Shown: piece after piece, positions 1 to 64,000 of the stretch
Layout of the letters: every line of letters begins with the position of its first letter
Numbering within the stretch: the first letter of the stretch is position 1
Source: an uncultured Alphaproteobacteria bacterium
GTDB taxonomy: Bacteria > Pseudomonadota > Alphaproteobacteria > HIMB59 > GCA-002718135
Length of the DNA stretch: 64,000 nt
Assembly: GCA_902595425.1 (NCBI GenBank)
Contig: CACJPV010000003.1
Location: forward strand, 78,401 to 142,400
Direction: 5' to 3'
Program-made: the position numbers and the translations under genes
The notes under the pieces: model-generated
Database searches by the model: none
What the model saw: only the letters and a program-made list of their open reading frames with translations
Told to the model about the DNA's origin: nothing

Positions 1-485
1 AAAGGATGAAAAGACGTCATACAAGAGAAATGGCAATCGACTTTTGTAAAAAAGTATTATCAAAAAGAAAAGAAGCAACTTTTGGGGCTGATTTTATTGC
101 AGGCTTTCCGACTGAGACAGATGAAATGTTCAAAGATACTCTAGATTTAGTTGACAAATGTAATCTGACACATCTTCATGTCTTTCCTTATTCACCTCGT
201 AATAATACTCCTGCTGCACGCATGCCGCAAATTGACAAATCTGTAATCAAAAATAGAGCAAATATTTTGCGAAATAAGGGAATTCAAAAATTTAAAAAAC
301 TTATGAATAATAAAATTGGAGAAAAGGATTTAGTCTTAATAGAAAAAAGCCAAAACGAAAAGTCTATTGGCAAGGATCAAAATTTTTTTAATGTTATTCT
401 GGATGAAAAATTGAAAGAAGGAAATCTTGTGCCTTGTATTTATATTGGAGCGAATAATAATACATTACTTGCTAGGAGATTATGA
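1..485 (+). CDS. mtaB: tRNA methylthiotransferase MtaB (MiaB family), C-terminal part, truncated by window edge
   Basis: GADFIAGFPTET and HVFPYSPRNNTPAA radical-SAM methylthiotransferase motifs; mtaB-ftsY-yciB synteny of alphaproteobacteria. Confidence 0.85.
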   Translation, partial: RMKRRHTREMAIDFCKKVLSKRKEATFGADFIAGFPTETDEMFKDTLDLVDKCNLTHLHVFPYSPRNNTPAARMPQIDKSVIKNRANILRNKGIQKFKKLMNNKIGEKDLVLIEKSQNEKSIGKDQNFFNVILDEKLKEGNLVPCIYIGANNNTLLARRL

Positions 486-1396
486 GTCTATTTTCTAAAT
501 TTAAAAACAATCTTAAAAAAACATCAAATTTTTTATCTTCTAATATACTTAACTCTTTTCAGAGCAAAAAAGTTGATACCAAAACTTTAGAAGAATTGGA
601 GTCTGTTTTAATCTCTGCTGATATAAGTTTAGATGTAGTGGAAAAATTGATAAATTCAGTACGTAAAATTAAAACATCAGAGCTAGATATAACAACTACG
701 ATTCTTGAAACATTAGCTAAAGAAATTGAAAATATACTTCAACCTAGAGAGGGAAAAATATTTGAAGTAAATGACCAAACTTCAAAAATTCTAATATTTA
801 TTGGTGTTAATGGAAGTGGCAAAACTACAACCATAGGCAAAATTGCAAGTCAAATAAGAAATGAAAAAAAAATCTTAATTGCGGCTTGTGATACATTTAG
901 GGCAGCAGCTATAGATCAATTAAAAAATTGGGCAAATAAAAGTAATAATGATTTTTTTTCAGGAAATACCAACCAAGATCCTGCCAGTGTTGCTTTTCAA
1001 GCTACTGAAAAATTTAATAAAGAAAATTACAATTATCTAATCATTGATACAGCAGGAAGATTATCTAATAATACAAATTTAGTAAATCAATTAGTTAAGA
1101 TAAAAAATGTTGTCTCAAAAATTGATCCCAAAACTAAAGTTGAAACAATTCTAGTTTTAGATGGTACCAATGGTTCAAATATGATCAAGCAAGTTGAAAT
1201 ATTTGGCAAAGAATTAAATGTTTCAAGTATAATTATCACAAAATTAGATGGTACTGCCAAAGGTGGCGCCTTAATTTCAATTGCAAATAAATACGAAATA
1301 CCTATAAGCTACATCGGTCTTGGAGAAAAACCTGAAGATTTGGCGGAGTTTAGTGCTAGAAGCTTTGCAAGATCTATATTAGATTTGGAAGCATAA
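482..1396 (+). CDS. ftsY: Signal recognition particle receptor FtsY
   Basis: GVNGSGKTTT, DTFRAAA, DTAGR and TKLDGTAKGG SRP-GTPase motifs. Confidence 0.97.
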   Translation: MSLFSKFKNNLKKTSNFLSSNILNSFQSKKVDTKTLEELESVLISADISLDVVEKLINSVRKIKTSELDITTTILETLAKEIENILQPREGKIFEVNDQTSKILIFIGVNGSGKTTTIGKIASQIRNEKKILIAACDTFRAAAIDQLKNWANKSNNDFFSGNTNQDPASVAFQATEKFNKENYNYLIIDTAGRLSNNTNLVNQLVKIKNVVSKIDPKTKVETILVLDGTNGSNMIKQVEIFGKELNVSSIIITKLDGTAKGGALISIANKYEIPISYIGLGEKPEDLAEFSARSFARSILDLEA

Positions 1397-1397
1397 C

Positions 1398-1937
1398 ATG
1401 AAATCAATCTATAAACTTTTAATTGATATAGGGCCATTAGCTGTATTTTTTATATTCTATACAAAGAGTGGCTTACAAGCATCAATTTTACCTCTAATGA
1501 TAGCAACTGTAATTGCAGTTTTATTTTCTTACATTCTAGAAAAAAAAATACCTATGATGCCAACGGTTGGGGCTGGAATAGTTTTAATTTTTGGTGGGTT
1601 AACAATTTATTTTGATAATGAAATTTTTATTAAAATGAAACCTACCATCATTAATTTAGTTTTTGCAGTAATTCTCTATGGCGGTATACTTGTAAAAAAA
1701 CCCCTACTTAAAATATTACTTGGTGCAGCACTAAAGCTTGAAGAAGAAGGGTGGAGAAAACTAACTCACCGCTGGATAGGTTTTTTTATTGCGCTTGCAA
1801 TCCTTAATGAAATTGTATGGAGAACACAGTCAACAGATATATGGGTAAATTTTAAAGTTTTTGGAATTATACCAATAACTTTTATTTTTACGATGACTCA
1901 ATTTCCATTAATAAAAAAATATCAAATTGAGGATTAA
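1398..1937 (+). CDS. yciB: Inner membrane septation protein A (YciB/IspZ)
   Basis: FIKMKPTI and WVNFKVFG motifs, about 5 TM segments. Confidence 0.93.
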   Translation: MKSIYKLLIDIGPLAVFFIFYTKSGLQASILPLMIATVIAVLFSYILEKKIPMMPTVGAGIVLIFGGLTIYFDNEIFIKMKPTIINLVFAVILYGGILVKKPLLKILLGAALKLEEEGWRKLTHRWIGFFIALAILNEIVWRTQSTDIWVNFKVFGIIPITFIFTMTQFPLIKKYQIED

Positions 1938-3130
1938 CTTAAATTATTTTCTCTTAACGCAATAATTCCTGGAGATTGATTGCCTTCCAACCATTCTAAA
2001 AAGGCACCACCTGCATTAGAGATATAATCAAAACCATCTTCAGCATTTGCATTCTTGATTGCAGAAACAGTATCACCTCCTCCAGCAAGAGCGTTTATAC
2101 CAAATTTGTTTGCATTTATTTTTATATTAATAGCAATTTCATTTGTTGCTTTATCATATGGTTTGTATTCAAATGCCCCAACTGGACCATTCCATAAAAC
2201 CATTTTTGAATTTTTAATTTCTTCATTAATTAAGGCAGTAGTTTTTGTTCCTAAATCTAAAATCATATAGTTTTGAGCAATATCATTAATATCAAATTCT
2301 GTGGGTTCTTTGTCTTCAATACTTTTTCCACAAACCACATCAAGAGGAAGTATTATTTTACAATTGAACTGAATGGCCTTTTTTTGAATATCTCTTGCCA
2401 AATCAACTAAATCTTTTTCAACTAAGGATTTACTTACTTTTATATCTTTTGATAATAAGAATGTATTAGCCATGGCTCCACCAATAACAAGACAGTTAAA
2501 CTGTTTTATCAAATTATTTAACAAGTTAATTTTGGTTGAAATCTTTGACCCTCCAACAATAGCTAAATTTGGTTTTTTTGATTTTTCTAGAAACATGTTT
2601 ATGTTTTCTATTTCTTTGATTAGGTGATTTCCAGCAACAGCTGGAATATATTTTGCAAAGCCAATAATTGATGTATGATTTCTGTGGGAAGCAGAAAAAG
2701 CATCGTTTACGTAAACATCAAATAAACCACTAATATTTTTTGCAAAATCCCAGTCTATTTTTTCTTCACCTTTTTCAAATCTAATATTTTCAACAAGACA
2801 CACTTCACCTGGATTCATCTCATCAATTTTTTTATCTATATTTTCTTCTTGAAGGTTTTTTAAAAAGTGAATTTTTTCGACTTCTAGAATTTCTGCCAGT
2901 GGTGAAAGAATAAATTTCAAAGAATACTTTTTAATTACTTCTCCTTTAGGTCTTCCAAAATGAGCTAAAATAAAAATCTTATTTTTATTTTCAACAAGGT
3001 TTTCTATAGATGATTTTATTGCTAAAATTCTTGATAAGTCTGTAATTGCCCCATCTACTAAAGGAACATTTAAATCGGCTCTAAATAATACCTTTTTACC
3101 TTTTACTTTGTAATTAATAAGATTTTTCAT
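1934..3130 (-). CDS. pgk: Phosphoglycerate kinase
   Basis: RADLNVP, HFGRPKG, ENIRF, NDAFSASHR, WNGPVG, GGGDT motifs. Confidence 0.97.
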   Translation of the reverse strand: MKNLINYKVKGKKVLFRADLNVPLVDGAITDLSRILAIKSSIENLVENKNKIFILAHFGRPKGEVIKKYSLKFILSPLAEILEVEKIHFLKNLQEENIDKKIDEMNPGEVCLVENIRFEKGEEKIDWDFAKNISGLFDVYVNDAFSASHRNHTSIIGFAKYIPAVAGNHLIKEIENINMFLEKSKKPNLAIVGGSKISTKINLLNNLIKQFNCLVIGGAMANTFLLSKDIKVSKSLVEKDLVDLARDIQKKAIQFNCKIILPLDVVCGKSIEDKEPTEFDINDIAQNYMILDLGTKTTALINEEIKNSKMVLWNGPVGAFEYKPYDKATNEIAINIKINANKFGINALAGGGDTVSAIKNANAEDGFDYISNAGGAFLEWLEGNQSPGIIALRENNLS

Positions 3131-3210
3131 TTTTTTTGATAAATTCTATAAAAAATACATGTTATTTATTGGTTTTTTATAAAAAATCCCAGTTTTTTCT
3201 TTAAGTAGTT

Positions 3211-3253
3211 ATATATTTAGTATAGTAGTGTTACCAAATACTACTATATGTAG
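3211..3253. promoter_or_regulatory. Inverted repeat and NrdR-box-like sites upstream of gcrA
   Basis: Perfect 9-bp IR TATAGTAGT(3221-3229)-N10-ACTACTATA(3240-3248); CTATATGTAG (3244-3253) matches the CwAtATaTwG NrdR core 9/10, with a weaker copy at 3211-3220. Confidence 0.35.
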
Positions 3254-3273
3254 ATAGTTAAAAAGGAAAAATT

Positions 3274-3747
3274 ATGCCTTGGGATGACAATAATGTTTCA
3301 AAACTAAGAGAATTATGGGATCAAGGGCTTCCTACAGCTCAAATAGGAAAACTTCTTGGTTTTACAAAAAATGCTGTAGTTGGAAAAGCGCATAGAATTG
3401 GACTTGAAAGAAGACCGTCTCCTATAAGGCGCACGGCAGTAAAGCCAGATAGAAAAAAAGCAAGATCACCAATTACTCCTAAATTGAATTTTGAGGTTGA
3501 AAAAGATAAAACTAAAGAAAGTAATCTCAATCAAGGAATTTTTCAACCAGCAGTAAAAAATTTATTCTCTAACAATACAAAAAGAGGCTGTGAATGGCCT
3601 GAAGGACATCCAGATGAGTCTGATTTTAAATTTTGTGGCAAAGAAAGATTTGATGATAAGCCATATTGTATTGAACATTGTGCAGTTGCATACATCATTC
3701 CTGATAAGGAAGAGTCAGACAAACAAAATATATCTCAGAGAGCCTAA
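3274..3747 (+). CDS. gcrA: GcrA cell-cycle regulator
   Basis: N-terminal W..LRELW..G....QI......TKNAVVGKAHRIGL and C-terminal CEWP.G.P....F.FCG...PYC..H motifs; AAAGGAA SD. Confidence 0.92.
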   Translation: MPWDDNNVSKLRELWDQGLPTAQIGKLLGFTKNAVVGKAHRIGLERRPSPIRRTAVKPDRKKARSPITPKLNFEVEKDKTKESNLNQGIFQPAVKNLFSNNTKRGCEWPEGHPDESDFKFCGKERFDDKPYCIEHCAVAYIIPDKEESDKQNISQRA

Positions 3748-3797
3748 TTTTTTAATAGATTTGTTTTCTTAAATTGCTACCTTCATAAAATAATTTT

Positions 3798-5048
3798 ATG
3801 AAAAATAAAAATAATACGAATATTTTTACACCTGTTCTTATTGGTGGAAGTTTAATTTTATTAATTAGTTTTGCTATACGTTCAACTTTTGGTCTTTTTC
3901 AAATACCTATAGCTGATCAATTTTTGTGGGCAAGATCAGAATTTTCAATGGCTATAGCTATTCAAAATCTAGCTTGGGGAATTGGAACTCCTATCTTTAG
4001 TGCTTTTGCTGAAAAGTTTGGAGATCGTAAAGCAATAACTTTAGGATTGATTTTATATGCAATTGGAGTTTTTGTTAGCAGTTCAGCATCGTCGCCTGAA
4101 GCACATCAATTTCTTAATATTTTAATTGGTTTTGGAATTGCTGGGAGCGGATTTGGACCGATACTTGCAGTGGTTGGAAGAACTGCAGCGCCCGATAAAA
4201 GATCTCTAGCTTTAGGCATTACAACAGCTGCAGGATCTGCAGGGCAAGTTATTGGACCACCATTTGCTGCTGGTCTTCTTAATATTATGCCTTGGTCTTC
4301 TGTTTTTATTATCTTTGCAATTATTAGTATTCTAACAATTTTATTGGTTCCTCTTTTAAAGTCAGAGCCAATTATCACAAAAAAAGAAGTAGAAGCAAAC
4401 TTAACTGATGCTCTTAAAGATGCTTTTAAAGATCCAACCTATACTATGCTTTTCTTAGGTTTTTTTTCATGTGGTTTTCAATTAGCTTTCATTACAGCTC
4501 ATTTTCCTGCTTTTATAGCAGAGGCAAGTAGTCCAATTATTCAAGGGAGTCTAATTAGTTTAGTTTGTAATTCAGTAACATCACTAGGAGCTTTATCAAT
4601 TGCCCTTATTGGATTGTTTAATATAATTGGCTCAATTACAGCAGGCGCGATGGGAAAATTTTACACAAAAAAATATTTATTATCGTTGATATATACAGGT
4701 AGAACAATTGCAGCGATTGCATTTATAATGTTACCAATTACACCAACTTCGGTAGTAATATTTTCAATAGTAATGGGCTCTCTGTGGCTCGCAACAGTTC
4801 CATTAACATCAGGAATAATTGGTTACATTTATGGTTTAAAATTTATGGGTACTCTCTACGGGATAGTTTTTTTATCTCATCAAATTGGCTCTTTTGTAGG
4901 AGTATGGTTGGGTGGTTTATTTTATGATATTTATGGAAGTTACGATATTGTCTGGTGGGTTGGAATAGGTGTTGGTGCTTTTTCAGCTATAATTCATTTA
5001 CCTGTTAAGGAAATACCTCTTACAGATAGAAAATACAAATTAGCTTAA
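3798..5048 (+). CDS. MFS transporter
   Basis: About 12 TM helices; AEKFGDRK loop motif; FFSCGFQLAFITAHFP. Confidence 0.9.
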   Translation: MKNKNNTNIFTPVLIGGSLILLISFAIRSTFGLFQIPIADQFLWARSEFSMAIAIQNLAWGIGTPIFSAFAEKFGDRKAITLGLILYAIGVFVSSSASSPEAHQFLNILIGFGIAGSGFGPILAVVGRTAAPDKRSLALGITTAAGSAGQVIGPPFAAGLLNIMPWSSVFIIFAIISILTILLVPLLKSEPIITKKEVEANLTDALKDAFKDPTYTMLFLGFFSCGFQLAFITAHFPAFIAEASSPIIQGSLISLVCNSVTSLGALSIALIGLFNIIGSITAGAMGKFYTKKYLLSLIYTGRTIAAIAFIMLPITPTSVVIFSIVMGSLWLATVPLTSGIIGYIYGLKFMGTLYGIVFLSHQIGSFVGVWLGGLFYDIYGSYDIVWWVGIGVGAFSAIIHLPVKEIPLTDRKYKLA

Positions 5049-5061
5049 TCAAAAAAATAAA

Positions 5062-5697
5062 TTGTCTAAATATTTAATTTTAAAAAATAATTCAAATCAG
5101 ACTCTGGTTTATTATCCTGTTCCCAAAAACGCAAATACATCTGCAAAACTCTTCATTGCAAAACATTTAAAAATAGATGATCGCTTTATATTCATTGGCG
5201 ATAAGATACCTAGGTATTTACAAAAAAGAGAGGATCTGCAGTCAAAGGAATCTATAGTGAGGTTTTTGCCCTCTAAGCAAAAATTTAAAAAAGTAAATGC
5301 TGACTTTAAATGTTGTATTGTTAGGAATCCAATTAAAAGATTTCTATCAGCATATAAAAATAGAATATTGTATCACAAAGATAAATTATTTTATAATCAT
5401 TCTATAGATCAAATACTAGAAAAGTTAGCGCAAAGAAGTTTTGAAAATCCACATTTTCTCCCTCAAGTATATTTCCTTGGAAATGACATTGAATATTATA
5501 ATTTTTATTGTGACGTTGATGAAATTAATAAATTTGAAATATTTATAAATAATTTTTTTAATCAAAAAATTAATTTTCCAAAAATTCAAACTGGCTCAAC
5601 AAAAGACGATATAATTTTAACAAAAAAACAAATTAAACAATTAGAGGAAATTTATGAAGAAGATTTTAGGTTAGTCTCTTCATTAAAAAATAATTAG
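5062..5697 (+). CDS. Sulfotransferase family 2 protein
   Basis: PKNANTS (5'-PSB loop), VRNPIKRFLSAY (3'-PB) and HFLPQ motifs; TTG start. Confidence 0.8.
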   Translation: MSKYLILKNNSNQTLVYYPVPKNANTSAKLFIAKHLKIDDRFIFIGDKIPRYLQKREDLQSKESIVRFLPSKQKFKKVNADFKCCIVRNPIKRFLSAYKNRILYHKDKLFYNHSIDQILEKLAQRSFENPHFLPQVYFLGNDIEYYNFYCDVDEINKFEIFINNFFNQKINFPKIQTGSTKDDIILTKKQIKQLEEIYEEDFRLVSSLKNN

Positions 5698-5766
5698 ATA
5701 CACAATTTGTGGTCACCTTTAAGATTGTTACTATTAATTTTTTTGATTTAATGTATTTATTTTTGT

Positions 5767-6465
5767 ATGAAAAAAGTTGCTGCCTTTATTGCTTCAGGAA
5801 CTGGAATTGGTGCTGGTGCGGCAATACATTTATCCTCTAAAGGTTATCAAATAGCTATAATGTCTTCATCAGGCAAAGGACAAGAACTAGCAAAACAATT
5901 AAATGGATTAGGTTATACAGGTTCTAATTTAGTTAGAGAAAATATTGAAGATTTTTTTCAAAAAATTTTAGATCGATATGGAAGAATCGATGTTTTGATT
6001 AACAGTGCCGGTCATGGGCCTAAAGGGGATATTTTAAATTTAAAAGATGAAGATTGGCAAAAAGGAATGGAGGTTTATCTATTAAATGTCATAAGAGCAT
6101 CTAGAATTGTAACTCCATTAATGCAAAAACAAAAAAATGGCTCAATTATAAATATTTCTACTTTTGCAACTTTTGAACCTGATGAAAATTTTCCAACATC
6201 AAGTGTTTTTAGAGCCGGTTTAGCTTCATTTGCAAAACTTTATGCTAAAAAATACGCAAAGGATAATATTAGAATGAATAATATTTTGCCTGGATTTATC
6301 GACAGCTTACCTGAAAAAGCAGAATTCCTAGAGCGCATTCCTCTTAAACGGTATGGCAAGGTAAGTGAAATTTCAACCGTTATTGAAATGTTAGCTTCTG
6401 ATGGTGGTGCTTATATTACTGGACAGAATATACGTGTTGATGGTGGAATCACACACTCTGTCTAG
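5767..6465 (+). CDS. Short-chain dehydrogenase/reductase (SDR)
   Basis: GTGIG nucleotide-binding loop, INSAG, NNILPG, ITGQNIRVDGG. Confidence 0.9.
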   Translation: MKKVAAFIASGTGIGAGAAIHLSSKGYQIAIMSSSGKGQELAKQLNGLGYTGSNLVRENIEDFFQKILDRYGRIDVLINSAGHGPKGDILNLKDEDWQKGMEVYLLNVIRASRIVTPLMQKQKNGSIINISTFATFEPDENFPTSSVFRAGLASFAKLYAKKYAKDNIRMNNILPGFIDSLPEKAEFLERIPLKRYGKVSEISTVIEMLASDGGAYITGQNIRVDGGITHSV

Positions 6466-6474
6466 ATAATAAAA

Positions 6475-7269
6475 ATGAATAAACTTAGTTATAAAAAAAT
6501 ATTATCAAAAAAAAACAAAATGCCAATTACTTGCTTAACTGCTTACTCAAAACCAATTGCAAAAATATTAGATGGAGAAGTTGATTTAATACTTATTGGA
6601 GACTCACTTGGTACAACTGTTTACGGAATGAAAAACACAAGAGGTGTTACACTTGATATGATGAAAAATCATGGAAGGGCTGTAGTAAAAAATACAAAAT
6701 TCTCAATGACTGTCGTTGATATGCCATACAACACTTATCGAAATAAAAAAGAAGCTTTAAACAATGCTAATATATTGATTAATTTCACAAAAGCTAATTT
6801 TGTAAAAATTGAAACAGATAATAAAACAATCGATATAGTAAAATATTTAACAGATAATAAAATTAATGTTGTTTCTCATATAGGAGTAACCCCTCAACAG
6901 TTCGTGAATTTTAAAAAGATTAAAAGTGTTGGTAAACAAAATGAAGATAGAAAAAAACTACTAGAATTAGCAACTCAACTTGAGCAAGCAGGTTCGAAAC
7001 TCATTGTGCTAGAATGTATAAATCAATTAACAGCAAAAAAAATAACAAATATATTATCAATTCCAACAATTGGAATTGGCTCCTCTAAACATTGTGATGG
7101 ACAAGTTTTAGTCATTGATGATATTTTAAATTTTAATTCAGATATTAAAAAACCAAAATTTGTAAAAAACTTTACTAATATTGAAGAAAATATCTCTAAA
7201 GCTGTAAAAAAATTTGCTATAACTGTTAAAAATAAAAAATTTCCACAGCAAAAACACTCTTATAAATAA
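6475..7269 (+). CDS. panB: 3-methyl-2-oxobutanoate hydroxymethyltransferase
   Basis: CLTAY, LIGDSLG, VVDMPY, HIGVTPQ, PTIGIG..CDGQVLV. Confidence 0.95.
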   Translation: MNKLSYKKILSKKNKMPITCLTAYSKPIAKILDGEVDLILIGDSLGTTVYGMKNTRGVTLDMMKNHGRAVVKNTKFSMTVVDMPYNTYRNKKEALNNANILINFTKANFVKIETDNKTIDIVKYLTDNKINVVSHIGVTPQQFVNFKKIKSVGKQNEDRKKLLELATQLEQAGSKLIVLECINQLTAKKITNILSIPTIGIGSSKHCDGQVLVIDDILNFNSDIKKPKFVKNFTNIEENISKAVKKFAITVKNKKFPQQKHSYK

Positions 7270-7285
7270 TTAATTTTCAATTTAT

Positions 7286-7906
7286 TTAAATTTTTAATGA
7301 TTTTATATCCCCTGAACTAATATTATATATTAAACCATAAATAGAAAGTTTTTTATTTTTTACCATTTTTTTCACTATTGGAAATTCTAACAAATTATAA
7401 ACAGATACTCTAACATTTTCTTCTTCTAAAAAATTAATTTGGTTTTTCACAGATAGTGTTTTTGGAACATTTTTATATGCAGCACTGAGGTTAGCTAACC
7501 AACTATTTATAAATTTATAATTTTTGTTTGGTCCTTTTAAATAATGAGAGTAACCAGTTTTGATACCTCCACAATTTGTGTGTCCTAAAACAATAAAATT
7601 TGGCACTTTTAATACTTTTACTGCATACTCTATTGCAGCAAAAGTAGAATGATCGGTTTTTAATGATTTATATGATGGTATTATGTTTGCAATATTACGA
7701 TGTATAAAAAAATCTCCTTCTTTAGCGCCAAAAATTGAGGCAACATTAACTCTTGAATCACAGCATGAAACAATCATTGCTTTAGGTTTTTGTCCAGACT
7801 TCGCAAGTTTTTCAATTTTACTTTTATTTCGTAAATAAGAAGTGGATTTCCATGAATTATATCTTTTAATTAAAAATCTTGGCAAAAGGATTTTTTTATT
7901 TGTCAT
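7286..7906 (-). CDS. can: Beta-class carbonic anhydrase
   Basis: CCDSRV, RNIAN and GHTNCGG Zn-ligand motifs. Confidence 0.93.
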   Translation of the reverse strand: MTNKKILLPRFLIKRYNSWKSTSYLRNKSKIEKLAKSGQKPKAMIVSCCDSRVNVASIFGAKEGDFFIHRNIANIIPSYKSLKTDHSTFAAIEYAVKVLKVPNFIVLGHTNCGGIKTGYSHYLKGPNKNYKFINSWLANLSAAYKNVPKTLSVKNQINFLEEENVRVSVYNLLEFPIVKKMVKNKKLSIYGLIYNISSGDIKSLKI

Positions 7907-8001
7907 AAATATTTCAAAAAAAACAACTTATATCAACTAATTATTGTAGGCAAGTAATTAGAGGTATAATTAGCATTTGTTTTATTAAATAAAATTTGAT
8001 T

Positions 8002-8988
8002 ATGAAAGATATAATTGAACGAAAATTTTGTGTTGCTCCTATGATGGGATACACAACTCCATATGCAAGAAATCTTTATAGAATATTATCAAAAAAAGCT
8101 TTTTTATTTTCAGAAATGATTGCTACTAAAACTTTGATTCACTCTAAAAACACTCAATCAATAATAGCAAATGAGAATCAAAATCCAATTGCGCTACAAG
8201 TTGGCGGTTCTGAATATCTTGATTTAAAAAAATGCGCAAGAATAGCTTATGAATTAAACTATAATGAGATTAATTTAAATGTTGGATGTCCAAGTAAGGC
8301 TGTCCAAAAAGGAAGTTTTGGAGCATGTTTAATGCAAGATAAGATTTTAGTTAGAAATTGCTTGAACTCTATGCAAATAAATAAAAACATAGATGTTACA
8401 ATCAAATGTAGGATTGGAATTGGAAAAAATTTCAATTATGATTATTTTGAAGAGTTTATTGATGAAGTTTTAAAAAGTGGTATCAAAATTGTTTATGTTC
8501 ATGCAAGAAATGCCATCTTAAATGGTTTTAGTCCAAAAGAAAATAGAAATATTCCACCATTAAATTATGATTTTGTAAAAAAAATAAAAAATAAGTTTCC
8601 TCAGACTACTTTTATATTAAACGGAGGAATAGACTCTATTGAAAAAGCTATTGTGATGTCAAAAATATATGATGGTATAATGGTTGGAAGATTAATTCAA
8701 AACAACCCTTTTTGTTTGAAAAATGTTGATAGATTATTTTATAATAAACAAAATTCATATACTGTTACAGAAGATACGATTATTGAATATTTTGATTATA
8801 TAAAACCAAAATTAGGCACTGACAGTATTTATAGATTATTAAGCCCTTTATTAAATATATTTTTTGGTATTGCGAATGGAAAAAAATTCAAGATTGATGT
8901 TCATTCCAATATGAAAAATAATAATTTTGATAAACTAGAAAAAATATTTCTCAGTTTTGTTAGAGAGAAAAGTTTATTAATAAATTAA
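8002..8988 (+). CDS. dusA: tRNA-dihydrouridine synthase DusA
   Basis: APMMGYT, NLNVGCPS..VQKGSFGACLM, KCRIG, HARNA, NR.IPPL.Y; ATG at 8002 preferred over TTG at 7996. Confidence 0.92.
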   Translation: MKDIIERKFCVAPMMGYTTPYARNLYRILSKKAFLFSEMIATKTLIHSKNTQSIIANENQNPIALQVGGSEYLDLKKCARIAYELNYNEINLNVGCPSKAVQKGSFGACLMQDKILVRNCLNSMQINKNIDVTIKCRIGIGKNFNYDYFEEFIDEVLKSGIKIVYVHARNAILNGFSPKENRNIPPLNYDFVKKIKNKFPQTTFILNGGIDSIEKAIVMSKIYDGIMVGRLIQNNPFCLKNVDRLFYNKQNSYTVTEDTIIEYFDYIKPKLGTDSIYRLLSPLLNIFFGIANGKKFKIDVHSNMKNNNFDKLEKIFLSFVREKSLLIN

Positions 8989-9515
8989 AAAGGTTTTTGG
9001 TATGACAAACTTATGATTTCCACACCAGGGTTTTTATCTCCAATATTAGCATTTGATATATGACTTATAGAAACACCAATTCTGTCTCTATTTTTCAATT
9101 GGTAACTAAATTCTAAACCAGTTCTAAACTCTATTTTATTACCAAGTTTTTTTCCATCTCCATCATCGTAATATCCCAAACCAAAACTTGGTGTAATATG
9201 CCAGTTATTTTCATTCCCAGATGCTAATTCACCAAGGTTGTCCTCTAAATATATTCCACTAATAAAATAATAAGCATTGTCAGAAGTCACTTCAATACCT
9301 GCAAATGGTTTTAAATAAAAAAAGTTATCTTCTGCAGGACCTATATCAAATAGTGTATAATCAAATCTTCTTTCATATCTTAGGTCTGTTGCATGATCTG
9401 AACTTGATCCATCAAATTTGATATCGTAAATACCAACGCCAAATACATTATAGCCTTCTGCAAAAGCAATTTGGGTTTTTAAGACAAAAAAAACAAATAC
9501 TAAAATTTTAAGCAT
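8985..9515 (-). CDS. PagL-like lipid A 3-O-deacylase / acyloxyacyl hydrolase outer-membrane protein
   Basis: Signal peptide; LG..IEFRTG.E and HISNA.I..KNPG motifs; C-terminal Phe. Confidence 0.8.
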   Translation of the reverse strand: MLKILVFVFFVLKTQIAFAEGYNVFGVGIYDIKFDGSSSDHATDLRYERRFDYTLFDIGPAEDNFFYLKPFAGIEVTSDNAYYFISGIYLEDNLGELASGNENNWHITPSFGLGYYDDGDGKKLGNKIEFRTGLEFSYQLKNRDRIGVSISHISNANIGDKNPGVEIISLSYQKPF

Positions 9516-9546
9516 GTCTTTTGTTTATTTTAAAGGCATGAAATTT

Positions 9547-10413
9547 TCAAATAAAAAATTCTTTATTCTGTTGAGAAATATCCAGAATAGAGTTTTTAAG
9601 TTTTTCAAGCGCCTTTGTTTCTATCTGTCTTACCCTTTCTTTACTAATTTTTAATATTTTACCTAATTCATCAAGCGTTACACTTTTTTCTCTAAGTTTT
9701 CTAAGCTGGATGATTGTTCTCTCCCTTTCGCTGAGAGATAAAATAGCTTTTTCAATAAACATTTTTTTTAATTTTCCATCACTAAACTCTTCTACAACTT
9801 CCTCTGGATTAGGTCGCTCATCATTTAATAGATTCATAAAATCATTTTCAGATTCATCATCTATCTTTTGATTAAGGTAAACATCTCCCCCACTCAACCT
9901 AGATTCCATATTTTGAACCTCAAAAGTTTTGACATTTAACATCTCAGAAACTTTATTAATTTCATTCTGCCCCATATATTCAGAAGAAACATCAGAAATT
10001 TGCTGCTTAATTTTTCTTAAATTAAAAAAAAGAGCTTTTTGAGAAGCTGTGGAACCTGTTTTTACTACTGACCAATTTTTTAAAATATAATCTTGAATGG
10101 ACGCTCTAATCCACCATGATGCATAAGTTGAGAGCCTAAAACCTTTAGATACGTCAAATTTTTCTATTGCATGCATAATGCCGAGCACGCCTTCATGAAT
10201 AAGGTCATCTAATTGCAATCCATAATTTTTATATTTTTTAGCATAAGAAACCGCAAGTCTTAGATATGAGTTCAATATTATTTGAAGAGATTTTTCTTCA
10301 CGATTATTTCTCCAATTTTCAATATGATAAAACTCTTCATCTTTTTCAAGAATTTTTGTTTTTCTTGAAAAATCTGCTAAATTATTAGTTAAAGACGGTA
10401 TTTTATCAATCAT
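9547..10413 (-). CDS. rpoH2: RNA polymerase sigma-32 family factor (RpoH2-like)
   Basis: DLIHEG, GFRLSTYASWWIRASIQDY, RpoH box QKALFFNLR, SKERVRQIE; located in the carD-fdxA cluster. Confidence 0.85.
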   Translation of the reverse strand: MIDKIPSLTNNLADFSRKTKILEKDEEFYHIENWRNNREEKSLQIILNSYLRLAVSYAKKYKNYGLQLDDLIHEGVLGIMHAIEKFDVSKGFRLSTYASWWIRASIQDYILKNWSVVKTGSTASQKALFFNLRKIKQQISDVSSEYMGQNEINKVSEMLNVKTFEVQNMESRLSGGDVYLNQKIDDESENDFMNLLNDERPNPEEVVEEFSDGKLKKMFIEKAILSLSERERTIIQLRKLREKSVTLDELGKILKISKERVRQIETKALEKLKNSILDISQQNKEFFI

Positions 10414-10425
10414 ACTATCTATTTG

Positions 10426-10451
10426 TACGTAATTTTTAGTAAATTGGATTA
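10426..10451 (-). promoter_or_regulatory. Putative RpoE(ECF11)-dependent promoter of rpoH2
   Basis: Minus strand reads TAATCC-N16-CGTA ending 12 nt before the rpoH2 ATG; one mismatch to the TGATCC-N16-CGTA consensus. Confidence 0.55.
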
Positions 10452-11258
10452 ATTAGATTCAAATAATTCTAATATTTCGCCTTTTTCTGAGAAAATCCCA
10501 GCAAGTATTTTTTGATTTTTAAGAGGCTGTCTATACAATGAGCACAAAATTTTATTTTTAGAATTTTCTAAGTCGTTAAGCTGATTAGATTGGTATCCTC
10601 TTACAATTCTTTTAAAGGTACTGTATTGTTTGCTAATTAACGCAAAATTTTGATAACCCCACCAGAAACAATCGTTTTGAGCAGATAAAGGTCTTGATAA
10701 ATCTACCCCTCGGTTAACAAACAAAACTTCTTTAGTTTCACTATATGCAGCATGTTTTAAATTAGAAAAATATTCCTTATGACCAGGAGTAATAGATATC
10801 TGATAATTTAATTTTGAAGTTAGTTTGTTAATTTGAATAGTGCCTTGTGTAGCGACTCTCTTAAATTCATCTGGGTCGAAATTATATGAGTAAACTATTT
10901 TATCAACACCATGACTAAAAATCCAATCAAGAATTTCGATTGGATTTGGTGCAATTTGTAATTGAAGTAGTTTACTTAACATTTCCTCTTGAGCGCCCCT
11001 TAGAAAAACAACATCCTCATGTTTTAAATTAAAATTTGCCAGTAGATTAAATCTAAGCTTTACTACTTCAGTTATAATTTCTTTTGATGTATCTCTAAAA
11101 CCAATAACATTTCCTAAAAAAATAAGTTTGTCACCTTTAACAAAATTTGCCAAAATATATTTCTTTATTGATTTAAATGAATCTAAATCAGAGTGTATTG
11201 ATCCAATTGCCCAGATCCTATTTATATTTTTTAATTCTTGAAACTTACTATTACTCAA
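10449..11258 (-). CDS. Degenerate calcineurin-like metallophosphoesterase homolog
   Basis: RIWAIGSIHS, FLGNVIG and FLRGAQEE occupy the GDxHG, GDxxDRG and GNHE motif positions, with substituted ligands. Confidence 0.7.
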   Translation of the reverse strand: MSNSKFQELKNINRIWAIGSIHSDLDSFKSIKKYILANFVKGDKLIFLGNVIGFRDTSKEIITEVVKLRFNLLANFNLKHEDVVFLRGAQEEMLSKLLQLQIAPNPIEILDWIFSHGVDKIVYSYNFDPDEFKRVATQGTIQINKLTSKLNYQISITPGHKEYFSNLKHAAYSETKEVLFVNRGVDLSRPLSAQNDCFWWGYQNFALISKQYSTFKRIVRGYQSNQLNDLENSKNKILCSLYRQPLKNQKILAGIFSEKGEILELFESN

Positions 11259-11759
11259 TTATTTATTTCTAAGTATATTTTCAATTTTTTCAGTTGATTG
11301 AAAATAATCAGTTTTTTCAACTGCAGCTAATTCTCTTGCCAATCTTTCAATAGCAACTTGAAACATTTGTCTTTCGCTATACGATTGTTCAGACTGAGTA
11401 TTTTTTCTAAATAGGTCTCTTACAACTTCAGCTATCTTTATAGGATCACCAGAAAAAATTTTTGTATCATATTCTTGGGCTCTTCTACTCCACATAATTC
11501 TCCTAATTTTTGGCTTAAGTTTCAAAACATCATAAACTTCATTAATTATCTTTTTGTTAGATACTTTTCTTAACCCAACTTCATTCTGTTTATCCAAAGG
11601 TACTCTTATTGTTAATTTTGATTGCTCCATTTTAACAACATAAAACTTTGTTTTAATATTAGCTATCTCGAGTGTTTCTATTTGTGTAATTTCACCTACT
11701 CCATGCTTTGGATAAACTACTGTTTCACCAACACTAAAATCAACTTTTTTCGGACTCAT
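11259..11759 (-). CDS. carD: CarD/CdnL family transcriptional regulator
   Basis: [32 protein letters not shown]. Confidence 0.95.
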
Positions 11760-12094
11760 ATTTTATTTCCAGGATTTTTACTAAAGTGATTTTCAAATTT
11801 ATTTTCAACATTTTCCCAATCTTTTGCATCATTTGGAGGATCTCTCTTTTCAGTTATTACAGGCCAAATTTCTGAATATTTTCTGTTTACTTCTGCCCAT
11901 TTTTCCATTCCATCTTCAGTATCAGAATGAATTGCCTCAACAGGACACTCTGGTTCACATACCCCACAATCAATACACTCATCTGGATGAATGACAAGCA
12001 TATTTTCTCCTTCATAAAAGCAATCAACAGGGCAAACTTCGACACAATCCATATGTTTACACTTAATACATTTTTCATCAACTACATATGTCAT
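11756..12094 (-). CDS. fdxA: 7Fe ferredoxin FdxA
   Basis: [18 protein letters not shown] and [12 protein letters not shown]. Confidence 0.96.
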
Positions 12095-12543
12095 TTTTGC
12101 TCAACTTTCTTAATAGCTCTATTTTTGGCATTACCACAATCTACATCTGATACATATAAAAGACCTGCGAGTCTTCTGATAAGGTTAGTTTCAAAATCAT
12201 GCATTTCACCATCTGATAAAATAACTTCCCACAGAGCCTCTATTAATAATATTTTTCTTTCATTAGAAAAAGATTTATTTAATTTTGAAGTATAAAAATA
12301 TAGTGATTTAGAATTGTCTTTATCATTAAAAGCTTTAGTTAAACTATTTTCAACTATTTTTGGATCTTCTTTGAATATATTAATCAAGCTATATGAAATT
12401 TGATTTAGCTCTTCTTGTGTTATTTTGCCATCAGTATTTGCAGCCTCTATCATAAGTCCAGATAAAATATCAATTTCATTAGTATCAATTGTATAATTTA
12501 AATCTTGATTATTTGAAAAAAAGTTTTTTAAAGATTGCAACAA
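12091..12543 (-). CDS. TerB family protein
   Basis: [10 protein letters not shown]...EE and [25 protein letters not shown]. Confidence 0.85.
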
Positions 12544-12568
12544 GATATTTCCTTAATTTAAAATTTCC

Positions 12569-15133
12569 TTAAAGTAATTTTTCCAAAACTGCAAAAGGAG
12601 AATTTGGATCGACTGTGTTTTTACTTTTATTAGCCATTTTTTTATTATTTGGTTTTTTACTTAGATTTATATTTTTTAACTTATTTTTTTTTGGTTTAGT
12701 CGATATTTTTTTTACTTGATGAAAATATATATTCCTTTCATTTGATAATTTAAAATAAGCAAAACCACAAAATTTAAGTATGTCTCTAAGTTCCTCTTTG
12801 TTACAACCAACAGGATTCATTAAATCTGATGAGTCAAGAAAGGGGCCTAACTTAATTTTTTGCCGAGCAAGAAAAAAAATTCTTTCAAAAACATCTACTC
12901 GTAAAGAAAACTTACCTAATTTAATATAACCTATAGAAGTCCAATAGTCTTTTTTCATTTCATTATCAGCTGTAAAAGACACCCTTCCATCTTTGGGTAA
13001 AGGTATTTTTCCTTCAAATTTAAAATTATTATAAACACACCATAAAATGGCAATTAACTCTATAGATAATTTTTTTAAAAAACCTGGTACGAAAAAAAAC
13101 TTAGCTCCAATTCTTATTCCAATTTTAGAAAGCGCATTTTTTTCATCCACTGATAAAGATTTTATCACATTGCTGAATTTATCAACAGGTATAATGCCTA
13201 TATTTTCAAATATATTAAATTGTATTCCTCTAACACTTGATGATAATTGATCATCAAAAGTATCTTTAATTGGCCACAGTTGTGCTTTAATTAACTCATC
13301 AATCCATTTTTGAAGTTTTGCAGCTACCAACAACTTCATATCTGAACTTAAATATTCACTATTTAATGCCTCAGCAGTGGGGGATGATAAAGAGGGACCT
13401 TTTATTAACCGACCTACTTTTTCTTCTCCCCATAAAATATATATGTCTTCATTAAAATTAATCTCCTCAATATTTCCAAAATTAATTGACTCATTTGGTG
13501 CATTTAAGAAATTGTTTACTTTTTCTTCAATCATTAATCTAATTGATTTTTTTACATGAGTTATAGAAAAAAGAGAATGAGAAATTACATCTTTATTAAA
13601 TTTTAAATTAAAACCGTCAAACTTTCCATATTCAATATTATTTATAACCAAAACTTTGTAATTATTAACAATAAAATCTTCAATTTTATTATTATTTATC
13701 GATCCTAAGAAATATTTAGAGGTTGAGTCCACAAATCTATTTGTTAATCCCTCATGTAAATTGTCAGATAAGTTATTTTCAATGCTATGAGTAATTTCCT
13801 GCCAGTATTTTTGATTATCAATCCAGTCTTGATGATTAGAAATATATGTCCAAGTTCTTATTTGAGAAATTTTAAGAGATAGTTCTTCTATACCACCACT
13901 AAATTTTTGAAGGTTTAAAATATTTTTTTCTAACCATAATTTAGGAATCTTATTATTTTTTATCAAAAGCAAAAATATGGTTTTTAAAAATTGTAAATAA
14001 GCGTCATTGAATAATTTTTGAAAATCTGGAATTCTACAAACATCCCAGAGTAATTTGATTCTTTCCTCATTGATCATCAGTTTTTTAATCTGCTCATCTT
14101 CAATTAAATTTCTAAAGTTAATTTCATCAACGGCATTTTTTTTATGAACAAAGAAACTTTCTACATGGAAGTTTTTGAGGCTTGATAGAAAATTTTCTAA
14201 ATTTGAAAAATCCAGTTTTGAATTTCTCCAATAAATTTTATTAATTGAGTCAAAATTGCTGTTTTCAATATCTTGAATAGTTTTTATATCTAAATCTCCA
14301 GCATATTTTAATAATGAAAAGGTTCCATTATTTTCAAATCTTCCTGCTCTACCTGCAATTTGACCTAATTCACTGGGATACAAATTTCTTTTGTATCTTC
14401 CATCAAATTTTTCTATTGATGAAAAGGCAATGTGATCAATATTTAGATTTAAGCCCATCCCTATAGCATCTGTAGCAACTAGATAATCAACTTTTTTTTC
14501 TTCATATATTTCTACCTGAGCATTTCTAGTTCTAGGACTAAGAGAACCTAATACAACAGCTGCTCCTCCTCTATGAGATCTAAGATTTTCAGCAATTTCA
14601 TAAACATTGTTAATATTGAAAGCTATTACTGCTGATCTAGGTTTAAGTTTTGAAAAGCTTCTTATTGCATTATAGCTAAGTTTAGAAAATCTCTCTCTTA
14701 ACTCAAATTTTATACGTGGAAAAATTTTTGACAATATAGATCTCATTGTCAAGGCACCTAGAAAAATTGTTTCAAATTCACCTCTGGTATTCAATAAGTG
14801 CTCAGTAAATACATGACCTCTCTCATAATCTGATGCTAATTGAATTTCATCAATTGCTACACATTCTACATTAATATTTTTAGGAATAGACTCTACTGTA
14901 CAAAAAAAATATTTTGCTTCTTTAGGTATGAATTTTTCTTCACCGGTCACTAAAGCAACATGATTTATCCCAATTTTTTTTACAGCCTTGTCATAATTTT
15001 CTCTTGCTAATAAGCGTAAAGGAAATCCGAAAATTCCTGACTTATAAGACATGAGTCTCTCAAATGCGAGGTAAGTTTTTCCTGTGTTGGTTGGTCCTAG
15101 TATTGCTACTAGATTATTATCATCTGGTTTCAC
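12569..15133 (-). CDS. SUV3/MgpS-like ATP-dependent helicase
   Basis: GPTNTGKT, PLRLLARE, DEIQ, ATDAIGMGLN, QIAGRAGR; C-terminal DPNSPFAVL. Confidence 0.9.
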   Translation of the reverse strand: MKPDDNNLVAILGPTNTGKTYLAFERLMSYKSGIFGFPLRLLARENYDKAVKKIGINHVALVTGEEKFIPKEAKYFFCTVESIPKNINVECVAIDEIQLASDYERGHVFTEHLLNTRGEFETIFLGALTMRSILSKIFPRIKFELRERFSKLSYNAIRSFSKLKPRSAVIAFNINNVYEIAENLRSHRGGAAVVLGSLSPRTRNAQVEIYEEKKVDYLVATDAIGMGLNLNIDHIAFSSIEKFDGRYKRNLYPSELGQIAGRAGRFENNGTFSLLKYAGDLDIKTIQDIENSNFDSINKIYWRNSKLDFSNLENFLSSLKNFHVESFFVHKKNAVDEINFRNLIEDEQIKKLMINEERIKLLWDVCRIPDFQKLFNDAYLQFLKTIFLLLIKNNKIPKLWLEKNILNLQKFSGGIEELSLKISQIRTWTYISNHQDWIDNQKYWQEITHSIENNLSDNLHEGLTNRFVDSTSKYFLGSINNNKIEDFIVNNYKVLVINNIEYGKFDGFNLKFNKDVISHSLFSITHVKKSIRLMIEEKVNNFLNAPNESINFGNIEEINFNEDIYILWGEEKVGRLIKGPSLSSPTAEALNSEYLSSDMKLLVAAKLQKWIDELIKAQLWPIKDTFDDQLSSSVRGIQFNIFENIGIIPVDKFSNVIKSLSVDEKNALSKIGIRIGAKFFFVPGFLKKLSIELIAILWCVYNNFKFEGKIPLPKDGRVSFTADNEMKKDYWTSIGYIKLGKFSLRVDVFERIFFLARQKIKLGPFLDSSDLMNPVGCNKEELRDILKFCGFAYFKLSNERNIYFHQVKKISTKPKKNKLKNINLSKKPNNKKMANKSKNTVDPNSPFAVLEKLL

Positions 15134-15138
15134 TTAAC

Positions 15139-17781
15139 TTAAGAAGCTTTTTTAATAATCGAATTTAACACGTATTGTAAAATACCACCCTGTTTATAAT
15201 AATCCAACTCTTTAATAGTATCTATTCTGCAAAGGAGTTTTACTGATTTAACATCATTAGATTTAATTTCACAAATTAGCTCTGAATTCGGTTTAATAGA
15301 GCTAAGCCCTCTAATAGTGATTAATTCATTCCCTATAATGTTAAGTGATTTTCTGTTTTGATCTGAAGTAAATTGCAATGGCAATACACCCATGCCAATT
15401 AAATTTGAACGATGTATTCTCTCAAAACTCTCAGCAATCACAGCCTTAATGCCTAGTAATTTTGTGCCTTTTGCTGCCCAATCTCTCGATGATCCTGTGC
15501 CATATTCTTTACCTGCAAATATAACTAAAGGCGTATCTTTTTTTGCATATTCGTTTGCAGCATCATAAATCGACATTTCTTGATTCTTGTCATCAAAAAA
15601 TTTTGTTATACCTCCTTCAGTACCAGGAACAATCTCATTTTTTATTCTTATGTTTGCAAATGTTCCCCTCATCATTATTTCATGATTTCCTCTTCTGGCC
15701 CCATATGAATTGAAATCTTTTCTACTTATTTGTCTTTCATTTAAATATTTCCCAGCTGGACTATCTGGTTTTATAGCTCCAGCAGGAGAAATATGATCGG
15801 TTGTTACGCTATCGCCTAAAAGTGCAAGGATTCTTGCGTTAACGATATCTTTGAATTCATCCTCTTCATTTGCAAAAAAAGGTGGATGTTTAATATATGT
15901 GCTAGAAACATTCCATGGATAGGTAGTTTCAGAAACGCTATTTATTGATTTCCAATTTTCATCACCACTATATATCTCGTCATATCTTTTTAAAAACATA
16001 TCAGTAGATAATGATTTATTTACAATATTGTTAATTTCTTTTGTGGATGGCCACAAATCTGTAAGAAAAACCTCTTTTCCAGATTTGCTAAAACCTATAG
16101 GATCATTGAATAAATTAATATTCATATTTCCAGCGATTGCAAAAGCTACCACCAGTGGGGGTGAAGCAAGAAAGTTGGCTTTTACTTCTTGATGAACACG
16201 ACCTTCAAAGTTTCTGTTTCCAGATAAAACTGAACAAACTGTTAGATCATTTTCTTTAATTTCTTTTGATATCCATTCATTTAATGGTCCTGAATTACCA
16301 ATACATGTAGTACATCCATAGCCTACTAAATTAAAACCAATTTTATTTAAATATTCAGATAATTCAGCCTTATCTAAATAATCACTCACAACTTTGCTAC
16401 CTGGCGCTAAGCTTGTTTTTACCCAGGGCTTGACCTTTAGCCCAAGCTCAACAGCCTTCTTTGCAACAAGTCCTGCCGCTATCATGACATTAGGATTAGA
16501 AGTATTTGTGCAGCTTGTAATTGCGGCAATAACTACATCTCCAGACTGGAGTTCTTTTTTGTTAATCGGTTTTTTAAAAACAGAATTTTCTATTTCTTTA
16601 AAAACACTTGGTATGTCTGTTACAAAAATTTTGTCTTGTGGGCGCTTAGGTCCAGCTACGGATGGTTTTATATTTTCTAAATCTAAATTCAAAGTTTCAT
16701 CAAAATTAGGTTCATAATCATTCTCTGACCAGAGACATTGCAATTTAGTATATTCTTTTACAATATTTATTTGATGATGATCTTTTCCAGATAATTTCAA
16801 ATAATTTAACGTTTCATTATCTGTTGAAAAAAACCCACAAGTCGCACCGTATTCTGGTGCCATATTTGATATCGTAGATCTATCAGCAAGAGATAAATTT
16901 TTAAGGCCATTTCCAAAAAATTCTACAAATTTTCCAACTACTCCTTTTTTTCTCAATATTTCAGTAATTGTTAAAACTAAATCAGTTGCTGTTATACCTT
17001 CTTTAAGTTCCCCATTTAAGTTAAAACCAATTACTTTTGGAATATTCATAGATATTGGTTGCCCTAGCATTGCGGCCTCTGCCTCTATTCCGCCGACACC
17101 CCAGCCTAAAACTGAAAGTGCATTTACCATAGTTGTGTGGCTATCAGTGCCCACAACAGAGTCTGGATAGAGATAGTTTTCATTTTTTATTTTTTTAGAC
17201 CATACTGTCCTGGCAATGTTCTCAAGGTTTACTTGATGACAAATTCCACCACCTGGAGGCACTAAATAAAAATTATCAAATGTCTTTTGGCCCCATTTTA
17301 AAAATTCATACCTTTCTTTATTTCGATCAAATTCTTTTTTTACGTTGTCCTCAAGAGCTCTATCATTTCCAAAATGATCCACCATTACTGAATGATCAAT
17401 GACCAAGTCAACTCTTGATAAAGGATTTATATTATTTGGATTTATACCTTTGTGTCTCAATGCATCTCTCATAGCAGCCAAATCAGCCACAGCTGGGACT
17501 CCTGTAAAATCCTGCATAAGAACTCGGGTTGGGGTAAATGATATTTCAAAATTTTCGAATGGTTTAGTAATTTTTTTACATAAATTATCTATCATTTCTC
17601 TTGTTACAGCTTCTCCATCTTCGTTCCTAAGAAGATTTTCAATTATTATTTTTATTGAATTTGGTATTTTGGCTAGGTCGAAATTATAAATTTGTGACAG
17701 AGTGTTTAAATCAAAATAAGTATATTCTCTCTCATCAATTATGATATTTTTTTGAGTATTAAAAGAATTTAAAGATGTCAT
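15139..17781 (-). CDS. acnA: Aconitate hydratase A
   Basis: MQDFTGVP, IDHSV, GTDSHT, AITSCTNTSNP, GYGCTTCIGNSG, GSSRDWAAKG. Confidence 0.98.
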   Translation of the reverse strand: MTSLNSFNTQKNIIIDEREYTYFDLNTLSQIYNFDLAKIPNSIKIIIENLLRNEDGEAVTREMIDNLCKKITKPFENFEISFTPTRVLMQDFTGVPAVADLAAMRDALRHKGINPNNINPLSRVDLVIDHSVMVDHFGNDRALEDNVKKEFDRNKERYEFLKWGQKTFDNFYLVPPGGGICHQVNLENIARTVWSKKIKNENYLYPDSVVGTDSHTTMVNALSVLGWGVGGIEAEAAMLGQPISMNIPKVIGFNLNGELKEGITATDLVLTITEILRKKGVVGKFVEFFGNGLKNLSLADRSTISNMAPEYGATCGFFSTDNETLNYLKLSGKDHHQINIVKEYTKLQCLWSENDYEPNFDETLNLDLENIKPSVAGPKRPQDKIFVTDIPSVFKEIENSVFKKPINKKELQSGDVVIAAITSCTNTSNPNVMIAAGLVAKKAVELGLKVKPWVKTSLAPGSKVVSDYLDKAELSEYLNKIGFNLVGYGCTTCIGNSGPLNEWISKEIKENDLTVCSVLSGNRNFEGRVHQEVKANFLASPPLVVAFAIAGNMNINLFNDPIGFSKSGKEVFLTDLWPSTKEINNIVNKSLSTDMFLKRYDEIYSGDENWKSINSVSETTYPWNVSSTYIKHPPFFANEEDEFKDIVNARILALLGDSVTTDHISPAGAIKPDSPAGKYLNERQISRKDFNSYGARRGNHEIMMRGTFANIRIKNEIVPGTEGGITKFFDDKNQEMSIYDAANEYAKKDTPLVIFAGKEYGTGSSRDWAAKGTKLLGIKAVIAESFERIHRSNLIGMGVLPLQFTSDQNRKSLNIIGNELITIRGLSSIKPNSELICEIKSNDVKSVKLLCRIDTIKELDYYKQGGILQYVLNSIIKKAS

Positions 17782-18063
17782 GTTAATAAATTAGTTATAA
17801 TAAAATGTACTTACACCTAACTGACACTATTTTTTAATTTTAAACAGTAATCGAAATTAATAAATAAGTTTGAGATTAATAATACTGAATAAAATTTTTG
17901 TATAGTTATTTTCTAAATTTTTAATTAGAAAACTGGGAAAAATAATGAACATTTGTAGATTTTAAATTCATTCTTAAAAAAAATTTTTTTTTGAGTTTAC
18001 ATTTTTCTTAATTTGTTGACTTTGTGCGTAAGTTTTGGGAAAAAAAGACAGCCTTTTATGTTT

Positions 18064-18102
18064 GTCACTTTTTTTAAGTGATGATGGAGGGGGGTTCCTC
18101 CA
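18064..18102 (+). promoter_or_regulatory. Two-hairpin structured leader upstream of the histone-like gene
   Basis: TCACTT-N5-AAGTGA (18065-18081) and GC-rich TGGAGG-N6-CCTCCA (18085-18102) just before the AAGGAG SD. Confidence 0.4.
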
Positions 18103-18128
18103 CTTTAACCCAATACAAGGAGCATTAA

Positions 18129-18308
18129 ATGGCAAAGAAGAAAAAGAAAGCAGCAGCAAAAAGAAAGAAAGCTGCACCAAAAAGAAAGAAAGCAGCACCA
18201 AAAAGAAAGAAAGCTGCTCCTAAGAAGAAAAAGAAAGCAGCACCAAAAAGAAAGAAAAAAGCTGCTCCTAAGAAAAAGAAAAAGGCTGCTAAGAAAAGAA
18301 GAAGATAG
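18129..18308 (+). CDS. 59-aa histone H1-like Lys/Ala/Pro-rich basic protein (absent from ORF track)
   Basis: AAGGAG SD at 18117-18122; translates MAKKKKKAAAKRKKAAPKRKKAAPKRKKAAPKKKKKAAPKRKKKAAPKKKKKAAKKRRR; repeats differ at synonymous positions; terminator downstream. Confidence 0.85.
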   Translation: MAKKKKKAAAKRKKAAPKRKKAAPKRKKAAPKKKKKAAPKRKKKAAPKKKKKAAKKRRR

Positions 18309-18373
18309 TCTATTTTCTTTAAGTAGAAAAAAAATATTAATTTTTTTCTTTTTCTTAATTTTTCTAAAATTAC

Positions 18374-18399
18374 AAAAACGGGGTTTACCCCGTTTTTTT
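18374..18399 (+). terminator. Intrinsic terminator after histone-like gene
   Basis: AAAAACGGGG-TTTA-CCCCGTTTTTTT hairpin plus T tract. Confidence 0.85.
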
Positions 18400-18435
18400 A
18401 TTGTTTAATGAGTAAAATAATTTTAATGTTTAAAA

Positions 18436-19044
18436 ATGCTTCTTATCAACAATTTATCTTTTTTTAGAAATGACAATCTAATTTTTGAAAATGTAAATGT
18501 ATCATTGAGTAATGGTCAAGTTATACAAATAAGAGGAAAAAATGGTTCTGGTAAAACAACTTTTCTAAAAGTTATTTTAAATATTCTTATATCAAAAACT
18601 GGAGAAATATTTTGGGAAGGGCAAAATATTAAAAAAAATATATTTAAATTTTATAATCAAGTTACTTATATTGCAGACCATAACACTTCCTCTAGAAAAC
18701 TATCAGTATTGGATAATATTAAATTTTGGAAAGAATTGTCGTCTTCAAATTTAAGTGATGATGATAGTTTGTTACTTTTAGAAACATTTAATTTAAAAAA
18801 ATATCTAAATGTAGAAACGATGTATTTGTCTTCTGGTGAAATTAAAAAATTAGAACTTTTAAGACTTGTATTAGAGCAGAAAAAATTATGGATATTAGAT
18901 GAGCCCTATAATCATCTTGATGATTTATCTACAGAAATTTTGAATCAAACTTTTGTTGATCATATAAATAATGATGGCATTATTTTATTTGCATCACACT
19001 ATAATCCAGTAATTAGTAAGTTGGAAATTCTAGAATTTAATTAA
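18436..19044 (+). CDS. ccmA: Heme ABC exporter ATPase CcmA
   Basis: GKNGSGKT, LSSGE, WILDEP; first gene of ccm cluster. Confidence 0.92.
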   Translation: MLLINNLSFFRNDNLIFENVNVSLSNGQVIQIRGKNGSGKTTFLKVILNILISKTGEIFWEGQNIKKNIFKFYNQVTYIADHNTSSRKLSVLDNIKFWKELSSSNLSDDDSLLLLETFNLKKYLNVETMYLSSGEIKKLELLRLVLEQKKLWILDEPYNHLDDLSTEILNQTFVDHINNDGIILFASHYNPVISKLEILEFN

Positions 19045-19045
19045 T

Positions 19046-19717
19046 ATGATATTAATAAAAAAAATATTTTTGTTTTTTAAAAGAGAGTCAAAATTATTTT
19101 ATAGAAATATTGTTGATCTATTTTCAAATATTTTATTTTTTTTCTTATCTATTTTTATTTTTGTTTTTGCGCTAGGAACAGACGAACAACTTTTAAAATC
19201 AATTGGTCTGGGAATAATTTGGAGTTTATTGCTCCTTAGCTCTACTTTGAGTTTAAGAAGATTTTATGAAGAAGATTTTAATAATGGTGTGCTCATAATT
19301 ATTCATATGCGCGGTATTAGTTATGAATTAATTGTTTTTTTAAAAATATTATCTCATTTTTTATTTGTTCAAATGCCTTTTCTTATCTCTATTCCTGTTG
19401 CAAGCCTTCTTTTTAACCTTCCAATTTATGAAGTTTATAATTTAATGATTACTTTTATTATTGGGTCATTGATTTTATCTTGTTTGAGCTCTATGTCAGC
19501 ATCAATGAATTTATTAAATAAAGCAAATTTTTCAATTGGTGGAATAATTGTTCTTTTGTTTAGTATACCTATAATAATATTTTCTGTTGGCATAAATGAA
19601 ATTGAGAGTGATTATAAATCTTTAATAAATATACTAATAGGTATAGCTCTAATTTTTTTAGGAATATCTCCTTGGGCTAGTGCGTCTTTTTTAAAATTGG
19701 CTATTAGGAATAAATGA
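19046..19717 (+). CDS. ccmB: Heme exporter permease CcmB
   Basis: 6 TM, RFYEEDFNNG motif, position between ccmA and ccmC. Confidence 0.85.
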   Translation: MILIKKIFLFFKRESKLFYRNIVDLFSNILFFFLSIFIFVFALGTDEQLLKSIGLGIIWSLLLLSSTLSLRRFYEEDFNNGVLIIIHMRGISYELIVFLKILSHFLFVQMPFLISIPVASLLFNLPIYEVYNLMITFIIGSLILSCLSSMSASMNLLNKANFSIGGIIVLLFSIPIIIFSVGINEIESDYKSLINILIGIALIFLGISPWASASFLKLAIRNK

Positions 19718-20409
19718 TGTTTAGTTTTTTGATCAATCCTTCCAAGTTTAATAAATTTACAGATATAATATTTAAACCACTTGTATTCATTAGTTCAGTA
19801 ATTTTAATTGTTGGTTTAATATTGGTTTATTTATCTCCCTTAGATTATCAGCAAGGTTTGACTGTTAAAATCATGTATATACACGTTCCCTCTGCTTGGT
19901 TGGCACTACTTACATATGCTATTATGACAATATATAGCATTATTGGAATTGCCTTTAAAATGCCCTTTAGTTTTATAATCAATAGAGCAGTTGCTCCAAT
20001 TGGAGCAGTTTTCACACTTTTATGCCTTATATCGGGTTCGCTATGGGGAAAACCAATGTGGGGCACTTGGTGGGTCTGGGATGCAAGATTAACATCTGTT
20101 TCTATTTTGTTACTTTTGTATTTGGTAATTATTTTTCTAAACCAAACCTTTGAAAACAGGGATGTAAGAGAAAAAACTATAGCAATATTTATAATAATTG
20201 GTTCAATCAATCTGCCAATAATAAAATTTTCTGTTGATTGGTGGAATACATTGCATCAACCTGCAAGCATTAGCAAACTTTCTGCTCCCTCTATAGATGG
20301 CTCAATGCTTCAGCCTCTTTTAGTTATGACTATTGCTTTTAGCTTGATAGGCTTGATGATAGCAGTGTTGAGAATAAAGGCAGAGATTTTGATTAGAAAA
20401 AACCATTAA
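19714..20409 (+). CDS. ccmC: Heme exporter CcmC
   Basis: YIHVPSAW, WGKPMWGTWWVWDARLTS, WWNTLHQ. Confidence 0.97.
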   Translation: MMFSFLINPSKFNKFTDIIFKPLVFISSVILIVGLILVYLSPLDYQQGLTVKIMYIHVPSAWLALLTYAIMTIYSIIGIAFKMPFSFIINRAVAPIGAVFTLLCLISGSLWGKPMWGTWWVWDARLTSVSILLLLYLVIIFLNQTFENRDVREKTIAIFIIIGSINLPIIKFSVDWWNTLHQPASISKLSAPSIDGSMLQPLLVMTIAFSLIGLMIAVLRIKAEILIRKNH

Positions 20410-20471
20410 GTTAATCTTTGTGACCTTTAGTCATCGCTTTAAATATTATTAAATTTTATATATTAGTAATT

Positions 20472-20570
20472 ATGTATTTTTGGTTTGTATTTGTAACTTA
20501 TGCTTCAGCATTCTTTTTGATTTTTGGGTTATTATTGCAATCATATTTAAAATTGAAAAATCTTAAATAA
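20472..20570 (+). CDS. ccmD: Heme exporter protein CcmD (32 aa, absent from ORF track)
   Basis: MYFWFVFVTYASAFFLIFGLLLQSYLKLKNLK: single TM with FV..Y pattern and basic tail, between ccmC and ccmE. Confidence 0.7.
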   Translation: MYFWFVFVTYASAFFLIFGLLLQSYLKLKNLK

Positions 20571-20572
20571 TT

Positions 20573-21013
20573 ATGAGTTTAAGATTTCAAAGATTAGTAC
20601 TAATATTAATCACATTAGTAATATTAGGTGCGGCAGTATTATTAATTCTATTTAATACAAAAAAAAATATTGTTTTTTTTTACACTCCCACTGAATTAAT
20701 TGAACAAAATATCTTTTCAGAAGGTAAAATCAGAATTGGAGGATATGTAAAAGATTCTTCATTAAAAAAAATATCATTAAATCAATACAGTTTTGAAATT
20801 ACTGATAACAAAAATGATCTTTTAGTTTTTTATCAAGGTATACTGCCTGACTTATTTAGAGAGGGTCAAGGAACGGTAATCGAGGGTTTAATTGTAAATC
20901 AAAAAACTGTTAAGGCATTAAAAGTTTATGCAAAACATGATGAAAATTATATGCCTGCTTCAATCAAAAAAGAATTAGAAAAAAACAATCAATGGAAAAG
21001 GGATTATAAATGA
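20573..21013 (+). CDS. ccmE: Heme chaperone CcmE
   Basis: FFYTPTE, GILPDLFREGQG, AKHDENYMP. Confidence 0.97.
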   Translation: MSLRFQRLVLILITLVILGAAVLLILFNTKKNIVFFYTPTELIEQNIFSEGKIRIGGYVKDSSLKKISLNQYSFEITDNKNDLLVFYQGILPDLFREGQGTVIEGLIVNQKTVKALKVYAKHDENYMPASIKKELEKNNQWKRDYK

Positions 21014-22875
21014 TTTCATTAGTAGGTTTTTCTTCTTTATGTTTATCAACATTTTTTTCTTTTTTAATTTTAGTACCGAAATCAATTATCAATTTAAATG
21101 TTAAATATTTTTTTATATTTTTTAGGTTTTCAACATTTCTAATTTGTATATCTTTTTTTTCATTGATGACGGCATATATTACATCTGATTTTTCAAATTA
21201 TAATGTTTTTCAAAACTCTCATTCAGACAAACCATTGATATACAAAATATCTGGTACTTGGGGGAATCATGAAGGTTCTATCCTATTGTGGCTTTTCATG
21301 ATTTCAATCTATGGATTTGTATACTCATTTTTAAGTAAATCATTAGTTGATTATAAAATTAACGTATTAAAAATTCAAAATGGAATTTTCTTAATTTTTG
21401 CTTTGTTTATTATTTTTACTTCAAATCCTTTTTTGGTAAATGCAGTTGAAGTTAGTGAGGGTCTGGGACTAAATCCAATTTTACAAGATCCTGCCCTCGC
21501 AATACATCCGCCAATGCTTTATTTGGGATATGTTGGTTTTTCATTAGTTTTTAGTTTAGGAATTGCAAGTCTTCTAAAAAATAATGAAGATCAAAACTGG
21601 ATAAAAGAAACAAAAAAATGGTCAATTGTTAGCTGGACTTTTTTAACCGCTGGTATTGCTTTAGGGTCTTATTGGGCCTACTATGAACTTGGATGGGGGG
21701 GTTGGTGGTTTTGGGATCCTGTAGAAAACATTTCATTGATGCCTTGGATAGTTGGATTGGCATTAGTGCATTCTCTAATAATGATTAGGGGTGAACAAGC
21801 AATTGAGCGATGGATAGTTTTCCTATCAATTCTTTGTTTTTCTTTGAGTATTTTAGGAACATTTTTAGTTAGATCTGGAATTTTGACTAGTGTACATTCA
21901 TTTGCATCTGATGCTTCTCGAGGTCTTTTTATTTTACTAATTTTCTTTTTAACAACGGGATTTGGATTTTTAATATTTCTAATTAAATCACCAACAAAAA
22001 AAAATAATTTACATTTGTTATTAATAAATAAAACCTCAGCATTAATTATAAATAATATTCTTATGATAATAGCTATGCTAACAATACTTTTAGGAACTGT
22101 TTATCCAATAATTATTGAGGTACTTACTAACACTCGAGTTTCAGTAGGAGGCCCATATTTTAATTCAACAGTTTTACCTATTCTTTTACCTGGTTTCTTA
22201 TTGATGAGTATCGCTCCCATTCTTTCTTGGCAATCAAATAAAATAGAAAAATTTAGAACTTATGTAATGACTTTTTTGATACTAAGTTTACTTGTGAGCC
22301 TTTATTCTTATTTTACAGATTTTAATATATGGGGTTTTCTGGGTTTAATTTTAGGTTCTTGGATTATTTTAGCATCCATCTTATCTATAATATTAAGATA
22401 TAAGTTCTTAATTTCATTTAGTTATATTAAATTAATAAATAGTTTTGTTGCTCATATTGGAGTTGGTATTATGATAATAGGAATTACTTTTTCTAGCGTT
22501 TACCAAAAAGAATATAATTTCAATATTTCTTCAGGAGATCAAATAAATGTTAATGATAATTTTTTAAAATTAGAAAATATACAAATTTTAGAAGAAAAAA
22601 ATTATCAATCATTAAAAGCAACATTCAGCTTAACTAAAAAGAAAGAGCTAGTTGACTACATTTTCCCAGCAAAAAACTTTTACCCTGTTTCTAAGATGAT
22701 CACTACTGAAGCAGGAATATATCACGACTGGTTAAAAGACATTTATATAATACTTGGAAATGAAAAAGATGGTAGATGGAGTATAAAAGTATATTTAAAT
22801 CCTCTAGTATCTTTAATTTGGATTGGTGTATTTATAATGATATTCTCAGGATTTATAGCTATTTTTAAAAAATGA
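21010..22875 (+). CDS. ccmF: Cytochrome c heme lyase CcmF
   Basis: WGNHEGS, LNPILQDP.LAIHPP, WAYYELGWGGWWFWDPVEN, SVHSF. Confidence 0.97.
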   Translation: MISLVGFSSLCLSTFFSFLILVPKSIINLNVKYFFIFFRFSTFLICISFFSLMTAYITSDFSNYNVFQNSHSDKPLIYKISGTWGNHEGSILLWLFMISIYGFVYSFLSKSLVDYKINVLKIQNGIFLIFALFIIFTSNPFLVNAVEVSEGLGLNPILQDPALAIHPPMLYLGYVGFSLVFSLGIASLLKNNEDQNWIKETKKWSIVSWTFLTAGIALGSYWAYYELGWGGWWFWDPVENISLMPWIVGLALVHSLIMIRGEQAIERWIVFLSILCFSLSILGTFLVRSGILTSVHSFASDASRGLFILLIFFLTTGFGFLIFLIKSPTKKNNLHLLLINKTSALIINNILMIIAMLTILLGTVYPIIIEVLTNTRVSVGGPYFNSTVLPILLPGFLLMSIAPILSWQSNKIEKFRTYVMTFLILSLLVSLYSYFTDFNIWGFLGLILGSWIILASILSIILRYKFLISFSYIKLINSFVAHIGVGIMIIGITFSSVYQKEYNFNISSGDQINVNDNFLKLENIQILEEKNYQSLKATFSLTKKKELVDYIFPAKNFYPVSKMITTEAGIYHDWLKDIYIILGNEKDGRWSIKVYLNPLVSLIWIGVFIMIFSGFIAIFKK

Positions 22876-23393
22876 TAAAACTAATAAAATTTGTTCCCAT
22901 AATTTCGTTAGCATTTGTTTGTGTTTTTTTTCTTTTGTTTATTTTGCTTGAAAAAGATCCAAGCAATCCACCAAGCGCATTAATTGACAAACAACTTCCA
23001 GAATTTTCTACAGTAAACTTATACGATGAAAATATTATACTATCATCAGATAATATAGAAACATACACTCTTATAAATTTTTTTGCATCCTGGTGTAACC
23101 CTTGTAGAGCAGAGCATCATTTGTTTTTTAAAATAAAAAAAAATTACCCAAATATTTATCTTGTTGGAATTTCTCATAAGGATAATCCAGATGATTCTAA
23201 ACAATATTTAAGTGAGGAAGGAAATCCGTATTCATTTGTAGGATTAGATCAAGATGGCAGGATAGCGCTTGAGTTTGGTGTGTTTGGCTTACCCGAAACT
23301 TTTATTATTAACAATGAGGGCAAAATAATATTTAAACATATGGGACCATTAACAGAAAAAATTTTAGATGATGAAATTTCAGTACTTTTTTAA
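22872..23393 (+). CDS. ccmG: Thiol:disulfide interchange protein CcmG/DsbE
   Basis: FFASWCNPCRAEH, GVFGLPETF. Confidence 0.93.
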   Translation: MIKLIKFVPIISLAFVCVFFLLFILLEKDPSNPPSALIDKQLPEFSTVNLYDENIILSSDNIETYTLINFFASWCNPCRAEHHLFFKIKKNYPNIYLVGISHKDNPDDSKQYLSEEGNPYSFVGLDQDGRIALEFGVFGLPETFIINNEGKIIFKHMGPLTEKILDDEISVLF

Positions 23394-23754
23394 AATTATA
23401 TTTTGTTTTGTGTTTTTATTTTTTTCTAGCTATGTTTTATCAAATGAAAATTTAAATTATAAAATAAAAAAATTAACACTTGAATTAAGATGTATGACTT
23501 GCCAAAATCAGAGTGTATATGACTCAGATTCAGAATTTGCAAAAGATATCAAAATTATTGTCGAAGAAAAATTTAATGAAGGAAGGAATGAAAAAGAAAT
23601 TAAGTTATTTTTAACTGAGAGATACGGAGAATACATTTTATTTAAGCCATATTTTAACATAAAAAATCTTCTTTTATGGCTTTTTCCTTTTATTTTATTG
23701 GTTTTTTCTTTAGGTTTTTTTTATAAAAATTTGAAAAAAAATTTATCTAAATAA
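23368..23754 (+). CDS. ccmH: Cytochrome c biogenesis protein CcmH
   Basis: LRCMTCQNQSV.DS, RYGEYIL.KP. Confidence 0.92.
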   Translation: MMKFQYFFKIIFCFVFLFFSSYVLSNENLNYKIKKLTLELRCMTCQNQSVYDSDSEFAKDIKIIVEEKFNEGRNEKEIKLFLTERYGEYILFKPYFNIKNLLLWLFPFILLVFSLGFFYKNLKKNLSK

Positions 23755-23841
23755 GTATTTAAATTGTATTTTCTGATTAAGGATATATGAATTTCATATA
23801 AATATCAAATTACTATCTAAAGTAATACACAAGGAGGAGTT

Positions 23842-24687
23842 GTGAAAAAAATTTTATTAATATTATTTTCTTTAACCCTATTAGGCTTCACAGCTATAGG
23901 TAACGCAAAATCTATTAGAATAGGAACCGAAGGAGCATATCCACCATGGAATAATTTAAACTCTGCAGGAGAACTTGAAGGTGCAGAAATTGACTTTGGT
24001 AACGAAGCATGCGCAAGAATGGGAGTAGAATGTGAGTGGGTAACCCAAGATTGGGATGGTATTATTCCAGCCCTACTTCAAGGGAAATATGACATTATTA
24101 TTGCTGGTATGTCCATTACAGAAGAAAGAAAAGAAAAAGTAAACTTCACTAATGGATATATGACTGACGGTGCACGATTTGCAGTAATGAAAGGAAGTGG
24201 TCTTGAGGGTTTATCAGTGGCTAAATTTACTGGTGGCGTTAATAAGGTAAACTTAAACAACGCTGGTGGAAAGGAACAAGCAGCTATTGGTCAATTAATT
24301 GCTGCAATGCAGGGAGCAACTGTTTGCGTACAATCTTCTACTATCCATCAAAATTTTTTAGAAAAGCATATGTCTGGTGCTGTAAAAGTTAAATTATACC
24401 AAAGTGTTGATGATCATAATCTAGACTTAAGAGCAGGTAGATGCGATGCTGTTCTTGCTGATGTAGGATCTATAATTGATTTTATGGAGTCTGGTGGTGG
24501 AGTTAATGTAGCTTTTACAGGTCCAACTTTCTCTGGTGGTGTATTTGGAGACGGTGTTGGAGGAGCTATTAGAAAAGAAGATACCGATATTCTAGATATG
24601 TGGAATGAAGTTATTGCAGAAATGTCTGCCGATGGGACTACTGCGGAAATCACAAAAAAATGGTTTGGTAGAGATATTTCTATGTAA
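23842..24687 (+). CDS. Polar amino acid ABC transporter substrate-binding protein (Arg/Lys/Orn/opine family)
   Basis: Signal peptide; IGTEGAYPPWN, DWDGIIPAL, AGMSITEERK; AAGGAGG SD, GTG start. Confidence 0.92.
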   Translation: MKKILLILFSLTLLGFTAIGNAKSIRIGTEGAYPPWNNLNSAGELEGAEIDFGNEACARMGVECEWVTQDWDGIIPALLQGKYDIIIAGMSITEERKEKVNFTNGYMTDGARFAVMKGSGLEGLSVAKFTGGVNKVNLNNAGGKEQAAIGQLIAAMQGATVCVQSSTIHQNFLEKHMSGAVKVKLYQSVDDHNLDLRAGRCDAVLADVGSIIDFMESGGGVNVAFTGPTFSGGVFGDGVGGAIRKEDTDILDMWNEVIAEMSADGTTAEITKKWFGRDISM

Positions 24688-24712
24688 TCTATTTTATAAT
24701 TTTTAAAAAATT

Positions 24713-24737
24713 AGGCGGCACTAGCCGCCTTTTTTTT
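24713..24737 (+). terminator. Intrinsic terminator after substrate-binding protein gene
   Basis: AGGCGGC-ACTA-GCCGCCT followed by a T run. Confidence 0.9.
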
Positions 24738-24790
24738 GATTTACTAAAGTTATGGTTGAGTAAATTAATGAATACAATAAATACTAATTT

Positions 24791-25072
24791 ATGAATTCTC
24801 TTCTAGGTCTTCTTATTCAAATAATAAATCTATACCAGTTTATTTTATTGATTTATATTGTTGCAACCTGGTTGCTAAATTTCAATATTATTAACTCATC
24901 CAATCGGTTGGTATATAGTATTATGGAGGCTATGTATCGACTATGTGAGCCAAGTTTAAATTTAGTGAGAAAATACATACCTAATTTTGGATCATTAGAT
25001 CTATCACCTATTGTTGTATATTTAGGTTTATGGTTTATTAAAAGTTTGTTAATTGAATATTGGCCGAGGTAA
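24791..25072 (+). CDS. yggT: YggT family membrane protein
   Basis: EP.L..VRKYIPNFGSLDLSP motif; yggT-folD synteny. Confidence 0.9.
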   Translation: MNSLLGLLIQIINLYQFILLIYIVATWLLNFNIINSSNRLVYSIMEAMYRLCEPSLNLVRKYIPNFGSLDLSPIVVYLGLWFIKSLLIEYWPR

Positions 25073-25073
25073 T

Positions 25074-25961
25074 ATGACTACTTTAATTAATGGTAAAGAA
25101 GTAGCTCAAAATTTAAGAAATGAGCTAAAAAAAGAAATAGATATTTTAAAAACAAAAACTGGTAAAGTGCCTGGGTTAGCTGTGGTTCAAGTTGGCAATG
25201 TTGCAGCAAGTAGTGTTTATGTTAAATCAAAAACAAAAAGCGCAAAGGAGGTTGGTATTGAAGTGTTTGACCATCACCTACCTGATGAGATAACTCAAGA
25301 AGATTTGTTAAAGCTAGTAAACACATTAAATAACCAATACAACGTTAATGGAATACTTGTTCAGCTACCACTTCCTAAACACATTAATGAACAAGCTGTC
25401 CTAGACTCCATACATCCAGACAAAGATGCTGATGGTTTTCATCCTTTAAATGTAGGTAAATTATCTATTGCAAGTGATAATGATGAAAGTTTGCTTGTAC
25501 CCTGCACTCCTTATGGCTGTTTAATAATGCTTAAAGGGCTGGGGATTGATTTGTCAGGAAAAAATGCTGTGGTGATTGGAAGATCTAATATTGTTGGTAA
25601 GCCAATGGCTCAATTATTATTAAAAGAGTCATGCACTGTTACAATCGCTCACTCAAAGACAAAGAATATTGAGGATGTCTGTAGAAATGCTGATATTGTT
25701 GTTGCTGCAGTTGGCAGGCCAAAAATGGTTAAAGGTGATTGGGTCAAAAAAGGCGCAATTGTAATTGATGTAGGAATAAATCGTATTACAATTGAAGTTG
25801 AGGGAGTAGAAAAAAACAAACTTGTTGGGGATGTTGATTTTGATGAGGCTTCAAAAAATGCCTCAGCAATTACTCCTGTTCCTGGGGGTGTAGGACCAAT
25901 GACAATTGCGTGTCTTCTCAGAAATACAACAATTGCATTTAAAAATAAAACCAAACAATAA
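25074..25961 (+). CDS. folD: Methylenetetrahydrofolate dehydrogenase/cyclohydrolase
   Basis: GILVQLPLP, KDADGFHP, PCTP, GRSNIVGKP, TPVPGGVGPMT; ATG 25074 has a GAGGT SD. Confidence 0.97.
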   Translation: MTTLINGKEVAQNLRNELKKEIDILKTKTGKVPGLAVVQVGNVAASSVYVKSKTKSAKEVGIEVFDHHLPDEITQEDLLKLVNTLNNQYNVNGILVQLPLPKHINEQAVLDSIHPDKDADGFHPLNVGKLSIASDNDESLLVPCTPYGCLIMLKGLGIDLSGKNAVVIGRSNIVGKPMAQLLLKESCTVTIAHSKTKNIEDVCRNADIVVAAVGRPKMVKGDWVKKGAIVIDVGINRITIEVEGVEKNKLVGDVDFDEASKNASAITPVPGGVGPMTIACLLRNTTIAFKNKTKQ

Positions 25962-25965
25962 AAGA

Positions 25966-26820
25966 TTACTTTAATATTAAATTAACTTTTTCTTCTAAAT
26001 TATCGACTTTTATTATCTGTCTTGCATTTTCGCAATGATCACAAATATATCCAATGGCACCACAAGGTGAGCTAACATCATCATAGTATATATTTTCATG
26101 CATATCATAACCTGTTGATTGAGGGCTTATCCATCCTCCAAAATATATTAATGCTTTTTTATTAAGAGCAGCAGCAGCATGGCCAAAACCTCCTTCATTA
26201 CCCAAATACATATCACAATTATTCATTACAGCGCAGGCAGTTCTAAAATCAAATTCTCTTTCAGAATAAAAAACTCCATCTATTTTAGTTGCTTTTTCGT
26301 GAACGGATTGAATAATCAAATAATTTTTTTTTAATCTATCAATTAATTTAGTCCAATTTTCCTCACCCCAATTTTTATTATTCATTTTATTTTTAAAAAA
26401 TTCGTAATTTTGTTTTGTAGAATAGGACTCAAAAAATATTATACCTTGATGTTGTTTTTCATTTTTCTCTGACCAAAAATTATTGGCACTTTTTAAAATA
26501 TTTTCAGCATTACTTATTTCATTTTTTGAAAAATATATTTTTCCAGGAATAGGTTTAAAATCTATTCTCCAATACAAGTTTTTGTCATTAGATTTTTCAT
26601 AATTTATATAAAAACGGTTTTGGTCATTGTAATTTATAAAATGAACAGGTTTGCTCCTATCAATCATATGTGATGGTGTGATTTTTGGATTATTTAAATA
26701 TACAATCGAATCGAATACTAAATTATTTTTTAAGTCTCCAATGACTATTTGTTTATCTGGGTGCTTTTTGTGTTCTTGCTCAACTATACCAGTGATCATT
26801 AAATCATCACCTAAACCCAT
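25966..26820 (-). CDS. GT9-like glycosyltransferase
   Basis: N-terminal GLGDDLM; EGGFGHAAAAL; C-terminal PC....CDHC. Confidence 0.7.
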   Translation of the reverse strand: MGLGDDLMITGIVEQEHKKHPDKQIVIGDLKNNLVFDSIVYLNNPKITPSHMIDRSKPVHFINYNDQNRFYINYEKSNDKNLYWRIDFKPIPGKIYFSKNEISNAENILKSANNFWSEKNEKQHQGIIFFESYSTKQNYEFFKNKMNNKNWGEENWTKLIDRLKKNYLIIQSVHEKATKIDGVFYSEREFDFRTACAVMNNCDMYLGNEGGFGHAAAALNKKALIYFGGWISPQSTGYDMHENIYYDDVSSPCGAIGYICDHCENARQIIKVDNLEEKVNLILK

Positions 26821-26824
26821 ATAT

Positions 26825-28006
26825 TTATTTTTTTAACCTTAGAGAAGTAATTTTTATAAAGCCTTCAGCATCTTTCTGATCATAATCTCCTTCTTGATCA
26901 AAAGATACAAGGGATAGATTATACTTACTATTAGGTGATCGTCTACCAACTACAATTACATTACCTTTTATTAGTTTTACTTTGACATCGCCTGTTACAT
27001 TTTTTTGAGTTGAATCAATTAATTTTTGCATCACTTCTCTTTCAGAAGAGAACCAAAATCCATTGTAAATAGTTTCAGCATATTTAGGCATTATTTCATC
27101 TTTTAAGTGGGCCTCTCCTCTATCAAGAGTAATGCTTTCAATTGCCCTATGTGCCTTTGCTAAAATAGTGCCTCCAGGCGTTTCATAAACACCTCTAGAT
27201 TTCATACCTACAAATCGATTTTCAACAATGTCCTCTCTTCCAATACCGTGATCGTGACCATACTTATTTAGTTCAGCTAAAAGCTCATGGGGTTTTAGAC
27301 TTTTTTGATTAATTGCCACAGCATCTCCGTTTTCAAAAGAAATTATTATTTCATCAGGAATATCCTTGGCTTCATTAATTGATTTAGTTCTAGAATATAC
27401 ATATTCAGGAGTTTCCTTCCATGGATCCTCTAATATCTTTCCCTCTGAAGATGTATGAAGAATGTTAGCGTCAGTACTAAAAGGGGCTTCGCCCTTTTTA
27501 TCTTTTGGAATAACGATTTGGTGTTTTTCAGCAAATTCAATTAGATCATTTCTTGAATTTAAATCCCACTCTCTCCAAGGTGAAATTACTTTTATTTTTG
27601 AATTATTTGCATAATAGCCAAGTTCAAACCTAACTTGATCATTTCCTTTGCCTGTTGCTCCATGCGCAACAGCATCTGCACCAACTTGTTTAGCAATTTC
27701 AATTTGTCTTTTGGCAATTAGCGGTCTTGCAATAGCAGTTCCCAAAAAGTATGTGCCTTCATAAATTGCATTAGCCCTAAACATAGGGAAAACATAGTTT
27801 TTCACAAAATCTTCTCTTAAATCTTCAATAAAAACTTCCTTAACACCTAAAGCTTCGGCTTTTCCCTTAACAGGAGTCAGTTCTTCTCCTTGGCCTAAAT
27901 CAGCTGTAAAAGTTACAACTGGACATTGATATTTTTCTTGAAGCCATTTTAGTATTACACTTGTGTCTAGACCACCAGAATAAGCCAAAACTATTTTCTT
28001 TGGCAT
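26825..28006 (-). CDS. argG: Argininosuccinate synthase
   Basis: [42 protein letters not shown]. Confidence 0.98.
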
Positions 28007-28007
28007 A

Positions 28008-28481
28008 TTAACAATCTTTATTTAATTGATTGATGGCAGCAGTAAAACCCTTAAGGGTATAGGTATCGTTTGTTGCAGTTCCTCTTGACGAGACACCGCT
28101 AAGAATTAATTCTAATCCTTTTTTCATCGCAAAGATGACTTTGCCATCATCATTGGTCCAAGCTGTTTCAGAAGAATCTTCAGTTGAATAAAAATTAAAA
28201 GCTGTATTATCAATCTTAACAGTAATTTCTTTTTTAAGATTATAACTGTAGCCAGCTTCAACTTGGACAATATTATCTTTGCTGCCAATAATTTTGTAAA
28301 CCAGAATATAATTTTCACCTCTTTTTTTTGTACTGGGTAAATCAGTCTTCAAAGGAAGAGAGCCAATGTAACACCAGTCGTCATCTTTGACAAAAGTCCA
28401 TTTACCTTTTTCGAGCGAAAAAGAATTTTTTGATAGAGTTAATAGAATTATTGCAAATGTGATTAAAGCTGTTTTTTTCAT
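28008..28481 (-). CDS. Invasion-associated locus B (IalB) family periplasmic protein
   Basis: Signal peptide; AW..DD...I.AMKKG and [18 protein letters not shown]....C. Confidence 0.85.
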
Positions 28482-28550
28482 GAACTAATTTTTTTTTGTT
28501 TTTATACCATTCTGTTATAGTAATAAAGTTTAAGATTGTTAAAATAATAT

Positions 28551-29078
28551 ATGGAAAATGAAAAAGTCATAAATCTCATACAAAAAATATCAATTGATAG
28601 AGATGAAAAAGCCTTTTCAGAAATTTTTGATTTTATTGCACCCAAAATTAATGCCTATTATATTAAAAGCGACTTAGATTTTGACCAAGCCGAAGAGTTA
28701 ACACAGGAAGTCTTGAGCACGATATGGTCTAAAGCATACCTTTTTGACCCTCAAAAATCAAAGCTCATAACGTGGTCTTTTACAATTGCAAGAAACAAAA
28801 AAATTGATTTTTATAGAAAAAATAAAAAAAATATTACCGATGAACAAGATATCAGGGATTTTATGTATGAGAATAACAAAGCCAATGATTATGAAATAGA
28901 GCATACAATTGATAAAATCAGTCAAGAATTGGACGAAAATCAGCAAAAATTAATAAAAATGAGCTTTTTTGAGCAAAAAAGTCATAAAAAAATTGCTGAG
29001 GAACTTGAAATTCCTATTGGCACAGTTAAATCAAGAATAAGATCAACACTTAATAAAATGCAAAAATTTCTAAAATGA
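28551..29078 (+). CDS. rpoE: ECF sigma factor RpoE (ECF11)
   Basis: AEELTQEV, FDPQKS..TW.FTIARNKKID, SH..IAEEL.IP.GTVKSRIR; coupled to chrR. Confidence 0.88.
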   Translation: MENEKVINLIQKISIDRDEKAFSEIFDFIAPKINAYYIKSDLDFDQAEELTQEVLSTIWSKAYLFDPQKSKLITWSFTIARNKKIDFYRKNKKNITDEQDIRDFMYENNKANDYEIEHTIDKISQELDENQQKLIKMSFFEQKSHKKIAEELEIPIGTVKSRIRSTLNKMQKFLK

Positions 29079-29704
29079 ATTCTACTGCCCAAAAAAATGA
29101 ACTCATCTTCGGCTACTCAGGTGGCAACTTAAATGAAGCAAAATCCCTTTTTGTATCTATGTACCTTCATCTAAATAGCTTAGCTGCAAAAAAAGCTTCC
29201 ATCTTTGAAAACATTTTGGCTGATAATCTTAATGATATAAATGAGATCAGGCCACAAAACTTAAAATACACAGATTGTATAAAATACCCTTCTAGTTCAA
29301 AAACAATACTATCTAAATCTAAAAATCCATTAAGTAATATAATAGGCGATTTACAAAAAATTACCTGGAAATCTGTTTATAAAGGTTTCAAAGAATACAA
29401 CTTACCATTCAATGGTAAGGACTCTGTAAAACTTATTAAAATGGACCCTGGGACCTCTGTTCCTTTACACTCACATAATGGCAAAGAATACATTCTTGTT
29501 CTTGAGGGTAGTTTTTGTGACGAATATGGTGAATATAACAAAGGTGACATGCAAATTAACGATCAAAAAACTAAACATAATCCAACTGCATGCAAAAATG
29601 ATGGCTGCATATGTTTATCAATTTCAGAAAACGATGTAGTATTTTTTGGTAAGTTCGGATCAATATTAAATCTTTTCACTTTTATAAAATCTTTTTTTAA
29701 GTAA
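29075..29704 (+). CDS. chrR: ChrR-family anti-sigma factor with cupin domain
   Basis: Y..G.L N-terminal anti-sigma domain; cupin PG.SVPLHSH.G.EY.LVL.GSF.DE.G.Y..GD...H.P......CICL. Confidence 0.85.
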   Translation: MNSTAQKNELIFGYSGGNLNEAKSLFVSMYLHLNSLAAKKASIFENILADNLNDINEIRPQNLKYTDCIKYPSSSKTILSKSKNPLSNIIGDLQKITWKSVYKGFKEYNLPFNGKDSVKLIKMDPGTSVPLHSHNGKEYILVLEGSFCDEYGEYNKGDMQINDQKTKHNPTACKNDGCICLSISENDVVFFGKFGSILNLFTFIKSFFK

Positions 29705-29732
29705 TTTTTTATTTTTTGCTCTATAATAAGTT

Positions 29733-30728
29733 GTGAGCAAACTAAGAACATTAATCTATCGTGGAAACATAGTCGAAAGCCACCACGAAGTAAAATGTTA
29801 CATCGGCTCTTCTAAGGGGGAAAGATTATTTTCCACAAATAATGAAAATGATTTAATCTATCCAAGATCTTCAATAAAAATTTTTCAAGGGATACCTTTT
29901 GCGAATTCGAAAGCTATAGATTTTTATAAATTGAATAAAAAACAAATTGCTTTGTCGTGCTCTTCACATTGTGGTGAAAACTTTCACATTCTAGAATTAA
30001 AAAAGTGGCTAAAAAAAACAAAATTAAAAACATTTAATTTAAAGTGTGGAATACATAACCCTATAGACAAACAATCATCAGAAAAACTATTCATGTCGAG
30101 AATTAAACCATACCAACTTCATAATAATTGTGCTGGAAAACATTTAGCAATGTTATCAAGTTGTTTAGTTAATAAATTTCCAATTAGAAATTATCTTGAT
30201 TTTAATCATCCTCATCAAAAAAATATTAGAAAAGTTTTCTCACAATTTACTGAATCTAATATTTTAAAAAAAAATTATGGCATTGATGGATGTAGCGCTC
30301 CTCAATATGCATTTAGGATAAAAGAACTTGCAAAAGCTTTGTCTAATCTATTAAAAAGCTATAACGGAGACTTTGATTATTCAGAAAATATTCAAATCTT
30401 AATAAATTCTATAATAACAAATTCCTTATTTATTGGTGGCTCAAAAAATTTAGATAGTAATTTAATAAAGATCTCTAACAAAAAAATTTTTTGTAAAGGA
30501 GGGGCTGAAGGAGTATTTTTATTTATTCATCTAACAAAAGGGGTTTATGGAATTTTTAAAGTAAAAGATGGCAATGAGAGAGTGCTACCTTCTGTGGTCT
30601 ATACATTATTTAAAAAATTAAATATTCTTAATCAACAAGAATTAAAGAGATTTCGAATATGGAATAATTTTAATATACAAAATCATGCTAAATTAAAAAT
30701 TGGAGCTATCAAAACTATAATTGCATAA
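29733..30728 (+). CDS. L-asparaginase II (Rhizobium AnsA type)
   Basis: RG..VES.H, PRSSIK, SH.GE..H, NCAGKH, DGCSAP, KGGAEG. Confidence 0.9.
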   Translation: MSKLRTLIYRGNIVESHHEVKCYIGSSKGERLFSTNNENDLIYPRSSIKIFQGIPFANSKAIDFYKLNKKQIALSCSSHCGENFHILELKKWLKKTKLKTFNLKCGIHNPIDKQSSEKLFMSRIKPYQLHNNCAGKHLAMLSSCLVNKFPIRNYLDFNHPHQKNIRKVFSQFTESNILKKNYGIDGCSAPQYAFRIKELAKALSNLLKSYNGDFDYSENIQILINSIITNSLFIGGSKNLDSNLIKISNKKIFCKGGAEGVFLFIHLTKGVYGIFKVKDGNERVLPSVVYTLFKKLNILNQQELKRFRIWNNFNIQNHAKLKIGAIKTIIA

Positions 30729-31134
30729 TTGCCAAACAAAGAATAATTGATAGAGAAAGTGGCACTCTTAATATAAAATAAACTTTTCTTTCAAATTTTT
30801 GTCTATAGATAAAGTTATCAGCAAATAATTGTATAAAAAATAAACAAATAATAATCCAGATTACCTCATAAGATAGAAAAAACATCAATATAATAAAAAC
30901 TGTAGCAAAACTCGGCATGAATCCAACTATTACTAATTTGTATGGAACATGCTGACTTAGATTCCAGTGCAAAGCACCAATAAAAACAAAAATAACTAAT
31001 GAATAGATAATTATAAAATCATCAACTATATTAGAGTTCAAATATTGAAAAAAAAATTTATCAATTAGAGTAATTAAAAATGGAAAAAAACCTAAATAGG
31101 ATATTAAAAACTGTAAATTTATATTTTTAATCAT
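30715..31134 (-). CDS. DUF3429-like membrane protein
   Basis: YLGFFPF, YS.VI..FIGALHW, and Y..LR..LS near the C-terminus. Confidence 0.7.
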   Translation of the reverse strand: MIKNINLQFLISYLGFFPFLITLIDKFFFQYLNSNIVDDFIIIYSLVIFVFIGALHWNLSQHVPYKLVIVGFMPSFATVFIILMFFLSYEVIWIIICLFFIQLFADNFIYRQKFERKVYFILRVPLSLSIILCLAIMQL

Positions 31135-31136
31135 TT

Positions 31137-32009
31137 GTGACTATTCAATATCATATTAAACAAATAGAAAATTTATTAAATAAAGAAAAAATAATTAAAT
31201 ATGATTTAATACAAACTTCATTTGATATTGCTTGTGTAAAATTTGAGTTATGTAGTGGGGATAAATATATTGCTAAATATTATATTAATAAAAGCAAATC
31301 ATTTAACGCAATAAATGCAGAAAAAGATAATCTAAAATTTTTGAATAAAAAATTTAACTTTTTTCCAAAAGTTATAAGATATGATGATGATTATTTAATA
31401 ACTGAATACATCAACAATGACAATGATAAGCCAAATTCTACAAATGAAGATTTTTTAGAGTCTATTATTAAAATTCATTCCGTTTCCAACAAACAATATG
31501 GTTTATATTTCAATACACAGATAGGAGCAATAAAACAAATTAATAACTTTGAAGATAGTTGGACAAATTTTTATGTAAAAAAAAGATTAAATCCTATGTT
31601 TGAATTAGCAAACAAAAATGAACATATGGGAAACTCAATTAACTATAAAATAAATTATTTAATTAATAATATTGAAAATTTTATCCCAAATAACCCCACG
31701 CCACTTTTATTACATGGTGACATGTGGGAAGGAAATATTCTTTTTAAAGAAAAAAAATTTATGGGTTTTATTGATCCAGGCTCTTTTTTTGGACATAATG
31801 AAATGGAAGTTGCTTATTTAAGATGGTTTAATCCATTGTTTATTGACTCAAAATTTCTAGATAAATATAATGATAAAATAAAACTAGATAAAAATTATCT
31901 TATTTATGAACCTGTTTATCAATTATACTATGCTTTATCTAATGTTGCCCTTTGGGATAAACTATACATAAAAGAAACTAAAAGACTTTTAAAAAAATTA
32001 AGATTATAG
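31137..32009 (+). CDS. Fructosamine kinase family protein
   Basis: T.IG...Q.N, LLHGDMWEGN, IDP..FFGH.EME.A, YQLYY.L. Confidence 0.9.
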   Translation: MTIQYHIKQIENLLNKEKIIKYDLIQTSFDIACVKFELCSGDKYIAKYYINKSKSFNAINAEKDNLKFLNKKFNFFPKVIRYDDDYLITEYINNDNDKPNSTNEDFLESIIKIHSVSNKQYGLYFNTQIGAIKQINNFEDSWTNFYVKKRLNPMFELANKNEHMGNSINYKINYLINNIENFIPNNPTPLLLHGDMWEGNILFKEKKFMGFIDPGSFFGHNEMEVAYLRWFNPLFIDSKFLDKYNDKIKLDKNYLIYEPVYQLYYALSNVALWDKLYIKETKRLLKKLRL

Positions 32010-32013
32010 CTAT

Positions 32014-33066
32014 CTACACACAAGGGTTTGGATCATCCAAATGAATATCTTGAATATCTGAAAGTATTTCTTCGTTTAGATTTATATTAATACTATCTAT
32101 ATTTTCTTTTAGTTGATTCATATCGGTTGCCCCAATAATGTTGCTTGTAACAAATGGACGATTATTAACAAAAGCATTTGCAAAAGTAGAAGGCGCAATT
32201 CCATACTTTTTTGCTAGATTATAATATTTCTCAATTGCTATTTCACCTCTTTCGGTGTGGTGTCTAGAAAATCTTCTAGGCCACAATGTGTATCTTGCAT
32301 TTTTTGGGTTTTTACCTCCAATATATTTGCCACTTAATCTACCTCCAGCTAGTGGTGAATAAGCGAGCAAGCCACAATTTTCTGCAATTGCTACCTCGGA
32401 ATGCGCAATATCAAAAATTCTATTTACTAAACTATAGACATTCTGAACAGACATCATTCTTGGTAAATTTTTTTCTTTAGCAACTTGCAAAAATTTCATC
32501 ATGCCCCAGGGGGTCTCATTAGAAAGACCAACATAACGAACTTTGCCCACCCTTACTAATTCATTTAAATTAAATAGAACCTCTTCAATTGAGGTCCATT
32601 TGTTATCGCTGGAGTCATGTTCAAAATCTAATTTTCCAAATAATGGAACTTTTCTCTCTGGCCAATGAAGTTGGTACAAATCTATATAATCTGTTTTCAA
32701 TCTTTTTAAACTTGCATCAATTGCCTCATTCATATTTTTTTTATCAAATCCTAATTTGTTAGAACCACCTCTAATCCACTCTAAACCATCTGATTTTGAT
32801 GCAATTTTTGAAGCTAAAATTACTTTGTCTCTATTGTTCTTATTCTTAAGCCAATTTCCAATTATCTCTTCTGTTTTCCCATATGTTTCTTTTCTTGGCA
32901 TAACTGCATACAATTCTGCAGTATCAATAAAATTTACCCCTCTTTCGAAGGCATAATCCATTTGTTCAAAACCTTCTTGTTGATTGTTTTGTTCTCCAAA
33001 AGTCATAGTCCCTAAACAAATAACGCTCACTTCCAAATCTGTAGTGCCTAGTTTTCTGTATTTCAT
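32014..33066 (-). CDS. tas: Aldo/keto reductase (Tas family)
   Basis: CLGTMTFGEQN, DTAELY, DLYQLHWPER, GLSNETPWG, AYSPLAGG. Confidence 0.9.
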   Translation of the reverse strand: MKYRKLGTTDLEVSVICLGTMTFGEQNNQQEGFEQMDYAFERGVNFIDTAELYAVMPRKETYGKTEEIIGNWLKNKNNRDKVILASKIASKSDGLEWIRGGSNKLGFDKKNMNEAIDASLKRLKTDYIDLYQLHWPERKVPLFGKLDFEHDSSDNKWTSIEEVLFNLNELVRVGKVRYVGLSNETPWGMMKFLQVAKEKNLPRMMSVQNVYSLVNRIFDIAHSEVAIAENCGLLAYSPLAGGRLSGKYIGGKNPKNARYTLWPRRFSRHHTERGEIAIEKYYNLAKKYGIAPSTFANAFVNNRPFVTSNIIGATDMNQLKENIDSININLNEEILSDIQDIHLDDPNPCV

Positions 33067-33137
33067 AAAAATTTAATAGAATTGCCTTGAATTTGTCTGA
33101 TTTATAGCGATATTAGTAATAATTAAAAGGAGAATTT

Positions 33138-33890
33138 ATGGCTTTAGACTTTAATCAACGATCTTTTACAAAAACAGTAGATCAAGCAGCAGTAGATGAA
33201 GGCTTGAGAGCTTATATGCTTAAAGTCTATAATTATATGACTATTGGCTTGATGCTTACTGGATTTATTGCTTATTTCTTTGGCAAAGCTTCAATCGTTA
33301 CAAATGAAATGGGGCAAATAGTTGGTGTTACCCAACTAGGGGCTTTATTGTTTGGCTCCCCATTAAAATGGGTTGTGATGTTAGCTCCACTTGGTTTTGT
33401 TTTTTATTTAAGTGCAAGAATATCTAGAATGTCAGTTTCTTCAGCACAAATAACATTCTGGTTATTTGCAAGTATTATGGGTCTTTCACTAGCTTCAGTG
33501 TTTATCGAATTTACTCAAACGTCAATTGCAAGAGTATTTTTTATAACAGCAGGAACTTTTGGTGCAATGAGCTTGTATGGTTATACAACAAAAAGAGATT
33601 TAACTAAGCTGGGCGGATTTTTATTTATGGGTTTAATTGGTATTATTATTGCAAGCCTTGTAAATATCTTTGTGCAAAGCAGTGCTATGCAATTTGCTAT
33701 ATCTGTCATTGGAGTATTAGTATTTGTTGGTTTAACTGCCTATGATACTCAAAACATAAAAAATATGTATTATGGTGGTGATAGTGAAGAAATTGGATCC
33801 AAAAAAGCATTAATGGGCGCCCTAAAACTATATTTGGATTTTATAAATCTGTTTATTTTACTACTGCAGCTATTTGGGCAAAGAAGATAA
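33138..33890 (+). CDS. Bax inhibitor-1/YccA family membrane protein
   Basis: DEGLRAYMLKVYNYM, GYTTKRDL, TAYDTQ, GAL.LYLDFINLF; AAGGAG SD. Confidence 0.95.
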   Translation: MALDFNQRSFTKTVDQAAVDEGLRAYMLKVYNYMTIGLMLTGFIAYFFGKASIVTNEMGQIVGVTQLGALLFGSPLKWVVMLAPLGFVFYLSARISRMSVSSAQITFWLFASIMGLSLASVFIEFTQTSIARVFFITAGTFGAMSLYGYTTKRDLTKLGGFLFMGLIGIIIASLVNIFVQSSAMQFAISVIGVLVFVGLTAYDTQNIKNMYYGGDSEEIGSKKALMGALKLYLDFINLFILLLQLFGQRR

Positions 33891-33927
33891 GCTTACCATT
33901 AATTATCTAATAATTCATTCTAATATT

Positions 33928-33956
33928 ACCCAGTCTTTGATAGACTGGGTTTTTTT
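33928..33956 (+). terminator. Intrinsic terminator after the YccA-family gene
   Basis: ACCCAGTCT-TTGAT-AGACTGGGT-TTTTTT. Confidence 0.85.
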
Positions 33957-35750
33957 ATGAAAAAAATACGCGAAAAAATTAATTTGGCCTTAAGTCTTTT
34001 TAACAAAGGTCAAAAGGAAAAAGCAATAAGTATAATTGATTTGCTTATAAAACATAATGAAGAGAACATAGACTTATTAATTATTCATGCCAAAATGAAC
34101 AATGGTGTAAACAATATTGATAAAGCAAACAACAGTCTCTTGAAAGTTTTAGAATATCAACCATCAAACATTCAGGCTCTTAAGTTAATTTATGTTAACT
34201 ACTTAAGAGATAGTAAATATGATCTTGCAATAAAATATATCAATATACTTCTAAATTTAAAAACTAATGACTATGAGCTATTTAGAGATAAAGCATTTAT
34301 AGAATATTTAAATAAAAATTATAAAATTTCTAAAAGTTTTATAGATGAAGCCCTTAAATTAAATCAAGAAGAGGTTTTTGGTTTAAATGTGGCTGGTCTC
34401 TTGCATGTAGAAAATGGGACCACCCTAAATGCAATAAATTATTTTAAAAAAGCAATTTCAATAAATAAGAATTATATAGATAGTTTTAATAACCTTGGAA
34501 AATGTTACATAGATCTTGAAGAATTAGATAAAGCCTATTTTTATTTTAAAAAAGCTTTTAGGCTTAATTCAAAATCATACTTTCCGTTAATGAACATTGC
34601 GAATATTTTATCTCTTAAAGATAAAAACAAATTAGCAATCAAATTTTATAAAAAAATATTAGAATTAGAGCCTAATAATCAGGTTGTTGAAGAAAACATA
34701 GCTATTTGTAATTGCAGATTAAAAAATTTTGATTGGGTTGAAAAAAAATACAAAGATCAACTTAAGGTAGGAAATTTAAATCACAACCTTGTTCTTGGTT
34801 ATTCATATTTGCTACTAAACAAGAAAAGGTTTAGTGAAGCTTTTAACTTATTTGATGCAAGATTAAAAACAGAAAGTTTGAAAAAAAAGAATATTCATCA
34901 CTCAAATATAATGGAAAAAATGATTTTTAGTGGAAAGCTTGAAAAAGATGAAAAGCTATTAATAGTTAAAGAAGGCGGAGTAGGTGATGAAATATTATTT
35001 AGCAGTATGTATAAAAATTTAATAGAAAATGATTTTTCTGGAGTTAAAATAGAGTGTGACATAAGACTATTAGAAATTTTTAAAAGATCATTTAATAAGA
35101 ATATTTTTTTTCCTTTTGGATATTTCTCATCCTCAAAAACTAAAAGTAATGAATTTGATAAAATTATTTATTCTGGAAGTTTAACAAAATACTTTAGGCA
35201 AAATGAAAAAGACTTCAAGGTCAAGCCTTATTTGAAAACTTTAAAATCACTAGATGATAAGTTTTCCTTAGAACTAAAAAATTTTGCTAAAAAGAAAAAA
35301 ATAGGTCTTTCATGGAGAAGTGTGATTAATATTTTTGGAGGACTTAAATCTTTAAAAATCAGTGATTTTGAAAAACTATTTTCATACAATAGATTGTTTG
35401 TAAATCTTCAATATGGCGATACAAGTGATGAATTAGCAAAATTTGAAAAATATGGAAAAGAAATTTACAATTTTAAAAAAATTGATTTGTTTAACGATTT
35501 TGATTCTTTGATAAGCATTTTAAAAAGTCTAGATATATTTGTGACAGTTAGTAATTCAACTGCACATTTTGCTGGTGCTCTTGGGGTAAAGACAATTCTT
35601 GTTTGTCCAAAAAAGTCATCTACTTATTATTATTGGGATTATGAAGATGGTAGAACTCCTTGGTATCCAAGTATATCAATTGTAAAATTTACAAATTCAG
35701 TTGATTACACAATGAATTTAATAAATGATTTAATTGAAGAAAGTTTATGA
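33957..35750 (+). CDS. TPR-repeat protein with C-terminal GT9-like glycosyltransferase domain
   Basis: N-terminal TPRs; EGGVGDEILF, IGLSWRS, NLQYGD, TVSNSTAHFAGALGV, TPWYPS. Confidence 0.85.
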   Translation: MKKIREKINLALSLFNKGQKEKAISIIDLLIKHNEENIDLLIIHAKMNNGVNNIDKANNSLLKVLEYQPSNIQALKLIYVNYLRDSKYDLAIKYINILLNLKTNDYELFRDKAFIEYLNKNYKISKSFIDEALKLNQEEVFGLNVAGLLHVENGTTLNAINYFKKAISINKNYIDSFNNLGKCYIDLEELDKAYFYFKKAFRLNSKSYFPLMNIANILSLKDKNKLAIKFYKKILELEPNNQVVEENIAICNCRLKNFDWVEKKYKDQLKVGNLNHNLVLGYSYLLLNKKRFSEAFNLFDARLKTESLKKKNIHHSNIMEKMIFSGKLEKDEKLLIVKEGGVGDEILFSSMYKNLIENDFSGVKIECDIRLLEIFKRSFNKNIFFPFGYFSSSKTKSNEFDKIIYSGSLTKYFRQNEKDFKVKPYLKTLKSLDDKFSLELKNFAKKKKIGLSWRSVINIFGGLKSLKISDFEKLFSYNRLFVNLQYGDTSDELAKFEKYGKEIYNFKKIDLFNDFDSLISILKSLDIFVTVSNSTAHFAGALGVKTILVCPKKSSTYYYWDYEDGRTPWYPSISIVKFTNSVDYTMNLINDLIEESL

Positions 35751-37528
35751 ATTTATCAAATAAACTCAATGCAATCTTAAAAGATTATTCAGAAGGAAAT
35801 AAAGAGTCAGCATACAAAAAGTTTAGAAAAATTTATTTACAAAATAATAAAAATATAAAATTAAGATTTAACTTAGCTGTCATGCAACAAGAACTGGGCT
35901 TATTAGATGAAGCAGAAAAAAACTATATAAGCCTTATAAAAAACGATCCAAATGTTAAGTATAAAATTAATCTGTATAATTTGTATATTACAAAAAGACT
36001 TTTTCAAAATGCGTTAGACTTAATAAATGAAATTCAAACTCAAAATTTAAACTTATCTAAAGTAAATCAGGACAAGGTTTACATTTTATATTTAATAAAA
36101 AATTATGAGGATTGCATAATAGAATCATATAAAATTCTAGAGGTAGAAAATAATAATATTTTCATCTTAAATACACTTGGATTATGCTATTTTCATAAAC
36201 AAAATTATGAAAAAGCAAATCAAACCTTTTGTCAGGCATTAAGTCTCGACAACAACAACATTGAAGTATTAAATTCATTAGGAAGACTAAGCCATGAATT
36301 GAGAAATTCAAAAGACGCTGAGCTTTATTTTAACAAAGCATATGATTTAAACCCACAAACTTTTGAAACTTTGAACAACTTTGCTGGATTTTATCTTGAA
36401 GAGGGGGAATATATTAAGGCAATAGATTTTTATAAACAAGCTGAAGCCTTAAAACCCAAAAACCCTGTTTTGCTTAATAATATAGCAAAAGCTTATATTT
36501 GTATTGATGAACTAAATTACGCTGAAGAGTACAACAGAAAAGCAATTATCATCGATCAAAATAATGATGAATTAAAAAAAACTCTCTCTCTAATACTTTT
36601 GAAGAAATATGATTTTAAAAATGCTTGGTTATATTTTGATGGTAGATTGGGATTGTCTGATTTTAGAAGTAAAAATTCTACTATAGATTTAGTAAAAAAT
36701 AAAATACCAAAAAAAACAATTGATAAAAATTCAAAAATTTTAGTGTTAAGAGAGCAGGGTGTTGGTGATGAAATATTATATGGAACCATGTATGAAAATT
36801 TATTAAAAGAATTTTCTGATGTAACAATTGAGTGTGATGAGAGACTTTTATCTTTATTTAAAAATTCATTTAAAAAAGATGGATCTAAATTTGTAAAATT
36901 AGGTATTTATTCCTCAGACCCAAACAAGGTTAAAAATTTTGACTATATTATGTATGCTGGTAGCCTTGGAAAGTTTTTTAGAGGAGATATAAAATTATTT
37001 CCTGAAAACTCATATATTAAAAGTTTAGATAATTATGTCGACATCGAATTAGAAAATATACTAAAGAAAAGCAATGGAATTAAAATTGGTATTTCTTGGA
37101 AAAGCTTTAAAAATAGATACTCTAAAGAAAAATCTTTATCTCTTGATGACTTTATAGATATATTTAAATTAGAAAAATCTACAATTTTTAATTTACAGTA
37201 TGGTGATGTTAAAGATGAGCTCCATCAATTTATAAAGAAGAAAAAAGTTACAATCATTAGTTTAAGAGATTTAGATATATTTAATAATTTGACTGGTTTA
37301 GCAAACCTACTTAGTAAACTTGATATTTTTATAACTGTTAGTAATAGCACTGCTCACCTAGCTGGTGCTCTTGGAGTGAAAACATTATTGATCAAACCCG
37401 ACAATCATGCCTCTTTTCACTATTGGAATTACTCCAATGGAAAAACACCATGGTATAAATCAATAAAAATCATTTCTAAAGAAGATCTGAGAGATAAAGA
37501 ATTAATTAAAAAATTTTTTAAAGCTTAA
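35747..37528 (+). CDS. TPR-repeat protein with C-terminal GT9-like domain (tandem paralog)
   Basis: TPRs; EQGVGDEILY, IGISWKS, NLQYGD, TVSNSTAHLAGALGV, TPWYKS. Confidence 0.85.
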   Translation: MNLSNKLNAILKDYSEGNKESAYKKFRKIYLQNNKNIKLRFNLAVMQQELGLLDEAEKNYISLIKNDPNVKYKINLYNLYITKRLFQNALDLINEIQTQNLNLSKVNQDKVYILYLIKNYEDCIIESYKILEVENNNIFILNTLGLCYFHKQNYEKANQTFCQALSLDNNNIEVLNSLGRLSHELRNSKDAELYFNKAYDLNPQTFETLNNFAGFYLEEGEYIKAIDFYKQAEALKPKNPVLLNNIAKAYICIDELNYAEEYNRKAIIIDQNNDELKKTLSLILLKKYDFKNAWLYFDGRLGLSDFRSKNSTIDLVKNKIPKKTIDKNSKILVLREQGVGDEILYGTMYENLLKEFSDVTIECDERLLSLFKNSFKKDGSKFVKLGIYSSDPNKVKNFDYIMYAGSLGKFFRGDIKLFPENSYIKSLDNYVDIELENILKKSNGIKIGISWKSFKNRYSKEKSLSLDDFIDIFKLEKSTIFNLQYGDVKDELHQFIKKKKVTIISLRDLDIFNNLTGLANLLSKLDIFITVSNSTAHLAGALGVKTLLIKPDNHASFHYWNYSNGKTPWYKSIKIISKEDLRDKELIKKFFKA

Positions 37529-38216
37529 ATTTTTTAGATAGGTATTCATCTCTCTCTGTTAACCACTCAGAAGCAAACTCAACATCTTGCCATTCTTGAA
37601 ACCAAGGACCGCCTCTTGTGTAATGAACTGCATATGGGGTTCTGTTGTTGTGATTAGATGTCCAACCCTCAAGCCAGTTCCATCTTTCATCAAGAGAACC
37701 TATCTCACTATCGTCTAACCACTTAAATTGATGTAAAAAAGCACCTGATTCACTATTGACTAAATCAATGCTAAGCATTTTATTTTTTGGATGTGCGCAA
37801 TTAAAAAGAATAAAACTTGACCAATTTTTTCTTGGATAGATAGTTTGTTTTTGGCCATCCATCTTATGTTTTTCTTTAGGCGTATAATCATGTTTTACAC
37901 AGTAAACCGCTTTTGAGTCATCAAGGTTTTCTGTAATTTTGGCTATATCATTTAAGAAAATAAAATCACAATCACAAAATATAGCCCATCCATTATATTT
38001 CATTAATGCAGGTACTAAAAATCTTGAATAAGTAAATTGGGTAGATGCTAAAGGATCTACATCTCTTCTGTAAAAATTTTTAGCTATAAGTTCATCTAAC
38101 TTTAATGAAAAAACATTGACATTTATTGAGGCTCTTTTCAATAATGAATATTTACAAACCCTGTAGGCTATATCTTCTTTTGAGTCATAACCAACAAAAC
38201 AGTATAGAGTCTTCAT
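37518..38216 (-). CDS. GT-A glycosyltransferase, CDI-like
   Basis: FVGYD..E, STQFTYSRFLVP, FCDCDF (DxD), KMDG..Q..YPRKNWSS, HYTRGGPWF; start moved to ATG 38216 to avoid overlap. Confidence 0.85.
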   Translation of the reverse strand: MKTLYCFVGYDSKEDIAYRVCKYSLLKRASINVNVFSLKLDELIAKNFYRRDVDPLASTQFTYSRFLVPALMKYNGWAIFCDCDFIFLNDIAKITENLDDSKAVYCVKHDYTPKEKHKMDGQKQTIYPRKNWSSFILFNCAHPKNKMLSIDLVNSESGAFLHQFKWLDDSEIGSLDERWNWLEGWTSNHNNRTPYAVHYTRGGPWFQEWQDVEFASEWLTERDEYLSKKFKL

Positions 38217-38218
38217 TA

Positions 38219-39514
38219 TTATATTGTACTTAACATTTTTGGTTGCCTCCATTCAAGAGAATTAAAATGGCCATGCTCAGAAAGAGCTGACCAGTTTTTT
38301 TGTGGATTATTTGTGATCTTACAAACCCAATAGCAATCAAGTTCCGCATTGTTAGCTCTTAATTTCCACCCTTCACTTTTTTGAATATCGTTATGCTCAC
38401 CTAATTCAATTTCAGACATAAAAAAACAAATTTCTCTTGATGGGTTTGAACCAATTAATCCTTTTATTTGTTCTCGAGCTAAAGACCATTGATTTAAGTA
38501 GATTGCAAAATCTATTAAAAGTTTTTTTGATTCCTCGCTATGTTGGTTTTTAGAAATTATATTTTTAATAAAACTTATTTCATTAATCTTATTCTCTTTT
38601 AAAATCTCGGTGATTGATAATCTTAGAGCTGAACTTGGAATTTCATTCCAGTATTTTTTTAAAACTTTTTGAATTTTGTTTAATTGATTATTTTTAAATA
38701 AGATTTGTAGGTATAATTTAATATAAGGTGGAAAATATTTTCTCATTGAAATTGCTTTTTCAATTAGTCTTAAAGCTTCATTGACATCACTATCTTTTTT
38801 TATTTTTGCTATTTCAAATAAAGCGATAGATTTATTTTCATTTGCTGTTTCTTTTTTAATAATTTTATTTGCATAGGCTTTGTCAGTTATAAATATTGCT
38901 TGATTCCAGTTTCTTGTTTTTGCAATAATATTAATAAGCGTTTCATAAAGTTTATCAATTTTTGGATTTAGAGAAAATAATTTTTCTCCATAAATAAAAG
39001 CATGGTGATAATCCTGCTGATTTAAGCTTTGCTCCATTAAGCCTCTATATCCAAGTGTTTTAGTCTGGTTATTTTTAATCATTAAGTCGTAAATATTATT
39101 TAAATCATCAGATTTTTTTTCAACTTTTAATATTTCAGATTGCAATAGCAGGTTAAGACTCGTATCATCTTTTAACAAACCTTTCATTTTTTTTGCAGAA
39201 ATTATAGCGCTTTTATTATCTTTATTTGATAAGGCAATCATAGCTTCAACAAAAAATTGGTATCCTTTTTTAGTTTTATTAAGCTTCTTTTCATGAGAAT
39301 ATTTTTGAAATGAAAATTTAGTTTTAAAATAAATAAAATTTAAAAAAATTATTATTATTATAAAAAAAATAGAGGCAATAACCAAAAAATTTGAACTAAA
39401 GGTGTATGTAAGATCACCAATGTCAAAAGAGACTAGAAAAGAATTAGAAACTAGATAAAGCACAATTGATAAATAGATTACTATTTGAAATAAAATAAAT
39501 ATGAATTTAAACAA
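38219..39514 (-). CDS. hemY: HemY-like TPR membrane protein
   Basis: Two N-terminal TMs, LGYRGL, C-terminal W.C......W......HFNSLEW. Confidence 0.8.
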   Translation of the reverse strand: MFKFIFILFQIVIYLSIVLYLVSNSFLVSFDIGDLTYTFSSNFLVIASIFFIIIIIFLNFIYFKTKFSFQKYSHEKKLNKTKKGYQFFVEAMIALSNKDNKSAIISAKKMKGLLKDDTSLNLLLQSEILKVEKKSDDLNNIYDLMIKNNQTKTLGYRGLMEQSLNQQDYHHAFIYGEKLFSLNPKIDKLYETLINIIAKTRNWNQAIFITDKAYANKIIKKETANENKSIALFEIAKIKKDSDVNEALRLIEKAISMRKYFPPYIKLYLQILFKNNQLNKIQKVLKKYWNEIPSSALRLSITEILKENKINEISFIKNIISKNQHSEESKKLLIDFAIYLNQWSLAREQIKGLIGSNPSREICFFMSEIELGEHNDIQKSEGWKLRANNAELDCYWVCKITNNPQKNWSALSEHGHFNSLEWRQPKMLSTI

Positions 39515-39515
39515 C

Positions 39516-40400
39516 TTAACTTACCTTCTTAATGAGTTCCATAAACTCTATTGCAATCTTTATTTGTTCCAAAGAGACACTAAAAAAACTTTCATAATCT
39601 TTTAATTTAATTATTCGGTTATAAGACTCACTATATTTTTTTTCTTCTATAAGTCTTTCTATTTGTTTTAGAATATATATATCATTGTTTTCAATATCAT
39701 TATTATTTGAAGGTTTTATTTCAATAAAATTCATTAAGGATTTTTTAAAAAAACTACTTGAATATTGTGTGTGCTTTTCCTTTAAAAATATATCTGATTC
39801 TTTAGCAAAAATATTTTTGATAAAACTATTTCCACGAAAATTATTCAACATTATTAAATTAATTTTTTCAAAAATATTTTCATTTTTTTCACCATTAAGA
39901 TTTTTTAACAAACTCAATTCTTCAGTGTAATTTATATTATGCTCAAATTTACTAGTTATTAGCCTTGCCAATTCTTTCTTATTTTTTTCTAAAATAGTTG
40001 TTGTGAAATCTTTATTTTTTGTTTCTTTGGTTTTTGATAAGTCAATTGACTCTATTTTCTCAATATTTTTTGAAATTATGTTTAGTTCTAAATATAACTC
40101 TTGTATCTTTTCAGATAATAAAATTAATTCATTTGAATAATTAATTTCATTATTGGTTTCTAAGGTTTCTTTTATCTCACTTAAAATTATATCGTTTGTT
40201 GAGATTTTAGTAACAATATTAGAAATTTTTTTTGAATTTTCCTCAAGTTTAATCAATATATCTTCTTGCTCACTTTTTGAATTTTCCTGATTTTGAAAAC
40301 TTATGAAAAAAAAATATCCAAGAACAACTAAACATATCAAAAGAATAAAAGATGTGCTTAATTTTGAAAAAATATAGAAATATTCTAAGGTTTTTTTCAT
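39516..40400 (-). CDS. TM-anchored coiled-coil protein, probable divergent Mic60/mitofilin (HemX-like) homolog
   Basis: One N-terminal TM plus coiled coil; directly upstream of hemY and divergent from tsaD (call rests on synteny). Confidence 0.5.
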   Translation of the reverse strand: MKKTLEYFYIFSKLSTSFILLICLVVLGYFFFISFQNQENSKSEQEDILIKLEENSKKISNIVTKISTNDIILSEIKETLETNNEINYSNELILLSEKIQELYLELNIISKNIEKIESIDLSKTKETKNKDFTTTILEKNKKELARLITSKFEHNINYTEELSLLKNLNGEKNENIFEKINLIMLNNFRGNSFIKNIFAKESDIFLKEKHTQYSSSFFKKSLMNFIEIKPSNNNDIENNDIYILKQIERLIEEKKYSESYNRIIKLKDYESFFSVSLEQIKIAIEFMELIKKVS

Positions 40401-40446
40401 TAATGCTTTTTATCATTATTACCTAGTTGTTTAACAGAGGAAATTA

Positions 40447-41472
40447 ATGTACCAAAAAAATATGCTTGTATTTGCAGTAGAAACCTCATGTGATGAAACG
40501 TCTGTTTGTATTATGAATGAAGATAAAACCATCTTATCGCATATTGTTTATTCTCAAGAAATTCACAAAAAACACGGAGGGGTGGTTCCAGAGTTAGCAT
40601 CAAGAGCTCATCTTGAAATTCTTCAGCATATTACAAAAGAAGCGCTTAAAGAATCAGGTGTAAAGCTAAACGATATAGACTTATTTGCTGCTACATGTGG
40701 GCCTGGACTAATTGGAGGCTTATTAATAGGATCGACTTTTACAAAATCACTTTCAATTGGAAGTAATAAACCATTTGTTCCTATTAATCATTTAGAGGCT
40801 CATGTTCTATCAACATTTTATAACAATAAGATTGCGTTACCACATTTGTCTTTGCTTGTAACAGGGGGGCATACTCAAATTTATAAGTTAGATAATATAA
40901 ATGAAATAGAGCTTATCGGAGAAACAATAGATGATGCTGTTGGGGAAGCTTTTGATAAAGTGGCTAAAATTTTAGGATTAAATTATCCTGGAGGCGCAGA
41001 GTTAGAAAGAAGGGCATTAAAAGGTAATGAGGATAAATTTTCTTTACCTCAACCACTTATCAATGAGAACAATTTAAATTTTTCATTTTCAGGTCTTAAA
41101 ACAGCAATAAATATTATAGCAAAAAAAAATCACATAAATGAAGAATTTGTTAATGATATGTCAGCCTCATTTCAAAAATGTATATCAGCAATCTTAGAAA
41201 AAAAATTGGAGAAGGCAATTAAATTGTTAAATACTTCTGATAAAAAATTTTTTGAACTTTCAATTGTTGGGGGGGTTGCAAACAATAAATATATCAGAAC
41301 AAAATTAACTAGAGTTTGCAAAAGAAAGAATATGAATTTAGTACTTCCAATTAATGAAATGATGAGCGATAATGCTGCAATGATTGCTTGGGCATGTATT
41401 AATAAATTAGGCAAATCTAAAAAAAATATATATTTTAGACCAAATCCAAGACTAAGTATTAAATATGATTGA
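40447..41472 (+). CDS. tsaD: tRNA threonylcarbamoyladenosine biosynthesis protein TsaD
   Basis: ETSCDET, GGVVPELASRAH, HLEAH, GGHTQ, DDAVGEAFDK, DNAAMIA. Confidence 0.97.
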   Translation: MYQKNMLVFAVETSCDETSVCIMNEDKTILSHIVYSQEIHKKHGGVVPELASRAHLEILQHITKEALKESGVKLNDIDLFAATCGPGLIGGLLIGSTFTKSLSIGSNKPFVPINHLEAHVLSTFYNNKIALPHLSLLVTGGHTQIYKLDNINEIELIGETIDDAVGEAFDKVAKILGLNYPGGAELERRALKGNEDKFSLPQPLINENNLNFSFSGLKTAINIIAKKNHINEEFVNDMSASFQKCISAILEKKLEKAIKLLNTSDKKFFELSIVGGVANNKYIRTKLTRVCKRKNMNLVLPINEMMSDNAAMIAWACINKLGKSKKNIYFRPNPRLSIKYD

Positions 41473-41698
41473 TTATCTTTTAGATAAAATAAAAAAAACA
41501 AAAATAACAGAAAAAATTTTAAAAAACCCTTCTTTAAACTCTGTTCTAATTGAAATAAATGCAAATAGGGAAGAAGATAAAGAAATTTTAGAAATAATGA
41601 AAATTAATGGATTTAATTATGATATTAATCAAATTAAAAAATCTACTCGACTCAAGGGACGTCACAAAGGATATGCTGAATATATTTTCAAAAGATAA
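41465..41698 (+). pseudogene. 77-aa ORF resembling the C-terminal fragment of an FkbM-family methyltransferase
   Basis: KILKNPSLNSVLIEIN......IL..MK.NGF...YIFKR recalls FkbM C-termini; no SAM-binding N-terminal part. Confidence 0.35.
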
Positions 41699-41703
41699 AA
41701 TAT

Positions 41704-42114
41704 ATGATTAGTTATTGGCTTTTAAAATCTGAACCATCAACTTGGTCATGGGATGATCAAGAAAAGGCTGGTACAGATATGTGGGATGGTGTTAGAAATT
41801 ATCAGGCACGAAACAATCTAATGAAAATGAAAAAAAAAGATCTTTGTTTTTTTTACCACTCTGTTTCTGAAAAAATGATTATTGGTATTGTTGAGGTTGT
41901 AAAAGAGCATTATCCAGACCCAACAGATAAAACAGGTAGGTTTGTCGTAACAGATGTAAAAGCTAAAAAGAAACTAAAAAGAAGTGTTTCTCTTGAAGAA
42001 ATAAAATCTTCACCAAAACTATCTAATATACCATTAATCAAGCAGTCAAGATTATCGGTTATGCCTCTATCAAAAACAGAGTGGGAAACAATAATTAAAA
42101 TTTCAGAAAAATAA
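41704..42114 (+). CDS. EVE domain protein
   Basis: YWLLKSEP, WDGVRNYQARN, FFYHS, SRLSV.P. Confidence 0.95.
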   Translation: MISYWLLKSEPSTWSWDDQEKAGTDMWDGVRNYQARNNLMKMKKKDLCFFYHSVSEKMIIGIVEVVKEHYPDPTDKTGRFVVTDVKAKKKLKRSVSLEEIKSSPKLSNIPLIKQSRLSVMPLSKTEWETIIKISEK

Positions 42115-42191
42115 ATTAATATAAAATAACTATTTTACTTAAAAAAAAATAAAATATTGAAATTTTGTTATTTTAAATTACTCTGCAGATC

Positions 42192-44114
42192 ATGGAAATA
42201 AAAGATAATTGGATAAAAGAAGCAAAAATTGACTCAAATGGTTATGAAAACAAATATAAAAAATCAATAGATGATAATGATAGTTTTTGGAATGAAGAAG
42301 GTGAAAGAATAGATTGGATAAAAAAATATACCAAAATTAAGCAAATAAAATATTCAAAAGATGATGTGAATATTAAATGGTATTACGATGGAGTTCTTAA
42401 TGTTTCCTATAACTGTATAGACAGACACGCAAAAGATGACCCTGATAAAATTGCAATAATATGGGAGGGTGATGACCCCAATGATGTTAAAAAAATTAGT
42501 TATAAAGAGCTGCTAACAAATGTCTCTAAAGCTGCAAATGTGCTTAAAAAATTGGGAGTAAAAAAGGGGGACAGAGTTACAATATATTTAACAATGATTC
42601 CGGAGCTTGCTTACATGATGCTTGCTTGTGCAAGAATTGGGGCAGTTCATTCAATTATTTTTGGAGGATTTTCTGCAGACTCTATATCGGGAAGAATTTT
42701 AGATTGTAAGTCAGAGTTTGTAATAACGGCTGATGAGGGTATCAGAGGTGGAAAAAAAATACCTCTAAAGAAAATTATTGATACAGCTCTTTCCAACTGT
42801 CCTGATGTAAAAAAATGTTTAATCATAAAAAGAACTGCGGGGGATGTAAATCTTGTTCAAGGTCGTGATGTTTTTTATGATGATGAAGTTGTGGGAGTTA
42901 AAGAAGTTTGTGAGCCAGAAAAAATGTCTGCAGAAGATCCTCTTTTTATTCTTTATACATCTGGCTCTACAGGTAAACCGAAAGGTGTTCTCCACACCTC
43001 AGGTGGATATTTGGTCTATGCATCTATGACTCATGAATACATCTTTAACTACAAGAAAAATGATATCTATTGGTGCACAGCAGATATAGGGTGGGTTACA
43101 GGACATAGTTACATTATATACGGACCATTAAGCAATGGTGCTACTACTTTGATGTTTGAGGGCGTTCCAAACTATCCTGATTTTTCAAGATTTTGGCAAA
43201 TTGTCGATAAGCATGAGGTTAATATTTTTTATACAGCACCAACTGCAATCAGAGCGCTTATGCGAGAAGGCGATGATTATGTTAAAAAAACAAAAAGATC
43301 ATCTTTAAAACTTTTAGGAACGGTTGGTGAACCAATCAATCCTGAAGCGTGGAAATGGTATTATGAAGTGGTGGGTAATTCTAATTCACCAATTGTTGAC
43401 ACATGGTGGCAAACCGAAACCGGAGGTATTTTAATTTCTCCTCAAACAGGAGCTATTAAACTTAAACCAGGTTCTGCATCCAAACCTTTTTATGGAATTG
43501 AACCAGTTATAGTAAACAAAGATGGTGAAGTGCTTGAAGGTGAGTGTGAAGGAATGTTGTGCATGAATAGATCGTGGCCAGGACAGATGAGAACTGTTTA
43601 TGGTGATCATCAAAGATTTATAGATACTTATTTTTCACAATTTGATGGTAAATATTTTACAGGAGATGGGTGCAAAAGAGATGCTGATGGATATTATTGG
43701 ATAACAGGTAGGGTTGATGATGTAATCATTGTTTCGGGTCACAATTTAGGTACTGCTGAGATTGAGAGTGCGTTTGTTAGTCATCCAAAAGTTTCTGAGG
43801 CAGCAGTGGTAGGATACCCACATCAAATCAAAGGCAATGCTCTATATTGCTATGTTTCACTTAAAGCTGGGGAAGGTTATTCTGATGATCTTAAAGAAGA
43901 ACTAAAACAAACTGTAAGAAAAAAAATTGGACCTATCGCAACACCTGATTTGATACATTTTACGGCCGGGCTTCCAAAAACAAGGTCTGGTAAAATAATG
44001 AGAAGAATTCTCAGAAAAATAGCCGCAAATCAACATAATGAACTAGGAGATACAACCACATTAGCAGACCCGGGTGTTGTTGATGAGCTTGTAAAAAACA
44101 GATTAAATAAATAA
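42192..44114 (+). CDS. acs: Acetyl-CoA synthetase
   Basis: [32 protein letters not shown]. Confidence 0.98.
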
Positions 44115-44115
44115 A

Positions 44116-44667
44116 TTATCTAGGAGACCAGTGTTTTAAGCAACGAGGTTCATAAATATTTGCTGCGCCTACCTGAGTTCTGCCTCCTCCTTCCTGTTTT
44201 CTGTATGTTTTAGTGGCTTCCATTCCACAAACATTACAAAAACCATAAATCTTTAAAATTTTATCAGACAAACCTAAAATCATTGAAGATGTTTCCCAAG
44301 GTTTTCCTCTTGAATCCTGATCTAAACCCGCACAAACAACGTCAATACCCTCATTTAATATTAATTCGATATTTTTAAGCGTATCAAGAGTATCTAAGAA
44401 CTGTATTTCATCAACAAATACCATATCAATGTTATCTTTTTTAAAAGAATATTTTTTTTTAACATCATCCCAATTCTGCATACTGAAGCACTCATGACTT
44501 AAGTCATTATGTGTTATAATTTTTGATTCTGAATACCTGTTATCTAAGCTAGGCTTAATAACAACAATTTTCTTATTTTGATGATTTGCCCAGAGTATTC
44601 TTTTTAACAACTCGCTTGTTTTGCCTGCAAACATTGCTCCAACAATTGTTTCTAGCGACCCTCTCAT
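44116..44667 (-). CDS. tdk: Thymidine kinase
   Basis: GAMFAGKTSEL, VDEIQF, AGLDQD, C..CG and YEPRC..H Zn site. Confidence 0.93.
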   Translation of the reverse strand: MRGSLETIVGAMFAGKTSELLKRILWANHQNKKIVVIKPSLDNRYSESKIITHNDLSHECFSMQNWDDVKKKYSFKKDNIDMVFVDEIQFLDTLDTLKNIELILNEGIDVVCAGLDQDSRGKPWETSSMILGLSDKILKIYGFCNVCGMEATKTYRKQEGGGRTQVGAANIYEPRCLKHWSPR

Positions 44668-45818
44668 TAATTTTCCTTTATGTTGTTTTTTATCAACTCA
44701 ATCATAGTTTTTATTCTAATATTTTTAACACACCCAACAGGATTGAAATAAAATTTTGAATTTATATCTTTTTTGTCCCACCTTTGTAAACTTTTAAAGC
44801 TATCTAAAGATTTAATTTTTTCAAAAGACATTTTGTTTGTTTCGTAACAACCCACATTACCATTATAAGAAAACAAATCAACTAATCCACAAGGTCCATC
44901 ACAATAATTTGATTTATAAATATTCTTAATAGTAAAAATATTTTTATAATTAGAAAGAACAATTTCACTGCCCACGCTGGTTTCAATAAAAAAACCTTTT
45001 TTGTTAAAAATTTTTGCAACGTGCAAGGGGCCTGAGTCAATAAAAATACCACACCATATTTTAGATATTTCCTCAATTAGTGATTCTGTGTTTTTTGGGT
45101 TAATAATAGAAATTTTTTTATTAATTTTTTTGTCTATAAGATATTTTGAATAACTAGAATTATCTATAATTATTTTAATTTTATACTGATCACTAAAAGT
45201 ATCTATAATTTTATTTAATATAGAGTAAGGCATGCTTCTAATAGTTGATGTGGAAACTGGAAATATTGAAATTGTTTTTTTGTAATTATCTCTTTTTTTG
45301 TAATTACTTAATTTAAAATCAAGAAGCGGAACATTAAAATATTTAGAAATTTCCATAGCTATATTTGATCTTTTATATTTTTGAAATTTAAATGGCCCAA
45401 CCTCTTTTGTTAGGTGAAATATTGTTTCGTAATTTTTAATTTGATCTTCAGAAATCAGAAGCGGGTAAACATTTTTAAATAAAAAAAATTCTTTAAAAAC
45501 AAATGTATATTTACTGCAAAACGCTATGCCAATGTCAAAAAATTTATTGCTTTTTATTAATGAATTAATAGCAATACTGTATTCTATTGCATCGCCTAGA
45601 CCAAAATTTGGAGGCAAACACAATAATATCTTTCTGCCTATTGCGTTAATACGCAATCTATTTTCTTGTTTTAGGAAACAAAAATTCTGATTTTTGTTTC
45701 TATTTTTTAATTCTTTCCATAAAGCTGTATCTTTAGAATAATATTTTTTATTTGGCTCAATTTTGTTAGACGAAAATATAAGTGGGTCTTTTAATAATGA
45801 AAAACTAAAAAAACCCAT
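44667..45818 (-). CDS. GT9-like glycosyltransferase
   Basis: PPNFGLGDAI and FIDSGPLHVA GT9 motifs, C.GPCG; start uncertain (ATG 45818 or 45833); stop overlaps the tdk ATG (TAATG). Confidence 0.65.
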   Translation of the reverse strand: MGFFSFSLLKDPLIFSSNKIEPNKKYYSKDTALWKELKNRNKNQNFCFLKQENRLRINAIGRKILLCLPPNFGLGDAIEYSIAINSLIKSNKFFDIGIAFCSKYTFVFKEFFLFKNVYPLLISEDQIKNYETIFHLTKEVGPFKFQKYKRSNIAMEISKYFNVPLLDFKLSNYKKRDNYKKTISIFPVSTSTIRSMPYSILNKIIDTFSDQYKIKIIIDNSSYSKYLIDKKINKKISIINPKNTESLIEEISKIWCGIFIDSGPLHVAKIFNKKGFFIETSVGSEIVLSNYKNIFTIKNIYKSNYCDGPCGLVDLFSYNGNVGCYETNKMSFEKIKSLDSFKSLQRWDKKDINSKFYFNPVGCVKNIRIKTMIELIKNNIKEN

Positions 45819-45837
45819 ATGTATATATAACATTATT

Positions 45838-47103
45838 ATGACAAAGAGCGTAAAAATAAGAAAGATAATTTTTGAAATTCTATACGAAATCTTTAAACGA
45901 AATAATAACTTTGAAGAAAGTTTCAAAAATAATACAAAAAATATTTCACTTAACTATCAAGAAACATCGATGATTTATAATATTGTTTTAAATAGTATGA
46001 GGAACAATTTTTTTATTGAAAGTATCTTAAATAAATATTTAAAAGAAAAAACTAGTTACAAAATTAAAATATTATTATTTTCTGCCATAACTCAAATTTT
46101 ATATCTAGATTTCAAAGATTATGCTGTAACTAACGACACTGTTGAAGTTGCAAAAATTAAAAAACTTAACCCTGGATTAATTAACTCCTTACTAAAAAAC
46201 ATAATTAGAAACAGAGAATCAATAAACAAAAGAGAAATACACAAATCATCAATTCCTATTTGGTTTTCAAAAGCTTTAAAAAAATTAAATATTGACTCGT
46301 ATAGGTTTTTTAAAAATATATGTCAGGAGCCTTCATTGCATTTGGTTTTTAAAGACAAAAAATACACAAATTCATTTATAGAAAATTGTTTTAAAACAAC
46401 TGAGGTTTCTATTTTTATAAAAAACAAAAAGAAAATTTTAGATATTGAAAATTTTCAAAAAGGAGAATGGTGGGTTCAAGATTTAGCATCAATGCTTCCT
46501 ATTTATCTTTCTCCAGAGTTCAGGTCTAAAAATATTTTAGATATGTGTTCCGCTCCAGGTGGAAAAGCTTTTCAATTACTATCACTAAAAAACAACGTGG
46601 TTTTAAATGATAAAAGTTTAAAAAGAATAAATCTGCTTAAAAAAAATTTAAAAAGATTAAAATTTGACTGTGAAATAACAAATGTTAACGCCTTAAATAT
46701 TATGGAAGATAAAAAATTTGATGTTGTTATTTTAGACTCACCTTGCTCAGGCATTGGAACAGTTAGACGTAATCCTGAAATTTTTTTTAAACACAAACCA
46801 CCCGATTTTACCTATTTAGTAAACTTACAATTGAAATTGTTAAATAAGGCTTCTAGGCTTCTAAAAAGTGGTGGCGTGCTTACATACATGGTGTGCTCAT
46901 TTATATTTGAAGAAACAAAGCTAATAAAAAATAAATTCTTAGACTCAAATCCTCAATTTACACAGTTTAAATTCGACCTTAACAATCAAGCAAGTTTTAA
47001 AAAGTTTGTAGACTCAGATGGTGATTTCTACTGTATTCCTACTAAATACAAAAACTATATGATTGATGGTTTTTATGCAGTAAAATTTATAAAAAATGAT
47101 TAA
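45838..47103 (+). CDS. rsmB: RsmB/NOL1/Sun family RNA m5C methyltransferase
   Basis: WWVQD, LDMCSAPGGK, DSPCSGIGTVRRNPE, YMVCS...EE, DGFY; start set at ATG 45838. Confidence 0.88.
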   Translation: MTKSVKIRKIIFEILYEIFKRNNNFEESFKNNTKNISLNYQETSMIYNIVLNSMRNNFFIESILNKYLKEKTSYKIKILLFSAITQILYLDFKDYAVTNDTVEVAKIKKLNPGLINSLLKNIIRNRESINKREIHKSSIPIWFSKALKKLNIDSYRFFKNICQEPSLHLVFKDKKYTNSFIENCFKTTEVSIFIKNKKKILDIENFQKGEWWVQDLASMLPIYLSPEFRSKNILDMCSAPGGKAFQLLSLKNNVVLNDKSLKRINLLKKNLKRLKFDCEITNVNALNIMEDKKFDVVILDSPCSGIGTVRRNPEIFFKHKPPDFTYLVNLQLKLLNKASRLLKSGGVLTYMVCSFIFEETKLIKNKFLDSNPQFTQFKFDLNNQASFKKFVDSDGDFYCIPTKYKNYMIDGFYAVKFIKND

Positions 47104-48646
47104 AGTCTTTTTTCAAAATCTGTCTAAATTTTTTTATTTATTGATGCTAAGAGTTTTACCCAACATGCATAAGTATAAAAACTTTAAAGATCTTAACTTT
47201 AAACAAAACGACTTTACTAATTACAGAGTTGTTAAACACTATATTTTAAAAGAAAATTTTATTCATAATATTTCCATTTTAAATATACATTCATTTGACT
47301 TTTTATTATTTTATCAGAAACTGGGAGGAAAAAAAGGCATTGAGCTATCCAAAAAAAATATTTTTTTATGGTTTAAAAAATTTAAGTATGAAAAAAATTT
47401 CCCCTGGACTTATGACTATGCGTCAAAAAGATTAATAAATATAATTTATAACTATGATTTTATTTGCTCAATTCTTGATGAGAAAGATATTAAGTTTTTA
47501 GATTATATTCTAAACTTCCACATAAAAAGGATAATTTTTGATTTAAAAAGAAAAGATAAAGAAAATATTTCTTCATTTGAAGTTTTGGCGCTACTTTTAA
47601 TAGAGACTCGTAAAGACATTTTAAATAAAAATATAATAAAAAAAATCGAAGATATAATTTTTTTTCAAATTGATGAAAATTCCATGCATAAAAGTTATAA
47701 TTTATTAGAACATACAAAATTTTTAAATAATTTAATTGAAATTAGAAACATTTTTTTATTTTATGATTTAGAAATTCCAAATGTCATTAATAGAAATATT
47801 CTTGCTATGACCTCAATACTAAAAAACTATTTGCATGACGATTTATCACTTCCTTTATTTAATGGATGTAACAATAATCACAATAAATCACTACAAAAAA
47901 TTTACGAGAAAGAACAATTTTTAGTGAAAAAAGATTTTGAAAATTTTAAAAATGGTATTGCTGTTTATAAAGACTCACAAAAAACACTTTTTTTTGATGC
48001 TGTACAACCAACTAGACACATGTTTCAGAAAGATTTAAGTGCTGGGACTTTATCTGTTGAATTTAGCGCTGAAGGTGAAAAAATTATTACTAATTGTGGT
48101 GGCACAGAGATACTGGGAAAAAATCCTGGATATCTAAAATACAGCGCCGCACACTCAACAATTATAATTAATAATACAAATATAAGTGAAATAAATGAAG
48201 ATAATATTAATAAACAATTTCCAAAAAAAGTTTTTTTTGAGTCACAAAAAGACAGTGATGAAAATTTTTTATCAGCAAGTCATAACGGCTACCAAAAAAA
48301 CTATAGAAAGATTTGCAAAAGAAATTTATTTATAAATTTAAAAAAAGGCTTAATTAAAGGTGAAGATACAATTATATCTACAAAATCAAATGTCGATAAA
48401 ATTGTTTTTCATATTAGATTTCATTTGATGCCACAAATTTCAACCACTATAACAGAAAGCAAAAAAAATTTAATAGTAAGAACAAAAAAAAATAAAATGT
48501 GGTTATTCAAATCTGACAAGGAAATAATGGTAGAAAAAAGTATTTATGTTGAAAATGATAGAGCTATAGAAACATCACAAATTGTTATAGGTGGAATTAC
48601 ATCTTCCTTAAGAGATAAAATAAAATGGTCACTAGAAAAAATGTAA
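47096..48646 (+). CDS. Heparinase II/III family protein
   Basis: LPLFNG, AGTLSVEFS, IITNCG, AAHSTI, ASHNGY, IRFHL.P; rsmB/heparinase/purH synteny. Confidence 0.8.
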   Translation: MIKVFFQNLSKFFYLLMLRVLPNMHKYKNFKDLNFKQNDFTNYRVVKHYILKENFIHNISILNIHSFDFLLFYQKLGGKKGIELSKKNIFLWFKKFKYEKNFPWTYDYASKRLINIIYNYDFICSILDEKDIKFLDYILNFHIKRIIFDLKRKDKENISSFEVLALLLIETRKDILNKNIIKKIEDIIFFQIDENSMHKSYNLLEHTKFLNNLIEIRNIFLFYDLEIPNVINRNILAMTSILKNYLHDDLSLPLFNGCNNNHNKSLQKIYEKEQFLVKKDFENFKNGIAVYKDSQKTLFFDAVQPTRHMFQKDLSAGTLSVEFSAEGEKIITNCGGTEILGKNPGYLKYSAAHSTIIINNTNISEINEDNINKQFPKKVFFESQKDSDENFLSASHNGYQKNYRKICKRNLFINLKKGLIKGEDTIISTKSNVDKIVFHIRFHLMPQISTTITESKKNLIVRTKKNKMWLFKSDKEIMVEKSIYVENDRAIETSQIVIGGITSSLRDKIKWSLEKM

Positions 48647-50145
48647 ATAGCTATGCTCTTATTTCTGTATATGATAAGACGTCTATAAGAAAAATTTGTT
48701 CAGTTTTAAAAAAATATAATATTGGAATAGTTTCTACAGGCTCTACTGCAAAAAAAATAACTTCATTAGGATACAATTGCACAGAAATTTCAAAGATCAC
48801 TAAATTTAGAGAAATTCTAAATGGAAGAGTAAAAACTCTAAACCCAAAAATTCATGCTTCAATTTTGTTTAAAAGAAATGATGCTACGCACCAACAAACA
48901 TTTAAAGGCTTAAAATTTCCAAAAATTGATTATGTAATAGTTAATCTTTATCCTTTTAATAAAGTTTCAGACAGTGAACGCCACTCAAAAAAAATTGATA
49001 TGATTGACATTGGGGGGCCTGCATTAATAAGATCTGCAAGTAAAAATTTTGAGTTTGTTACGACTGTATGTGAGAAAAAACATTATGATAAATTCATAGC
49101 AGAATTAAAAAGAAATAATGGAAAAACCACTTTTGCTTTTAGAAAAAAAATGGCTAAGTATAATTTTAAATTGACAAGTCAATATGATTTATCAATTTTT
49201 AGATGGTTAAATAAAAATAATAAAAATAATATAAAGGAAAACAAAATCAAAATTAAATATGGTGAAAACCCTAATCAAAAAGCTTATTTCATAAACAAAA
49301 ATAAAAAAAATATTTTTAATGCCAAGATCTGTGGCAAAGATCTTGGATACAATAATATTTTAGATGTAAATGACGGTCTAAATTGCTTGAGTGAATTTAA
49401 TGAGCCAACTTGTGTAATTGTTAAACATAACAATCCATGTGGTGTAGGATCAGCAAAAAATATAAATAAAGCTTATATTAAAGCTTTAGAATCAGATCCC
49501 ATTAGTGCTTATGGTGGAGTTGTTCTACTTAATAAAAAAGTAAATCATAGCCTGGCAGGAATATTAAAACGTAAATTTTTTGAGATAATAGTAGCGCCAT
49601 CATTTGAACGAAAATCACTTGAAATATTGCAGTCCAAAAAAAATTTGATAATAATTGATTCCTCCAAACTAAAAAAACATCCCTTGATAAATTTTAGATC
49701 TTTAGGAGATGGTGTTTTGTATCAAGAAACAAACAAATTTAAAGTTTCAAAAAATACTATTAAATTAGTTACAGATAAGAAATCATCTGAGAAAACTACT
49801 GATGACTTAATATTTGCTTACAAGGTTGCCAAGCACGTAAAATCTAATGCTGTTGTTTTTGTCAAAAATAAACAAACAATTGGTATTGGTGCAGGACAGA
49901 TGAGTCGTATAGACTCAACAAGATTAGCCATAATGAAATATAAAGATTTTTTTAAAGGCAGAGCTTTTGTGTGTGCATCTGATGCTTTTTTTCCTTTTGT
50001 AGACAGTGTTAAAAAATTACTTAATCTTAAATGCAAAGCAATAATTCAGCCAAGTGGCTCAAAAAATGATAAAAAAATCATAGATTACGTAAAAAATCAT
50101 AATTCCTCTCTTTATTTTGTAAAAAATAGAGTATTTAAACACTAG
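48625..50145 (+). CDS. purH: Bifunctional AICAR transformylase/IMP cyclohydrolase
   Basis: ALISVYDK, GRVKTL.PKIH, IDIGGP, YGENPNQ, KHNNPCG, SDAFFPF. Confidence 0.97.
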   Translation: MVTRKNVNSYALISVYDKTSIRKICSVLKKYNIGIVSTGSTAKKITSLGYNCTEISKITKFREILNGRVKTLNPKIHASILFKRNDATHQQTFKGLKFPKIDYVIVNLYPFNKVSDSERHSKKIDMIDIGGPALIRSASKNFEFVTTVCEKKHYDKFIAELKRNNGKTTFAFRKKMAKYNFKLTSQYDLSIFRWLNKNNKNNIKENKIKIKYGENPNQKAYFINKNKKNIFNAKICGKDLGYNNILDVNDGLNCLSEFNEPTCVIVKHNNPCGVGSAKNINKAYIKALESDPISAYGGVVLLNKKVNHSLAGILKRKFFEIIVAPSFERKSLEILQSKKNLIIIDSSKLKKHPLINFRSLGDGVLYQETNKFKVSKNTIKLVTDKKSSEKTTDDLIFAYKVAKHVKSNAVVFVKNKQTIGIGAGQMSRIDSTRLAIMKYKDFFKGRAFVCASDAFFPFVDSVKKLLNLKCKAIIQPSGSKNDKKIIDYVKNHNSSLYFVKNRVFKH

Positions 50146-50151
50146 TAATTT

Positions 50152-50322
50152 ATGAACCTTGATTACCTAAATTTACTTTTAAAAAAGTTTCCTGGAATTG
50201 CAAGTGGTAGAAAAAACTTTGATTATTTTGAAAGCAGAATTAAAAAAAATATTTTATTAGCCGCTAATTATAAAAAAAAAAAGAAAAAAATAAAATCAAA
50301 TAATTTATATAAATCTTGTTAA
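50152..50322 (+). CDS. Putative 56-aa basic small protein
   Basis: Open frame MNLDYLNLLLKKFPGIASGRKNFDYFESRIKKNILLAANYKKKKKKIKSNNLYKSC fills the purH-to-oxygenase gap; no clear SD. Confidence 0.35.
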   Translation: MNLDYLNLLLKKFPGIASGRKNFDYFESRIKKNILLAANYKKKKKKIKSNNLYKSC

Positions 50323-50342
50323 TTTTATAATAATACACTTTT

Positions 50343-50930
50343 ATGCATTTATTTTTTTCTACACCAATCTGGACATCAAAAATTGATAATTACGAGATAG
50401 TTAACCTTGAGATGCTAAAATACATAACCGATTTGCAAAAAAACGACCCTGATGGAATTGTTAAAAGTAACTTTAAAGGGTGGCACTCTAAAAATTTTGA
50501 TATGAAAAATGAACAAGCCAAAAACTTTATAGAGGCTATAAAAAACAATATTAATATAGCGCTTAATGACATGGGTTGGGATTTAGAAAAACAGACGGTC
50601 AAAATTAAAAGTTTATGGGCAATAATTAATAAGAAAGATGCTTGGAATCAAAAACACCACCACAGCAATAGTGACTTAAGTGCTGCCTATTATGTTGCTG
50701 CTCATGATAATTGTGGGGATATTGTGTTTTATGATCCTAGACCTGCGCCTGTTCATAATCACCCATTGTCTAAATCTCCAAATAATTTAAACGCCACAGT
50801 AAACTCAATAAAACCAGAGCCGGGCATGCTGGTTCTTTTTCCAAGCTATCTAGAGCATTCAGTTAATCCAAATTTATCAGATAAGGAAAGAATAGTTATA
50901 AGCTTTAATATTTCTTTAGAAAAAAACTAG
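50343..50930 (+). CDS. TIGR02466-type 2OG-Fe(II) oxygenase
   Basis: SN.KGWHS, W.IIN, HHH.NS.LSAAYYV, F.DPR, FPSYLEHSV, RIVISFN. Confidence 0.88.
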   Translation: MHLFFSTPIWTSKIDNYEIVNLEMLKYITDLQKNDPDGIVKSNFKGWHSKNFDMKNEQAKNFIEAIKNNINIALNDMGWDLEKQTVKIKSLWAIINKKDAWNQKHHHSNSDLSAAYYVAAHDNCGDIVFYDPRPAPVHNHPLSKSPNNLNATVNSIKPEPGMLVLFPSYLEHSVNPNLSDKERIVISFNISLEKN

Positions 50931-50956
50931 AATAAGCTTTGCTAAGCTTTAAAATT

Positions 50957-51682
50957 CTATTTCTTTTTAATTTCATTAAGAAAACTTTCTATATCTACGT
51001 TTTTTTCTTGAAGAGTATTGATAATTTTCTTTCCAATAATTCCTACAAAATGAAAAAAACTTGGATTTGGTATTTTTTTTGCATTATGCAAAAAGGGCAT
51101 ATAATTCCATTTATAATCTAGCTCTGAAAAAATTTCATTATTTTGAATTATAAATTCATTTAGTAGCATATTATCAGAATTTTTACCTTTTGCTCTTTTT
51201 TTTAGCTCTAATCTTTTAATCATATAATGATGAAGTTTTTTAGCCGTTACTCTGTCGCAAAAAGTAACACCTGAATTAAAATAGCCGTAAGAGCTGTCTA
51301 AACTGTTTACTTCCCTAAAAATATTTGATGAATTTCCCTCGGGTTCTCTAACATTCATCAAACCGCTAATTTTAGGAAGCGGTTCAGCATTTGGAAAAAT
51401 ATAGACATCATTATCTAAATAAATTGTATAATCATAATCGTTATCAAAATGAAAATATCTTTCAAAAGAGTAGTGTTTATTTTTAGAAGCTAAAAAATCA
51501 AAGTTTCCAAATTTTTTTTTATAAGTGCTTTCCTTCACTATTTTGTAGTCATACTTAAATTTTTTACAATAAGTCCTAACTGATGGTATAAAGATTTCTC
51601 TTATGGGATTAATTGTTTTGCTGTTTCCCCATTGGGTGCCATCTCCTATATCTATTTGTATAATTAAGAAGTTAGATTTCAT
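50957..51682 (-). CDS. GT-A (nucleotide-diphospho-sugar) glycosyltransferase
   Basis: YLDNDV (DxD), FNSGV, DN.LLN, KWNY, FFHFVG; start set at ATG 51682 because the TTG at 51751 lies inside the att remnant. Confidence 0.75.
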   Translation of the reverse strand: MKSNFLIIQIDIGDGTQWGNSKTINPIREIFIPSVRTYCKKFKYDYKIVKESTYKKKFGNFDFLASKNKHYSFERYFHFDNDYDYTIYLDNDVYIFPNAEPLPKISGLMNVREPEGNSSNIFREVNSLDSSYGYFNSGVTFCDRVTAKKLHHYMIKRLELKKRAKGKNSDNMLLNEFIIQNNEIFSELDYKWNYMPFLHNAKKIPNPSFFHFVGIIGKKIINTLQEKNVDIESFLNEIKKK

Positions 51683-51740
51683 AGAGTTTTTAACTATATC
51701 ATTAATCTTCCATAATTTGAAAAATTTCAAAACAAATGGA

Positions 51741-51761
51741 AACCTTGGCAAGGTTATTCGA
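51741..51761 (-). repeat. Degenerate att remnant: tRNA-Gly anticodon arm plus ATTCGA
   Basis: AACCTTGGCAAGGTTATTCGA is identical to 51900-51920; the first 15 bp match the tRNA anticodon stem-loop. Confidence 0.8.
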
Positions 51762-51822
51762 ATTCGAAATGCCCAAGAATATCTTGCTAAATGATGTTTT
51801 AAAAAACTTAGATTTTAGATGA

Positions 51823-51841
51823 AGTGCCGATATAGTGCCGA
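51823..51841. repeat. AGTGCCGA direct-repeat pair, 11-bp period (arm-type-like site, element 3)
   Basis: AGTGCCGA-TAT-AGTGCCGA. Confidence 0.7.
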
Positions 51842-51865
51842 CAGAATTTTAAATAACTTAAGATT

Positions 51866-51914
51866 TGGAGCGGGCGAAGGGATTCGAACCCTCGACTTCA
51901 ACCTTGGCAAGGTT
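51866..51914 (-). repeat. tRNA-Gly 3'-half duplication (att site, 49 bp)
   Basis: Identical to 55150-55198; lacks the D-arm and 5' acceptor strand. Confidence 0.95.
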
Positions 51915-51982
51915 ATTCGATACAAACTAACAAAGAGAATACCTTAAAAAATTATTTAAAATATTAGGAAATTATTAATCGA

Positions 51983-52001
51983 ACTTGGACGTACGTTGGA
52001 C
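51983..52001. repeat. TTGGAC direct-repeat pair, left end of element 2
   Basis: ACTTGGACGTACGTTGGAC, 18/19 identical to 52301-52319. Confidence 0.8.
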
Positions 52002-52051
52002 TTAAAAATATTAAATATATTAACATGTTGTCAGATTAATATATAAGTAAC

Positions 52052-52107
52052 TCGTCCTGATTTAGATACTCTAATTGCTGGGACAAAAAACAAAACGCTA
52101 AAGGAGA
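52052..52107 (+). promoter_or_regulatory. SAM-II-like riboswitch
   Basis: GTCC(P1)-TGATTT-...-CTCT-AA-TTGC-T-GGGAC(P1')-A-rich linker-GCTAAA-GGAG(SD)-5 nt-ATG reproduces the SAM-II pseudoknot landmarks; CTCT can pair with the SD. Confidence 0.75.
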
Positions 52108-52111
52108 CTAA

Positions 52112-52300
52112 ATGTTTAATTTTAAATATTATTTAGCTAATTCTGTTAAGGATTTTATAAAAAAAAGAGAACAGAAAGAAGGACTTAAAAATATCTTTTT
52201 TAAAAAATTAGATAAAAACTTTCTTGAACTGTCAAAAGAAGAACAAGTTCAAAGAATAGTTAAAATTTTAGAAAGTCAGGGATTTAAATTAAAGAAATAG
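52112..52300 (+). CDS. 62-aa basic orphan protein downstream of the SAM-II-like riboswitch
   Basis: Strong AAGGAG SD, ATG start, only ORF of element 2; TAG abuts the right repeat pair. Confidence 0.75.
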   Translation: MFNFKYYLANSVKDFIKKREQKEGLKNIFFKKLDKNFLELSKEEQVQRIVKILESQGFKLKK

Positions 52301-52319
52301 ACTTGGACGTATGTTGGAC
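52301..52319. repeat. TTGGAC direct-repeat pair, right end of element 2
   Basis: ACTTGGACGTATGTTGGAC, 11-bp period. Confidence 0.8.
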
Positions 52320-52344
52320 ACAAGTCATTCGTCCGCTTCAAATT

Positions 52345-52394
52345 TGGAGCGGGCGAAGGGATTCGAACCCTCGACTTCAACCTTGGCAAGGTTG
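52345..52394 (-). repeat. tRNA-Gly 3'-half duplication (att site, 50 bp)
   Basis: Identical to 55150-55199; identity ends at the base of the anticodon stem. Confidence 0.95.
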
Positions 52395-52449
52395 GGTTCA
52401 AGAATATAGATTTCCTTTGAAGCGTAACTAGTTTTTGCTGTCTTGCTAA

Positions 52450-52472
52450 ATTTCTGTCACAACTGAGTCACA
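52450..52472. repeat. TGTCACA direct-repeat pair, left end of element 1
   Basis: ATTTCTGTCACA-ACTG-AGTCACA; matches 55058-55080. Confidence 0.8.
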
Positions 52473-53330
52473 CTAAGAATTATCTTTAATAAATTTTTTT
52501 ATGATTTGTGCTTCTTTCAAAACTAACTTCTTATCATAAATTATATAGCTTCTTTCAATATTTTGACCAGCAGCATTTGATAGCCAGTTAAAACTTCCAC
52601 AAACAACATACTCATCATCACATATGAGTATTTTAGAATGGTTTTTGTATTCTGCTAAATATATTTTTCCCTTTAATTTATGCTCTTTGGCTTGCTGAAC
52701 TAACTTTCTTAAATCATTCTCAGCATTTAATTCATATTCTTTTTTTTGTTCATTATGATGTGAACTTCTATATCCATATCCAAGATATATATTAACACCT
52801 CTTTTAAGAGCCTCAGTAAGAGAAATTTTAAAATCCTCATTAATAACATATGAAGTTGCCGTCCCTGACAAAATACAAATACTACTTGTTGCCTGTCCAA
52901 GAGTATTAAAAAAGATTTGTCTGTGTTGAGATAAATTATTTAATATTTTTAAGTTTACTTTTTTATTTGCTTGAACATAATCACTGACTTCTTTGTTATC
53001 AATTCTATTTTTATCAGATATGAAATTTTCAATAATATTTTTTTGTTGTTGAATTTTTTTGTCTTTACCATCAAGCCAATTAACTATACCGTAACAAATA
53101 GTAAATGTTAATACTGCTTCAGCTAATTGAAAAAACCAAAGCTCTGAAAAATCTCTTATCTTTACTTTCCCAAAATATACTGAAATACCAAGTGTCCAAG
53201 AAATCCAAAATAAACTTATTAAAAAACCAAATACCTTTGATAGATTAAAACTATTAAAAAAAAACTTTCCGGCACTAAAACCAAAAATAATAGTAAGAAT
53301 TATTGTTGCCTGATAAAATAATGCAGTCAT
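52473..53330 (-). CDS. Membrane-anchored phospholipase D (HKD)/Nuc-like domain protein
   Basis: About 3 N-terminal TMs, short coiled coil, single HSKILICD-x6-GSFN motif with downstream N-x-E. Confidence 0.85.
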   Translation of the reverse strand: MTALFYQATIILTIIFGFSAGKFFFNSFNLSKVFGFLISLFWISWTLGISVYFGKVKIRDFSELWFFQLAEAVLTFTICYGIVNWLDGKDKKIQQQKNIIENFISDKNRIDNKEVSDYVQANKKVNLKILNNLSQHRQIFFNTLGQATSSICILSGTATSYVINEDFKISLTEALKRGVNIYLGYGYRSSHHNEQKKEYELNAENDLRKLVQQAKEHKLKGKIYLAEYKNHSKILICDDEYVVCGSFNWLSNAAGQNIERSYIIYDKKLVLKEAQIIKKFIKDNS

Positions 53331-53373
53331 TATTAAACACTATATTATCATTTTTTTAAAACTTAAAAAAATT

Positions 53374-54222
53374 TTATACCAAAGTATTATAAGCACTTGA
53401 AAAAAGAGATTTAAGTGAATCCCTAAACCATTCATAAACTGATGTGATATTAAGCTTATTAGAATGTTTTCTTACTAAAACTGCTATTATTAACCCAAGA
53501 ATCAATCCAAGCCAGACAGGGCCTCCAACAAATGAAGATATTCCCAAAAAAGAAAATAAACTTAAAGAACCTATTTTAGTGCCTTCTAAGAATTTTTTGG
53601 AAAATTTTTTCTTATTTTTCTCTAAATGAAAATGTCTACCTAGCATAATTATTGATATAATAACTGTAATTGGGTTACCTCCAATAGCTCCTGCCATCAT
53701 TAATGAAGAAACAAGGTCTCCAAATAACTTTGCATCTTTTTTATTCCAATTAAAAACAACACCTAAGACCCCTAAAGAAGATGCAATTAATTCAGAGCCA
53801 TTTAAAGTTTGAATGTCATAAAACCAGTCTTTTGGTATAAAAAATTTATCATGCAGAAAGATAGCAGCTTTATCATAACTATCTTTACTTAATGTATAAA
53901 ATGGTAGACCAGCATGTGTGTTGAAATCTTTAAAAAATGTTTTAACAAATGCTTCTAATTCTTGTTTTCTGCTATCATCTATTTTGACATTCTTTACAGT
54001 TTCCCACATTTCAAATGGTTGGTGTCCGTCAAAAAGTCTATGTTTCCATCCACCTATATGAGTAGCATTATATGCTGCATCAACAGCTTTATCATAAACA
54101 GTTGCTGAAGATTCAGTTAAAGAGCCAAACCAATTTTCAAATTTTCTGCTAAAATCAGATGCTAATAAACTATTAACCCAAATAGAGGTTTTATTAATAA
54201 TTTCAGATTTAATGCTTTTCAT
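53374..54222 (-). CDS. Hypothetical protein with HRLFDGH motif and C-terminal Gly-rich hydrophobic helices
   Basis: 282-aa ORF from ATG 54222; DKAVDAAYNATHIGGWKHRLFDGH segment; C-terminal hydrophobic hairpins. Confidence 0.75.
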   Translation of the reverse strand: MKSIKSEIINKTSIWVNSLLASDFSRKFENWFGSLTESSATVYDKAVDAAYNATHIGGWKHRLFDGHQPFEMWETVKNVKIDDSRKQELEAFVKTFFKDFNTHAGLPFYTLSKDSYDKAAIFLHDKFFIPKDWFYDIQTLNGSELIASSLGVLGVVFNWNKKDAKLFGDLVSSLMMAGAIGGNPITVIISIIMLGRHFHLEKNKKKFSKKFLEGTKIGSLSLFSFLGISSFVGGPVWLGLILGLIIAVLVRKHSNKLNITSVYEWFRDSLKSLFSSAYNTLV

Positions 54223-54320
54223 TATAGTCCCCAAAATAAAATTGTCACAAAAACACAAAACAGTCCAATAACAATTGAAATTCCAAACATAGCATAAAGA
54301 AATCGAATTAATTCTTGCAT
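54222..54320 (-). CDS. 32-aa single-TM peptide (absent from ORF track)
   Basis: MQELIRFLYAMFGISIVIGLFCVFVTILFWGL; ATG directly follows the upstream TAA and its own TAA overlaps the next ATG (TAATG). Confidence 0.65.
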   Translation of the reverse strand: MQELIRFLYAMFGISIVIGLFCVFVTILFWGL

Positions 54321-54998
54321 TTATCTAAACTTCAATTCAATTGTTTCATCAGCAACAGCGTATCCTTCTACTTTAATAAAAACGCTGTCACCTTCAATTT
54401 TATAATATTTAATCTTACCAGGCCAAACAGTTCCTGTTAGTGCAAAGTCTTTTACTGCTAAATTTTCCCCATCATAATTAAAAATATAATAATTAGCAGT
54501 ATTCATACAAGAAGAGCCACAACTGATATTGTAAAATACATAAACAAGGTAGTTATTATCATTTAACTTTACTATTGGATTATAAGTTAAGTACTCCGAC
54601 CATAAATCTTCCCCGCGATATTTATTAAAAGGTTGATTGGATATAATATTATTATGTTTGGAATAAAATGAGCTTAGATTTATAATTTCATCGAAACTAC
54701 TGTGCAAATCTTCTTCATAGGTATAGATAAAACGTGGTTCTAATTGTTCATGTATATAATAAAAAACATAAGGATGAATTCTTTTACCATTAAAAGACAT
54801 CATATCTATGTTGGCTCCATAATCAGCTTTAATATAATTTTCTCTGTAAACAGGAATGTATTCATCTCTTAGATAATCAATTAATGTAGGAATTTTAAAT
54901 AGGAGATATACAACGACGATTAAAGTAAGTGTGTATTGAATAAATTTTAGAATGAACCAATAAAGTGAATGAAAGAAAGAGGTTATGACATTAACCAT
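54321..54998 (-). CDS. Hypothetical N-terminally anchored, probably periplasmic protein
   Basis: 225-aa ORF, N-terminal hydrophobic segment, Tyr-rich, CGSSC motif. Confidence 0.7.
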   Translation of the reverse strand: MVNVITSFFHSLYWFILKFIQYTLTLIVVVYLLFKIPTLIDYLRDEYIPVYRENYIKADYGANIDMMSFNGKRIHPYVFYYIHEQLEPRFIYTYEEDLHSSFDEIINLSSFYSKHNNIISNQPFNKYRGEDLWSEYLTYNPIVKLNDNNYLVYVFYNISCGSSCMNTANYYIFNYDGENLAVKDFALTGTVWPGKIKYYKIEGDSVFIKVEGYAVADETIELKFR

Positions 54999-55057
54999 AC
55001 TTCTTTTAATCAGTTAAGTTTGTCATCATTATGAAATCAATATAAATCGAAGTTTTT

Positions 55058-55080
55058 ATTTCTGTCACACTGGTGTCACA
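55058..55080. repeat. TGTCACA direct-repeat pair, right end of element 1
   Basis: ATTTCTGTCACA-CTGG-TGTCACA, 11-bp period, about 70 bp from the tRNA CCA end. Confidence 0.8.
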
Positions 55081-55149
55081 ATAAGAATGTAAAATAAGAT
55101 ATTTTTGAAAAAAACTTAACAGACAAAAGAGAAGGTTTGTGGGAATACT

Positions 55150-55224
55150 TGGAGCGGGCGAAGGGATTCGAACCCTCGACTTCAACCTTGGCAAGGTTGC
55201 GCTCTACCCCTGAGCTACGCCCGC
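55150..55224 (-). tRNA. tRNA-Gly(GCC)
   Basis: GCGGGCGTAGCTCAGGGGTAGAGCGCAACCTTGCCAAGGTTGAAGTCGAGGGTTCGAATCCCTTCGCCCGCTCCA: full cloverleaf, anticodon GCC, encoded CCA. Confidence 0.98.
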
Positions 55225-55283
55225 ATTGGTTTTTGCTAGTAACATGATATAATACGAAAGTATAATAAAAAAATATCCCACTC

Positions 55284-55799
55284 ATGCTTAACTCAACTGA
55301 ATTTATTGAAATTATCAGAAAGTCAAAATATAGTTTTAAAATTCATGAGCATGCCGATTTGCATACTGTGGAAGATTCCAAGAAACTAAGAGGTGAGATT
55401 AAGGGCGCGCATACAAAAAATTTATTTTTAAAAAATAAAAAAAATAATTTTTTTTTAATTTCCTGTGAAGAAAACAGTGAAATAAATTTGAGAAAAATAT
55501 CTAAATCACTAAATCTAGGCAATGTCTCTTTTGCAAAAACAGAATATCTTGATAGTTATTTAGGAATTAAGCCTGGGTCTGTTTCTCCTTTTGCATTATT
55601 AAATGATAATAAACAGTTTGTTAGTTTTTTTTTGGAAGATAAATTGTATGAATCGGAAATTTTAAATTTTCATCCTCTTGTTAACTCAATAACAATTTCG
55701 ATACCTGCAAATGATTTTATTAGTTTTATGATTGAAAATAATAAAAAAATACATATCTTTTCTAATACAAATTATGAGATTATAAAAACTTATGAATAG
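55284..55799 (+). CDS. YbaK/ProXp-ala aminoacyl-tRNA editing protein
   Basis: H....TVEDS, KNLFLKNKK, LG..PGSVSPFALLND, NFHPL.N. Confidence 0.9.
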   Translation: MLNSTEFIEIIRKSKYSFKIHEHADLHTVEDSKKLRGEIKGAHTKNLFLKNKKNNFFLISCEENSEINLRKISKSLNLGNVSFAKTEYLDSYLGIKPGSVSPFALLNDNKQFVSFFLEDKLYESEILNFHPLVNSITISIPANDFISFMIENNKKIHIFSNTNYEIIKTYE

Positions 55800-56655
55800 T
55801 ATTAATATAATCGATGTCAAAGAGATTGATTTTGAAAAAAAGGTTATTGAGGCAAGTGATGAAAAACTTGTTGTGGTTGATTTTTGGGCTCCATGGTGTG
55901 GTCCTTGTAAACAATTAACTCCGATATTAGAAAAAATAATCTCTGGCTCACCAGATAAAATTCTTTTAGCTAAAATAAACATTGATGAAAATCAACAAAT
56001 TGCAGCCCAACTTAGAATACAATCAATTCCTACTGTTTATGCTTTTAAGGAAAAACAGGTGGTTAATGCCTTTCAAGGCGTTATTCCTGAAACGAAGATT
56101 GTAGAGTTTTTAGAAAAATCTCTTGGTGAAAAACTTGATAATAATTTTGATGATTTTTATTCTCAGGTTAAAATTTTTTTTGATAATAAAGATTATTCAA
56201 GTGCTAAAGAACTTCTTGAAGATTTTATTTCTAAAAACTCAAAGGAGGTTAAGGCTCTTTGTATGTATCTAGAGAGCTTAATTGGTTTAAACAAAACTCA
56301 AGAAGCAAATGATTTCTTGGAATCTATAGATGAAGAGCTGGTTAAAAAAGAAGAAATCCAAAAAATTATTAAGAGAATAGATTTAGTAAAACAATCTAAT
56401 GAAGGTCCTTCAATAGAAAAACTCTATGACGATCTTAATAAAAATCCAAACGACTTGGCTCTGATCTTAAAATTAGCTGATGCACATTTTGGCATTAATG
56501 AATTTGATAAATCATTTGAATTACTATTAGAACATTTTCCAAAAAATAAAGAAAAAATAAAATCTAAAATATTAAGTTTTTGTGATGTGCTAGGTTTTGA
56601 ACATCAAGCTGCAACAAAATATAGAAAAAAACTTTCAAGTCTTCTGTTCTCTTAA
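55792..56655 (+). CDS. cnoX: Thioredoxin-TPR chaperedoxin (YbbN/CnoX)
   Basis: DFWAPWCGPCKQL, IQSIPTVYAF, TPR region ending YRKKLSSLLFS. Confidence 0.9.
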   Translation: MNSINIIDVKEIDFEKKVIEASDEKLVVVDFWAPWCGPCKQLTPILEKIISGSPDKILLAKINIDENQQIAAQLRIQSIPTVYAFKEKQVVNAFQGVIPETKIVEFLEKSLGEKLDNNFDDFYSQVKIFFDNKDYSSAKELLEDFISKNSKEVKALCMYLESLIGLNKTQEANDFLESIDEELVKKEEIQKIIKRIDLVKQSNEGPSIEKLYDDLNKNPNDLALILKLADAHFGINEFDKSFELLLEHFPKNKEKIKSKILSFCDVLGFEHQAATKYRKKLSSLLFS

Positions 56656-56656
56656 G

Positions 56657-57247
56657 ATGAAATTTCCAATTTTTCCTCTTAACGGAGCTATATTGTTTCC
56701 AAAAACTAATTTACCCTTAAATATATTTGAGAAAAGATATCTTCAAATGGTTGATTATGCATTGTCAAATAATCGAATTATTGGAATGATACAAAAAAAA
56801 GAAAATGAAGAATATTTTAATGTTGGTTGTTTTGGTAAAATCACTAACTTTACTGAAACCACAGATGGTAGATATCAAATAAATTTAGAAGGAATAAGTA
56901 GATTTAGTATCAATAAAATTTACAATGATGATTATAAGTTTATCTTAATCGATGGACAGATTTTAAAATTTACTAGTCAAACAATAGATGATGATCTTCT
57001 TTCTAAAAAACTACTGAATGTTTTTAAAAATTATTTAGATACTAAAAAAATTAAATTTGATACAAAGGGGTTTAACAATCTAGACAGCTTAAATCTTGGA
57101 AAAATTATTTGTGTTATTTCTCCTTTAGATTATTTAACAAAGCAGATGCTGCTTGAGTTTAACAACTTTAAAGATTTTTTTGAAAGTTTAATATCTGTAT
57201 TAGAAATTGAAATAAAAAGTATAGAAAATAATATAAAAATTAATTAA
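56657..57247 (+). CDS. LON peptidase N-terminal domain protein
   Basis: PIFPL.GAILFP...LPLNIFE.RY, ETTDGRY.I.L.G..RF; ATG 56657. Confidence 0.9.
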   Translation: MKFPIFPLNGAILFPKTNLPLNIFEKRYLQMVDYALSNNRIIGMIQKKENEEYFNVGCFGKITNFTETTDGRYQINLEGISRFSINKIYNDDYKFILIDGQILKFTSQTIDDDLLSKKLLNVFKNYLDTKKIKFDTKGFNNLDSLNLGKIICVISPLDYLTKQMLLEFNNFKDFFESLISVLEIEIKSIENNIKIN

Positions 57248-58413
57248 ATTGCCATTGCGTATTTACTAATTTTGTTTTTTATTTCATGAGTATTTTCAAT
57301 AAAGCTGAAACCGATATTGCTCAACTGTCTATATAAAAGATTGTTTTTTTTAAAATGCGAATTTAGCTTGTCTGTTATTTGATAGAGTTGAAAGGCCTTA
57401 TTATAAGTTAGATCATTATACTCTTTGCAAAAAGAAGTCGTGCCGATTTGACCCCTTAAGCTTTTAGAAATTTTGTATAAATTTTTTACATCTGTTACAC
57501 CAAGGTTCCAACCCTGACCGGCAATTGGGTGTATAGAATGTGCAGAGTCACCAATATAAATAAGTCTGTTTCCATAAAAAGAATCGTTTAAATGTGCAGA
57601 CAGAGGGAAGACCTGCAAAGAACTAATTTTTTTTATATGACCAACATAATCTCCAATTTTTTCCTCCACAAAGTTTTTTAAGAAAACAGAATTTGAATTA
57701 ACTAACTTATTTAAAACGTTTTTGTTATTTGACCATATTACTGTGCTTTTAAAACCTTTTTTGGAATTCATGGGCAAAATTGCTAGTGGTCCAGTTTTAT
57801 AAAAAATTTCGTATGCGGTATTATTAATATTTTTTTCGTGTTCAAATGTTATTACTAATGCATTATCTGGATAAACTTTTTTATATGTTTTTGTTCCAAT
57901 AATATTTTTGATTTTGCTGTTTTTGCCATCTGCAGCCAATAATAATTTTGAATTAATTGTATATTTTTCTGAGCTGACCTTGCAAACCCCTCTTTCATAT
58001 TCAACATTAGAGACATCAAAACCATAAATTTTTTTAATTTTTTTAAATTTATTTAATTTATCTATTAAAATTTTACTAAATATTTTATTTTCAATTACAT
58101 ATCCAAGATTTTGGCTGGTGTTTGGGTTTTTGAATTCTATTTTGTTTTTTGGCGATCTATCAAAAACCTTAATTTTTTTTATTGGTTCTGCATATCCTTT
58201 TAGATCACTCCATAAATGTAAGTGTTCTAAAAACTGTTTTGAGCCTTCTGATATCGCCACAGTTCTATTGTCTTGAAAAGACATGTTGGGGTCTGAAAAA
58301 TTTTTTTTATCAACTAAAGCGACCTTAAAATTTAACGATGACAAACTGTGAGCAGCAACCAAGCCAACAAGGCCAGAGCCCACGACAAGAATCTCACAAT
58401 TAATTTCTTTCAT
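57244..58413 (-). CDS. UbiH/UbiL family FAD-dependent ubiquinone hydroxylase
   Basis: GSGLVG, D.RT.AIS, AADG..S, GDSAHSIHPIAGQGWNLG. Confidence 0.9.
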   Translation of the reverse strand: MKEINCEILVVGSGLVGLVAAHSLSSLNFKVALVDKKNFSDPNMSFQDNRTVAISEGSKQFLEHLHLWSDLKGYAEPIKKIKVFDRSPKNKIEFKNPNTSQNLGYVIENKIFSKILIDKLNKFKKIKKIYGFDVSNVEYERGVCKVSSEKYTINSKLLLAADGKNSKIKNIIGTKTYKKVYPDNALVITFEHEKNINNTAYEIFYKTGPLAILPMNSKKGFKSTVIWSNNKNVLNKLVNSNSVFLKNFVEEKIGDYVGHIKKISSLQVFPLSAHLNDSFYGNRLIYIGDSAHSIHPIAGQGWNLGVTDVKNLYKISKSLRGQIGTTSFCKEYNDLTYNKAFQLYQITDKLNSHFKKNNLLYRQLSNIGFSFIENTHEIKNKISKYAMAI

Positions 58414-58466
58414 AATTTTCTTCGAATTACCTTAATCTATATGTATTACAAACTATATTATTAATT

Positions 58467-60686
58467 ATGTTTAAGTATGGCGGATTCAAACAGTTTTTTT
58501 TGAAGATATTTTTTGGAGCTGTTTTGTTTGTTTTTTCTACTTTTCTTTTAACAAGCCTTATTACTTATAGTCCAGAAGATCCTGGGATTGGAAAACTTAA
58601 TGGAACTGGTGAGGTAAAAAACTTTTTCGGTTTTTGGGGAGCGCTTTCATCTAGCGTTTTTCTTATAACGCTTGGAGAGCTGTCTTATATTTTGATTATT
58701 TTTTTGCTTTATGTTGGTATGGTTACAATTGTTGGAATTAGCAAAAAAGGGTTTATTTTAAAAGGGGTTCTTGTGGTTTTGTCTATAATTTTTTTTAATT
58801 TTTCACAGACATTGCTTAATCTTGATTTTTTTAAAACAGGACTATTTTCAAACTTTTTATTTGATCTTTTTTATTTTTATTTTCCTTTTTTGGTAAATAA
58901 TTTTTATTATAAGCTATTAATAGCACTCGTATTGGGAATTGTTTCTATAGCACTCATTATATTTGGGTTTTCTATAAAAACAACTTTTTTAAAATATTTT
59001 TCTTTAAAGATTCTTAATCTTTCTATGCTTGCTTTTTTAAACCCTTTAAAATCTTTTAAAATTAAAAGAAGCAAAAAACCTTATAAGCCAACAAACTTAA
59101 ACAAGGAAAAAAACGAGCCCACAATATTAAAAAAACCAAAAATATTCTCAAATAGAAATAAACCCTCTATTAAAAATGATTATGATGAATTTGTTTTTAA
59201 GCTTCCTAAAACCAATTTATTAAAAAAATCTATTTTAAAAAACACGTTAAAGAAAGAGTTAGAACACACTAATAAAAACAACTCAAACAAATTAGAGCAA
59301 GTCTTGGAAGAATATGGCGTTCTTGGAAAAATTATTGGTTATAAAACTGGTCCAATAGTAACGTTGTATGAATTTATTCCAAACGCTGGAATTAAGGCTA
59401 GCAAAATAATAGGTCTGGCAGATGATATTGCGAGAGCAATGTCTTCAGTTTCTGCAAGAATTTCATCTCAGCCGGGAAAAACTAGTTTGGGCATAGAAAT
59501 ACCAAACCCAAAGAGAGAGGATGTGATGTTTGGAGATTTGGTTAATGAGCAAAAGTTTAGTGAGTTGAATAGTTGCCTAACCTTAGCTTTGGGAAAGGAT
59601 ATATCGGGTCAGGTTGTTTATGCCGATTTAGAAAAAATGCCCCATCTTTTGATTGCTGGTACCACAGGATCAGGAAAATCGGTTGGGATAAATACTATAA
59701 TTATGAGCATACTTTATAGATTTAGGCCAGATGAATGTAAGTTGATTTTAATTGACCCTAAAATGCTTGAGCTAAGCGTTTATGAAGATATTCCACATCT
59801 TTTAACGCCGGTCGTTACAAATCCTAACAAGGCGGTTTTTGCATTAAAATGGGTAGTTAGGGAAATGGAAAATAGATATAAATTAATGAGCTCATTGAAT
59901 GTTAAAAACATTAATTCATATAATGATAAATCAAAAAAAATCCTCTCTACTGGAAAAAAGCTTTTTAGAAATGTTCAAACAGGAATAGACAATGATACAA
60001 GAAAGCCAATTTTTGAAAAAAGAGAAATACCCCTCGAGAAAATGCCTTTTATTGTGGTTGTTATAGATGAGATGGCTGATCTGATGATGGTAGCAGGAAA
60101 AGAGGTAGAAAACTTAGTACAAAGACTGGCCCAAATGGCGAGGGCCTCTGGCATTCATTTAGTTACAGCAACTCAGAGACCAAGTGTTGATGTTATAACC
60201 GGAACTATTAAGGCTAACTTTCCGAGCAGATTAAGTTACAAGGTGGCAAGCAAGTTTGATAGTCGAACAATATTAAATGAGATGGGCGCAGAACAACTGT
60301 TGGGAAGGGGTGATATGTTATTTTTAGAAAATGGCGCAAATTTAAAAAGACTTCATGGGGGCTTTATATCAGAAAATGAAATAGAGAGTGTTGTTAACTC
60401 AATAAAAGAACAGGTAATATTTGATCAAAAAACAGAAATATCATTAGACGAGCCAAAAGAAGAAAGTCCTATGGGATTAGGTTTTGGTGAAGGAGAAATT
60501 GATGCACTCTATTCAAATGCTGTTGAAATTGTTGTAAGACAGCAAAAAGTTTCAACAAGCTATATTCAAAGATACTTGCAAATTGGGTATAACAGAGCGG
60601 CAAGAATAGTCGAAAAAATGGAAGATGAAGGAATAATATCAGAGGCAAACAATGCTGGAAAAAGACAAGTACTTAAAAAAAATTAA
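58467..60686 (+). CDS. ftsK: DNA translocase FtsK
   Basis: 4 TM; PHLLIAGTTGSGKS, IDEMADLM, ATQRPSVDVITG; gamma domain LQIGYNRAAR. Confidence 0.98.
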   Translation: MFKYGGFKQFFLKIFFGAVLFVFSTFLLTSLITYSPEDPGIGKLNGTGEVKNFFGFWGALSSSVFLITLGELSYILIIFLLYVGMVTIVGISKKGFILKGVLVVLSIIFFNFSQTLLNLDFFKTGLFSNFLFDLFYFYFPFLVNNFYYKLLIALVLGIVSIALIIFGFSIKTTFLKYFSLKILNLSMLAFLNPLKSFKIKRSKKPYKPTNLNKEKNEPTILKKPKIFSNRNKPSIKNDYDEFVFKLPKTNLLKKSILKNTLKKELEHTNKNNSNKLEQVLEEYGVLGKIIGYKTGPIVTLYEFIPNAGIKASKIIGLADDIARAMSSVSARISSQPGKTSLGIEIPNPKREDVMFGDLVNEQKFSELNSCLTLALGKDISGQVVYADLEKMPHLLIAGTTGSGKSVGINTIIMSILYRFRPDECKLILIDPKMLELSVYEDIPHLLTPVVTNPNKAVFALKWVVREMENRYKLMSSLNVKNINSYNDKSKKILSTGKKLFRNVQTGIDNDTRKPIFEKREIPLEKMPFIVVVIDEMADLMMVAGKEVENLVQRLAQMARASGIHLVTATQRPSVDVITGTIKANFPSRLSYKVASKFDSRTILNEMGAEQLLGRGDMLFLENGANLKRLHGGFISENEIESVVNSIKEQVIFDQKTEISLDEPKEESPMGLGFGEGEIDALYSNAVEIVVRQQKVSTSYIQRYLQIGYNRAARIVEKMEDEGIISEANNAGKRQVLKKN

Positions 60687-61245
60687 TTTTTTTATAATAT
60701 TTTTTTTAATTTTTTTTTCATTTAAATTACCTGCAGAAAACGAGATATTAAAATTAATCGATTATAATCAAAGCCTAAAAAACAGCTCCGTTCTTATTCT
60801 TCAAACAAGCGAAGGAAGTATAAGTGAGGGGACAATGTTTTTTGGCGAAGAAAGAATAAGAGTTGATTATTCGAGCCCAAACAAAATCACCATAATAATG
60901 TCAGAAAAAAAAGGCGCTTATATTAATCATACACTTCAAGAAACTCAGTTTTTTAATACAAGAAAAAGCTATGTTAGGTTTTTTTTTAATTTATTAAACA
61001 ATAACGCTTTTATTAATCAATCAGAAATATCTATCTTTAAAGACACTATTGGAATTAAATCGGTCATAGAAGTTGATGAAAGCCTTTACAATATAAATAT
61101 TGTTTATGAAAACGAACCAATAAAGTTAAGAAAAATAGAAATTACTAATGGAGAAAATAAAATAACTATTGGGCTTTTTAACCACACAGTAAATAAACAG
61201 TACAAAGAAGAATTTTTTTCAATGATAGACCCCTATCTTAAATAG
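60652..61245 (+). CDS. lolA: LolA family outer-membrane lipoprotein carrier
   Basis: Signal peptide, G.M.....R.DY..P pattern, ftsK-lolA synteny. Confidence 0.75.
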   Translation: MLEKDKYLKKINFFIIFFLIFFSFKLPAENEILKLIDYNQSLKNSSVLILQTSEGSISEGTMFFGEERIRVDYSSPNKITIIMSEKKGAYINHTLQETQFFNTRKSYVRFFFNLLNNNAFINQSEISIFKDTIGIKSVIEVDESLYNINIVYENEPIKLRKIEITNGENKITIGLFNHTVNKQYKEEFFSMIDPYLK

Positions 61246-61845
61246 TTATTTTAAATAAATTGTATCTTCTTTGGAGGTAATTTCAATAACACTGCATATA
61301 TTTAAAAATTTTTTTCTTATTCTTGTAAGGTGGGTTTCTATTGTTTTTGTCTCAATATCTTTTTTAATTTTTAAAACCTTTTCTAAAAGAAAGTCCTTTT
61401 TTGATTGAGTGTTTTTAAACAAGACAAAACAAATATCCTTTTCAAGAGGGGTTAAATACTCTGAAAAGCCATTATCTATGTTTATAATTTTGTCGTTTTG
61501 GATTTTAACATCTCTAAAAAATATAAGCTTTGATAAAAAAGAGGTCGTAACCTCATCATAAAATTTTTTTGTATTAATGTTTGCATAAATCTCTTTAGAG
61601 CACGGATGCTTTTTCATTAAAGCGTCGTTTTTTTTTGAATTAAAAATAATAACATTGTTTTTTAAAAAAAAATGTTCATTTAAAAAATTTAAATTATCTT
61701 CTAAAACTAAAAGTATGTTTTTGTTGGTAAGACCAGCACTTGTTATTTCATTTTCATAAATTCTTTTAATTTCATACTCCTTAAAAAGCTCCTTAATAAT
61801 ATTGTAAAGTGATGTTTTAGAATATAAATAAATTTTACTCTTCAT
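61246..61845 (-). CDS. OmpR-type winged-helix protein with degenerate receiver domain
   Basis: LTPLEKDI...L and ETKTIETHLTRIRKK; no recognisable phosphoacceptor pocket. Confidence 0.75.
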   Translation of the reverse strand: MKSKIYLYSKTSLYNIIKELFKEYEIKRIYENEITSAGLTNKNILLVLEDNLNFLNEHFFLKNNVIIFNSKKNDALMKKHPCSKEIYANINTKKFYDEVTTSFLSKLIFFRDVKIQNDKIINIDNGFSEYLTPLEKDICFVLFKNTQSKKDFLLEKVLKIKKDIETKTIETHLTRIRKKFLNICSVIEITSKEDTIYLK

Positions 61846-62480
61846 TTTCGTTTTCCAAACAGTATAGTCCCAAGCCTAATATATTGAGGGTTAAATTCAA
61901 TTGCCTTAAGATAGTCCGAGCTCATTCCAATACTTGGACGACCCACCCCTAGGTCGTTTGATAAATCACATATTAATTTAAAGTGATTTCTTGGGTCTTC
62001 GTTAATTGGTGGAATACACATTAACCCTGCTATGTTCTGTAAATCATATGACTTACAGAGATTTAAAAAATTTTTTGCATCTTCAGGAAATACACCGCTT
62101 TTAGTACTTTCTTTGCCAGTATTTACTTGAATAAAAAAAGTTTTATCTTTTGTTTTGTCTCTGTGCTTTACAAACTCTTTTAAAAGATTTTCTCTGTCAA
62201 GGGTATGAAAAACATCAAAGAGCTCCAAGGCTTGTTTAACTTTGTTAGTTTGTAAGGGTCCTGTTAGGTGAAGCCTAATATTTTTGTGTTCTTTTATAAT
62301 AGTATTAAATTTTAGATTAGCCTCTTGCACTCTATTTTCTCCAAAAATTCCTACACCAAAATTTAATGCCTCTTTTACAGACTCTTGGGTTTGGTTTTTT
62401 GAAATAGCTATAATTTTTGTTTGTTTTCCGGCTTTTTTTATAATTTCTTGTATTTCAAAATATTTTTCAAAATTAAACAT
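61842..62480 (-). CDS. yggS: PLP homeostasis protein YggS
   Basis: IAISK, FGENRVQEA, GPLQTNK, GLMCIPP, GMSSDY, RLGT.LFG.R. Confidence 0.95.
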   Translation of the reverse strand: MFNFEKYFEIQEIIKKAGKQTKIIAISKNQTQESVKEALNFGVGIFGENRVQEANLKFNTIIKEHKNIRLHLTGPLQTNKVKQALELFDVFHTLDRENLLKEFVKHRDKTKDKTFFIQVNTGKESTKSGVFPEDAKNFLNLCKSYDLQNIAGLMCIPPINEDPRNHFKLICDLSNDLGVGRPSIGMSSDYLKAIEFNPQYIRLGTILFGKRK

Positions 62481-62634
62481 GCTCTATTGTTGTATTTATA
62501 CAACACCTTATCAAAAACTTACAAAATCATTACGCTTTTTTTGTACTTTTTTCAAATTTTTAATATTTATGCTTCTAATGAAAGATAAGCCTTTCATTAA
62601 TTAATGAATATTCATTAACTCAAAAGGAGTAATT

Positions 62635-63687
62635 ATGAAAAAAGAACTATTAATGGCTTCTGCTCTAGTATCAACTCTTGGTGTGGCTTCTGTCGCACAA
62701 GCAGTAACAGCTACTATGGCTGGAAGCATGAAAATCGGTGTTGAGTTTGAAAGCGCTGATGATGCATCTACGGATACAAATAATGTTAAAGATCAATCTA
62801 ATTTTAACATTTCTCTAAGTGAAACTACAGATGCTGGTACTACTATCTCTACTAGCTTTGAGATCGTTGATGAAGGAACTGTTGCAGCTGATGATGACAA
62901 CGCTCTTAAATTAACTTTCACTGATGGTTCAGCTCTTGAACTATTAAATGCTGGTTCAGCAGCTGGTACTCACGCTGTGTCTGTACCTGGTGCTTCTGGT
63001 GAGCAAGGTGTTGGTGGAACTTCTACTAACAACGCTCCAACTGGCGTTAGCTTTTCTGCACCTTCAACTGTACTTGGTGTTGAGTGGCATTCTGCTGCTG
63101 ACTTCATGGCTGACGGTTTAAAAGTTTCTGCTTCTATAAGCACAGACGACGGAACAGCTAAAGGCGCAACTCCTAGAACTGAAAATGCTTGGGGTGTTGG
63201 TGCTACTTACGTAACAACTGCTGGTGATACTACAGTAACTATTGGTGGTGGTTACGGTTCAGGTGAAACTGCTAAGACTGGTACTCAAGGCCCAGATCCA
63301 GAAAACTTTAACATTGGTGTATCTGCTGTAACTGGAGACCTTACTGTGGGTGTTGCTTTCGGTGATGGTGACCAAGTTAACGATGAAGGCGGTTCTTCAT
63401 ACGAGCAAGTTGATGGTAGTGTTGTAACAGCTGGAATTAAATATGTAACTGGCGATATTACTTTAGCTATGGGAGCAACTGCTGGTGAAGCTAAAGATAG
63501 TACTACTATTGGTACTGCAGGAACAACTGATGACTCTGTTGACTCAGTAAGCGCAAGTGTAACTTACTCAGTTGCATCTGGTGTATCTGCTGTTCTAGGC
63601 TATACTACTGTTGATAGAAACAACGAAGGTGCTGCTAGTACTGACGATGGTTCTGCTTGGTACGTTGGCGCAACTATGTCATTCTAA
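62635..63687 (+). CDS. Major outer membrane porin
   Basis: Signal peptide, Gly/Thr/Ala/Asp-rich beta-strand pattern, C-terminal Phe, strong codon bias, AAGGAG SD, terminator. Confidence 0.88.
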   Translation: MKKELLMASALVSTLGVASVAQAVTATMAGSMKIGVEFESADDASTDTNNVKDQSNFNISLSETTDAGTTISTSFEIVDEGTVAADDDNALKLTFTDGSALELLNAGSAAGTHAVSVPGASGEQGVGGTSTNNAPTGVSFSAPSTVLGVEWHSAADFMADGLKVSASISTDDGTAKGATPRTENAWGVGATYVTTAGDTTVTIGGGYGSGETAKTGTQGPDPENFNIGVSAVTGDLTVGVAFGDGDQVNDEGGSSYEQVDGSVVTAGIKYVTGDITLAMGATAGEAKDSTTIGTAGTTDDSVDSVSASVTYSVASGVSAVLGYTTVDRNNEGAASTDDGSAWYVGATMSF

Positions 63688-63709
63688 TCTAAGATTAGTC
63701 TAATTTAAT

Positions 63710-63742
63710 AAAACGGCACTTTTTTAAAGTGCCGTTTTTTTT
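63710..63742 (+). terminator. Intrinsic terminator after porin
   Basis: AAAACGGCACTTT-TTT-AAAGTGCCGTTTT plus T tract. Confidence 0.9.
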
Positions 63743-63782
63743 ATGTTTTACTTTTGTCCATCAATGGAATATCAATCAAAAA

Positions 63783-64000
63783 ATGTTAAATAAATTAATA
63801 ATTGTATTTAGTTTGGCAATGCTGCTTGTGGGCTGTAATAAAAATCTCACTGATGAAGAAAAAAAAGAAATGTGGTCAAAAGCACAAACTGAGGGTGAGA
63901 TCATAAGAAGATCAGGGACTCCTTTTAACCTGGCAACTGACCGTGAGCTTGCTTTAGCTGACGCCGAAAACAGGCTTATTACAGGCGGTGGCCTATTAGG
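63783..64000 (+). CDS. Lipoprotein (DUF3576-like by synteny), truncated by window edge
   Basis: MLNKLIIVFSLAMLLVGC lipobox; frame open to the end of the window; yggS/porin/DUF3576/leuS order is typical of alphaproteobacteria. Confidence 0.65.
   Translation, partial: MLNKLIIVFSLAMLLVGCNKNLTDEEKKEMWSKAQTEGEIIRRSGTPFNLATDRELALADAENRLITGGGLL

Follow-up and report, generated by a model that had tools for sequence, protein, structure and literature searches.

An array of three integrase-less cassettes with putative integrase arm sites in tandem beside tRNA-Gly of a marine alphaproteobacterium

Anatomy of the array beside tRNA-Gly(GCC)

A single tRNA gene, tRNA-Gly(GCC), was called by ARAGORN in the whole window (the 64-kb stretch of DNA analyzed here), and parts of this gene recur as the boundaries of three consecutive units (Table 1). 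The exact copies of the tRNA 3′ part span the region between the CCA end and the anticodon stem-loop, the latter included, and the units between the tRNA-part copies measure 2755/2756, 430, and 110 nt. The distal att remnant, in which the original prediction had recognized an anticodon-arm copy at 51741-51755, lacks 34 nt of the tRNA 3′ end (extension l=0) and continues into ATTCGA in the same arrangement as at 51900-51920, thereby having 6 nt in common with the unit 2 boundary. The remaining elements of the predicted anatomy were also recovered: ARAGORN and sequence comparison located the tRNA gene and its exact 3′-half copies, the units proposed at ~2.75, 0.43, and 0.11 kb are present, and direct repeat words with an 11-nt period occur in all three units where they had been claimed. 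The lack of an integrase ORF in the units, likewise part of that prediction, extends across the source assembly (84% complete), where no PF00589 (Phage_integrase) match exceeded the family cut-off; in addition, tblastn with nine integrases (E≤0.01) detected no integrase-like stretch in the three units. The confirmed anatomy is that of three small pieces of foreign DNA in tandem beside tRNA-Gly, each with its own putative recombinase docking sites.

Table 1. Features of the tRNA-Gly(GCC) array, with positions in the window
Position	Strand	Feature
51741-51761	-	Distal att remnant (21 nt): 15-nt anticodon arm plus ATTCGA
51756-51865		Unit 3, 110 nt, no ORF, single arm pair
51823-51841	+	Unit 3 arm: AGTGCCGA twice (51823-51830, 51834-51841), 11-nt period
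51866-51914	-	att copy, 49 nt, exact tRNA 3′ part, separates units 3 and 2
51915-52344		Unit 2, 430 nt, TTGGAC arm class, one 62-aa ORF
51985-52001	+	Unit 2 left arm: TTGGAC twice (51985-51990, 51996-52001), 11-nt period, 70 nt from att copy
52112-52300	+	62-aa ORF of unit 2
52303-52319	+	Unit 2 right arm: TTGGAC twice (52303-52308, 52314-52319)
52345-52394	-	att copy, 50 nt, exact tRNA 3′ part, separates units 2 and 1
52395-55149		Unit 1, 2755 nt, TGTCACA arm class, bounded by att copies
52455-52472	+	Unit 1 left arm: TGTCACA (52455-52461), AGTCACA 11 nt on (GTCACA again at 52467-52472); begins 61 nt from att copy
52473-53330	-	Cargo ORF, 285 aa, N-terminal hydrophobic region (read from sequence), PLD-like domain
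53374-54222	-	Cargo ORF, 282 aa, uncharacterized family
54321-54998	-	Cargo ORF, 225 aa, hydrophobic N-terminus
55063-55080	+	Unit 1 right arm: TGTCACA twice (55063-55069, 55074-55080), 11-nt period; ends 69 nt before tRNA 3′ end
55150-55199		Proximal att copy, the 3′ part of tRNA-Gly(GCC) itself
55150-55224	-	tRNA-Gly(GCC), intact target gene (ARAGORN; Rfam tRNA 70.9 bits)

Unit 1 holds three minus-strand ORFs and no integrase. The 285-aa product matches Pfam PLDc_2 (5e-12) and PLDc (1.3e-4), as well as the MkoB/MkoC/DrmC-like PLD region in PADLOC. No Pfam, PADLOC, or PHROG family was matched by the 282-aa product, which has 83 metagenome homologs, none of them named, by the 225-aa product, or by the 62-aa product of unit 2. 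The unit 1 cargo recurs with few differences in contigs from four metagenome studies, and the rightmost 90 nt of this unit are 78-90% identical to the corresponding ends of integrase-bearing units from related genomes. In the compact unit 2, the right arm starts 2 nt past the ORF stop and ends 25 nt short of the att copy; a sub-threshold SAM-II-like element lies ahead of the ORF at 52044-52122. The single arm pair of unit 3 stands at the usual distance from each end, and its word is common to a 785-nt unit (L093_u1, genome G091) and a ~3-kb unit in another relative (G015).

In the independent metagenome contig L184, unit 2, complete with its two junctions and encoding an identical 62-aa protein, directly adjoins the full tRNA, and unit 1 is absent. 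The presence/absence difference for unit 1 between the window and L184 falls exactly on the att boundary.

Arrays, arm words, and integrases in the family

At least two copies of a 36-nt tRNA part were detected in 54 of 116 family genomes (source genome included) and at least one copy in 94, with 2-5 tandem copies per array-bearing genome; in the sister family, at least two copies occur in 3 of 71 genomes. The 41 arrays (67 units) analyzed come from the window and from 40 relatives, out of 53 that have two or more copies. The rightmost copy is the full tRNA in all 41, and the partial copies mostly end 0-3 nt beyond the anticodon stem, five of them reaching 17-24 nt further. Most cassettes hold one gene, and 53 of the 67 units are without any trace of an integrase. 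The tandem-cassette pattern at tRNA-Gly is general in this family.

Arm words were scored as exact 6-mers with at least two G/C, repeated at an 11-nt offset, in 160-nt windows at unit ends. Across the 41 arrays, such words were found in 98/132 unit-end windows vs 25/865 interior windows, and other offsets from 6 to 16 nt gave 0-3.8% at unit ends; the 11-nt phasing is far beyond chance. Among the 37 units whose two ends both have good arms, the left and right words agree (≥6/8) in 30, compared with 175 of 1332 between-unit control pairs. The claim that several specificities share one tRNA was borne out, as 57 of the 67 units sort into ~15 word classes, and a single class (TTGGAC) is associated with five different cargo sets.

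The same architecture recurs beside integrases. Seventeen tyrosine integrases at six different tRNAs were examined, and in 15 of them phased repeats lie 8-55 nt upstream of the start codon; the arm word differs for each integrase lineage among them, such that it would mark the specificity class to which a cassette belongs. Six relatives have, at the site occupied by the array, islands of 5-14 kb in which TGTCACA immediately precedes a 314-aa tyrosine integrase; in the six TGTCACA units, the PF00589 integrase has 314-324 aa and its ATG is located 8 nt past the left arm. Each of three type-B integrases located at the tRNA-proximal end has a distinct word between att and start codon, and two tRNA-Gln loci also show phased repeats beside integrases. 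Seven of eight further full-length integrases, which are located beside tRNA-Arg, -Leu, -Met, or -Gly or have no tRNA within the stretch examined, have an 11-phased word ≤70 nt upstream of the start codon; no such word occurs within 70 nt upstream of the L187 integrase. Integrase pairs at least 60% identical at the N-terminus have their word in common (mean agreement 6.9-7.0 of 9), whereas more distant pairs do not share it (4.0-4.8 of 9); over all pairs, which are non-independent, the correlation between N-terminus and arm word is weak (Spearman 0.18). In these integrases, ~57 residues precede the segment alignable to lambda Int residues 70-338, lambda Int structures are matched by the island integrases, and the N-terminal residues match Arm-DNA-bind_4 in four of six cases, all below the Pfam cut-off. 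Taken together, these data support the proposals that the units arose through site-specific integration into the anticodon-arm region of tRNA-Gly and that the phased repeats are probably integrase-specific arm-type sites.

Integrase-bearing versions in relatives, which the original prediction had counted as evidence against itself, exist for unit 1's class; for the arm words of units 2 (TTGGAC) and 3 (AGTGCCGA), no cognate integrase was found in 116 genomes and six metagenome contigs. The suggestion that phages or satellites mobilize the units was not supported. Neither IMG/VR nor INPHARED yielded a phage or satellite attP with these words, and the integrases reside on small chromosomal islands with restriction-modification and other cargo; a DUF5906 (primase-helicase-like) protein in L059_u1 is the single such case among them.

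Origin and transfer of the cassettes

We read the locus, with a probability of roughly 0.6, as a tandem array of three integrase-less integrative cassettes, resembling CIMEs or tycheposon remnants, that were made by arm-binding integrases and spread with the integrase acting in trans. Judging from the anatomy, each cassette would have arrived as a circle with an attachment site of ~180-220 bp, comprising a copy of the tRNA 3′ part (CCA end through anticodon stem-loop), a degenerate spacer resembling a tRNA 5′ half, and a direct-repeat pair on each side, with the repeats spaced by 11 nt, one helical turn. These arm repeats would be bound by a tyrosine integrase that has an additional N-terminal domain, and strand exchange would probably occur in or beside the anticodon loop. 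The incoming copy would complete the tRNA gene, and the displaced native 3′ part would be pushed outwards along with older cassettes. Given such outward displacement at each insertion, unit 3 would be the oldest and unit 1 the newest on this reading. The autonomous members of the cassette families would be 5- to 14-kb islands with a 314- to 339-aa integrase at one arm and restriction-modification or other cargo, occupying the same site in related genomes. Internal deletion would convert them into integrase-less members with both att/arm ends kept, which corresponds to the definition of a CIME; these may spread between genomes as modules, with the integrase most likely provided in trans by an incoming cognate island. 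Several observations count against this reading: no integrase was found in the source assembly, none with the TTGGAC or AGTGCCGA arm words was found in the 116 genomes and six metagenome contigs, the distal att copy in the window is truncated, and the correlation between integrase N-terminus and arm word over all pairs is weak. In addition, the flanks of the unit 1 left arm resemble the right-arm type of L060 and L062, unlike an integrase-proximal left arm, which a simple deletion fails to account for.

Decay by internal deletion is part of the story, as indicated by the integrase-bearing relatives together with truncated stubs and tRNA-Ser copies. Five units retain N-terminal integrase stubs of 45-119 aa, ~10 integrase codons are left in L085_u1, and the tRNA-Ser(TGA) copies located behind left arms are truncated at differing points. 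The cassettes might even be dead remnants, i.e., immobile, deletion-made fossils of autonomous islands whose arms survive by recency or chance. The stubs and varied cuts fit this explanation, as do the truncated distal att in the window, the lack of an integrase in the source assembly, and the fact that none of nine integrase-less TGTCACA/TGTCGGA units is in a genome with a cognate integrase elsewhere (genomes 55-91% complete), which suggests that a resident helper is not the rule. The proposed search for circular junctions also points this way: neither these nor clean excision joints were found in contigs of four metagenome runs, although such contigs break at repeats.

Immobility is nonetheless unlikely in view of how the units are distributed. 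Small one-gene units with equal boundaries recur at 96-99% identity where the flanks are 83-84% identical, namely L078_u1 vs L091_u1 (98.3%; flanks 84.1%), L061_u2 vs L083_u1 (98.6%; flanks 83.3%), and L064_u3 vs L067_u1 (97.0%; flanks 83.3%); the reverse case is L059_u3 vs L072_u2 (73.6%; flanks 98.2%). Unit families of ~510 and ~1240 bp are found in both orders, with 1270 then 530 beside the tRNA in L063 and 551 then 1238 in L067. Moreover, arms are kept and matched at both ends (30/37 units) despite heavily reshuffled interiors, one arm class carries five cargo sets, and the presence/absence difference for unit 1 coincides exactly with the att boundary. The comparison revealed presence/absence differences and permuted orders of units, and the decoupling of unit identity from flanks, together with L184, supports the view of integrase-less units as transferable modules. 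Mobilization in trans is a plausible route for this transfer.

The identical repeats of 49-51 nt could also support RecA-dependent exchange. It is conceivable, although rather improbable, that after a first site-specific insertion all gain, loss, and reordering proceeded by such recombination, either at these repeats or, after DNA uptake, through flanking homology, with the integrase unneeded. Identical ~50-nt repeats bound every unit and are common to all arrays, helpers are missing from most genomes, and both the flank-decoupled transfer and the permuted order are consistent with this route. However, it does not account for 11-nt-phased words being kept and matched at both ends of integrase-less units, nor for these words being those of integrase lineages. 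The RecA mechanism and the reading with an integrase in trans are not mutually exclusive.

Far less probable is an integron-like platform at which one resident recombinase captures all cassettes, the candidate being a conserved 352-aa divergent tyrosine recombinase. Of the 116 genomes, 92 have a PF00589 match, and most of these 92 contain one such recombinase (open frame ~330-385 aa); the prevalence of one-gene cassettes is compatible with a platform of this kind, but the arm words vary between cassettes and track element-encoded integrase lineages, the recombinase lies away from the array and was not found in the source assembly, and the recombination sites are tRNA parts, with no attC-like hairpins. 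In G079, the 352-aa-type gene lies among housekeeping-type genes. An assembly artifact can practically be dismissed: the genome is a draft of 39 contigs, but the repeats are short (49-50 nt) within a contig of 142,919 nt (C3), 53 related genomes have the same array type, the unit 1 cargo recurs with few differences in contigs from four studies, and L184 reproduces unit 2 and both junctions, confirming the repeats as genuine.

Comparison with known integrative systems

Lambda-type heterobivalent integrases act at a core flanked on both sides by close direct repeats ~60-90 bp away; they have an extra N-terminal segment before the core-binding domain, and one arm overlaps the region upstream of the integrase gene. 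The KplE1 integrase IntS reportedly regulates itself through such arm sites. The family described here is similar in having a core with direct-repeat arms on each side, an N-terminal extension, and one arm upstream of the integrase gene. In contrast to lambda, the arrays have only two repeats per putatively bound arm, and no excisionase or host-factor sites were identified in them.

Integron cassettes are mostly single-gene units with little spare sequence, arranged in tandem at a fixed platform with the newest next to it. The arrays share the single-gene tandem units, the strain-variable content, and the newest unit at the platform, yet they have no adjacent intI, attI, or attC hairpins and use tRNA parts with class-specific arm repeats, pointing to many recombinase specificities rather than one.

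CIMEs, described with tandem accretion for ICESt1-type elements of Streptococcus, have lost their integration genes, kept attL and attR, and line up in tandem with related elements at a tRNA gene's 3′ end; their origin is ascribed to decay, after which the regenerated site receives a newcomer by integration (PMC5704250). The likeness lies in the missing integration genes, the retained att ends, the tandem position at a tRNA 3′ end, and the proposed origin by decay and renewed integration. Unlike the CIMEs of that account, the present arrays stack up to five units per tRNA, ~15 arm-word classes make use of this one target, and many units comprise a single gene and measure 0.1-1.3 kb. No conjugative machinery came to light in the host, a streamlined marine alphaproteobacterium, and mobilization in cis by a functional neighbor is putative at most.

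Tycheposons of Prochlorococcus are integrase-bearing cargo elements in tandem beside tRNA genes, with partial tRNAs between them; their islands also contain remnants with fragmented integrases and further partial tRNAs, and some elements carry primase or helicase genes (10.1101/2020.12.28.424599). Both systems involve a streamlined marine host and tRNA-adjacent tandem elements, and the DUF5906 protein of L059_u1 is a further parallel. Unlike the tycheposons as described there, most units here are integrase-less, compact, and tagged by phased repeats, and the host lineage is different; the tycheposon text available contains no occurrence of "arm-type," SAR11, or Pelagibacter. Genomic islands with partial tRNA repeats are known from SAR11, where the account available describes no tandem multi-unit arrays, arm repeats, specificity classes, or link to integrase-bearing relatives (PMC11796062). 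The occurrence of many arrays like that of the window in related marine bacteria points to a cassette-like route of gene exchange.

The cassette array at tRNA-Gly(GCC) and its cargo

The tRNA-Gly(GCC) gene, the sole tRNA found by ARAGORN in the AT-rich window (about 28% GC), is accompanied by three partial copies of itself, termed att copies, at spacings of 2755, 430, and 110 nt, which delimit units 1, 2, and 3, numbered outward from the gene. Near the unit ends, words specific to each unit (arms) recur as phased direct repeats (see the table). The most distal att copy is truncated, and its six bases beyond the anticodon arm are common to the boundary at 51900-51920. Unit 3 has a single arm pair; its distance is 67 nt to the left boundary and 24 nt to the right boundary, values usual for a left and a right arm, respectively. 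No integrase-like stretch was detected in units 1-3 by tblastn with nine integrase queries (E<=0.01), and the source assembly (a 1.49-Mb draft of 39 contigs, 84% complete, with the window in contig C3) yielded no Phage_integrase (PF00589) match above cut-off. Because the copies, spacing, words, and integrase absence were all reproduced, the description in the original prediction is correct on every point that could be checked, and the cassette array at tRNA-Gly is confirmed.

Coordinates of the array and of related features (window positions unless a contig or locus is named; C1, C3, and C7 are contigs of the source assembly; L-numbers denote loci fetched from related genomes)
Feature	Position	Description
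tRNA-Gly(GCC)	55150-55224 (-)	
att copy, exact	52345-52394	50 nt of the tRNA-Gly 3' part, encoded CCA through whole anticodon stem-loop
att copy, exact	51866-51914	49 nt of the tRNA-Gly 3' part, encoded CCA through whole anticodon stem-loop
Third att copy, shorter	51741-51761	15-nt anticodon arm plus six bases
Unit 1 words	52455-52472; 55063-55080	TGTCACA/GTCACA; TGTCACA twice; 11-nt period, direct
Unit 2 words	51985-52001; 52303-52319	TTGGAC twice at each; 11-nt period, direct
Unit 3 word	51823-51841	AGTGCCGA twice; 11-nt period, direct
2OG-Fe(II) oxygenase gene	50343-50930 (+)	PF13759; distal to array
ORF of no family	50957-51751 (-)	distal to array; 5' end reaches att remnant
Conserved element of about 60 nt	52044-52122 (+); L055:9301-9379 (-); L062:10405-10483 (-)	
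tRNA-Arg(ACG) and array	C1:258435-258511; array C1:254159-258511	53- and 43-nt 3'-part copies 1.03 and 3.2 kb away
tRNA-Leu(CAA) and array	C3:3562-3646; array C3:2193-3646	50-nt 5'-half copy 1.37 kb upstream
tRNA-Ser(TGA) of source genome	C7:4016-4105	ordinary context
352-aa tyrosine recombinase	L207:1441-2499	related genome G079

The window units retain attL and attR and are devoid of integration and transfer genes, as in a CIME, and direct repeats of a tRNA part flank the elements with the tRNA gene left intact, as in tRNA-associated islands. An integrase beside one att end, a further feature of such islands, is absent from the window and present in 9 of the 67 units of all arrays collected. 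We favor, with a probability of about 0.6, the reading that these are tandem, integrase-less, CIME-like cassettes added successively at tRNA-Gly(GCC).

All three ORFs of unit 1 are on the minus strand. They encode a protein of 285 aa that is hydrophobic in its N-terminal region, contains a PLD-like domain (Pfam PLDc_2, 5e-12), and is similar to the PLD portions of MkoB, MkoC, and DrmC as modeled in PADLOC; a 282-aa protein, its family unnamed, that has 83 metagenome homologues; and a 225-aa protein with no family match. Unit 2 contains one 62-aa ORF, whose stop codon is located 2 nt ahead of the right arm, and unit 3 contains no ORF. As judged from translations, the small units of related arrays mostly contain one ORF each. 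Their cargo types were read from motifs in the translations, some of which were also run against Pfam, and comprise what we take to be sulfotransferase-like, HNH-type, and secreted or lipoproteins, an 86-aa protein, an MFS transporter, and an FkbM-type methyltransferase. Three different small ORFs, each in a different unit, are immediately preceded by a conserved element of about 60 nt. The element aligns over its full length with the SAM_alpha (SAM-II) riboswitch model at sub-threshold scores (22.9-27.2 bits; gathering score 36) and has a predicted hairpin, with no compensatory changes among the three sequences. In four related arrays, the distal side likewise carries the 2OG-Fe(II) oxygenase gene, at 67-70% identity, and the region distal to the window array may represent older island cargo.

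When all 23 tRNAs of the assembly were compared by BLAST with the assembly itself, two further arrays of the same kind were identified, at tRNA-Arg(ACG) and tRNA-Leu(CAA), the tRNA-Leu copy having an additional upstream similarity of about 35 nt. Phased words are present at the unit ends here too: GACGCC-N5-GATGCC and GACGCC-N5-TACGCC in the Leu unit, and CAAACGG[C/G]ACAC at both ends of the Arg-proximal unit. The AAACGGCAC word of the Arg unit recurs beside an integrase fragment in a related genome (L205, G050).

Word classes and integrases across the family

A 36-nt piece of the tRNA-Gly 3' part, allowing at most one mismatch, was found in 94 of 116 family genomes and in 2-5 copies in 54 of them, the source genome included; with a single exception, multiple copies shared a contig and a strand. 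The order as sampled comprises 187 genomes in two families, and in the sister family two or more copies were found in only 3 of 71 genomes. Forty of 53 related arrays, those with available coordinates, were fetched and, together with the window, gave 41 arrays comprising 67 units of 110 to 13,739 nt, 40 of which do not exceed 1.5 kb. The outermost copy on one side is a full tRNA in all 41 arrays; partial copies mostly stop 0-3 nt past the anticodon stem, and five extend 17-24 nt more.

Phased repeats are concentrated at unit ends: an exact 6-mer with at least two G/C recurs at an 11-nt offset in 98 of 132 end windows of 160 nt versus 25 of 865 interior windows, and each of the other offsets from 6 to 16 nt accounts for 0-3.8% at unit ends. 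Within the units, their distance from the boundary is about 58-81 nt on the left and about 41-87 nt on the right. In 30 of the 37 units with good repeats at both ends, the two words coincide at 6 or more of 8 positions, as compared to 175 of 1332 control pairings of left and right arms from different units. Exact core pairs sort 57 of the 67 units into about 15 word classes, including TGTCCC (13 units), TGTCACA (11), GGCTAC (9), GTGGGAC (5), and TGTCGGA (4), as well as GGAGCGT, GTGCCGA, ACTACTGC, and TTGGAC. The claim that several specificities share one tRNA is thus supported.

A PF00589 scan located integrases inside the tRNA-Gly arrays of nine family genomes. Six of these proteins (314-324 aa, mutually 79-94% identical) are each encoded at the distal end of a 5-14 kb TGTCACA unit, in which the left arm TGTCACAAC[T/A]GTGTCACAAGGAGA is followed 8 nt on by the ATG; among other cargo, these islands carry restriction-modification genes of types I and III and a DndB-like gene. 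The right-hand 90 nt of unit 1 is 78-90% identical to the right ends of the integrase-bearing TGTCACA units, and unit 1 is therefore an integrase-less member of this island class, as are L085_u1 (which keeps about ten integrase codons), L071_u1, L073_u2, and L076_u1 in related arrays. The left arm of unit 1 resembles the right arms of L060 and L062, unlike the integrase-proximal left arm of its class. Over 49 nt, the left arm region of unit 1 (52450-52498) matches the right arm region of the same unit (55058-55106) at 73% identity.

The remaining three array integrases (type B; 333-339 aa) are encoded at the tRNA-proximal end. Identity is about 52% among them and 35% with the first type. In the interval from att to the start codon, a word particular to each integrase comes first and is succeeded by a TTCTAGAAAGTGAGAA-like stretch common to the three. 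Such a stretch lies between arms and start codon, whatever the word, at L057, L059, L186, L191, L194, L196, L201, and L202, and may be a common ribosome-binding or operator region. Twenty other integrase loci of the family were also fetched, and eight full-length integrases from them were examined; these adjoin tRNA-Arg, -Leu(CAA), -Met, -Gly, or no tRNA within the fetched stretch. Seven of the eight have an 11-nt-phased word no more than 70 nt upstream of the start codon, each word being different, and L187 has none. Integrases at tRNA-Gln and tRNA-Leu(TAA) are also flanked by phased repeats.

Among integrase pairs at least 60% identical in the first 60 residues, words agree on average at 6.9-7.0 of 9 positions, as compared to 4.0-4.8 of 9 for more distant pairs; over all 120 pairs, which are not independent, the rank correlation is only 0.18. 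A profile of nine integrases aligns with lambda Int (chain residues 70-338) from position 58 on, and about 57 N-terminal residues therefore occupy the place of the arm-binding domain of lambda Int. This region matched Pfam Arm-DNA-bind_4 in four of six proteins, in all cases below cut-off. The anatomy of the arrays and the association of words with integrase lineages are firm.

A conserved, divergent tyrosine recombinase of 352 aa, scoring far below the XerC/XerD cut-offs, occupies one place in most relatives and was not found in the 84% complete source assembly. In G079, its neighbors are ORFs that we take to resemble a sirtuin-type deacetylase and an MlrC-type peptidase.

Possible movement, decay, and alternative readings

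Two families of small units recur in related arrays, one of about 1240 bp in 11 genomes and one of about 510-550 bp in nine, and they are found in both orders relative to the tRNA. The identity of recurrent small units is decoupled from that of the 1.3-kb conserved flank: unit and flank are, respectively, 98.3% and 84.1% identical for L078_u1/L091_u1, 98.6% and 83.3% for L061_u2/L083_u1, and 97.0% and 83.3% for L064_u3/L067_u1, with the reverse case in L059_u3/L072_u2 (73.6% and 98.2%). The right junction of unit 2 was found on six contigs in a metagenome scan. One of them, L184, is the window array minus unit 1, with unit 2, an identical 62-aa protein, and the same 479-nt spacing directly adjoining the full tRNA; in the others, TTGGAC arms accompany four further sets of cargo. 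Contigs from four metagenome studies contain the unit 1 cargo.

Mobilization of these cassettes in trans, as by a functional neighbor, is what we infer, the evidence being indirect: unit order varies, and unit identity does not follow that of the flank. Several observations argue against mobility at present, among them the lack of an integrase in the source assembly and the right-arm-like left arm of unit 1. None of the six unit 2-junction contigs carries an integrase, no integrase associated with the words of unit 2 or 3 was found in the 116 genomes or these contigs, and the genomes, all incomplete, in which nine integrase-less units of the TGTCACA or TGTCGGA class are located yielded no cognate integrase. 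No circle junction or clean excision joint was detected in the contigs of four metagenome runs, such contigs being prone to break at repeats of this kind; for two joints that did appear (52472/55104 and 55182/52340), related arms or repeats are the best explanation.

A more far-reaching and tentative reading makes tRNA-Gly(GCC) a shared, integron-like docking platform, at which about 15 or more diverged, putatively arm-binding integrases, encoded on a minority of autonomous islands, would move single-gene cassettes in trans. Beyond its gene, each cassette would have just a tRNA-half core and two class-specific arm sites. The arm word would be its address label, determining the integrase by which that cassette can be moved, and the system would work like an integron with different parts. 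The array differs from an integron proper in that no intI is present (no PF00589 gene in window or assembly) and in that tRNA copies form the boundaries of the units, where the repeats are direct and not palindromic. Alongside the successive addition of cassettes, RecA-dependent exchange may also operate by way of the identical repeats of about 50 nt.

Decay is also in evidence. Integrases are full-length in nine of the 67 units, reduced to N-terminal stubs of 45-119 aa in five, and without a match in 53. Copies of tRNA-Ser(TGA) are located directly behind left arms, forming a complete second gene in the GTGGGAC-class leftmost units of L063, L065, L066, L072, and L090, and 5' pieces cut at different points in the TGTCCC-class units L056_u2, L084_u1, L074_u1, L092_u2, L065_u1, and L087_u1. 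These pieces were considered as a second att site; since their ends vary and do not fall at the anticodon loop, deletion fits better. At the right ends of L063_u2, L065_u4, L066_u2, and L072_u2, a degenerate TGTCCCC arm is located just inside an intact GTGGGAC arm, and the sulfotransferase-like cargo of the L063 type is about 90% identical to that of TGTCCCC-class units; these ends look like a fusion, or re-framing, of one cassette by the ends of another class. The stubs, cut tRNA-Ser copies, nested arms, and truncated distal att indicate that internal deletion and fusion are at work, with att and arm ends mostly kept. An origin of unit 3 by deletion between the arms of a unit like the 785-nt L093_u1 is not supported, as only a 29-nt arm is shared, at 90% identity. 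The expectation that integrase-bearing relatives would signify decay is borne out in part: such relatives and stub-bearing intermediates exist for the class of unit 1, the left arm of unit 1 is not of the integrase-proximal type, and no autonomous relative of units 2 and 3 was found.

Mobilization by phages or satellites, as originally proposed, found no support, attP sites with these words being absent from IMG/VR and INPHARED. In IMG/VR, the sole occurrence of the exact 48-nt tRNA half was in an unrelated prophage of 62% GC, adjacent to a complete tRNA; neither the unit 1 nor the unit 2 arm pattern had a match, and the 21 matches of the unit 3 pattern, none with a tRNA part, were taken as chance. 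INPHARED contained no near match of the tRNA half, and a distant search returned only phage tRNA-Gly genes. The integrase profile retrieved only six IMG/VR loci (28-35% identity) and, among the genome-contig matches listed, only relatives of at most 38% identity in other Proteobacteria. With neither the tRNA half joined to the words nor close integrase relatives in IMG/VR and INPHARED, a phage or satellite origin was rejected. The window units have no phage structural or packaging genes (PHROG), the PHROG matches being two families of unknown function, both on the 285-aa PLD-like protein. L059_u1, an integrase-bearing unit, encodes an 807-aa protein with DUF5906, which we take to be a domain of primase-helicase proteins, and may therefore replicate like a satellite or tycheposon. 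The interpretation in the original prediction is sustained in part: the anatomy and the integrase link stand, and no phage link was found.

Relation to known systems and implications

CIMEs and the accretion model, as set out in the accessible part of PMC5704250, concern att-flanked, integrase-less elements in tandem at tRNA genes, and the window array has just this anatomy. According to the accessible text, Prochlorococcus tycheposons are tandem elements separated by partial tRNAs, with degenerate remnants (10.1101/2020.12.28.424599); their integrase and replication module are absent from the window units, whereas L059_u1 has both an integrase and DUF5906. In the portions available, partial tRNA repeats in four SAR11 islands, with only one integrase, are read as cassette insertion (PMC11796062), a Pelagibacter preprint proposes tRNA-anchored insertion without att-level detail, and pelagiphages are described as integrating into tRNA-Cys, -Leu, and -Arg, not -Gly (10.1101/410191). 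Within these same portions, 'arm-type' does not occur in the tycheposon preprint (10.1101/2020.12.28.424599) nor 'arm' in the pelagiphage preprint (10.1101/410191), and PMC5704250, PMC11796062, and the Pelagibacter preprint make no mention of phased arm repeats or word classes. What appears to be new is the combination of three features: a single tRNA shared by many specificity classes, which can be told apart by their 11-nt-phased words; compact one-gene cassettes keeping only att/arm signals; and the pairing of words and integrase lineages.

To our knowledge, streamlined marine bacteria have very large pangenomes and almost no recognizable mobile elements. To the question of how they exchange genes, this locus and its relatives offer a concrete, testable answer at base-pair resolution: a fixed tRNA platform; compact, mostly one-gene cassettes that keep only recombination signals; and an 11-nt-phased arm word as a readable label tying a cassette to an integrase lineage. 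Should mobilization in trans not be confirmed, the arrays would still document the stepwise decay of islands into cargo in such genomes. If it is true, arm words would pair cassettes with helper integrases directly from metagenomes and provide a set of orthogonal integrase/att pairs, all targeting one site. On the tentative integron-like reading, the recurrence of this architecture at tRNA-Arg and tRNA-Leu of the source genome suggests that genes may flow largely by this route in streamlined marine bacteria devoid of classical mobile elements.

Follow-up and report, generated by a model that had tools for sequence, protein, structure and literature searches.

The locus and the island around it

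Within the window, by which we mean the whole 64,000-nt stretch of DNA that was analysed, a 53-nt leader directly precedes an open reading frame for a small basic protein, here termed ORF62, in an island between purH and an intact tRNA-Gly gene (Table 1). The leader lies exactly where a preliminary description of this DNA had placed the landmarks of a SAM-II riboswitch in front of a lone orphan gene, namely P1, UGAUUU, UUGC pairing with GCUAA, and an anti-Shine-Dalgarno CUCU. These landmarks are present and conserved, and P1 covaries.

Table 1. Features of the leader-ORF62 unit and its surroundings, in window positions
Feature	Position	Strand	Basis or remark
Probable pseudoknot aptamer of the SAM-II/SAM-V class, with built-in expression platform	52054-52106	+	Rfam, R1, covariation
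P1 helix, GUCCU / GGGAC	52054-52058 / 52080-52084	+	sequence
Loop 1, UGAUUU	52058-52063	+	third-strand U run at 52061-52063
P2a helix, CUCU / GGAG	52069-52072 / 52103-52106	+	GGAG is the Shine-Dalgarno sequence
P2b pseudoknot helix, UUGC / GC and AA	52075-52078 / 52097-52098 and 52100-52101	+	
A-rich linker	52085-52096	+	
Bulged U	52099	+	
A after P2b	52102	+	
Candidate promoter-like hexamers, TTAACA-N16-TATAAG	52020-52047	+	sequence
ORF62, conserved basic 62-aa protein	52112-52300	+	ATG at 52112, 5 nt past the Shine-Dalgarno sequence
19-nt direct repeat, upstream copy, ACTTGGACGTAYGTTGGAC	51983-52001	+	repeat family D11; TTGGAC twice inside
19-nt direct repeat, downstream copy	52301-52319	+	begins right after the ORF62 stop codon
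tRNA-Gly 3'-part copy (att-like scar), upstream of the unit	51857-51914	-	repeat family D1
tRNA-Gly 3'-part copy (att-like scar), downstream of the unit	52336-52393	-	97% identical to the upstream copy
Further partial tRNA-Gly copy, 21 nt	51741-51761		repeat family D3
Intact tRNA-Gly(GCC), integration target with the repeated 3' part	55150-55224	-	
PLD-family nuclease-like neighbour with hydrophobic N-terminal stretches	52473-53330	-	Pfam PLDc_2, 5.2e-12

The leader and its gene had also been described as a 430-bp mobile unit. The flanking tRNA-Gly repeats are real, the upstream copy being a partial tRNA match of 24 bits, but this is the one genome in which both flank the unit; its closest relatives, L008 (98.7% identical over 51946-52392) and L009 (88% over 52012-52393), keep the downstream repeat only. 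Furthermore, no integrase gene was found in the island between purH and tRNA-Gly, and most leader copies reside in non-tRNA contexts, a tRNA or tmRNA lying within 1.5 kb of 11 of the 126. A search for tmRNA-end repeats around the copies labelled Pelagibacteraceae found none, and one unrelated unit (L068) adjoins a phage-type integrase gene. The composition of the island shows no anomaly, with a GC fraction of 0.21-0.32 throughout. Among the hallmarks of an integrative or mobilisable element (att repeats, an integrase, and boundaries shared elsewhere), the repeats alone were found, and the putative mobile unit is the scar left by a decayed island at tRNA-Gly. The unit is also bracketed by the two copies of the 19-nt direct repeat, which are identical at 18/19 positions and are the only two in the 1.49-Mb genome.

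The preliminary description had further placed a promoter just ahead of the leader. Its hexamers exist, but a sigma-70 scan did not report them, having passed over the pair because its second hexamer is missing the T at the end. In 72 of 129 distinct upstream contexts of the leader a -10-like hexamer (at least 5/6 positions) ends 3-22 nt before GAUUU, versus 31 of 129 in a control stretch placed 100 nt farther upstream. Metatranscriptome contigs from three studies, at a depth of 3-4, span 51975-52126, 52020-52289, and 52152-52369, and constitute weak evidence of expression, with DNA carry-over possible, with no start site, strand, or expression level to be read from them, and with gaps in their cover carrying no weight; one begins at 51975, upstream of the candidate promoter. 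No terminator was found after ORF62. In a DNA run, the summed depth was 97-400 over the leader and 10-22 over the ORF.

Fold, covariation, and putative ligand contacts of the leader

The covariance model of the SAM-II family, SAM_alpha (RF00521), aligns end to end over 52044-52122 with 22.9 bits, below its gathering score of 36, at E values of 0.0084 in an 801-nt local search and 0.0036 in the whole genome, while SAM_V (RF01826; gathering score 41 bits) returns no match at E<=10 in either the region or the whole genome. Of the refuting outcome named in the preliminary description, absence of a covariance-model hit, half therefore holds: a match exists, at a score below the gathering score. A P3 hairpin of the SAM-V type is absent, the A-rich linker being unpaired in the predicted fold. 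The leader is the top SAM_alpha match of the entire genome, and the runner-up, at 20.7 bits, is the leader of metY, which is SAM-V-like and likewise falls under both Rfam thresholds. Because this bona fide metY leader fails too, the threshold is insensitive in this lineage, and in our judgment covariation and conservation outweigh the sub-threshold score. SAM_alpha matched 6 of 20 other loci at E<=1, with a best score of 29.6 bits. Within the 64 kb of the window there is one occurrence of the core pattern GATTT-N6-20-TTGC-N12-28-GCTAAAG, versus 0.03 expected from shuffles. The thermodynamic fold of the leader is unexceptional (z -0.88). A candidate ligand-free hairpin within the loop, UUAGA/UCUAA, was dropped, having an unremarkable z-score and not being kept in variant leaders.

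The leader is far from confined to this window. A model built from it, R1, scores 85.2 bits at the window copy, finds the leader in 27/116 same-family genomes and, in two further counts, in 22/151 and 21/151 genomes, and confirms 105 of 119 metagenome pattern matches among the matches listed, or at least 105 loci. Up to three units occur per genome, in flexible genome regions, and strong R1 matches were obtained in the candidate carrier genomes G211, G271, and G314, each assembled as a single large contig. The unit in the window represents a single copy of a marine module that is widespread among SAR11-like alphaproteobacteria. When the relatives of ORF62 in other genomes were checked for the leader, as the preliminary description had proposed, all 16 of 16 loci were found to keep it, and the DNA upstream of the leader is unrelated. 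Between the window and one relative (L010), the aptamer shows 2 differences, and 54% of the synonymous sites of the ORF differ.

The strongest evidence for a functional RNA comes from P1. Across 92 distinct sequences, all 6 of its 6 pairs change on both sides, none of 500 shuffles reaches the covariation score, and about 96.5-98.4% of P1 cells are paired, versus 42-58% when the structure is slid, in an alignment that was fitted to a P1-containing model and is biased towards P1 to that extent. The variants include GUCCU/GGGAC, GUCCG/CGGAC, GUCUG/CAGAC, AUCCG/CGGAU, and AGUGUG/UGCACU, with UUCGG/CCGAA in L177. Such replacement of sequence with pairing kept points to selection acting on RNA. The bases of P2b, the U run of loop 1, and the bulged U are 100% pairable with zero variation in the same 92 sequences, the metagenome search pattern having fixed the bases of P2a and P2b and left P1 outside; since neither P2a nor P2b ever varies, it is conservation that supports these two helices. 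The subclass is tight: R1 does not detect the genome's own metY leader, which carries a compatible GUAC/GUAC at the place equivalent to P2b, and a junction conserved in the subclass (AGAUA/AGAAA..ACUCUA) is missing from the Rfam consensus.

These observations bear on whether the leader is a riboswitch at all. It might instead be a translational operator that binds a protein or an sRNA, or a cassette recombination site, its SAM-II likeness having arisen by chance. Such a site would accommodate a leader that is unusually invariant for a riboswitch, that is common to unrelated ORFs, and that exceeds its ORF in DNA-run depth as at a cassette junction, in a unit bracketed by a 19-nt direct repeat. 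It would not, however, be expected to change its P1 sequence completely with pairing kept, which speaks for selection on RNA, nor to match the SAM-II consensus from end to end with the metY leader as the sole comparable match in the genome, and we consider this explanation highly improbable.

A changed gene association often flags a riboswitch variant with a different ligand. It is therefore conceivable that the leader combines the SAM-II fold with recognition of a different ligand, for instance SAH or some other adenosyl or sulfonium compound, which would account for the absence of Met or SAM enzymes among the controlled genes and for an association wholly unlike the regulons of SAM-II and of SAM-V described in PMC2704228 and PMC5069961. 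The tightness of the subclass and its junction outside the Rfam consensus would fit as well. Structural work on SAM-V offers a direct comparison, its SAM contacts including a U:A.U triple, by which the sulfonium charge is read, and a bulged U, with which the adenine pairs (PMC6061858). When the contacts of the solved structure (PMC6061858) were mapped onto the leader by alignment to the Rfam consensus, U8-U10, U19, U20, G21, U47, and A48-A50 corresponded to U52061-63, U52075, U52076, G52077, U52099, and A52100-02. All of these equivalents are present and invariant across leader copies, with no visible substitution in the pocket. The same base thus stands at every SAM-contact position, the triple and the bulged U included, which makes a different ligand quite improbable. 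We infer that the leader belongs to a divergent, AT-rich subclass of the SAM-II/SAM-V type that scores below the Rfam thresholds, and that its ligand is SAM.

The small proteins and their genomic company

ORF62 is under purifying selection, with dN/dS of 0.05-0.40 in 35 informative pairs. It has 24 homologues in the protein collection, and a profile search gathered 77 representative clusters, every one of 34-122 aa. The preliminary description had remarked that the ORF resembles no Met or SAM enzyme; it is indeed a member of a conserved family rather than a fragment of a Met-pathway gene. ORF62 matches no family of Pfam, NCBIfam, PADLOC, or PHROG; the last two collections also gave nothing for eleven other small ORFs. 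Among the ORFs directly behind the leader, 0/23 representatives reach the Pfam threshold and 0/16 the NCBIfam threshold, and comparison of the representatives with these two collections revealed no Met or SAM enzyme. A first structure model of ORF62 (pLDDT 68.6) found no Foldseek match. The AlphaFold2 model, built on an alignment of 59 sequences, has a confident predicted fold (pLDDT 87.7), for which Foldseek returned nothing at E<=0.001 and a wide structural search a best Z of 2.6; the ESM Atlas held no usable match. In a profile search of the PDB, the sole likeness was one of 20 residues, to the helix that forms the C-cap in designed ankyrin proteins, and it was set aside.

The median ORF behind the leader encodes 59 aa, the families spanning about 46-120 aa. 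Single-linkage BLAST joins 87/118 of them into what could pass for a single superfamily, but the profile of the ORF62 family takes 42/119, and profile-profile comparison of this family with two others gives probabilities of 0.6% and 0.7%; they are therefore treated as several families. A HicA-type toxin (PF07927) was considered for one related 46-aa ORF, owing to a 19-residue N-terminal likeness (E 0.026, 15.1 bits versus a cut-off of 27), and rejected. ORF62 itself has no HicA match, the complete dsRBD-like domain and its catalytic His are not found, and in our reading the small proteins stop where the HicA sheet would start. ORF62, a soluble basic protein, may serve as a small regulator or binder during shortage of SAM, and hence of methionine or sulfur.

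The sole association found with a gene of SAM chemistry comes from a related variant of the leader, type D, in which tandem aptamers with a U run after the first lie upstream of an operon with an S-AdoMet lyase-family gene, found at one variant locus two genes downstream. The lyase-like protein has no PDB sequence match, and in a check for phage origin 8/38 ORFs at type D loci had PHROG matches, mostly generic.

SAM is the methyl donor of restriction-modification (R-M) systems. The leader and its small proteins could accordingly be imagined as a safety or alarm module of R-M and defence islands, set off when organosulfur starvation or a SAM-degrading enzyme of a phage makes SAM drop; the small protein would either restrain the cell's own restriction enzymes for as long as methylation lags behind or trigger a back-up defence response to infection. 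This sharpens the riboswitch-triggered anti-phage or sulfur-starvation response that the preliminary description had suggested. Matches to DNA methyltransferases or restriction enzymes make up 15/150 of the neighbours within 4 kb and 0/150 control proteins, and R-M genes lie within 4 kb at 9/24 loci versus 0/13 arbitrary control regions of similar genomes; these controls are mostly core genome and the loci of related species are non-independent, so the enrichment may only reflect islands in which R-M cassettes also land. At the remaining 15/24 loci no R-M gene lies within 4 kb, and the count of loci with any PADLOC match is not enriched (16/24 versus 8/13 controls, the control matches being mostly housekeeping look-alikes).

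Individual arrangements speak for such a module. A restriction-type gene on the same strand ends 23-30 nt before the leader in L136 and L183, and in L017 the ORF62 gene ends 29 nt from a convergent gene for a type IIG enzyme. The window's own PLD nuclease gene, which is island context outside the switch, matches the PADLOC families MkoB (2.5e-24), MkoC (1.4e-18), and DrmC (6.1e-07). The patchy spread of the leader through the genomes counted and its use by several protein families would also suit a defence role. Against this, neither ORF62 nor the eleven other small ORFs belong to a PADLOC or PHROG family, and their hydrophilic, basic character sets the proteins apart from the usual small membrane toxins. 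Moreover, viral contigs yielded no copy in a protein-based scan; a DNA pattern scan gave 4 matches, all in one conserved coding region and at 18 bits with R1, which are not true copies. Proximity to R-M genes keeps a link to defence possible and does not prove it, and we regard the alarm function as unlikely on present evidence.

A proposed low-SAM switch and its known counterparts

Taken together, the stretch at 52054-52106 is probably a SAM-sensing riboswitch of the SAM-II/SAM-V type that acts as an OFF switch on ORF62, within a marine module. Control is most likely translational, with the protein made at low SAM, the OFF logic following from the predicted fold. The position of the start codon is fixed with respect to the leader, lying 2-12 nt past GGAG in 142 of 144 distinct copies and at 4 or 5 nt in 120. 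With SAM bound, the U run of loop 1 would lie in the major groove of P2b (UUGC with GC-U-AA); the adjoining P2a (CUCU/GGAG) would then form and hide the Shine-Dalgarno sequence, leaving ORF62 untranslated. As SAM falls, the 3' strand would be freed, a ribosome could load 5 nt upstream of the ATG, and ORF62 would be made. That a protein is produced when SAM falls had already been proposed in the preliminary description, and the ligand-bound fold predicted from sequence, in covering the Shine-Dalgarno sequence, supports it.

SAM riboswitches are usually seen as feedback control of methionine and SAM enzymes. Here, a probable subclass that standard annotation misses, all Rfam scores being sub-threshold, is devoted to tiny orphan proteins and is common in SAR11-like bacteria, with at least 105 metagenome loci and, in two lineages, a presence in about 14-23% of the genomes sampled. 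Low SAM would provide a concrete and testable condition for the production of dozens of "dark" small proteins. The module would widen what is known of how streamlined genomes centre their regulation on riboswitches and suggests an unstudied low-SAM response. Should the link to R-M islands be functional, it would tie methyl-donor status to genome defence, and the alarm function, if true, would amount to a metabolite-riboswitch "guard" of genome defence in the most abundant bacteria of the ocean. A literature search found no report of the association between this leader and small ORFs in sources other than Poiata et al. (2009), on the discovery of SAM-V, and supplementary alignments, in which a mention is possible.

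Remnants of tRNA-integrating elements are known as cis-mobilisable elements. With these, and with the att scars of pelagiphages, which according to bioRxiv 10.1101/410191 integrate into SAR11 tRNA genes via core sequences of 11-46 bp, the locus shares direct repeats of the tRNA 3' part around the unit. It differs in that its island has no integrase, relatives keep one repeat, and most copies lie away from tRNA.

The closest counterparts of the leader itself are SAM-II and SAM-V. With SAM-II (RF00521), including the rare translational type described for metX, it shares the predicted H-type pseudoknot, P1, the U-rich loop 1 UGAUUU, UUGC able to pair with GC-U-AAA, a hairpin-free A-rich linker, and P2a 3' of the core, as well as presumably the OFF logic by occlusion of the Shine-Dalgarno sequence, as in the translational model (PMC6061858). 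Its P2a, however, is CUCU/GGAG, which involves the Shine-Dalgarno sequence itself, and not the 5-bp, GC-rich helix that 60% of SAM-II RNAs are reported to have (PMC6061858); furthermore, the junction is AT-rich, the score of 22.9 bits is below 36, and the genes encode orphan small proteins instead of metA, metX, metK, or bhmT. As described in PMC2704228 and PMC6061858, SAM-V (RF01826), found at metY, mmuM, and bhmT of 'Ca. Pelagibacter ubique', shares the binding core of the leader, controls translation, occurs in marine SAR11-type hosts, and is followed by a start codon no more than about 10 nt away. The present leader differs from SAM-V in having no P3 hairpin, a P2a of 4 bp rather than 2, and another regulon.

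A parallel in regulation is offered by SAR11_1163 and SAR11_1164, small genes in hypervariable region 3 of HTCC1062 that respond with induction to a shortage of sulfur, and hence of SAM, and whose 445-nt upstream region has been called a novel riboswitch (PMC5069961). Compared by the description given there, these are putative membrane or lipoprotein genes unique to the species, whereas ORF62 is soluble and basic and stands behind a leader of the known SAM-II/V architecture.

A SAM-II-like leader ahead of a small conserved frame

The preliminary description had placed a SAM-II-like leader upstream of a 62-aa gene (ORF62), and its landmarks are indeed present in UAUAUAAGUAACUC-GUCCU-GAUUUAGAUA-CUCU-AA-UUGC-U-GGGAC-AAAAAACAAAAC-GC-U-AA-A-GGAG-ACUAA-AUG, where GUCCU/GGGAC is helix P1, CUCU/GGAG would form P2a and includes the Shine-Dalgarno sequence (SD), and UUGC with GC-U-AA would form P2b. 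At gathering thresholds, a tRNA is the sole Rfam match in the whole window. In a permissive search of 801 nt, the SAM-II model (SAM_alpha, RF00521) aligns end to end with the leader, with E 0.0084 and a score of 22.9 bits that falls short of the gathering score of 36, and the SAM-V model (SAM_V, RF01826) gives no match there, so that the proposed covariance-model check yielded a sub-threshold match with the first model and none with the second. The leader core pattern occurs once in the 64-kb window against 0.03 expected, and the leader is the top SAM_alpha match of its own genome (1.49 Mb, 84% complete; E 0.0036), a ranking to be read against the weak matches that this model commonly gives, at E ≤ 10 in all 14 control genomes.

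The runner-up lies directly upstream of a 441-aa gene that, from its translation, appears to be an O-acetylhomoserine sulfhydrylase-like metY. This metY leader is a SAM-V/SAM-II-like pseudoknot with GUAC/GUAC instead of GC/GC. Its scores, 24.6 bits with SAM_V (gathering 41) and 20.7 with SAM_alpha (gathering 36), fall below both thresholds, and it would escape standard annotation; the sub-threshold score of the ORF62 leader therefore carries little weight.

Relatives of ORF62 number 24 in a large protein collection (20 of 61 or 62 aa, four shorter at 38–58 aa; identity 68–98%), and relatives are encoded at 16 loci of species-representative genomes, recorded as uncultured Alphaproteobacteria or Pelagibacteraceae and derived from single cells or metagenomes. 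The pattern GAUUUAG...CUCUA.UUGC...CGCUAAAGGAG is kept at all 16, at a constant distance from the start codon, which answers in the affirmative whether ORF homologues keep the leader; upstream of P1, the DNA is unrelated between groups of these loci. At six of them the protein is just 43–45% identical to ORF62, and P1 is changed with its pairing kept. Between the window and L010, a related locus, the 53-nt aptamer has two differences, both in the A-rich linker, and 54% of synonymous ORF sites differ. Purifying selection on ORF62 is evident from dN/dS values of 0.05–0.40 (35 informative pairs, nine genes; one more pair has no synonymous change).

Coordinates of the leader, its neighbors and related loci
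Feature	Location	Strand	Remark
purH	ends at window 50145		
264-aa ORF	window 50957-51751	-	
tRNA-Gly repeat, 21 nt	window 51741-51761		identical to 51900-51920
tRNA-Gly repeats, 49 nt	window 51866-51914, 52345-52393		
Direct repeat, 19 nt	window 51983-52001, 52301-52319		
Leader sequence as written	window 52040-52115	+	
SAM_alpha alignment	window 52044-52122		
ORF62	window 52112 (ATG) to 52300	+	62-aa frame
PLD-family protein	window 52473-53330	-	
Predicted membrane proteins	window 53374-54258, 54321-54998		
tRNA-Gly	window 55150-55224		
metY leader	L002 1501-1580 (C8:49310-49389)		own genome
Units beside tmRNA-thyX	L018 4222-4530, L020 4193-4508		
Variant leader	L090 2741-2870	-	
S-AdoMet_lyase-like protein	L090 1232-1945	-	
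47-aa ORF and exonuclease-like gene	L144 9576-10181	-	
Tyrosine integrase gene	L068 5754-6716	+	
Pycsar-like pair	L197 1733-4701 (G061:C2)		control region

Extent of the subclass and the proteins behind it

R1, a covariance model made from 17 leaders with P1 as its sole structure, was run on 116 genomes of the window's own family, where 27 carry a total of 33 matches (at most three per genome); it also has a match in 22 of 151 sampled genomes of its order and in 21 of 151 genomes from the family of a Pelagibacteraceae-labelled genome. A metagenome pattern scan returned at least 119 stretches, at least 105 of which R1 confirms at ≥46 bits: among the 119 listed, all 73 submitted from the first 80 and 32 of the other 39 were confirmed, and 14 are chance matches. 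Seven of these 14, excluded by eye, score at most 14.1 bits or give nothing at E ≤ 1. Across 20 loci searched with Rfam, SAM_alpha appears at E ≤ 1 in six (best 29.6 bits) and reaches its gathering score in none. Since R1 does not pick up the own-genome metY leader, the leader subclass is distinct. The RNA class is already known; what appears to be new is the combination of a tight sub-threshold subclass, its dedication to orphan small proteins and its occurrence across SAR11-like genomes. Within the available text of the literature searched, a scope apart from the SAM-V discovery paper and supplementary alignments, there was no report of the subclass or its small-protein association.

In the window's own family, a start codon follows the leader in 29 of 30 loci returned. 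The frames behind R1 leaders there comprise the ORF62 family (13 loci), a 47-aa family (six, of which one is joined in frame with an exonuclease-like frame and another is cut short), a family of 53–64 aa marked by the motif H-[VI]-G-P-[YF]-[YF]-x-W-D (five), a Cys-rich family of 74–81 aa (two) and other ORFs (three); one genome, G061, carries three units of leader plus small ORF, each with a different family. Among the matches listed, with chance matches and duplicates removed, 142 of 144 distinct leaders have a start codon 2–12 nt after GGAG (5 nt in 79, 4 nt in 41), and 119 have a complete ORF no shorter than 25 aa, the median length being 59 aa (112 of at most 85 aa, four above 120 aa).

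An ORF62 profile run against 1.84 billion representatives retrieves 77 clusters at E ≤ 0.001, all of 34–122 aa, in some of which the N terminus carries a K-V-A-K-P-x-D-P-I-Y-type module. No representative small ORF reaches a Pfam or NCBIfam threshold and ORF62 has a conserved family of its own, in agreement with its initial portrayal as a lone ORF unlike Met or SAM enzymes; nor do these representatives have a PADLOC or PHROGs match. AlphaFold2 models ORF62 (59 sequences aligned) at pLDDT 87.7, with predicted helices at 12–23 and 42–55 between extended segments; a structural search with the model returned no neighbor, and a relation of the other families to ORF62 was not demonstrable in the comparisons made. 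At L031 (G038:C3) and L144, the 47-aa ORF adjoins a DEDD-type exonuclease-like gene, with both in a single fused frame at L031. In the published account of HTCC1062, the 445-nt spacer that resembles a riboswitch has SAR11_1164 on one side and an exonuclease gene on the other, so these loci may correspond.

A variant leader with P1 AGUGUG/UGCACU occurs at L090, L079, L095, L102, L122 and L158, on AT-rich contigs whose genes mostly share a strand. It is preceded in L090, and apparently in L079, by a tandem aptamer-like copy that ends in a U run, an arrangement reminiscent of the SAM-II/SAM-V tandem of bhmT. The operon downstream in L090 encodes a protein matching Pfam S-AdoMet_lyase at 41.2 bits, above the cut-off of 28; this protein has a PHROG in common with the first large ORF behind the L102 leader.

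Integration traces and neighboring genes

The unit lies in a flexible stretch from purH to tRNA-Gly, with housekeeping genes on either side, that also contains a 2OG-Fe(II) oxygenase, a 264-aa ORF, a PLD-family protein and two predicted membrane proteins, and no integrase. The 3′ 49 nt of tRNA-Gly are repeated twice, and the copies have extra flanking bases in common, which we read as the mark of repeated integration at this tRNA followed by erosion. A third, 21-nt copy, whose identity extends beyond the tRNA bases, coincides in part with the start annotated for the 264-aa ORF, so that this start may be wrong or an island junction may have supplied the 5′ end of the gene. Pelagiphages integrate into SAR11 tRNA genes, according to a preprint (bioRxiv 10.1101/410191). 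In the closest relatives the common block runs from the promoter region to the downstream repeat (51946-52392 at 98.7%, 52012-52393 at 88%), and the upstream repeat is absent at the corresponding place. Of the "430-bp mobile unit" first described, the flanking repeats thus stand, but it has no integrase, and its upstream boundary does not recur in those relatives. A 19-nt direct repeat, with TTGGAC twice per copy and just two copies in the genome, exactly brackets proposed promoter, leader and ORF62, and may be an arm-type recombinase site or a trace of cassette insertion.

Elsewhere, units sit beside a conserved divergent 250-aa gene (seven loci), beside tmRNA-thyX (two of six distant loci) or in other contexts; a tRNA or tmRNA lies within 1.5 kb of 11 of 126 leader copies, many contigs being short. 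The tmRNA end beside thyX is a classic integration hot spot. At the Pelagibacteraceae-labelled loci L018 and L020, a gap of 40–70 nt separates the unit from the 3′ terminus of a permuted tmRNA gene adjoining thyX, with no repeat of the tmRNA end upstream of the unit. L068 is the sole unit noticed beside an integrase: here a tyrosine integrase gene of phage type and the leader, which precedes a Cys-rich 82-aa ORF, point away from each other across about 380 nt. In the window, the PLD-family protein adjoining the unit has hydrophobic N-terminal stretches and PADLOC matches to MkoB, MkoC and DrmC; the two predicted membrane proteins share its interval between repeat and tRNA-Gly, and the three may form a small defense-type island.

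For the neighborhood comparison, ORFs of 120 aa or more lying up to 4 kb from 26 leaders were clustered, the leaders coming from the 24 loci that extend 2.5 kb or further on either side; of 153 cluster representatives 150 were scanned, three already annotated being left out. The controls were 150 ORFs out of 167 in 13 regions, placed at arbitrary round coordinates in five genomes, one of them the window's own. At PADLOC E ≤ 1e-8, DNA methyltransferase or restriction-enzyme models match 15/150 proteins near leaders versus 0/150 controls, and 9/24 loci versus 0/13 regions; the Pfam matches concur for methylases and restriction domains, and a restriction-type gene directly abuts the unit in three loci. 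These counts speak for the main rival explanation, a small-protein role linked to restriction-modification (R-M) or defense, which we nevertheless consider unlikely. Core genome makes up most of the controls, and the site is common to related species; the enrichment thus places the units in islands where R-M cassettes land, and joint working is not implied. Matches of any PADLOC kind number 25/150 versus 13/150, in 16/24 loci and 8/13 regions; because the control matches, apart from one Pycsar-like pair, mostly go to proteins that resemble housekeeping ATPases and the like, this measure shows no locus-level enrichment. The pair comprises a PycC-like cyclase and a TIR effector domain protein.

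A candidate SAM-OFF switch and its architecture

[quoted passage not shown] We therefore commit to a SAM-OFF translational switch as the regulatory mechanism; ORF62, judged by context, would be a small regulator or binder made when SAM is short. That the leader is a structured cis-regulator of this fold is very likely; we have good confidence that its ligand is SAM, and moderate confidence in a SAM-OFF translational switch overall.

The stretch is mostly present in 14 DNA runs and in parts in three metatranscriptome runs (three studies), whose contigs (51975-52126, 52020-52289 and 52152-52369; depth 3–4), one beginning upstream of the proposed promoter, are weak evidence of transcription. In one DNA run, summed depth is 97–400 over the leader versus 10–22 over the ORF, and some contigs have the leader in common but, from the SD or ATG onward, run into different ORFs, which fits one leader ahead of many genes in the community.

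In a structure alignment of 97 matches (92 distinct) with the pseudoknot written by hand, 98.4% of pseudoknot cells are paired versus 42–58% with the 3′ partners slid by 1–3 columns. Both-sided changes occur at all six P1 pairs and 0 of 500 shuffles match the observed covariation, in an alignment fitted to a model that includes P1. The variants are GUCCU/GGGAC, GUCCG/CGGAC, GUCUG/CAGAC, AUCCG/CGGAU, AGUGUG/UGCACU and AGUGCG/UGCACU, and at the outer pair 40 sequences have A-U and 34 have U-A; L177 adds UUCGG/CCGAA, in front of a 59-aa ORF. P2b and the SD were fixed by the search pattern in metagenome loci, where their invariance is partly by construction, and are just as invariant in loci found via protein or via model. 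The single-sequence fold is unremarkable (z −0.88), as expected, because such programs cannot model pseudoknots.

According to the text on the solved SAM-V structure (PMC6061858), U8–U10 form the third strand, with contacts at U19, U20 and G21; bulged U47 pairs with the SAM adenine, the U20:A48.U9 triple lies beside the sulfonium, A50 holds the amino-acid end, and the short P2a includes the Shine-Dalgarno sequence. The same text describes a nearly superimposable SAM-II core without P3 and with a usually longer P2a. Every equivalent contact base is present in our leader, which like SAM-II has no P3 and whose own P2a, of 4 bp, is the SD itself. By the Rfam score criterion it is not a member; by architecture, the leader is a translational SAM-II.

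Follow-up and report, generated by a model that had tools for sequence, protein, structure and literature searches.

Single-HKD enzymes of the PLD superfamily (Nuc/NucT, Zucchini/PLD6) work as homodimers, and Zucchini is anchored to the membrane by its N-terminal helix. The Mokosh system is described as pairing an RNA helicase with a protein that carries a PLD domain and is related to the piRNA-pathway protein PLD6 (bioRxiv 10.1101/2022.12.12.520048). Tycheposon islands of marine picocyanobacteria are situated at tRNA genes and have full as well as partial copies of the tRNA at their flanks; in islands of this type new integrations push older elements deeper, and the cargo serves defence or nutrient adaptation (bioRxiv 10.1101/2020.12.28.424599).

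The window, i.e., the whole stretch of DNA that was analysed, comprises 64,000 nucleotides. Streamlined oceanic bacteria of the kind from which it stems rank with the most numerous cells on Earth while living under heavy phage pressure; to our knowledge very few defence systems have been recognised in them, partly since the genes of their islands match nothing. Four co-oriented genes (A, B, C and D) are located on the minus strand between positions 52473 and 54998 of the window (Table 1). We tentatively regard them as mobile cargo for defence against, or exclusion of, phages and other mobile elements, with C and D forming a membrane pair, and assign a probability of about 45% to this reading.

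The ORF list and the start/stop overlaps confirmed what the earlier note had given as four co-oriented ORFs, the first three of them translationally coupled. The ATG of B follows directly after the TAA of A, and the ATG of C is overlapped by the TAA of B (TAATG). Between the window and a 99%-identical metagenome contig (L014) there are 19 base differences in 2021; of the 16 that fall in coding sequence, 12 are synonymous, among them all five in D. Given these synonymous differences, 83 database relatives of C and 102 of D, and a dN/dS of 0.08-0.19 for C (three relatives), the genes A-D are, judged by sequence comparison, more than chance ORFs, and the selection on the cassette genes is evidently purifying. 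Two short contigs from one RNA library matched C (53580-53747, 0 mismatches) and A (54746-54897, 3 mismatches), for both of which carry-over of DNA is possible. In this AT-rich DNA the promoter/terminator scan returned 34 promoter-like sites compared to 20.6 +/- 4.2 in shuffled sequences, and no terminator-like site within the cassette, an outcome that we regard as uninformative. The assembly comprises 1.49 Mb and is 84% complete, which applies to all assembly-wide absences reported below.

Table 1. Positions of the cassette genes, tRNA-Gly repeats and slot boundaries in the window.
Feature	Position	Strand	Remarks
Gene A, 225 aa	54321..54998	-	N-terminal hydrophobic helix, C-terminal beta-rich domain; contains NISCGSSCMN
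Gene B, 32 aa	54222..54320	-	membrane peptide with a single helix; start/stop coupling to both A and C
Gene C, 282 aa (from its ATG)	53374..54222	-	contains HIGGWKHRLFDGH; uncharacterised family
Gene D, 285 aa	52473..53330	-	2-3 N-terminal membrane helices, charged helical linker, single-HKD PLD domain of Mokosh MkoB/MkoC type
tRNA-Gly(GCC)	55150..55224	-	ARAGORN; Rfam tRNA 70.9 bits; 3' ~49 nt recur through the array as its attachment sequence (repeat D1)
Left junction	55058..55149	-	~70 nt tRNA-downstream flank ending in M1; conserved; likeness to relatives ends directly after M1
Motif M1, GTGACACCAGTGTGACAGAAAT	55058-55079	-	end of left junction
Motif M1', TTAGTGTGACTCAGTTGTGACAGAAAT	52450..52476	-	right cargo boundary; starts at the stop codon of D; repeat D2
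First partial copy of tRNA-Gly 3' end	52345..52393	-	repeat D1, 97% over 58 nt; closes the A-D slot
Second slot, 0.43 kb	51915..52344	.	own M2 pair (repeat D12) and 62-aa ORF
M2 repeats	52301-52319 and 51983-52001		only two occurrences in assembly
62-aa ORF of second slot	52112-52300	+	
Second partial copy of tRNA-Gly 3' end	51866..51914	-	D1 reference copy; weak Rfam tRNA match 51875-51924
Third tRNA-repeat remnant, 21 nt	51741..51761	-	repeat D3; at start of 264-aa ORF 50957-51751

Gene D carries the motif HSKILICDDEYVVCGSFN, i.e., HxK-x4-D-x6-GSxN, which fits the catalytic motif of the PLD superfamily (HxK-x4-D-x6-G(S/T)xN) and whose residues H231, K233, D238, G245, S246 and N248 are invariant in 19 sequences of the D family. 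The protein exceeded the Pfam cut-offs for PLDc_2 (46.2 bits, cut-off 27, E 5.2e-12) and PLDc (22.2 bits, cut-off 21.9). The best PADLOC models for its PLD domain were MkoB (2.5e-24) and MkoC (1.4e-18), which no other family approached, followed by DrmC (6e-7), and MkoB and MkoC were likewise the best PADLOC matches of the D relatives at two other loci (L006 and L019). With these matches, the intact single-HKD enzyme that the earlier note had recognised can be placed in a clade used in phage defence. Scores stayed under the NCBIfam cut-offs for the NucT equivalog (best model, 31.9 bits, cut-off 211) and DrmC_I (24.6 bits, 1.5e-5, cut-off 133), and profile matches of D to the PDB were marginal (4ggj of PLD6, 6ehi of NucT and 1byr of Nuc, E 0.0076-0.028; for the comparison with Nuc/NucT, E 0.0085-0.028). 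A cardiolipin synthase of the ClsB type was rejected for D, which has a single HKD motif where two are required and reached 13.6 bits (E 0.026) at a ClsB cut-off of 281.

The four genes do not form a conserved unit, as the complete set was found in the window and L014 alone, with sub-sets recurring elsewhere. The set A-B-C recurs in a genome of another genus (G111), where it lies between a tRNA-Thr gene and a partial tRNA copy, and where a 32-aa ORF, 59% identical to B, occupies the equivalent position; A also adjoins C at two further loci (L024 and L042). The locus search for C relatives used a 9-sequence C alignment, the 22-sequence set being too divergent, and at 37 of the 43 loci, many of them on contigs of just 1-3 kb, C had no D neighbour.

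This distribution bears on the best-surviving rival explanation, which we consider somewhat unlikely, namely that two independent modules share the slot, with D as a stand-alone membrane PLD nuclease or the first half of a PLD and HNH pair that lacks its HNH here, and A-B-C as a separate membrane module. The uncoupled C and D are separated by a gap of 43 nt, as opposed to the coupled A, B and C, and G111 keeps A-B-C with a fourth gene different from D. When D was used as query, two of the four D-holding genomes (G119 and G182) had D with an HNH gene instead of C. An HNH nuclease is the other recurrent partner of D (G119, G182 and L014), and the HNH type IV REase-like gene that follows D in L014 is missing from the window. 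C itself was located beside a 106-aa membrane protein at seven loci, or beside a 185-aa protein, with no PLD gene there. What speaks against two separate modules is that three D lineages with a mutual identity of only 31-37% are each situated directly beside C, and in two gene orders: C then D in the window, and D then C in L006/L019/L020 and in L021, where the adjoining C genes are 79-94% mutually identical. The D-C gaps of 1-14 nt at these four loci suggest that D and C are co-translated.

The claim of a tRNA-anchored island was substantiated by the tRNA-Gly(GCC) gene and the partial copies of its 3' end. The flanks thus show the tRNA gene and direct repeats of its 3' end that mark a tRNA-integrated island; no integrase was found among the ORFs of the array, and PF00589, the model used for the assembly (84% complete), gave 0 matches there. 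In the 1.49-Mb assembly the M1-type motif pattern had two matches, namely the two cassette ends, and among 105 genomes of the genus M1 was present in nine and M1' in three. The left flank is 92% identical to that of one relative (G038) and 87% to that of another (G094), M1' is 96% identical at the matching G038 junction, and L014 departs from the window precisely at M1'. Similar arrays of tRNA-Gly 3' repeats were seen across the genus. One DNA contig joins position 52472 to 55104 with 22 other letters between them; it was not counted as an empty site, because its shorter side is only 22 nt long and both ends are repeats.

In G038 the M1 and M1' junctions are as in the window and enclose a PD-(D/E)XK nuclease together with McrC and McrB, next to which there is an RM islet, and the array of G094 includes genes for a DEDDh exonuclease and for an MrcB_N/NOV_C protein. 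In six genomes of the genus the tRNA and M1 are followed by an alternative oxidase, an ABM protein and a flavodoxin-like protein, and a sulfotransferase and small secreted proteins are encoded in other array slots of relatives. Since these sets occupy the slots of relatives, the array is a general site of flexible genes, and the idea of a dedicated defence island was abandoned in view of the metabolic cargo in the six genomes.

Such cargo also lends itself to a non-defence, adaptive role, in which D would face outward and act as a phosphodiesterase or phospholipase (for phosphate scavenging or lipid remodelling) with A-C as its envelope partners. The array with its oxidase, sulfotransferase and secreted proteins would suit this role, as would the facts that D is the sole PLDc_2 match in the assembly and that the positive-inside count of its topology is ambiguous, for which reason D may possibly be a periplasmic nuclease or a lipase. 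We nevertheless consider an adaptive role distinctly unlikely: the E values of D for the Mokosh PLD models are 1e-18 to 1e-24, whereas its ClsB score is far under the cut-off, it carries one HKD motif instead of the two of lipid synthases, its partners elsewhere are HNH nucleases, and it is very rare (one of 116 genomes of the family, four of 187 of the order).

The neighbourhoods of C relatives included JetA and JetB (2.8e-212 and 6.1e-82, PADLOC), PDC-S01 (9.4e-96), REase_MTase_IIG (1e-88) and a type IV methyl-directed REase-like HNH protein (6.2e-24), and HNH proteins and integrases were also among the neighbours. A dedicated defence gene was present at 5 of 19 C loci and in 0 of 14 control windows of 10 kb that were drawn at random from the same genome, a weak contrast that depends on a subjective sorting of PADLOC matches into defence and non-defence; the matches in the control windows were all generic housekeeping cross-hits. 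For the anti-phage module proposed in the earlier note the outcome was therefore mixed: relatives of C do occur near Wadjet, type IV and type IIG restriction genes, PDC-S01 and integrases, whereas the unconserved four-gene unit and the metabolic slot cargo count against it. Overall, defence or exclusion is the most likely of the roles considered for the cassette.

The N-terminal helical domain of C (~145 aa) has the residues Y43, D44, D48, Y51, G57, H61, R62, D65, H67, D83, E88 and D99 invariant in the family alignment. It is followed by two Gly-rich hydrophobic hairpins, whose turns are tight (NP and GGP) and whose loops are K-rich. Full-length C relatives are without a Pfam domain, no Pfam family was assigned to the C family as a whole, and PADLOC on 22 of its members gave ZorA in one and no other model. 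The predicted structure is all-helical (pLDDT 78). It had no match in the PDB at E <= 0.001 (Foldseek) and none in BFVD, and the best Z of 6.6 in a VIA-wide fold search is in the usual range for helical models. The PDB sequence-profile search gave nothing under E 0.95, and a whole-protein comparison with the ESM Atlas reached no more than 0.86, its top matches being unnamed clusters, while residues 1-150 had no usable match among named clusters. A prediction of the C-D complex, run without controls, scored 0.00 against a mark of 0.32 and is given no weight in either direction on whether the two proteins bind.

The A family is narrow, with 15 word-search relatives and 13 representatives among 1.84 billion proteins. 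The predicted model of A (pLDDT 79) had a best Foldseek E of 0.061 and resembled NTF2, VirB8, cystatin and a beta-propeller blade only at Z 4-5.5. The CGSSC of A, which the earlier note had singled out, is present and was rejected as a functional motif because it is not conserved across the A family. For A, B and C no family was found in Pfam, NCBIfam, PADLOC (PADLOC-DB 2.0, E up to 1) or PHROG. The membrane association of the encoded proteins is supported; the descriptions of C as 'pore-like' and of A as 'envelope-sensing' found no support in family or fold searches.

A self-stabilising addiction or toxin-immunity module, with C as a membrane toxin whose action relies on its Gly-rich hairpins, and with B or the 106-aa protein as antidotes, would agree with the small membrane proteins, of types varying by lineage, that almost always adjoin C, and with the mobility of the cassette despite its lack of an integrase. 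Weak hints in the same direction are a PHROG holin/anti-holin match (E 0.2) and a colicin-like cluster of the Atlas at 0.79, under the usable level. We regard it as quite improbable, however, as neither family nor fold searches linked C to a pore former, the invariant soluble His/Asp domain is unexpected for a simple pore peptide, and at several C loci the contig offers no small protein that could be the partner. It is hardly conceivable that the genes are decaying, non-functional remnants of a prophage or other element, in spite of the absence of an integrase from slot and assembly (84% complete), a distant C relative (27% identity) in two viral contigs, and C genes located after integrase and excisionase-like genes at two loci (L007 and L045), as the four frames are intact, the catalytic residues invariant, the selection purifying, and ~99%-identical copies of the cassette are present in marine metagenomes from two different studies.

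In the preferred reading as defence or exclusion cargo, A-D would be carried by an integrase-less, exchangeable cassette in the tandem tRNA-Gly array of an AT-rich, marine SAR11-like bacterium. D would be a membrane-tethered single-HKD enzyme of the Mokosh PLD clade, two copies of which may form one active site as a dimer, and would probably cleave nucleic acid at the inner membrane, a nuclease being favoured over a lipase. C is predicted to be anchored by its two hairpins, with the soluble parts including the His/Asp domain on the cytoplasmic face, and could contact D as its regulator or sensor, or could act as a second, membrane-perturbing effector. A, as a putative bitopic protein with a beta-rich domain, and B, as a single helix of 32 aa, may be lineage-specific accessory subunits of C.

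A broader proposal, which goes further and is rather unlikely as a whole, is that C represents a widespread, undescribed family of hairpin-anchored proteins with a cytoplasmic His/Asp domain and would be the core of a membrane immunity module that swaps its partners (the TM-PLD nuclease, the 106-aa three-helix protein, or A and B). In streamlined marine bacteria this module would be carried on integrase-less cassettes whose cargo is exchanged in an integron-like manner in tRNA-Gly slots via the short, conserved M1/M1' arm motifs. If the preferred reading is right, there would be a membrane-tethered version of a Mokosh/PLD6-type nuclease that does without a helicase, C would be a broadly distributed unknown family recurrent on mobile elements and near restriction-type genes in several phyla, and the tRNA-Gly slot would be a sharply delimited site at which defence and metabolic cargo interchange without a resident integrase. 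Even if the cassette were metabolic or inert, the slot architecture would still describe variation in the gene content of these genomes.

As the earlier note had supposed, no described system matched in Pfam, NCBIfam, PADLOC or PHROG, and the literature consulted held no description of a TM-PLD protein combined with a C-type protein. The PLD domain of D is of the MkoB/MkoC type of Mokosh. In contrast to the MkoB and MkoC models (610 and 1136 positions), of which the PLD part alone was matched, D has 285 aa with an N-terminal membrane anchor. Mokosh was rejected as a classification of the cassette because the helicase that it requires is neither adjacent nor in the assembly: there is no helicase ORF in the 50-57 kb region of the window, and no match to MkoA (PDLC03920) in the assembly (84% complete). 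With Nuc/NucT and Zucchini/PLD6 ('mitochondrial cardiolipin hydrolase') D shares one HKD motif per chain at a marginal profile similarity, but it differs in its 2-3 membrane helices and long linker, and its NucT scores are far under the cut-offs. DrmC, an accessory nuclease in the defence system DISARM, also belongs to the PLD family, and D matches it weakly, but no DrmA, DrmB, DrmD or methylase gene is located near D. The three tRNA-Gly 3' copies of the window, and the similar arrays in the genus, resemble the tycheposon arrangement. The slots in the window differ from it in belonging to another host lineage, in being without integrase, replication and packaging genes, and in having their own short repeat pairs (M1/M1' and M2/M2') just inside the tRNA repeats.

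The open reading frames of genes A-D, the start/stop junctions joining A, B and C, and the upstream tRNA-Gly were all recovered in a region of about 27% G+C, and the four-gene layout described in the earlier note is therefore correct. The ATG of B immediately follows the TAA of A, the ATG of C is overlapped by the TAA of B (TAATG), and C and D are spaced by 43 nt.

Features of the A-D cassette and the adjoining tRNA-Gly array (window coordinates)
Feature	Position	Strand	Description
A	54321-54998	-	ORF, 225 aa
B	54222-54320	-	ORF, 32 aa
C	53374-54222 (from ATG)	-	ORF, 282 aa
D	52473-53330	-	ORF, 285 aa
tRNA-Gly(GCC)	55150-55224	-	directly upstream of A-D, same strand
M1	55058-55079		GTGACACCAGTGTGACAGAAAT; about 70 nt past tRNA-Gly
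M1'	52450-52476		starts at the D stop codon, about 55 nt before a tRNA copy
tRNA-Gly 3' repeat, copy 1	52345-52393		about 49 nt
tRNA-Gly 3' repeat, copy 2	51866-51914		about 49 nt
tRNA-Gly repeat remnant	51741-51761		21 nt
Second slot	51915-52344		0.43 kb
ORF in second slot	52112-52300	+	62 aa, no family match
SAM_alpha riboswitch-like match	52044-52122		sub-threshold: 22.9 bits vs. gathering score 36, E 0.21
RNA-library contig	52152-52369		spans part of second slot
ORF at far end of array	50957-51751	-	264 aa, no Pfam or PADLOC match
Flank beyond tRNA-Gly	55225-55284		YbaK-like gene abuts tRNA-Gly directly

The cassette formed by A-D has no counterpart among described systems; it is real and intact as well as conserved and mobile. 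Part of a 3.8-kb stretch was present in 20 of the 24 public runs listed (12 studies, labelled marine or seawater), and contigs from two DNA runs of different studies tile the cassette at ~99% identity and break at 52474-52477, the boundary between the D stop codon and M1'. Over 2021 bases, 19 differences separate the metagenome contig L014 from the window; of the 16 in coding sequence 12 are synonymous, all five in D among them. The dN/dS of C against three relatives was 0.08-0.19, with dS near saturation.

The premise that the genes lie in a tRNA island was confirmed, the cassette being one slot in a tandem tRNA-Gly array. M1 and M1' form a direct repeat that brackets the A-D cargo inside the first tRNA-repeat pair, and the M1-type motif pattern has two sites in the 1.49-Mb assembly, those at the cassette ends. 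The second slot has its own unique repeat pair, M2; its sole content is the 62-aa ORF, just upstream of which lies the riboswitch-like match. An ORF 68% identical to the 264-aa ORF was observed in the tRNA-Gly array of G003 (L075:7126-7857). No integrase was found among the ORFs of the array, and the tyrosine-recombinase family PF00589 had zero matches in the window's own assembly (G000, 84% complete), all control genomes being matched. Beyond the tRNA, the YbaK-like gene directly adjoins it in the window and a block of four genes for 491, 293, 360 and 272 aa lies between the two in four relatives (L067-L070), so that variation extends to this flank as well.

The tRNA-Gly query matched in all 61 genus genomes searched, many of which hold the full tRNA-Gly plus 1-3 extra copies of ~50 nt within a few kb (e.g., G012, G094, G080, G086, G038, G023, and G024). 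M1 was present in 9 and M1' in 3 of 105 genus genomes. The left junction of G038 is 92% identical to the window over 86 nt and its M1' junction 96% over 27 nt, running on into the tRNA copy; between these same two junctions lie a PD-(D/E)XK Cas4-like nuclease, McrC and McrB, with a methylase and specificity-subunit islet between the tRNA and the McrBC slot. In G094 the array encodes a DEDDh exonuclease together with an MrcB_N/NOV_C protein. In six other genomes (G021, G020, G064, G003, G099, and G017) the cargo after tRNA and M1 comprises an alternative oxidase, an ABM-domain protein and a flavodoxin-like protein; an M1-like motif closes it in four (G021, G020, G064, and G003), followed within ~80 nt by a tRNA 3' copy in three of those four. 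Because the site holds defence cargo in G038 and G094 and oxidase cargo in six genomes, it is a general exchange slot for flexible genes, defence genes among them. The tRNA-Gly is a genus-wide hotspot of tandem slots without integrase, each bounded by a tRNA 3'-end copy and a short slot-specific repeat pair (M1/M1', M2/M2'), and the same junctions enclose different cargo in the window, G038 and the six oxidase genomes.

The slot layout (tRNA core, conserved arm with a tandem TGTGAC motif, cargo, arm, core copy) would be the expected leftover after a circular element bearing arm-type recombinase sites had integrated; the replacement of cargo could also be accounted for by homologous recombination between conserved flanks. 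Comparable elements, flanked by partial tRNAs and successively integrated, are the tycheposons described in Prochlorococcus, which carry integrases (bioRxiv 10.1101/2020.12.28.424599), whereas the array in the window has none. A Pelagibacter preprint describes hypervariable regions anchored at tRNAs, together with small islands whose cargo is defensive and metabolic.

C had no match at E < 0.01 to Pfam, NCBIfam, PADLOC or PHROGs. Its 83 database relatives derive, by source names, from SAR11-like contigs, SAR202, other Chloroflexi, a deltaproteobacterium and a subsurface metagenome, and, to judge from locus titles, also from a Scalindua MAG contig, Thermodesulfovibrionales and Bryobacterales. 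Across 22 aligned members the N-terminal half has invariant Y43, D44, D48, Y51, G57, H61, R62, D65, H67, D83, E88, and D99, the turn of the first hydrophobic hairpin (N183-P184) is invariant and that of the second (G234-P235) nearly so; Pfam returned no family of note for any member and PADLOC a ZorA match for one. The AlphaFold model is all-helical (pLDDT 78), with nothing significant against the PDB by Foldseek or VIA-wide (best Z 6.6) and no match in BFVD. Both hairpins have lysine-rich flanking segments, which lie on the side where the N-terminal domain is, so the soluble parts of C are probably all cytoplasmic. Two further arrangements were observed: in a Bryobacterales genome (L011, 5164-6861) a C domain is fused behind an alanine-/serine-rich extension of ~280 aa (565 aa in total) directly upstream of Wadjet jetA and jetB, and in two IMG/VR viral contigs (L012 and L013) a distant relative of 27% identity lies in a conserved block with a T4-type RNA ligase, a RecD2-like helicase and an RlaP-family protein.

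The A family is narrow: a word search gave 15 relatives, and a search of 1.84 billion proteins gave 13 representatives at E <= 0.001. In the model of A (pLDDT 79) a long N-terminal helix is joined to a C-terminal domain rich in beta structure, with weak resemblance to NTF2, VirB8 and cystatin folds and propeller blades; the CGSSC motif, to which attention had been drawn, is not conserved in the family. B is one hydrophobic helix.

To determine whether the genes belong together, 43 C loci (the window, G111, 7 genome contigs, 2 viral contigs and 32 metagenome contigs, many just 1-3 kb long) were examined. The complete set occurred in the window and L014 only, so the co-occurrence elsewhere that the earlier note looked for came down to the same cassette at 99% identity. 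L014 diverges from the window exactly past the D stop codon and encodes downstream of D an HNH protein matching a type IV methyl-directed restriction model (6.2e-24). A-like genes adjoin C at 7 loci (6 independent), with two tandem copies in L042 and copies on the strand opposite C in L015 and L025; B was found only in the window, L014 and G111, where a 32-aa ORF at its position is 59% identical. D-like PLD genes adjoin C at 6 loci (5 independent); D is the downstream gene of the two in the window, and the upstream one, 1-14 nt away from C, in L006 (identical to the G151 contig), L019, L020, and L021. These D proteins form three lineages (window type, L006/L019/L020 type, and L021 type) of just 31-37% identity, each beside C, and thus divergent PLDs of one family have repeatedly been placed there; among the C proteins of the latter two groups, identity is 79-94%. 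This adjacency is the strongest evidence for a functional C-D link. The link is not obligatory, since the L021-type D shares 64-65% identity with the D proteins of G119 and G182, which have a 175-aa HNH protein in place of C; in the other two of the four D-bearing order genomes (G000 and G151) C is beside D. In G119 (L049, 6336-7699) and G182 (L050, 6391-7751), genomes of the sister family, the TM-PLD and the zinc-finger-rich HNH endonuclease form a unit of two genes, whose chromosomal position differs between the two genomes. A 106-aa three-helix protein directly follows C at 7 loci (L024, L031, L032, L034, L036, L038, and L041) and may be a commoner partner than A, B or D; a 185-aa protein precedes C at 2 loci.

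PADLOC was run on the 118 proteins of 90 aa or more that are encoded no further than 5 kb from C (19 loci with usable flanks). Matches included JetA with JetB (L011), a type IV REase-like HNH protein (L014), PDC-S01 (L028), a type IIG REase/MTase-like helicase-nuclease (L036), an HNH protein (L041), weak NsnC/PtuB-like HNH matches (L005) and D-like PLDs; Pfam identified an integrase in L045, with which a 375-aa ORF of L007 clusters, and an excisionase-type HTH in L007. The control, 126 ORFs in 14 random 10-kb windows of the same genome, gave generic cross-hits only (ABC ATPases, helicases, cysteine desulfurase, protease). By our own subjective sorting, 5 of 19 C loci and 0 of 14 control windows had a defence gene, a contrast that is suggestive, not strong.

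Ranked first, at a probability of roughly 0.45, is the tentative reading of the cassette as defence or exclusion cargo, with a C-D membrane pair at its core and A and B as accessories of C. Second, and rather unlikely, two independent modules may merely share one slot, a reading to be weighed against the recurrent C-D adjacency and alongside the HNH-paired D proteins. Non-defence cargo, for the envelope or phosphate scavenging, is less probable again; the site accepts metabolic and restriction genes alike. An addiction or toxin-immunity module is improbable, and decaying remnants of a prophage or other element are hardly credible in a cassette that is intact and conserved. For the defence or exclusion cargo, any function would be putative, as would dimerisation, substrate and topology of D and any D-C contact.

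D is a PLD protein (Pfam PLDc_2, 5.2e-12, 46.2 bits, above the threshold of 27), the sole PLDc_2 match in the assembly, and was found in 1 of the 116 genomes of the family and in 4 of the 187 of the order. Two to three N-terminal hydrophobic helices precede a lysine-rich linker, and the charge distribution picks out no single topology. Its HKD motif is intact as had been claimed, H231, K233, D238, G245, S246, and N248 being invariant in an alignment of 19 sequences. A profile of 19 relatives reached PLDs, PLD6, NucT and Nuc among solved structures at E 0.006-0.03 only. D was far under the NCBIfam cut-offs for NucT (31.9 bits, cut-off 211), DrmC_I (24.6, cut-off 133) and ClsB (13.6, cut-off 281), and matched the PADLOC DrmC model at 6e-7; membership in DISARM, Nuc/NucT or Cls was ruled out because scores and gene contexts do not fit. 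The best matches anywhere were the PADLOC models of the Mokosh anti-phage system, MkoB (2.5e-24) and MkoC (1.4e-18), but the Mokosh helicase MkoA had zero matches in the 84% complete assembly, and Mokosh was ruled out on this ground. The impression that the set matches no nameable system was thereby borne out: its PLD protein most resembles those of Mokosh and stands without the Mokosh helicase.
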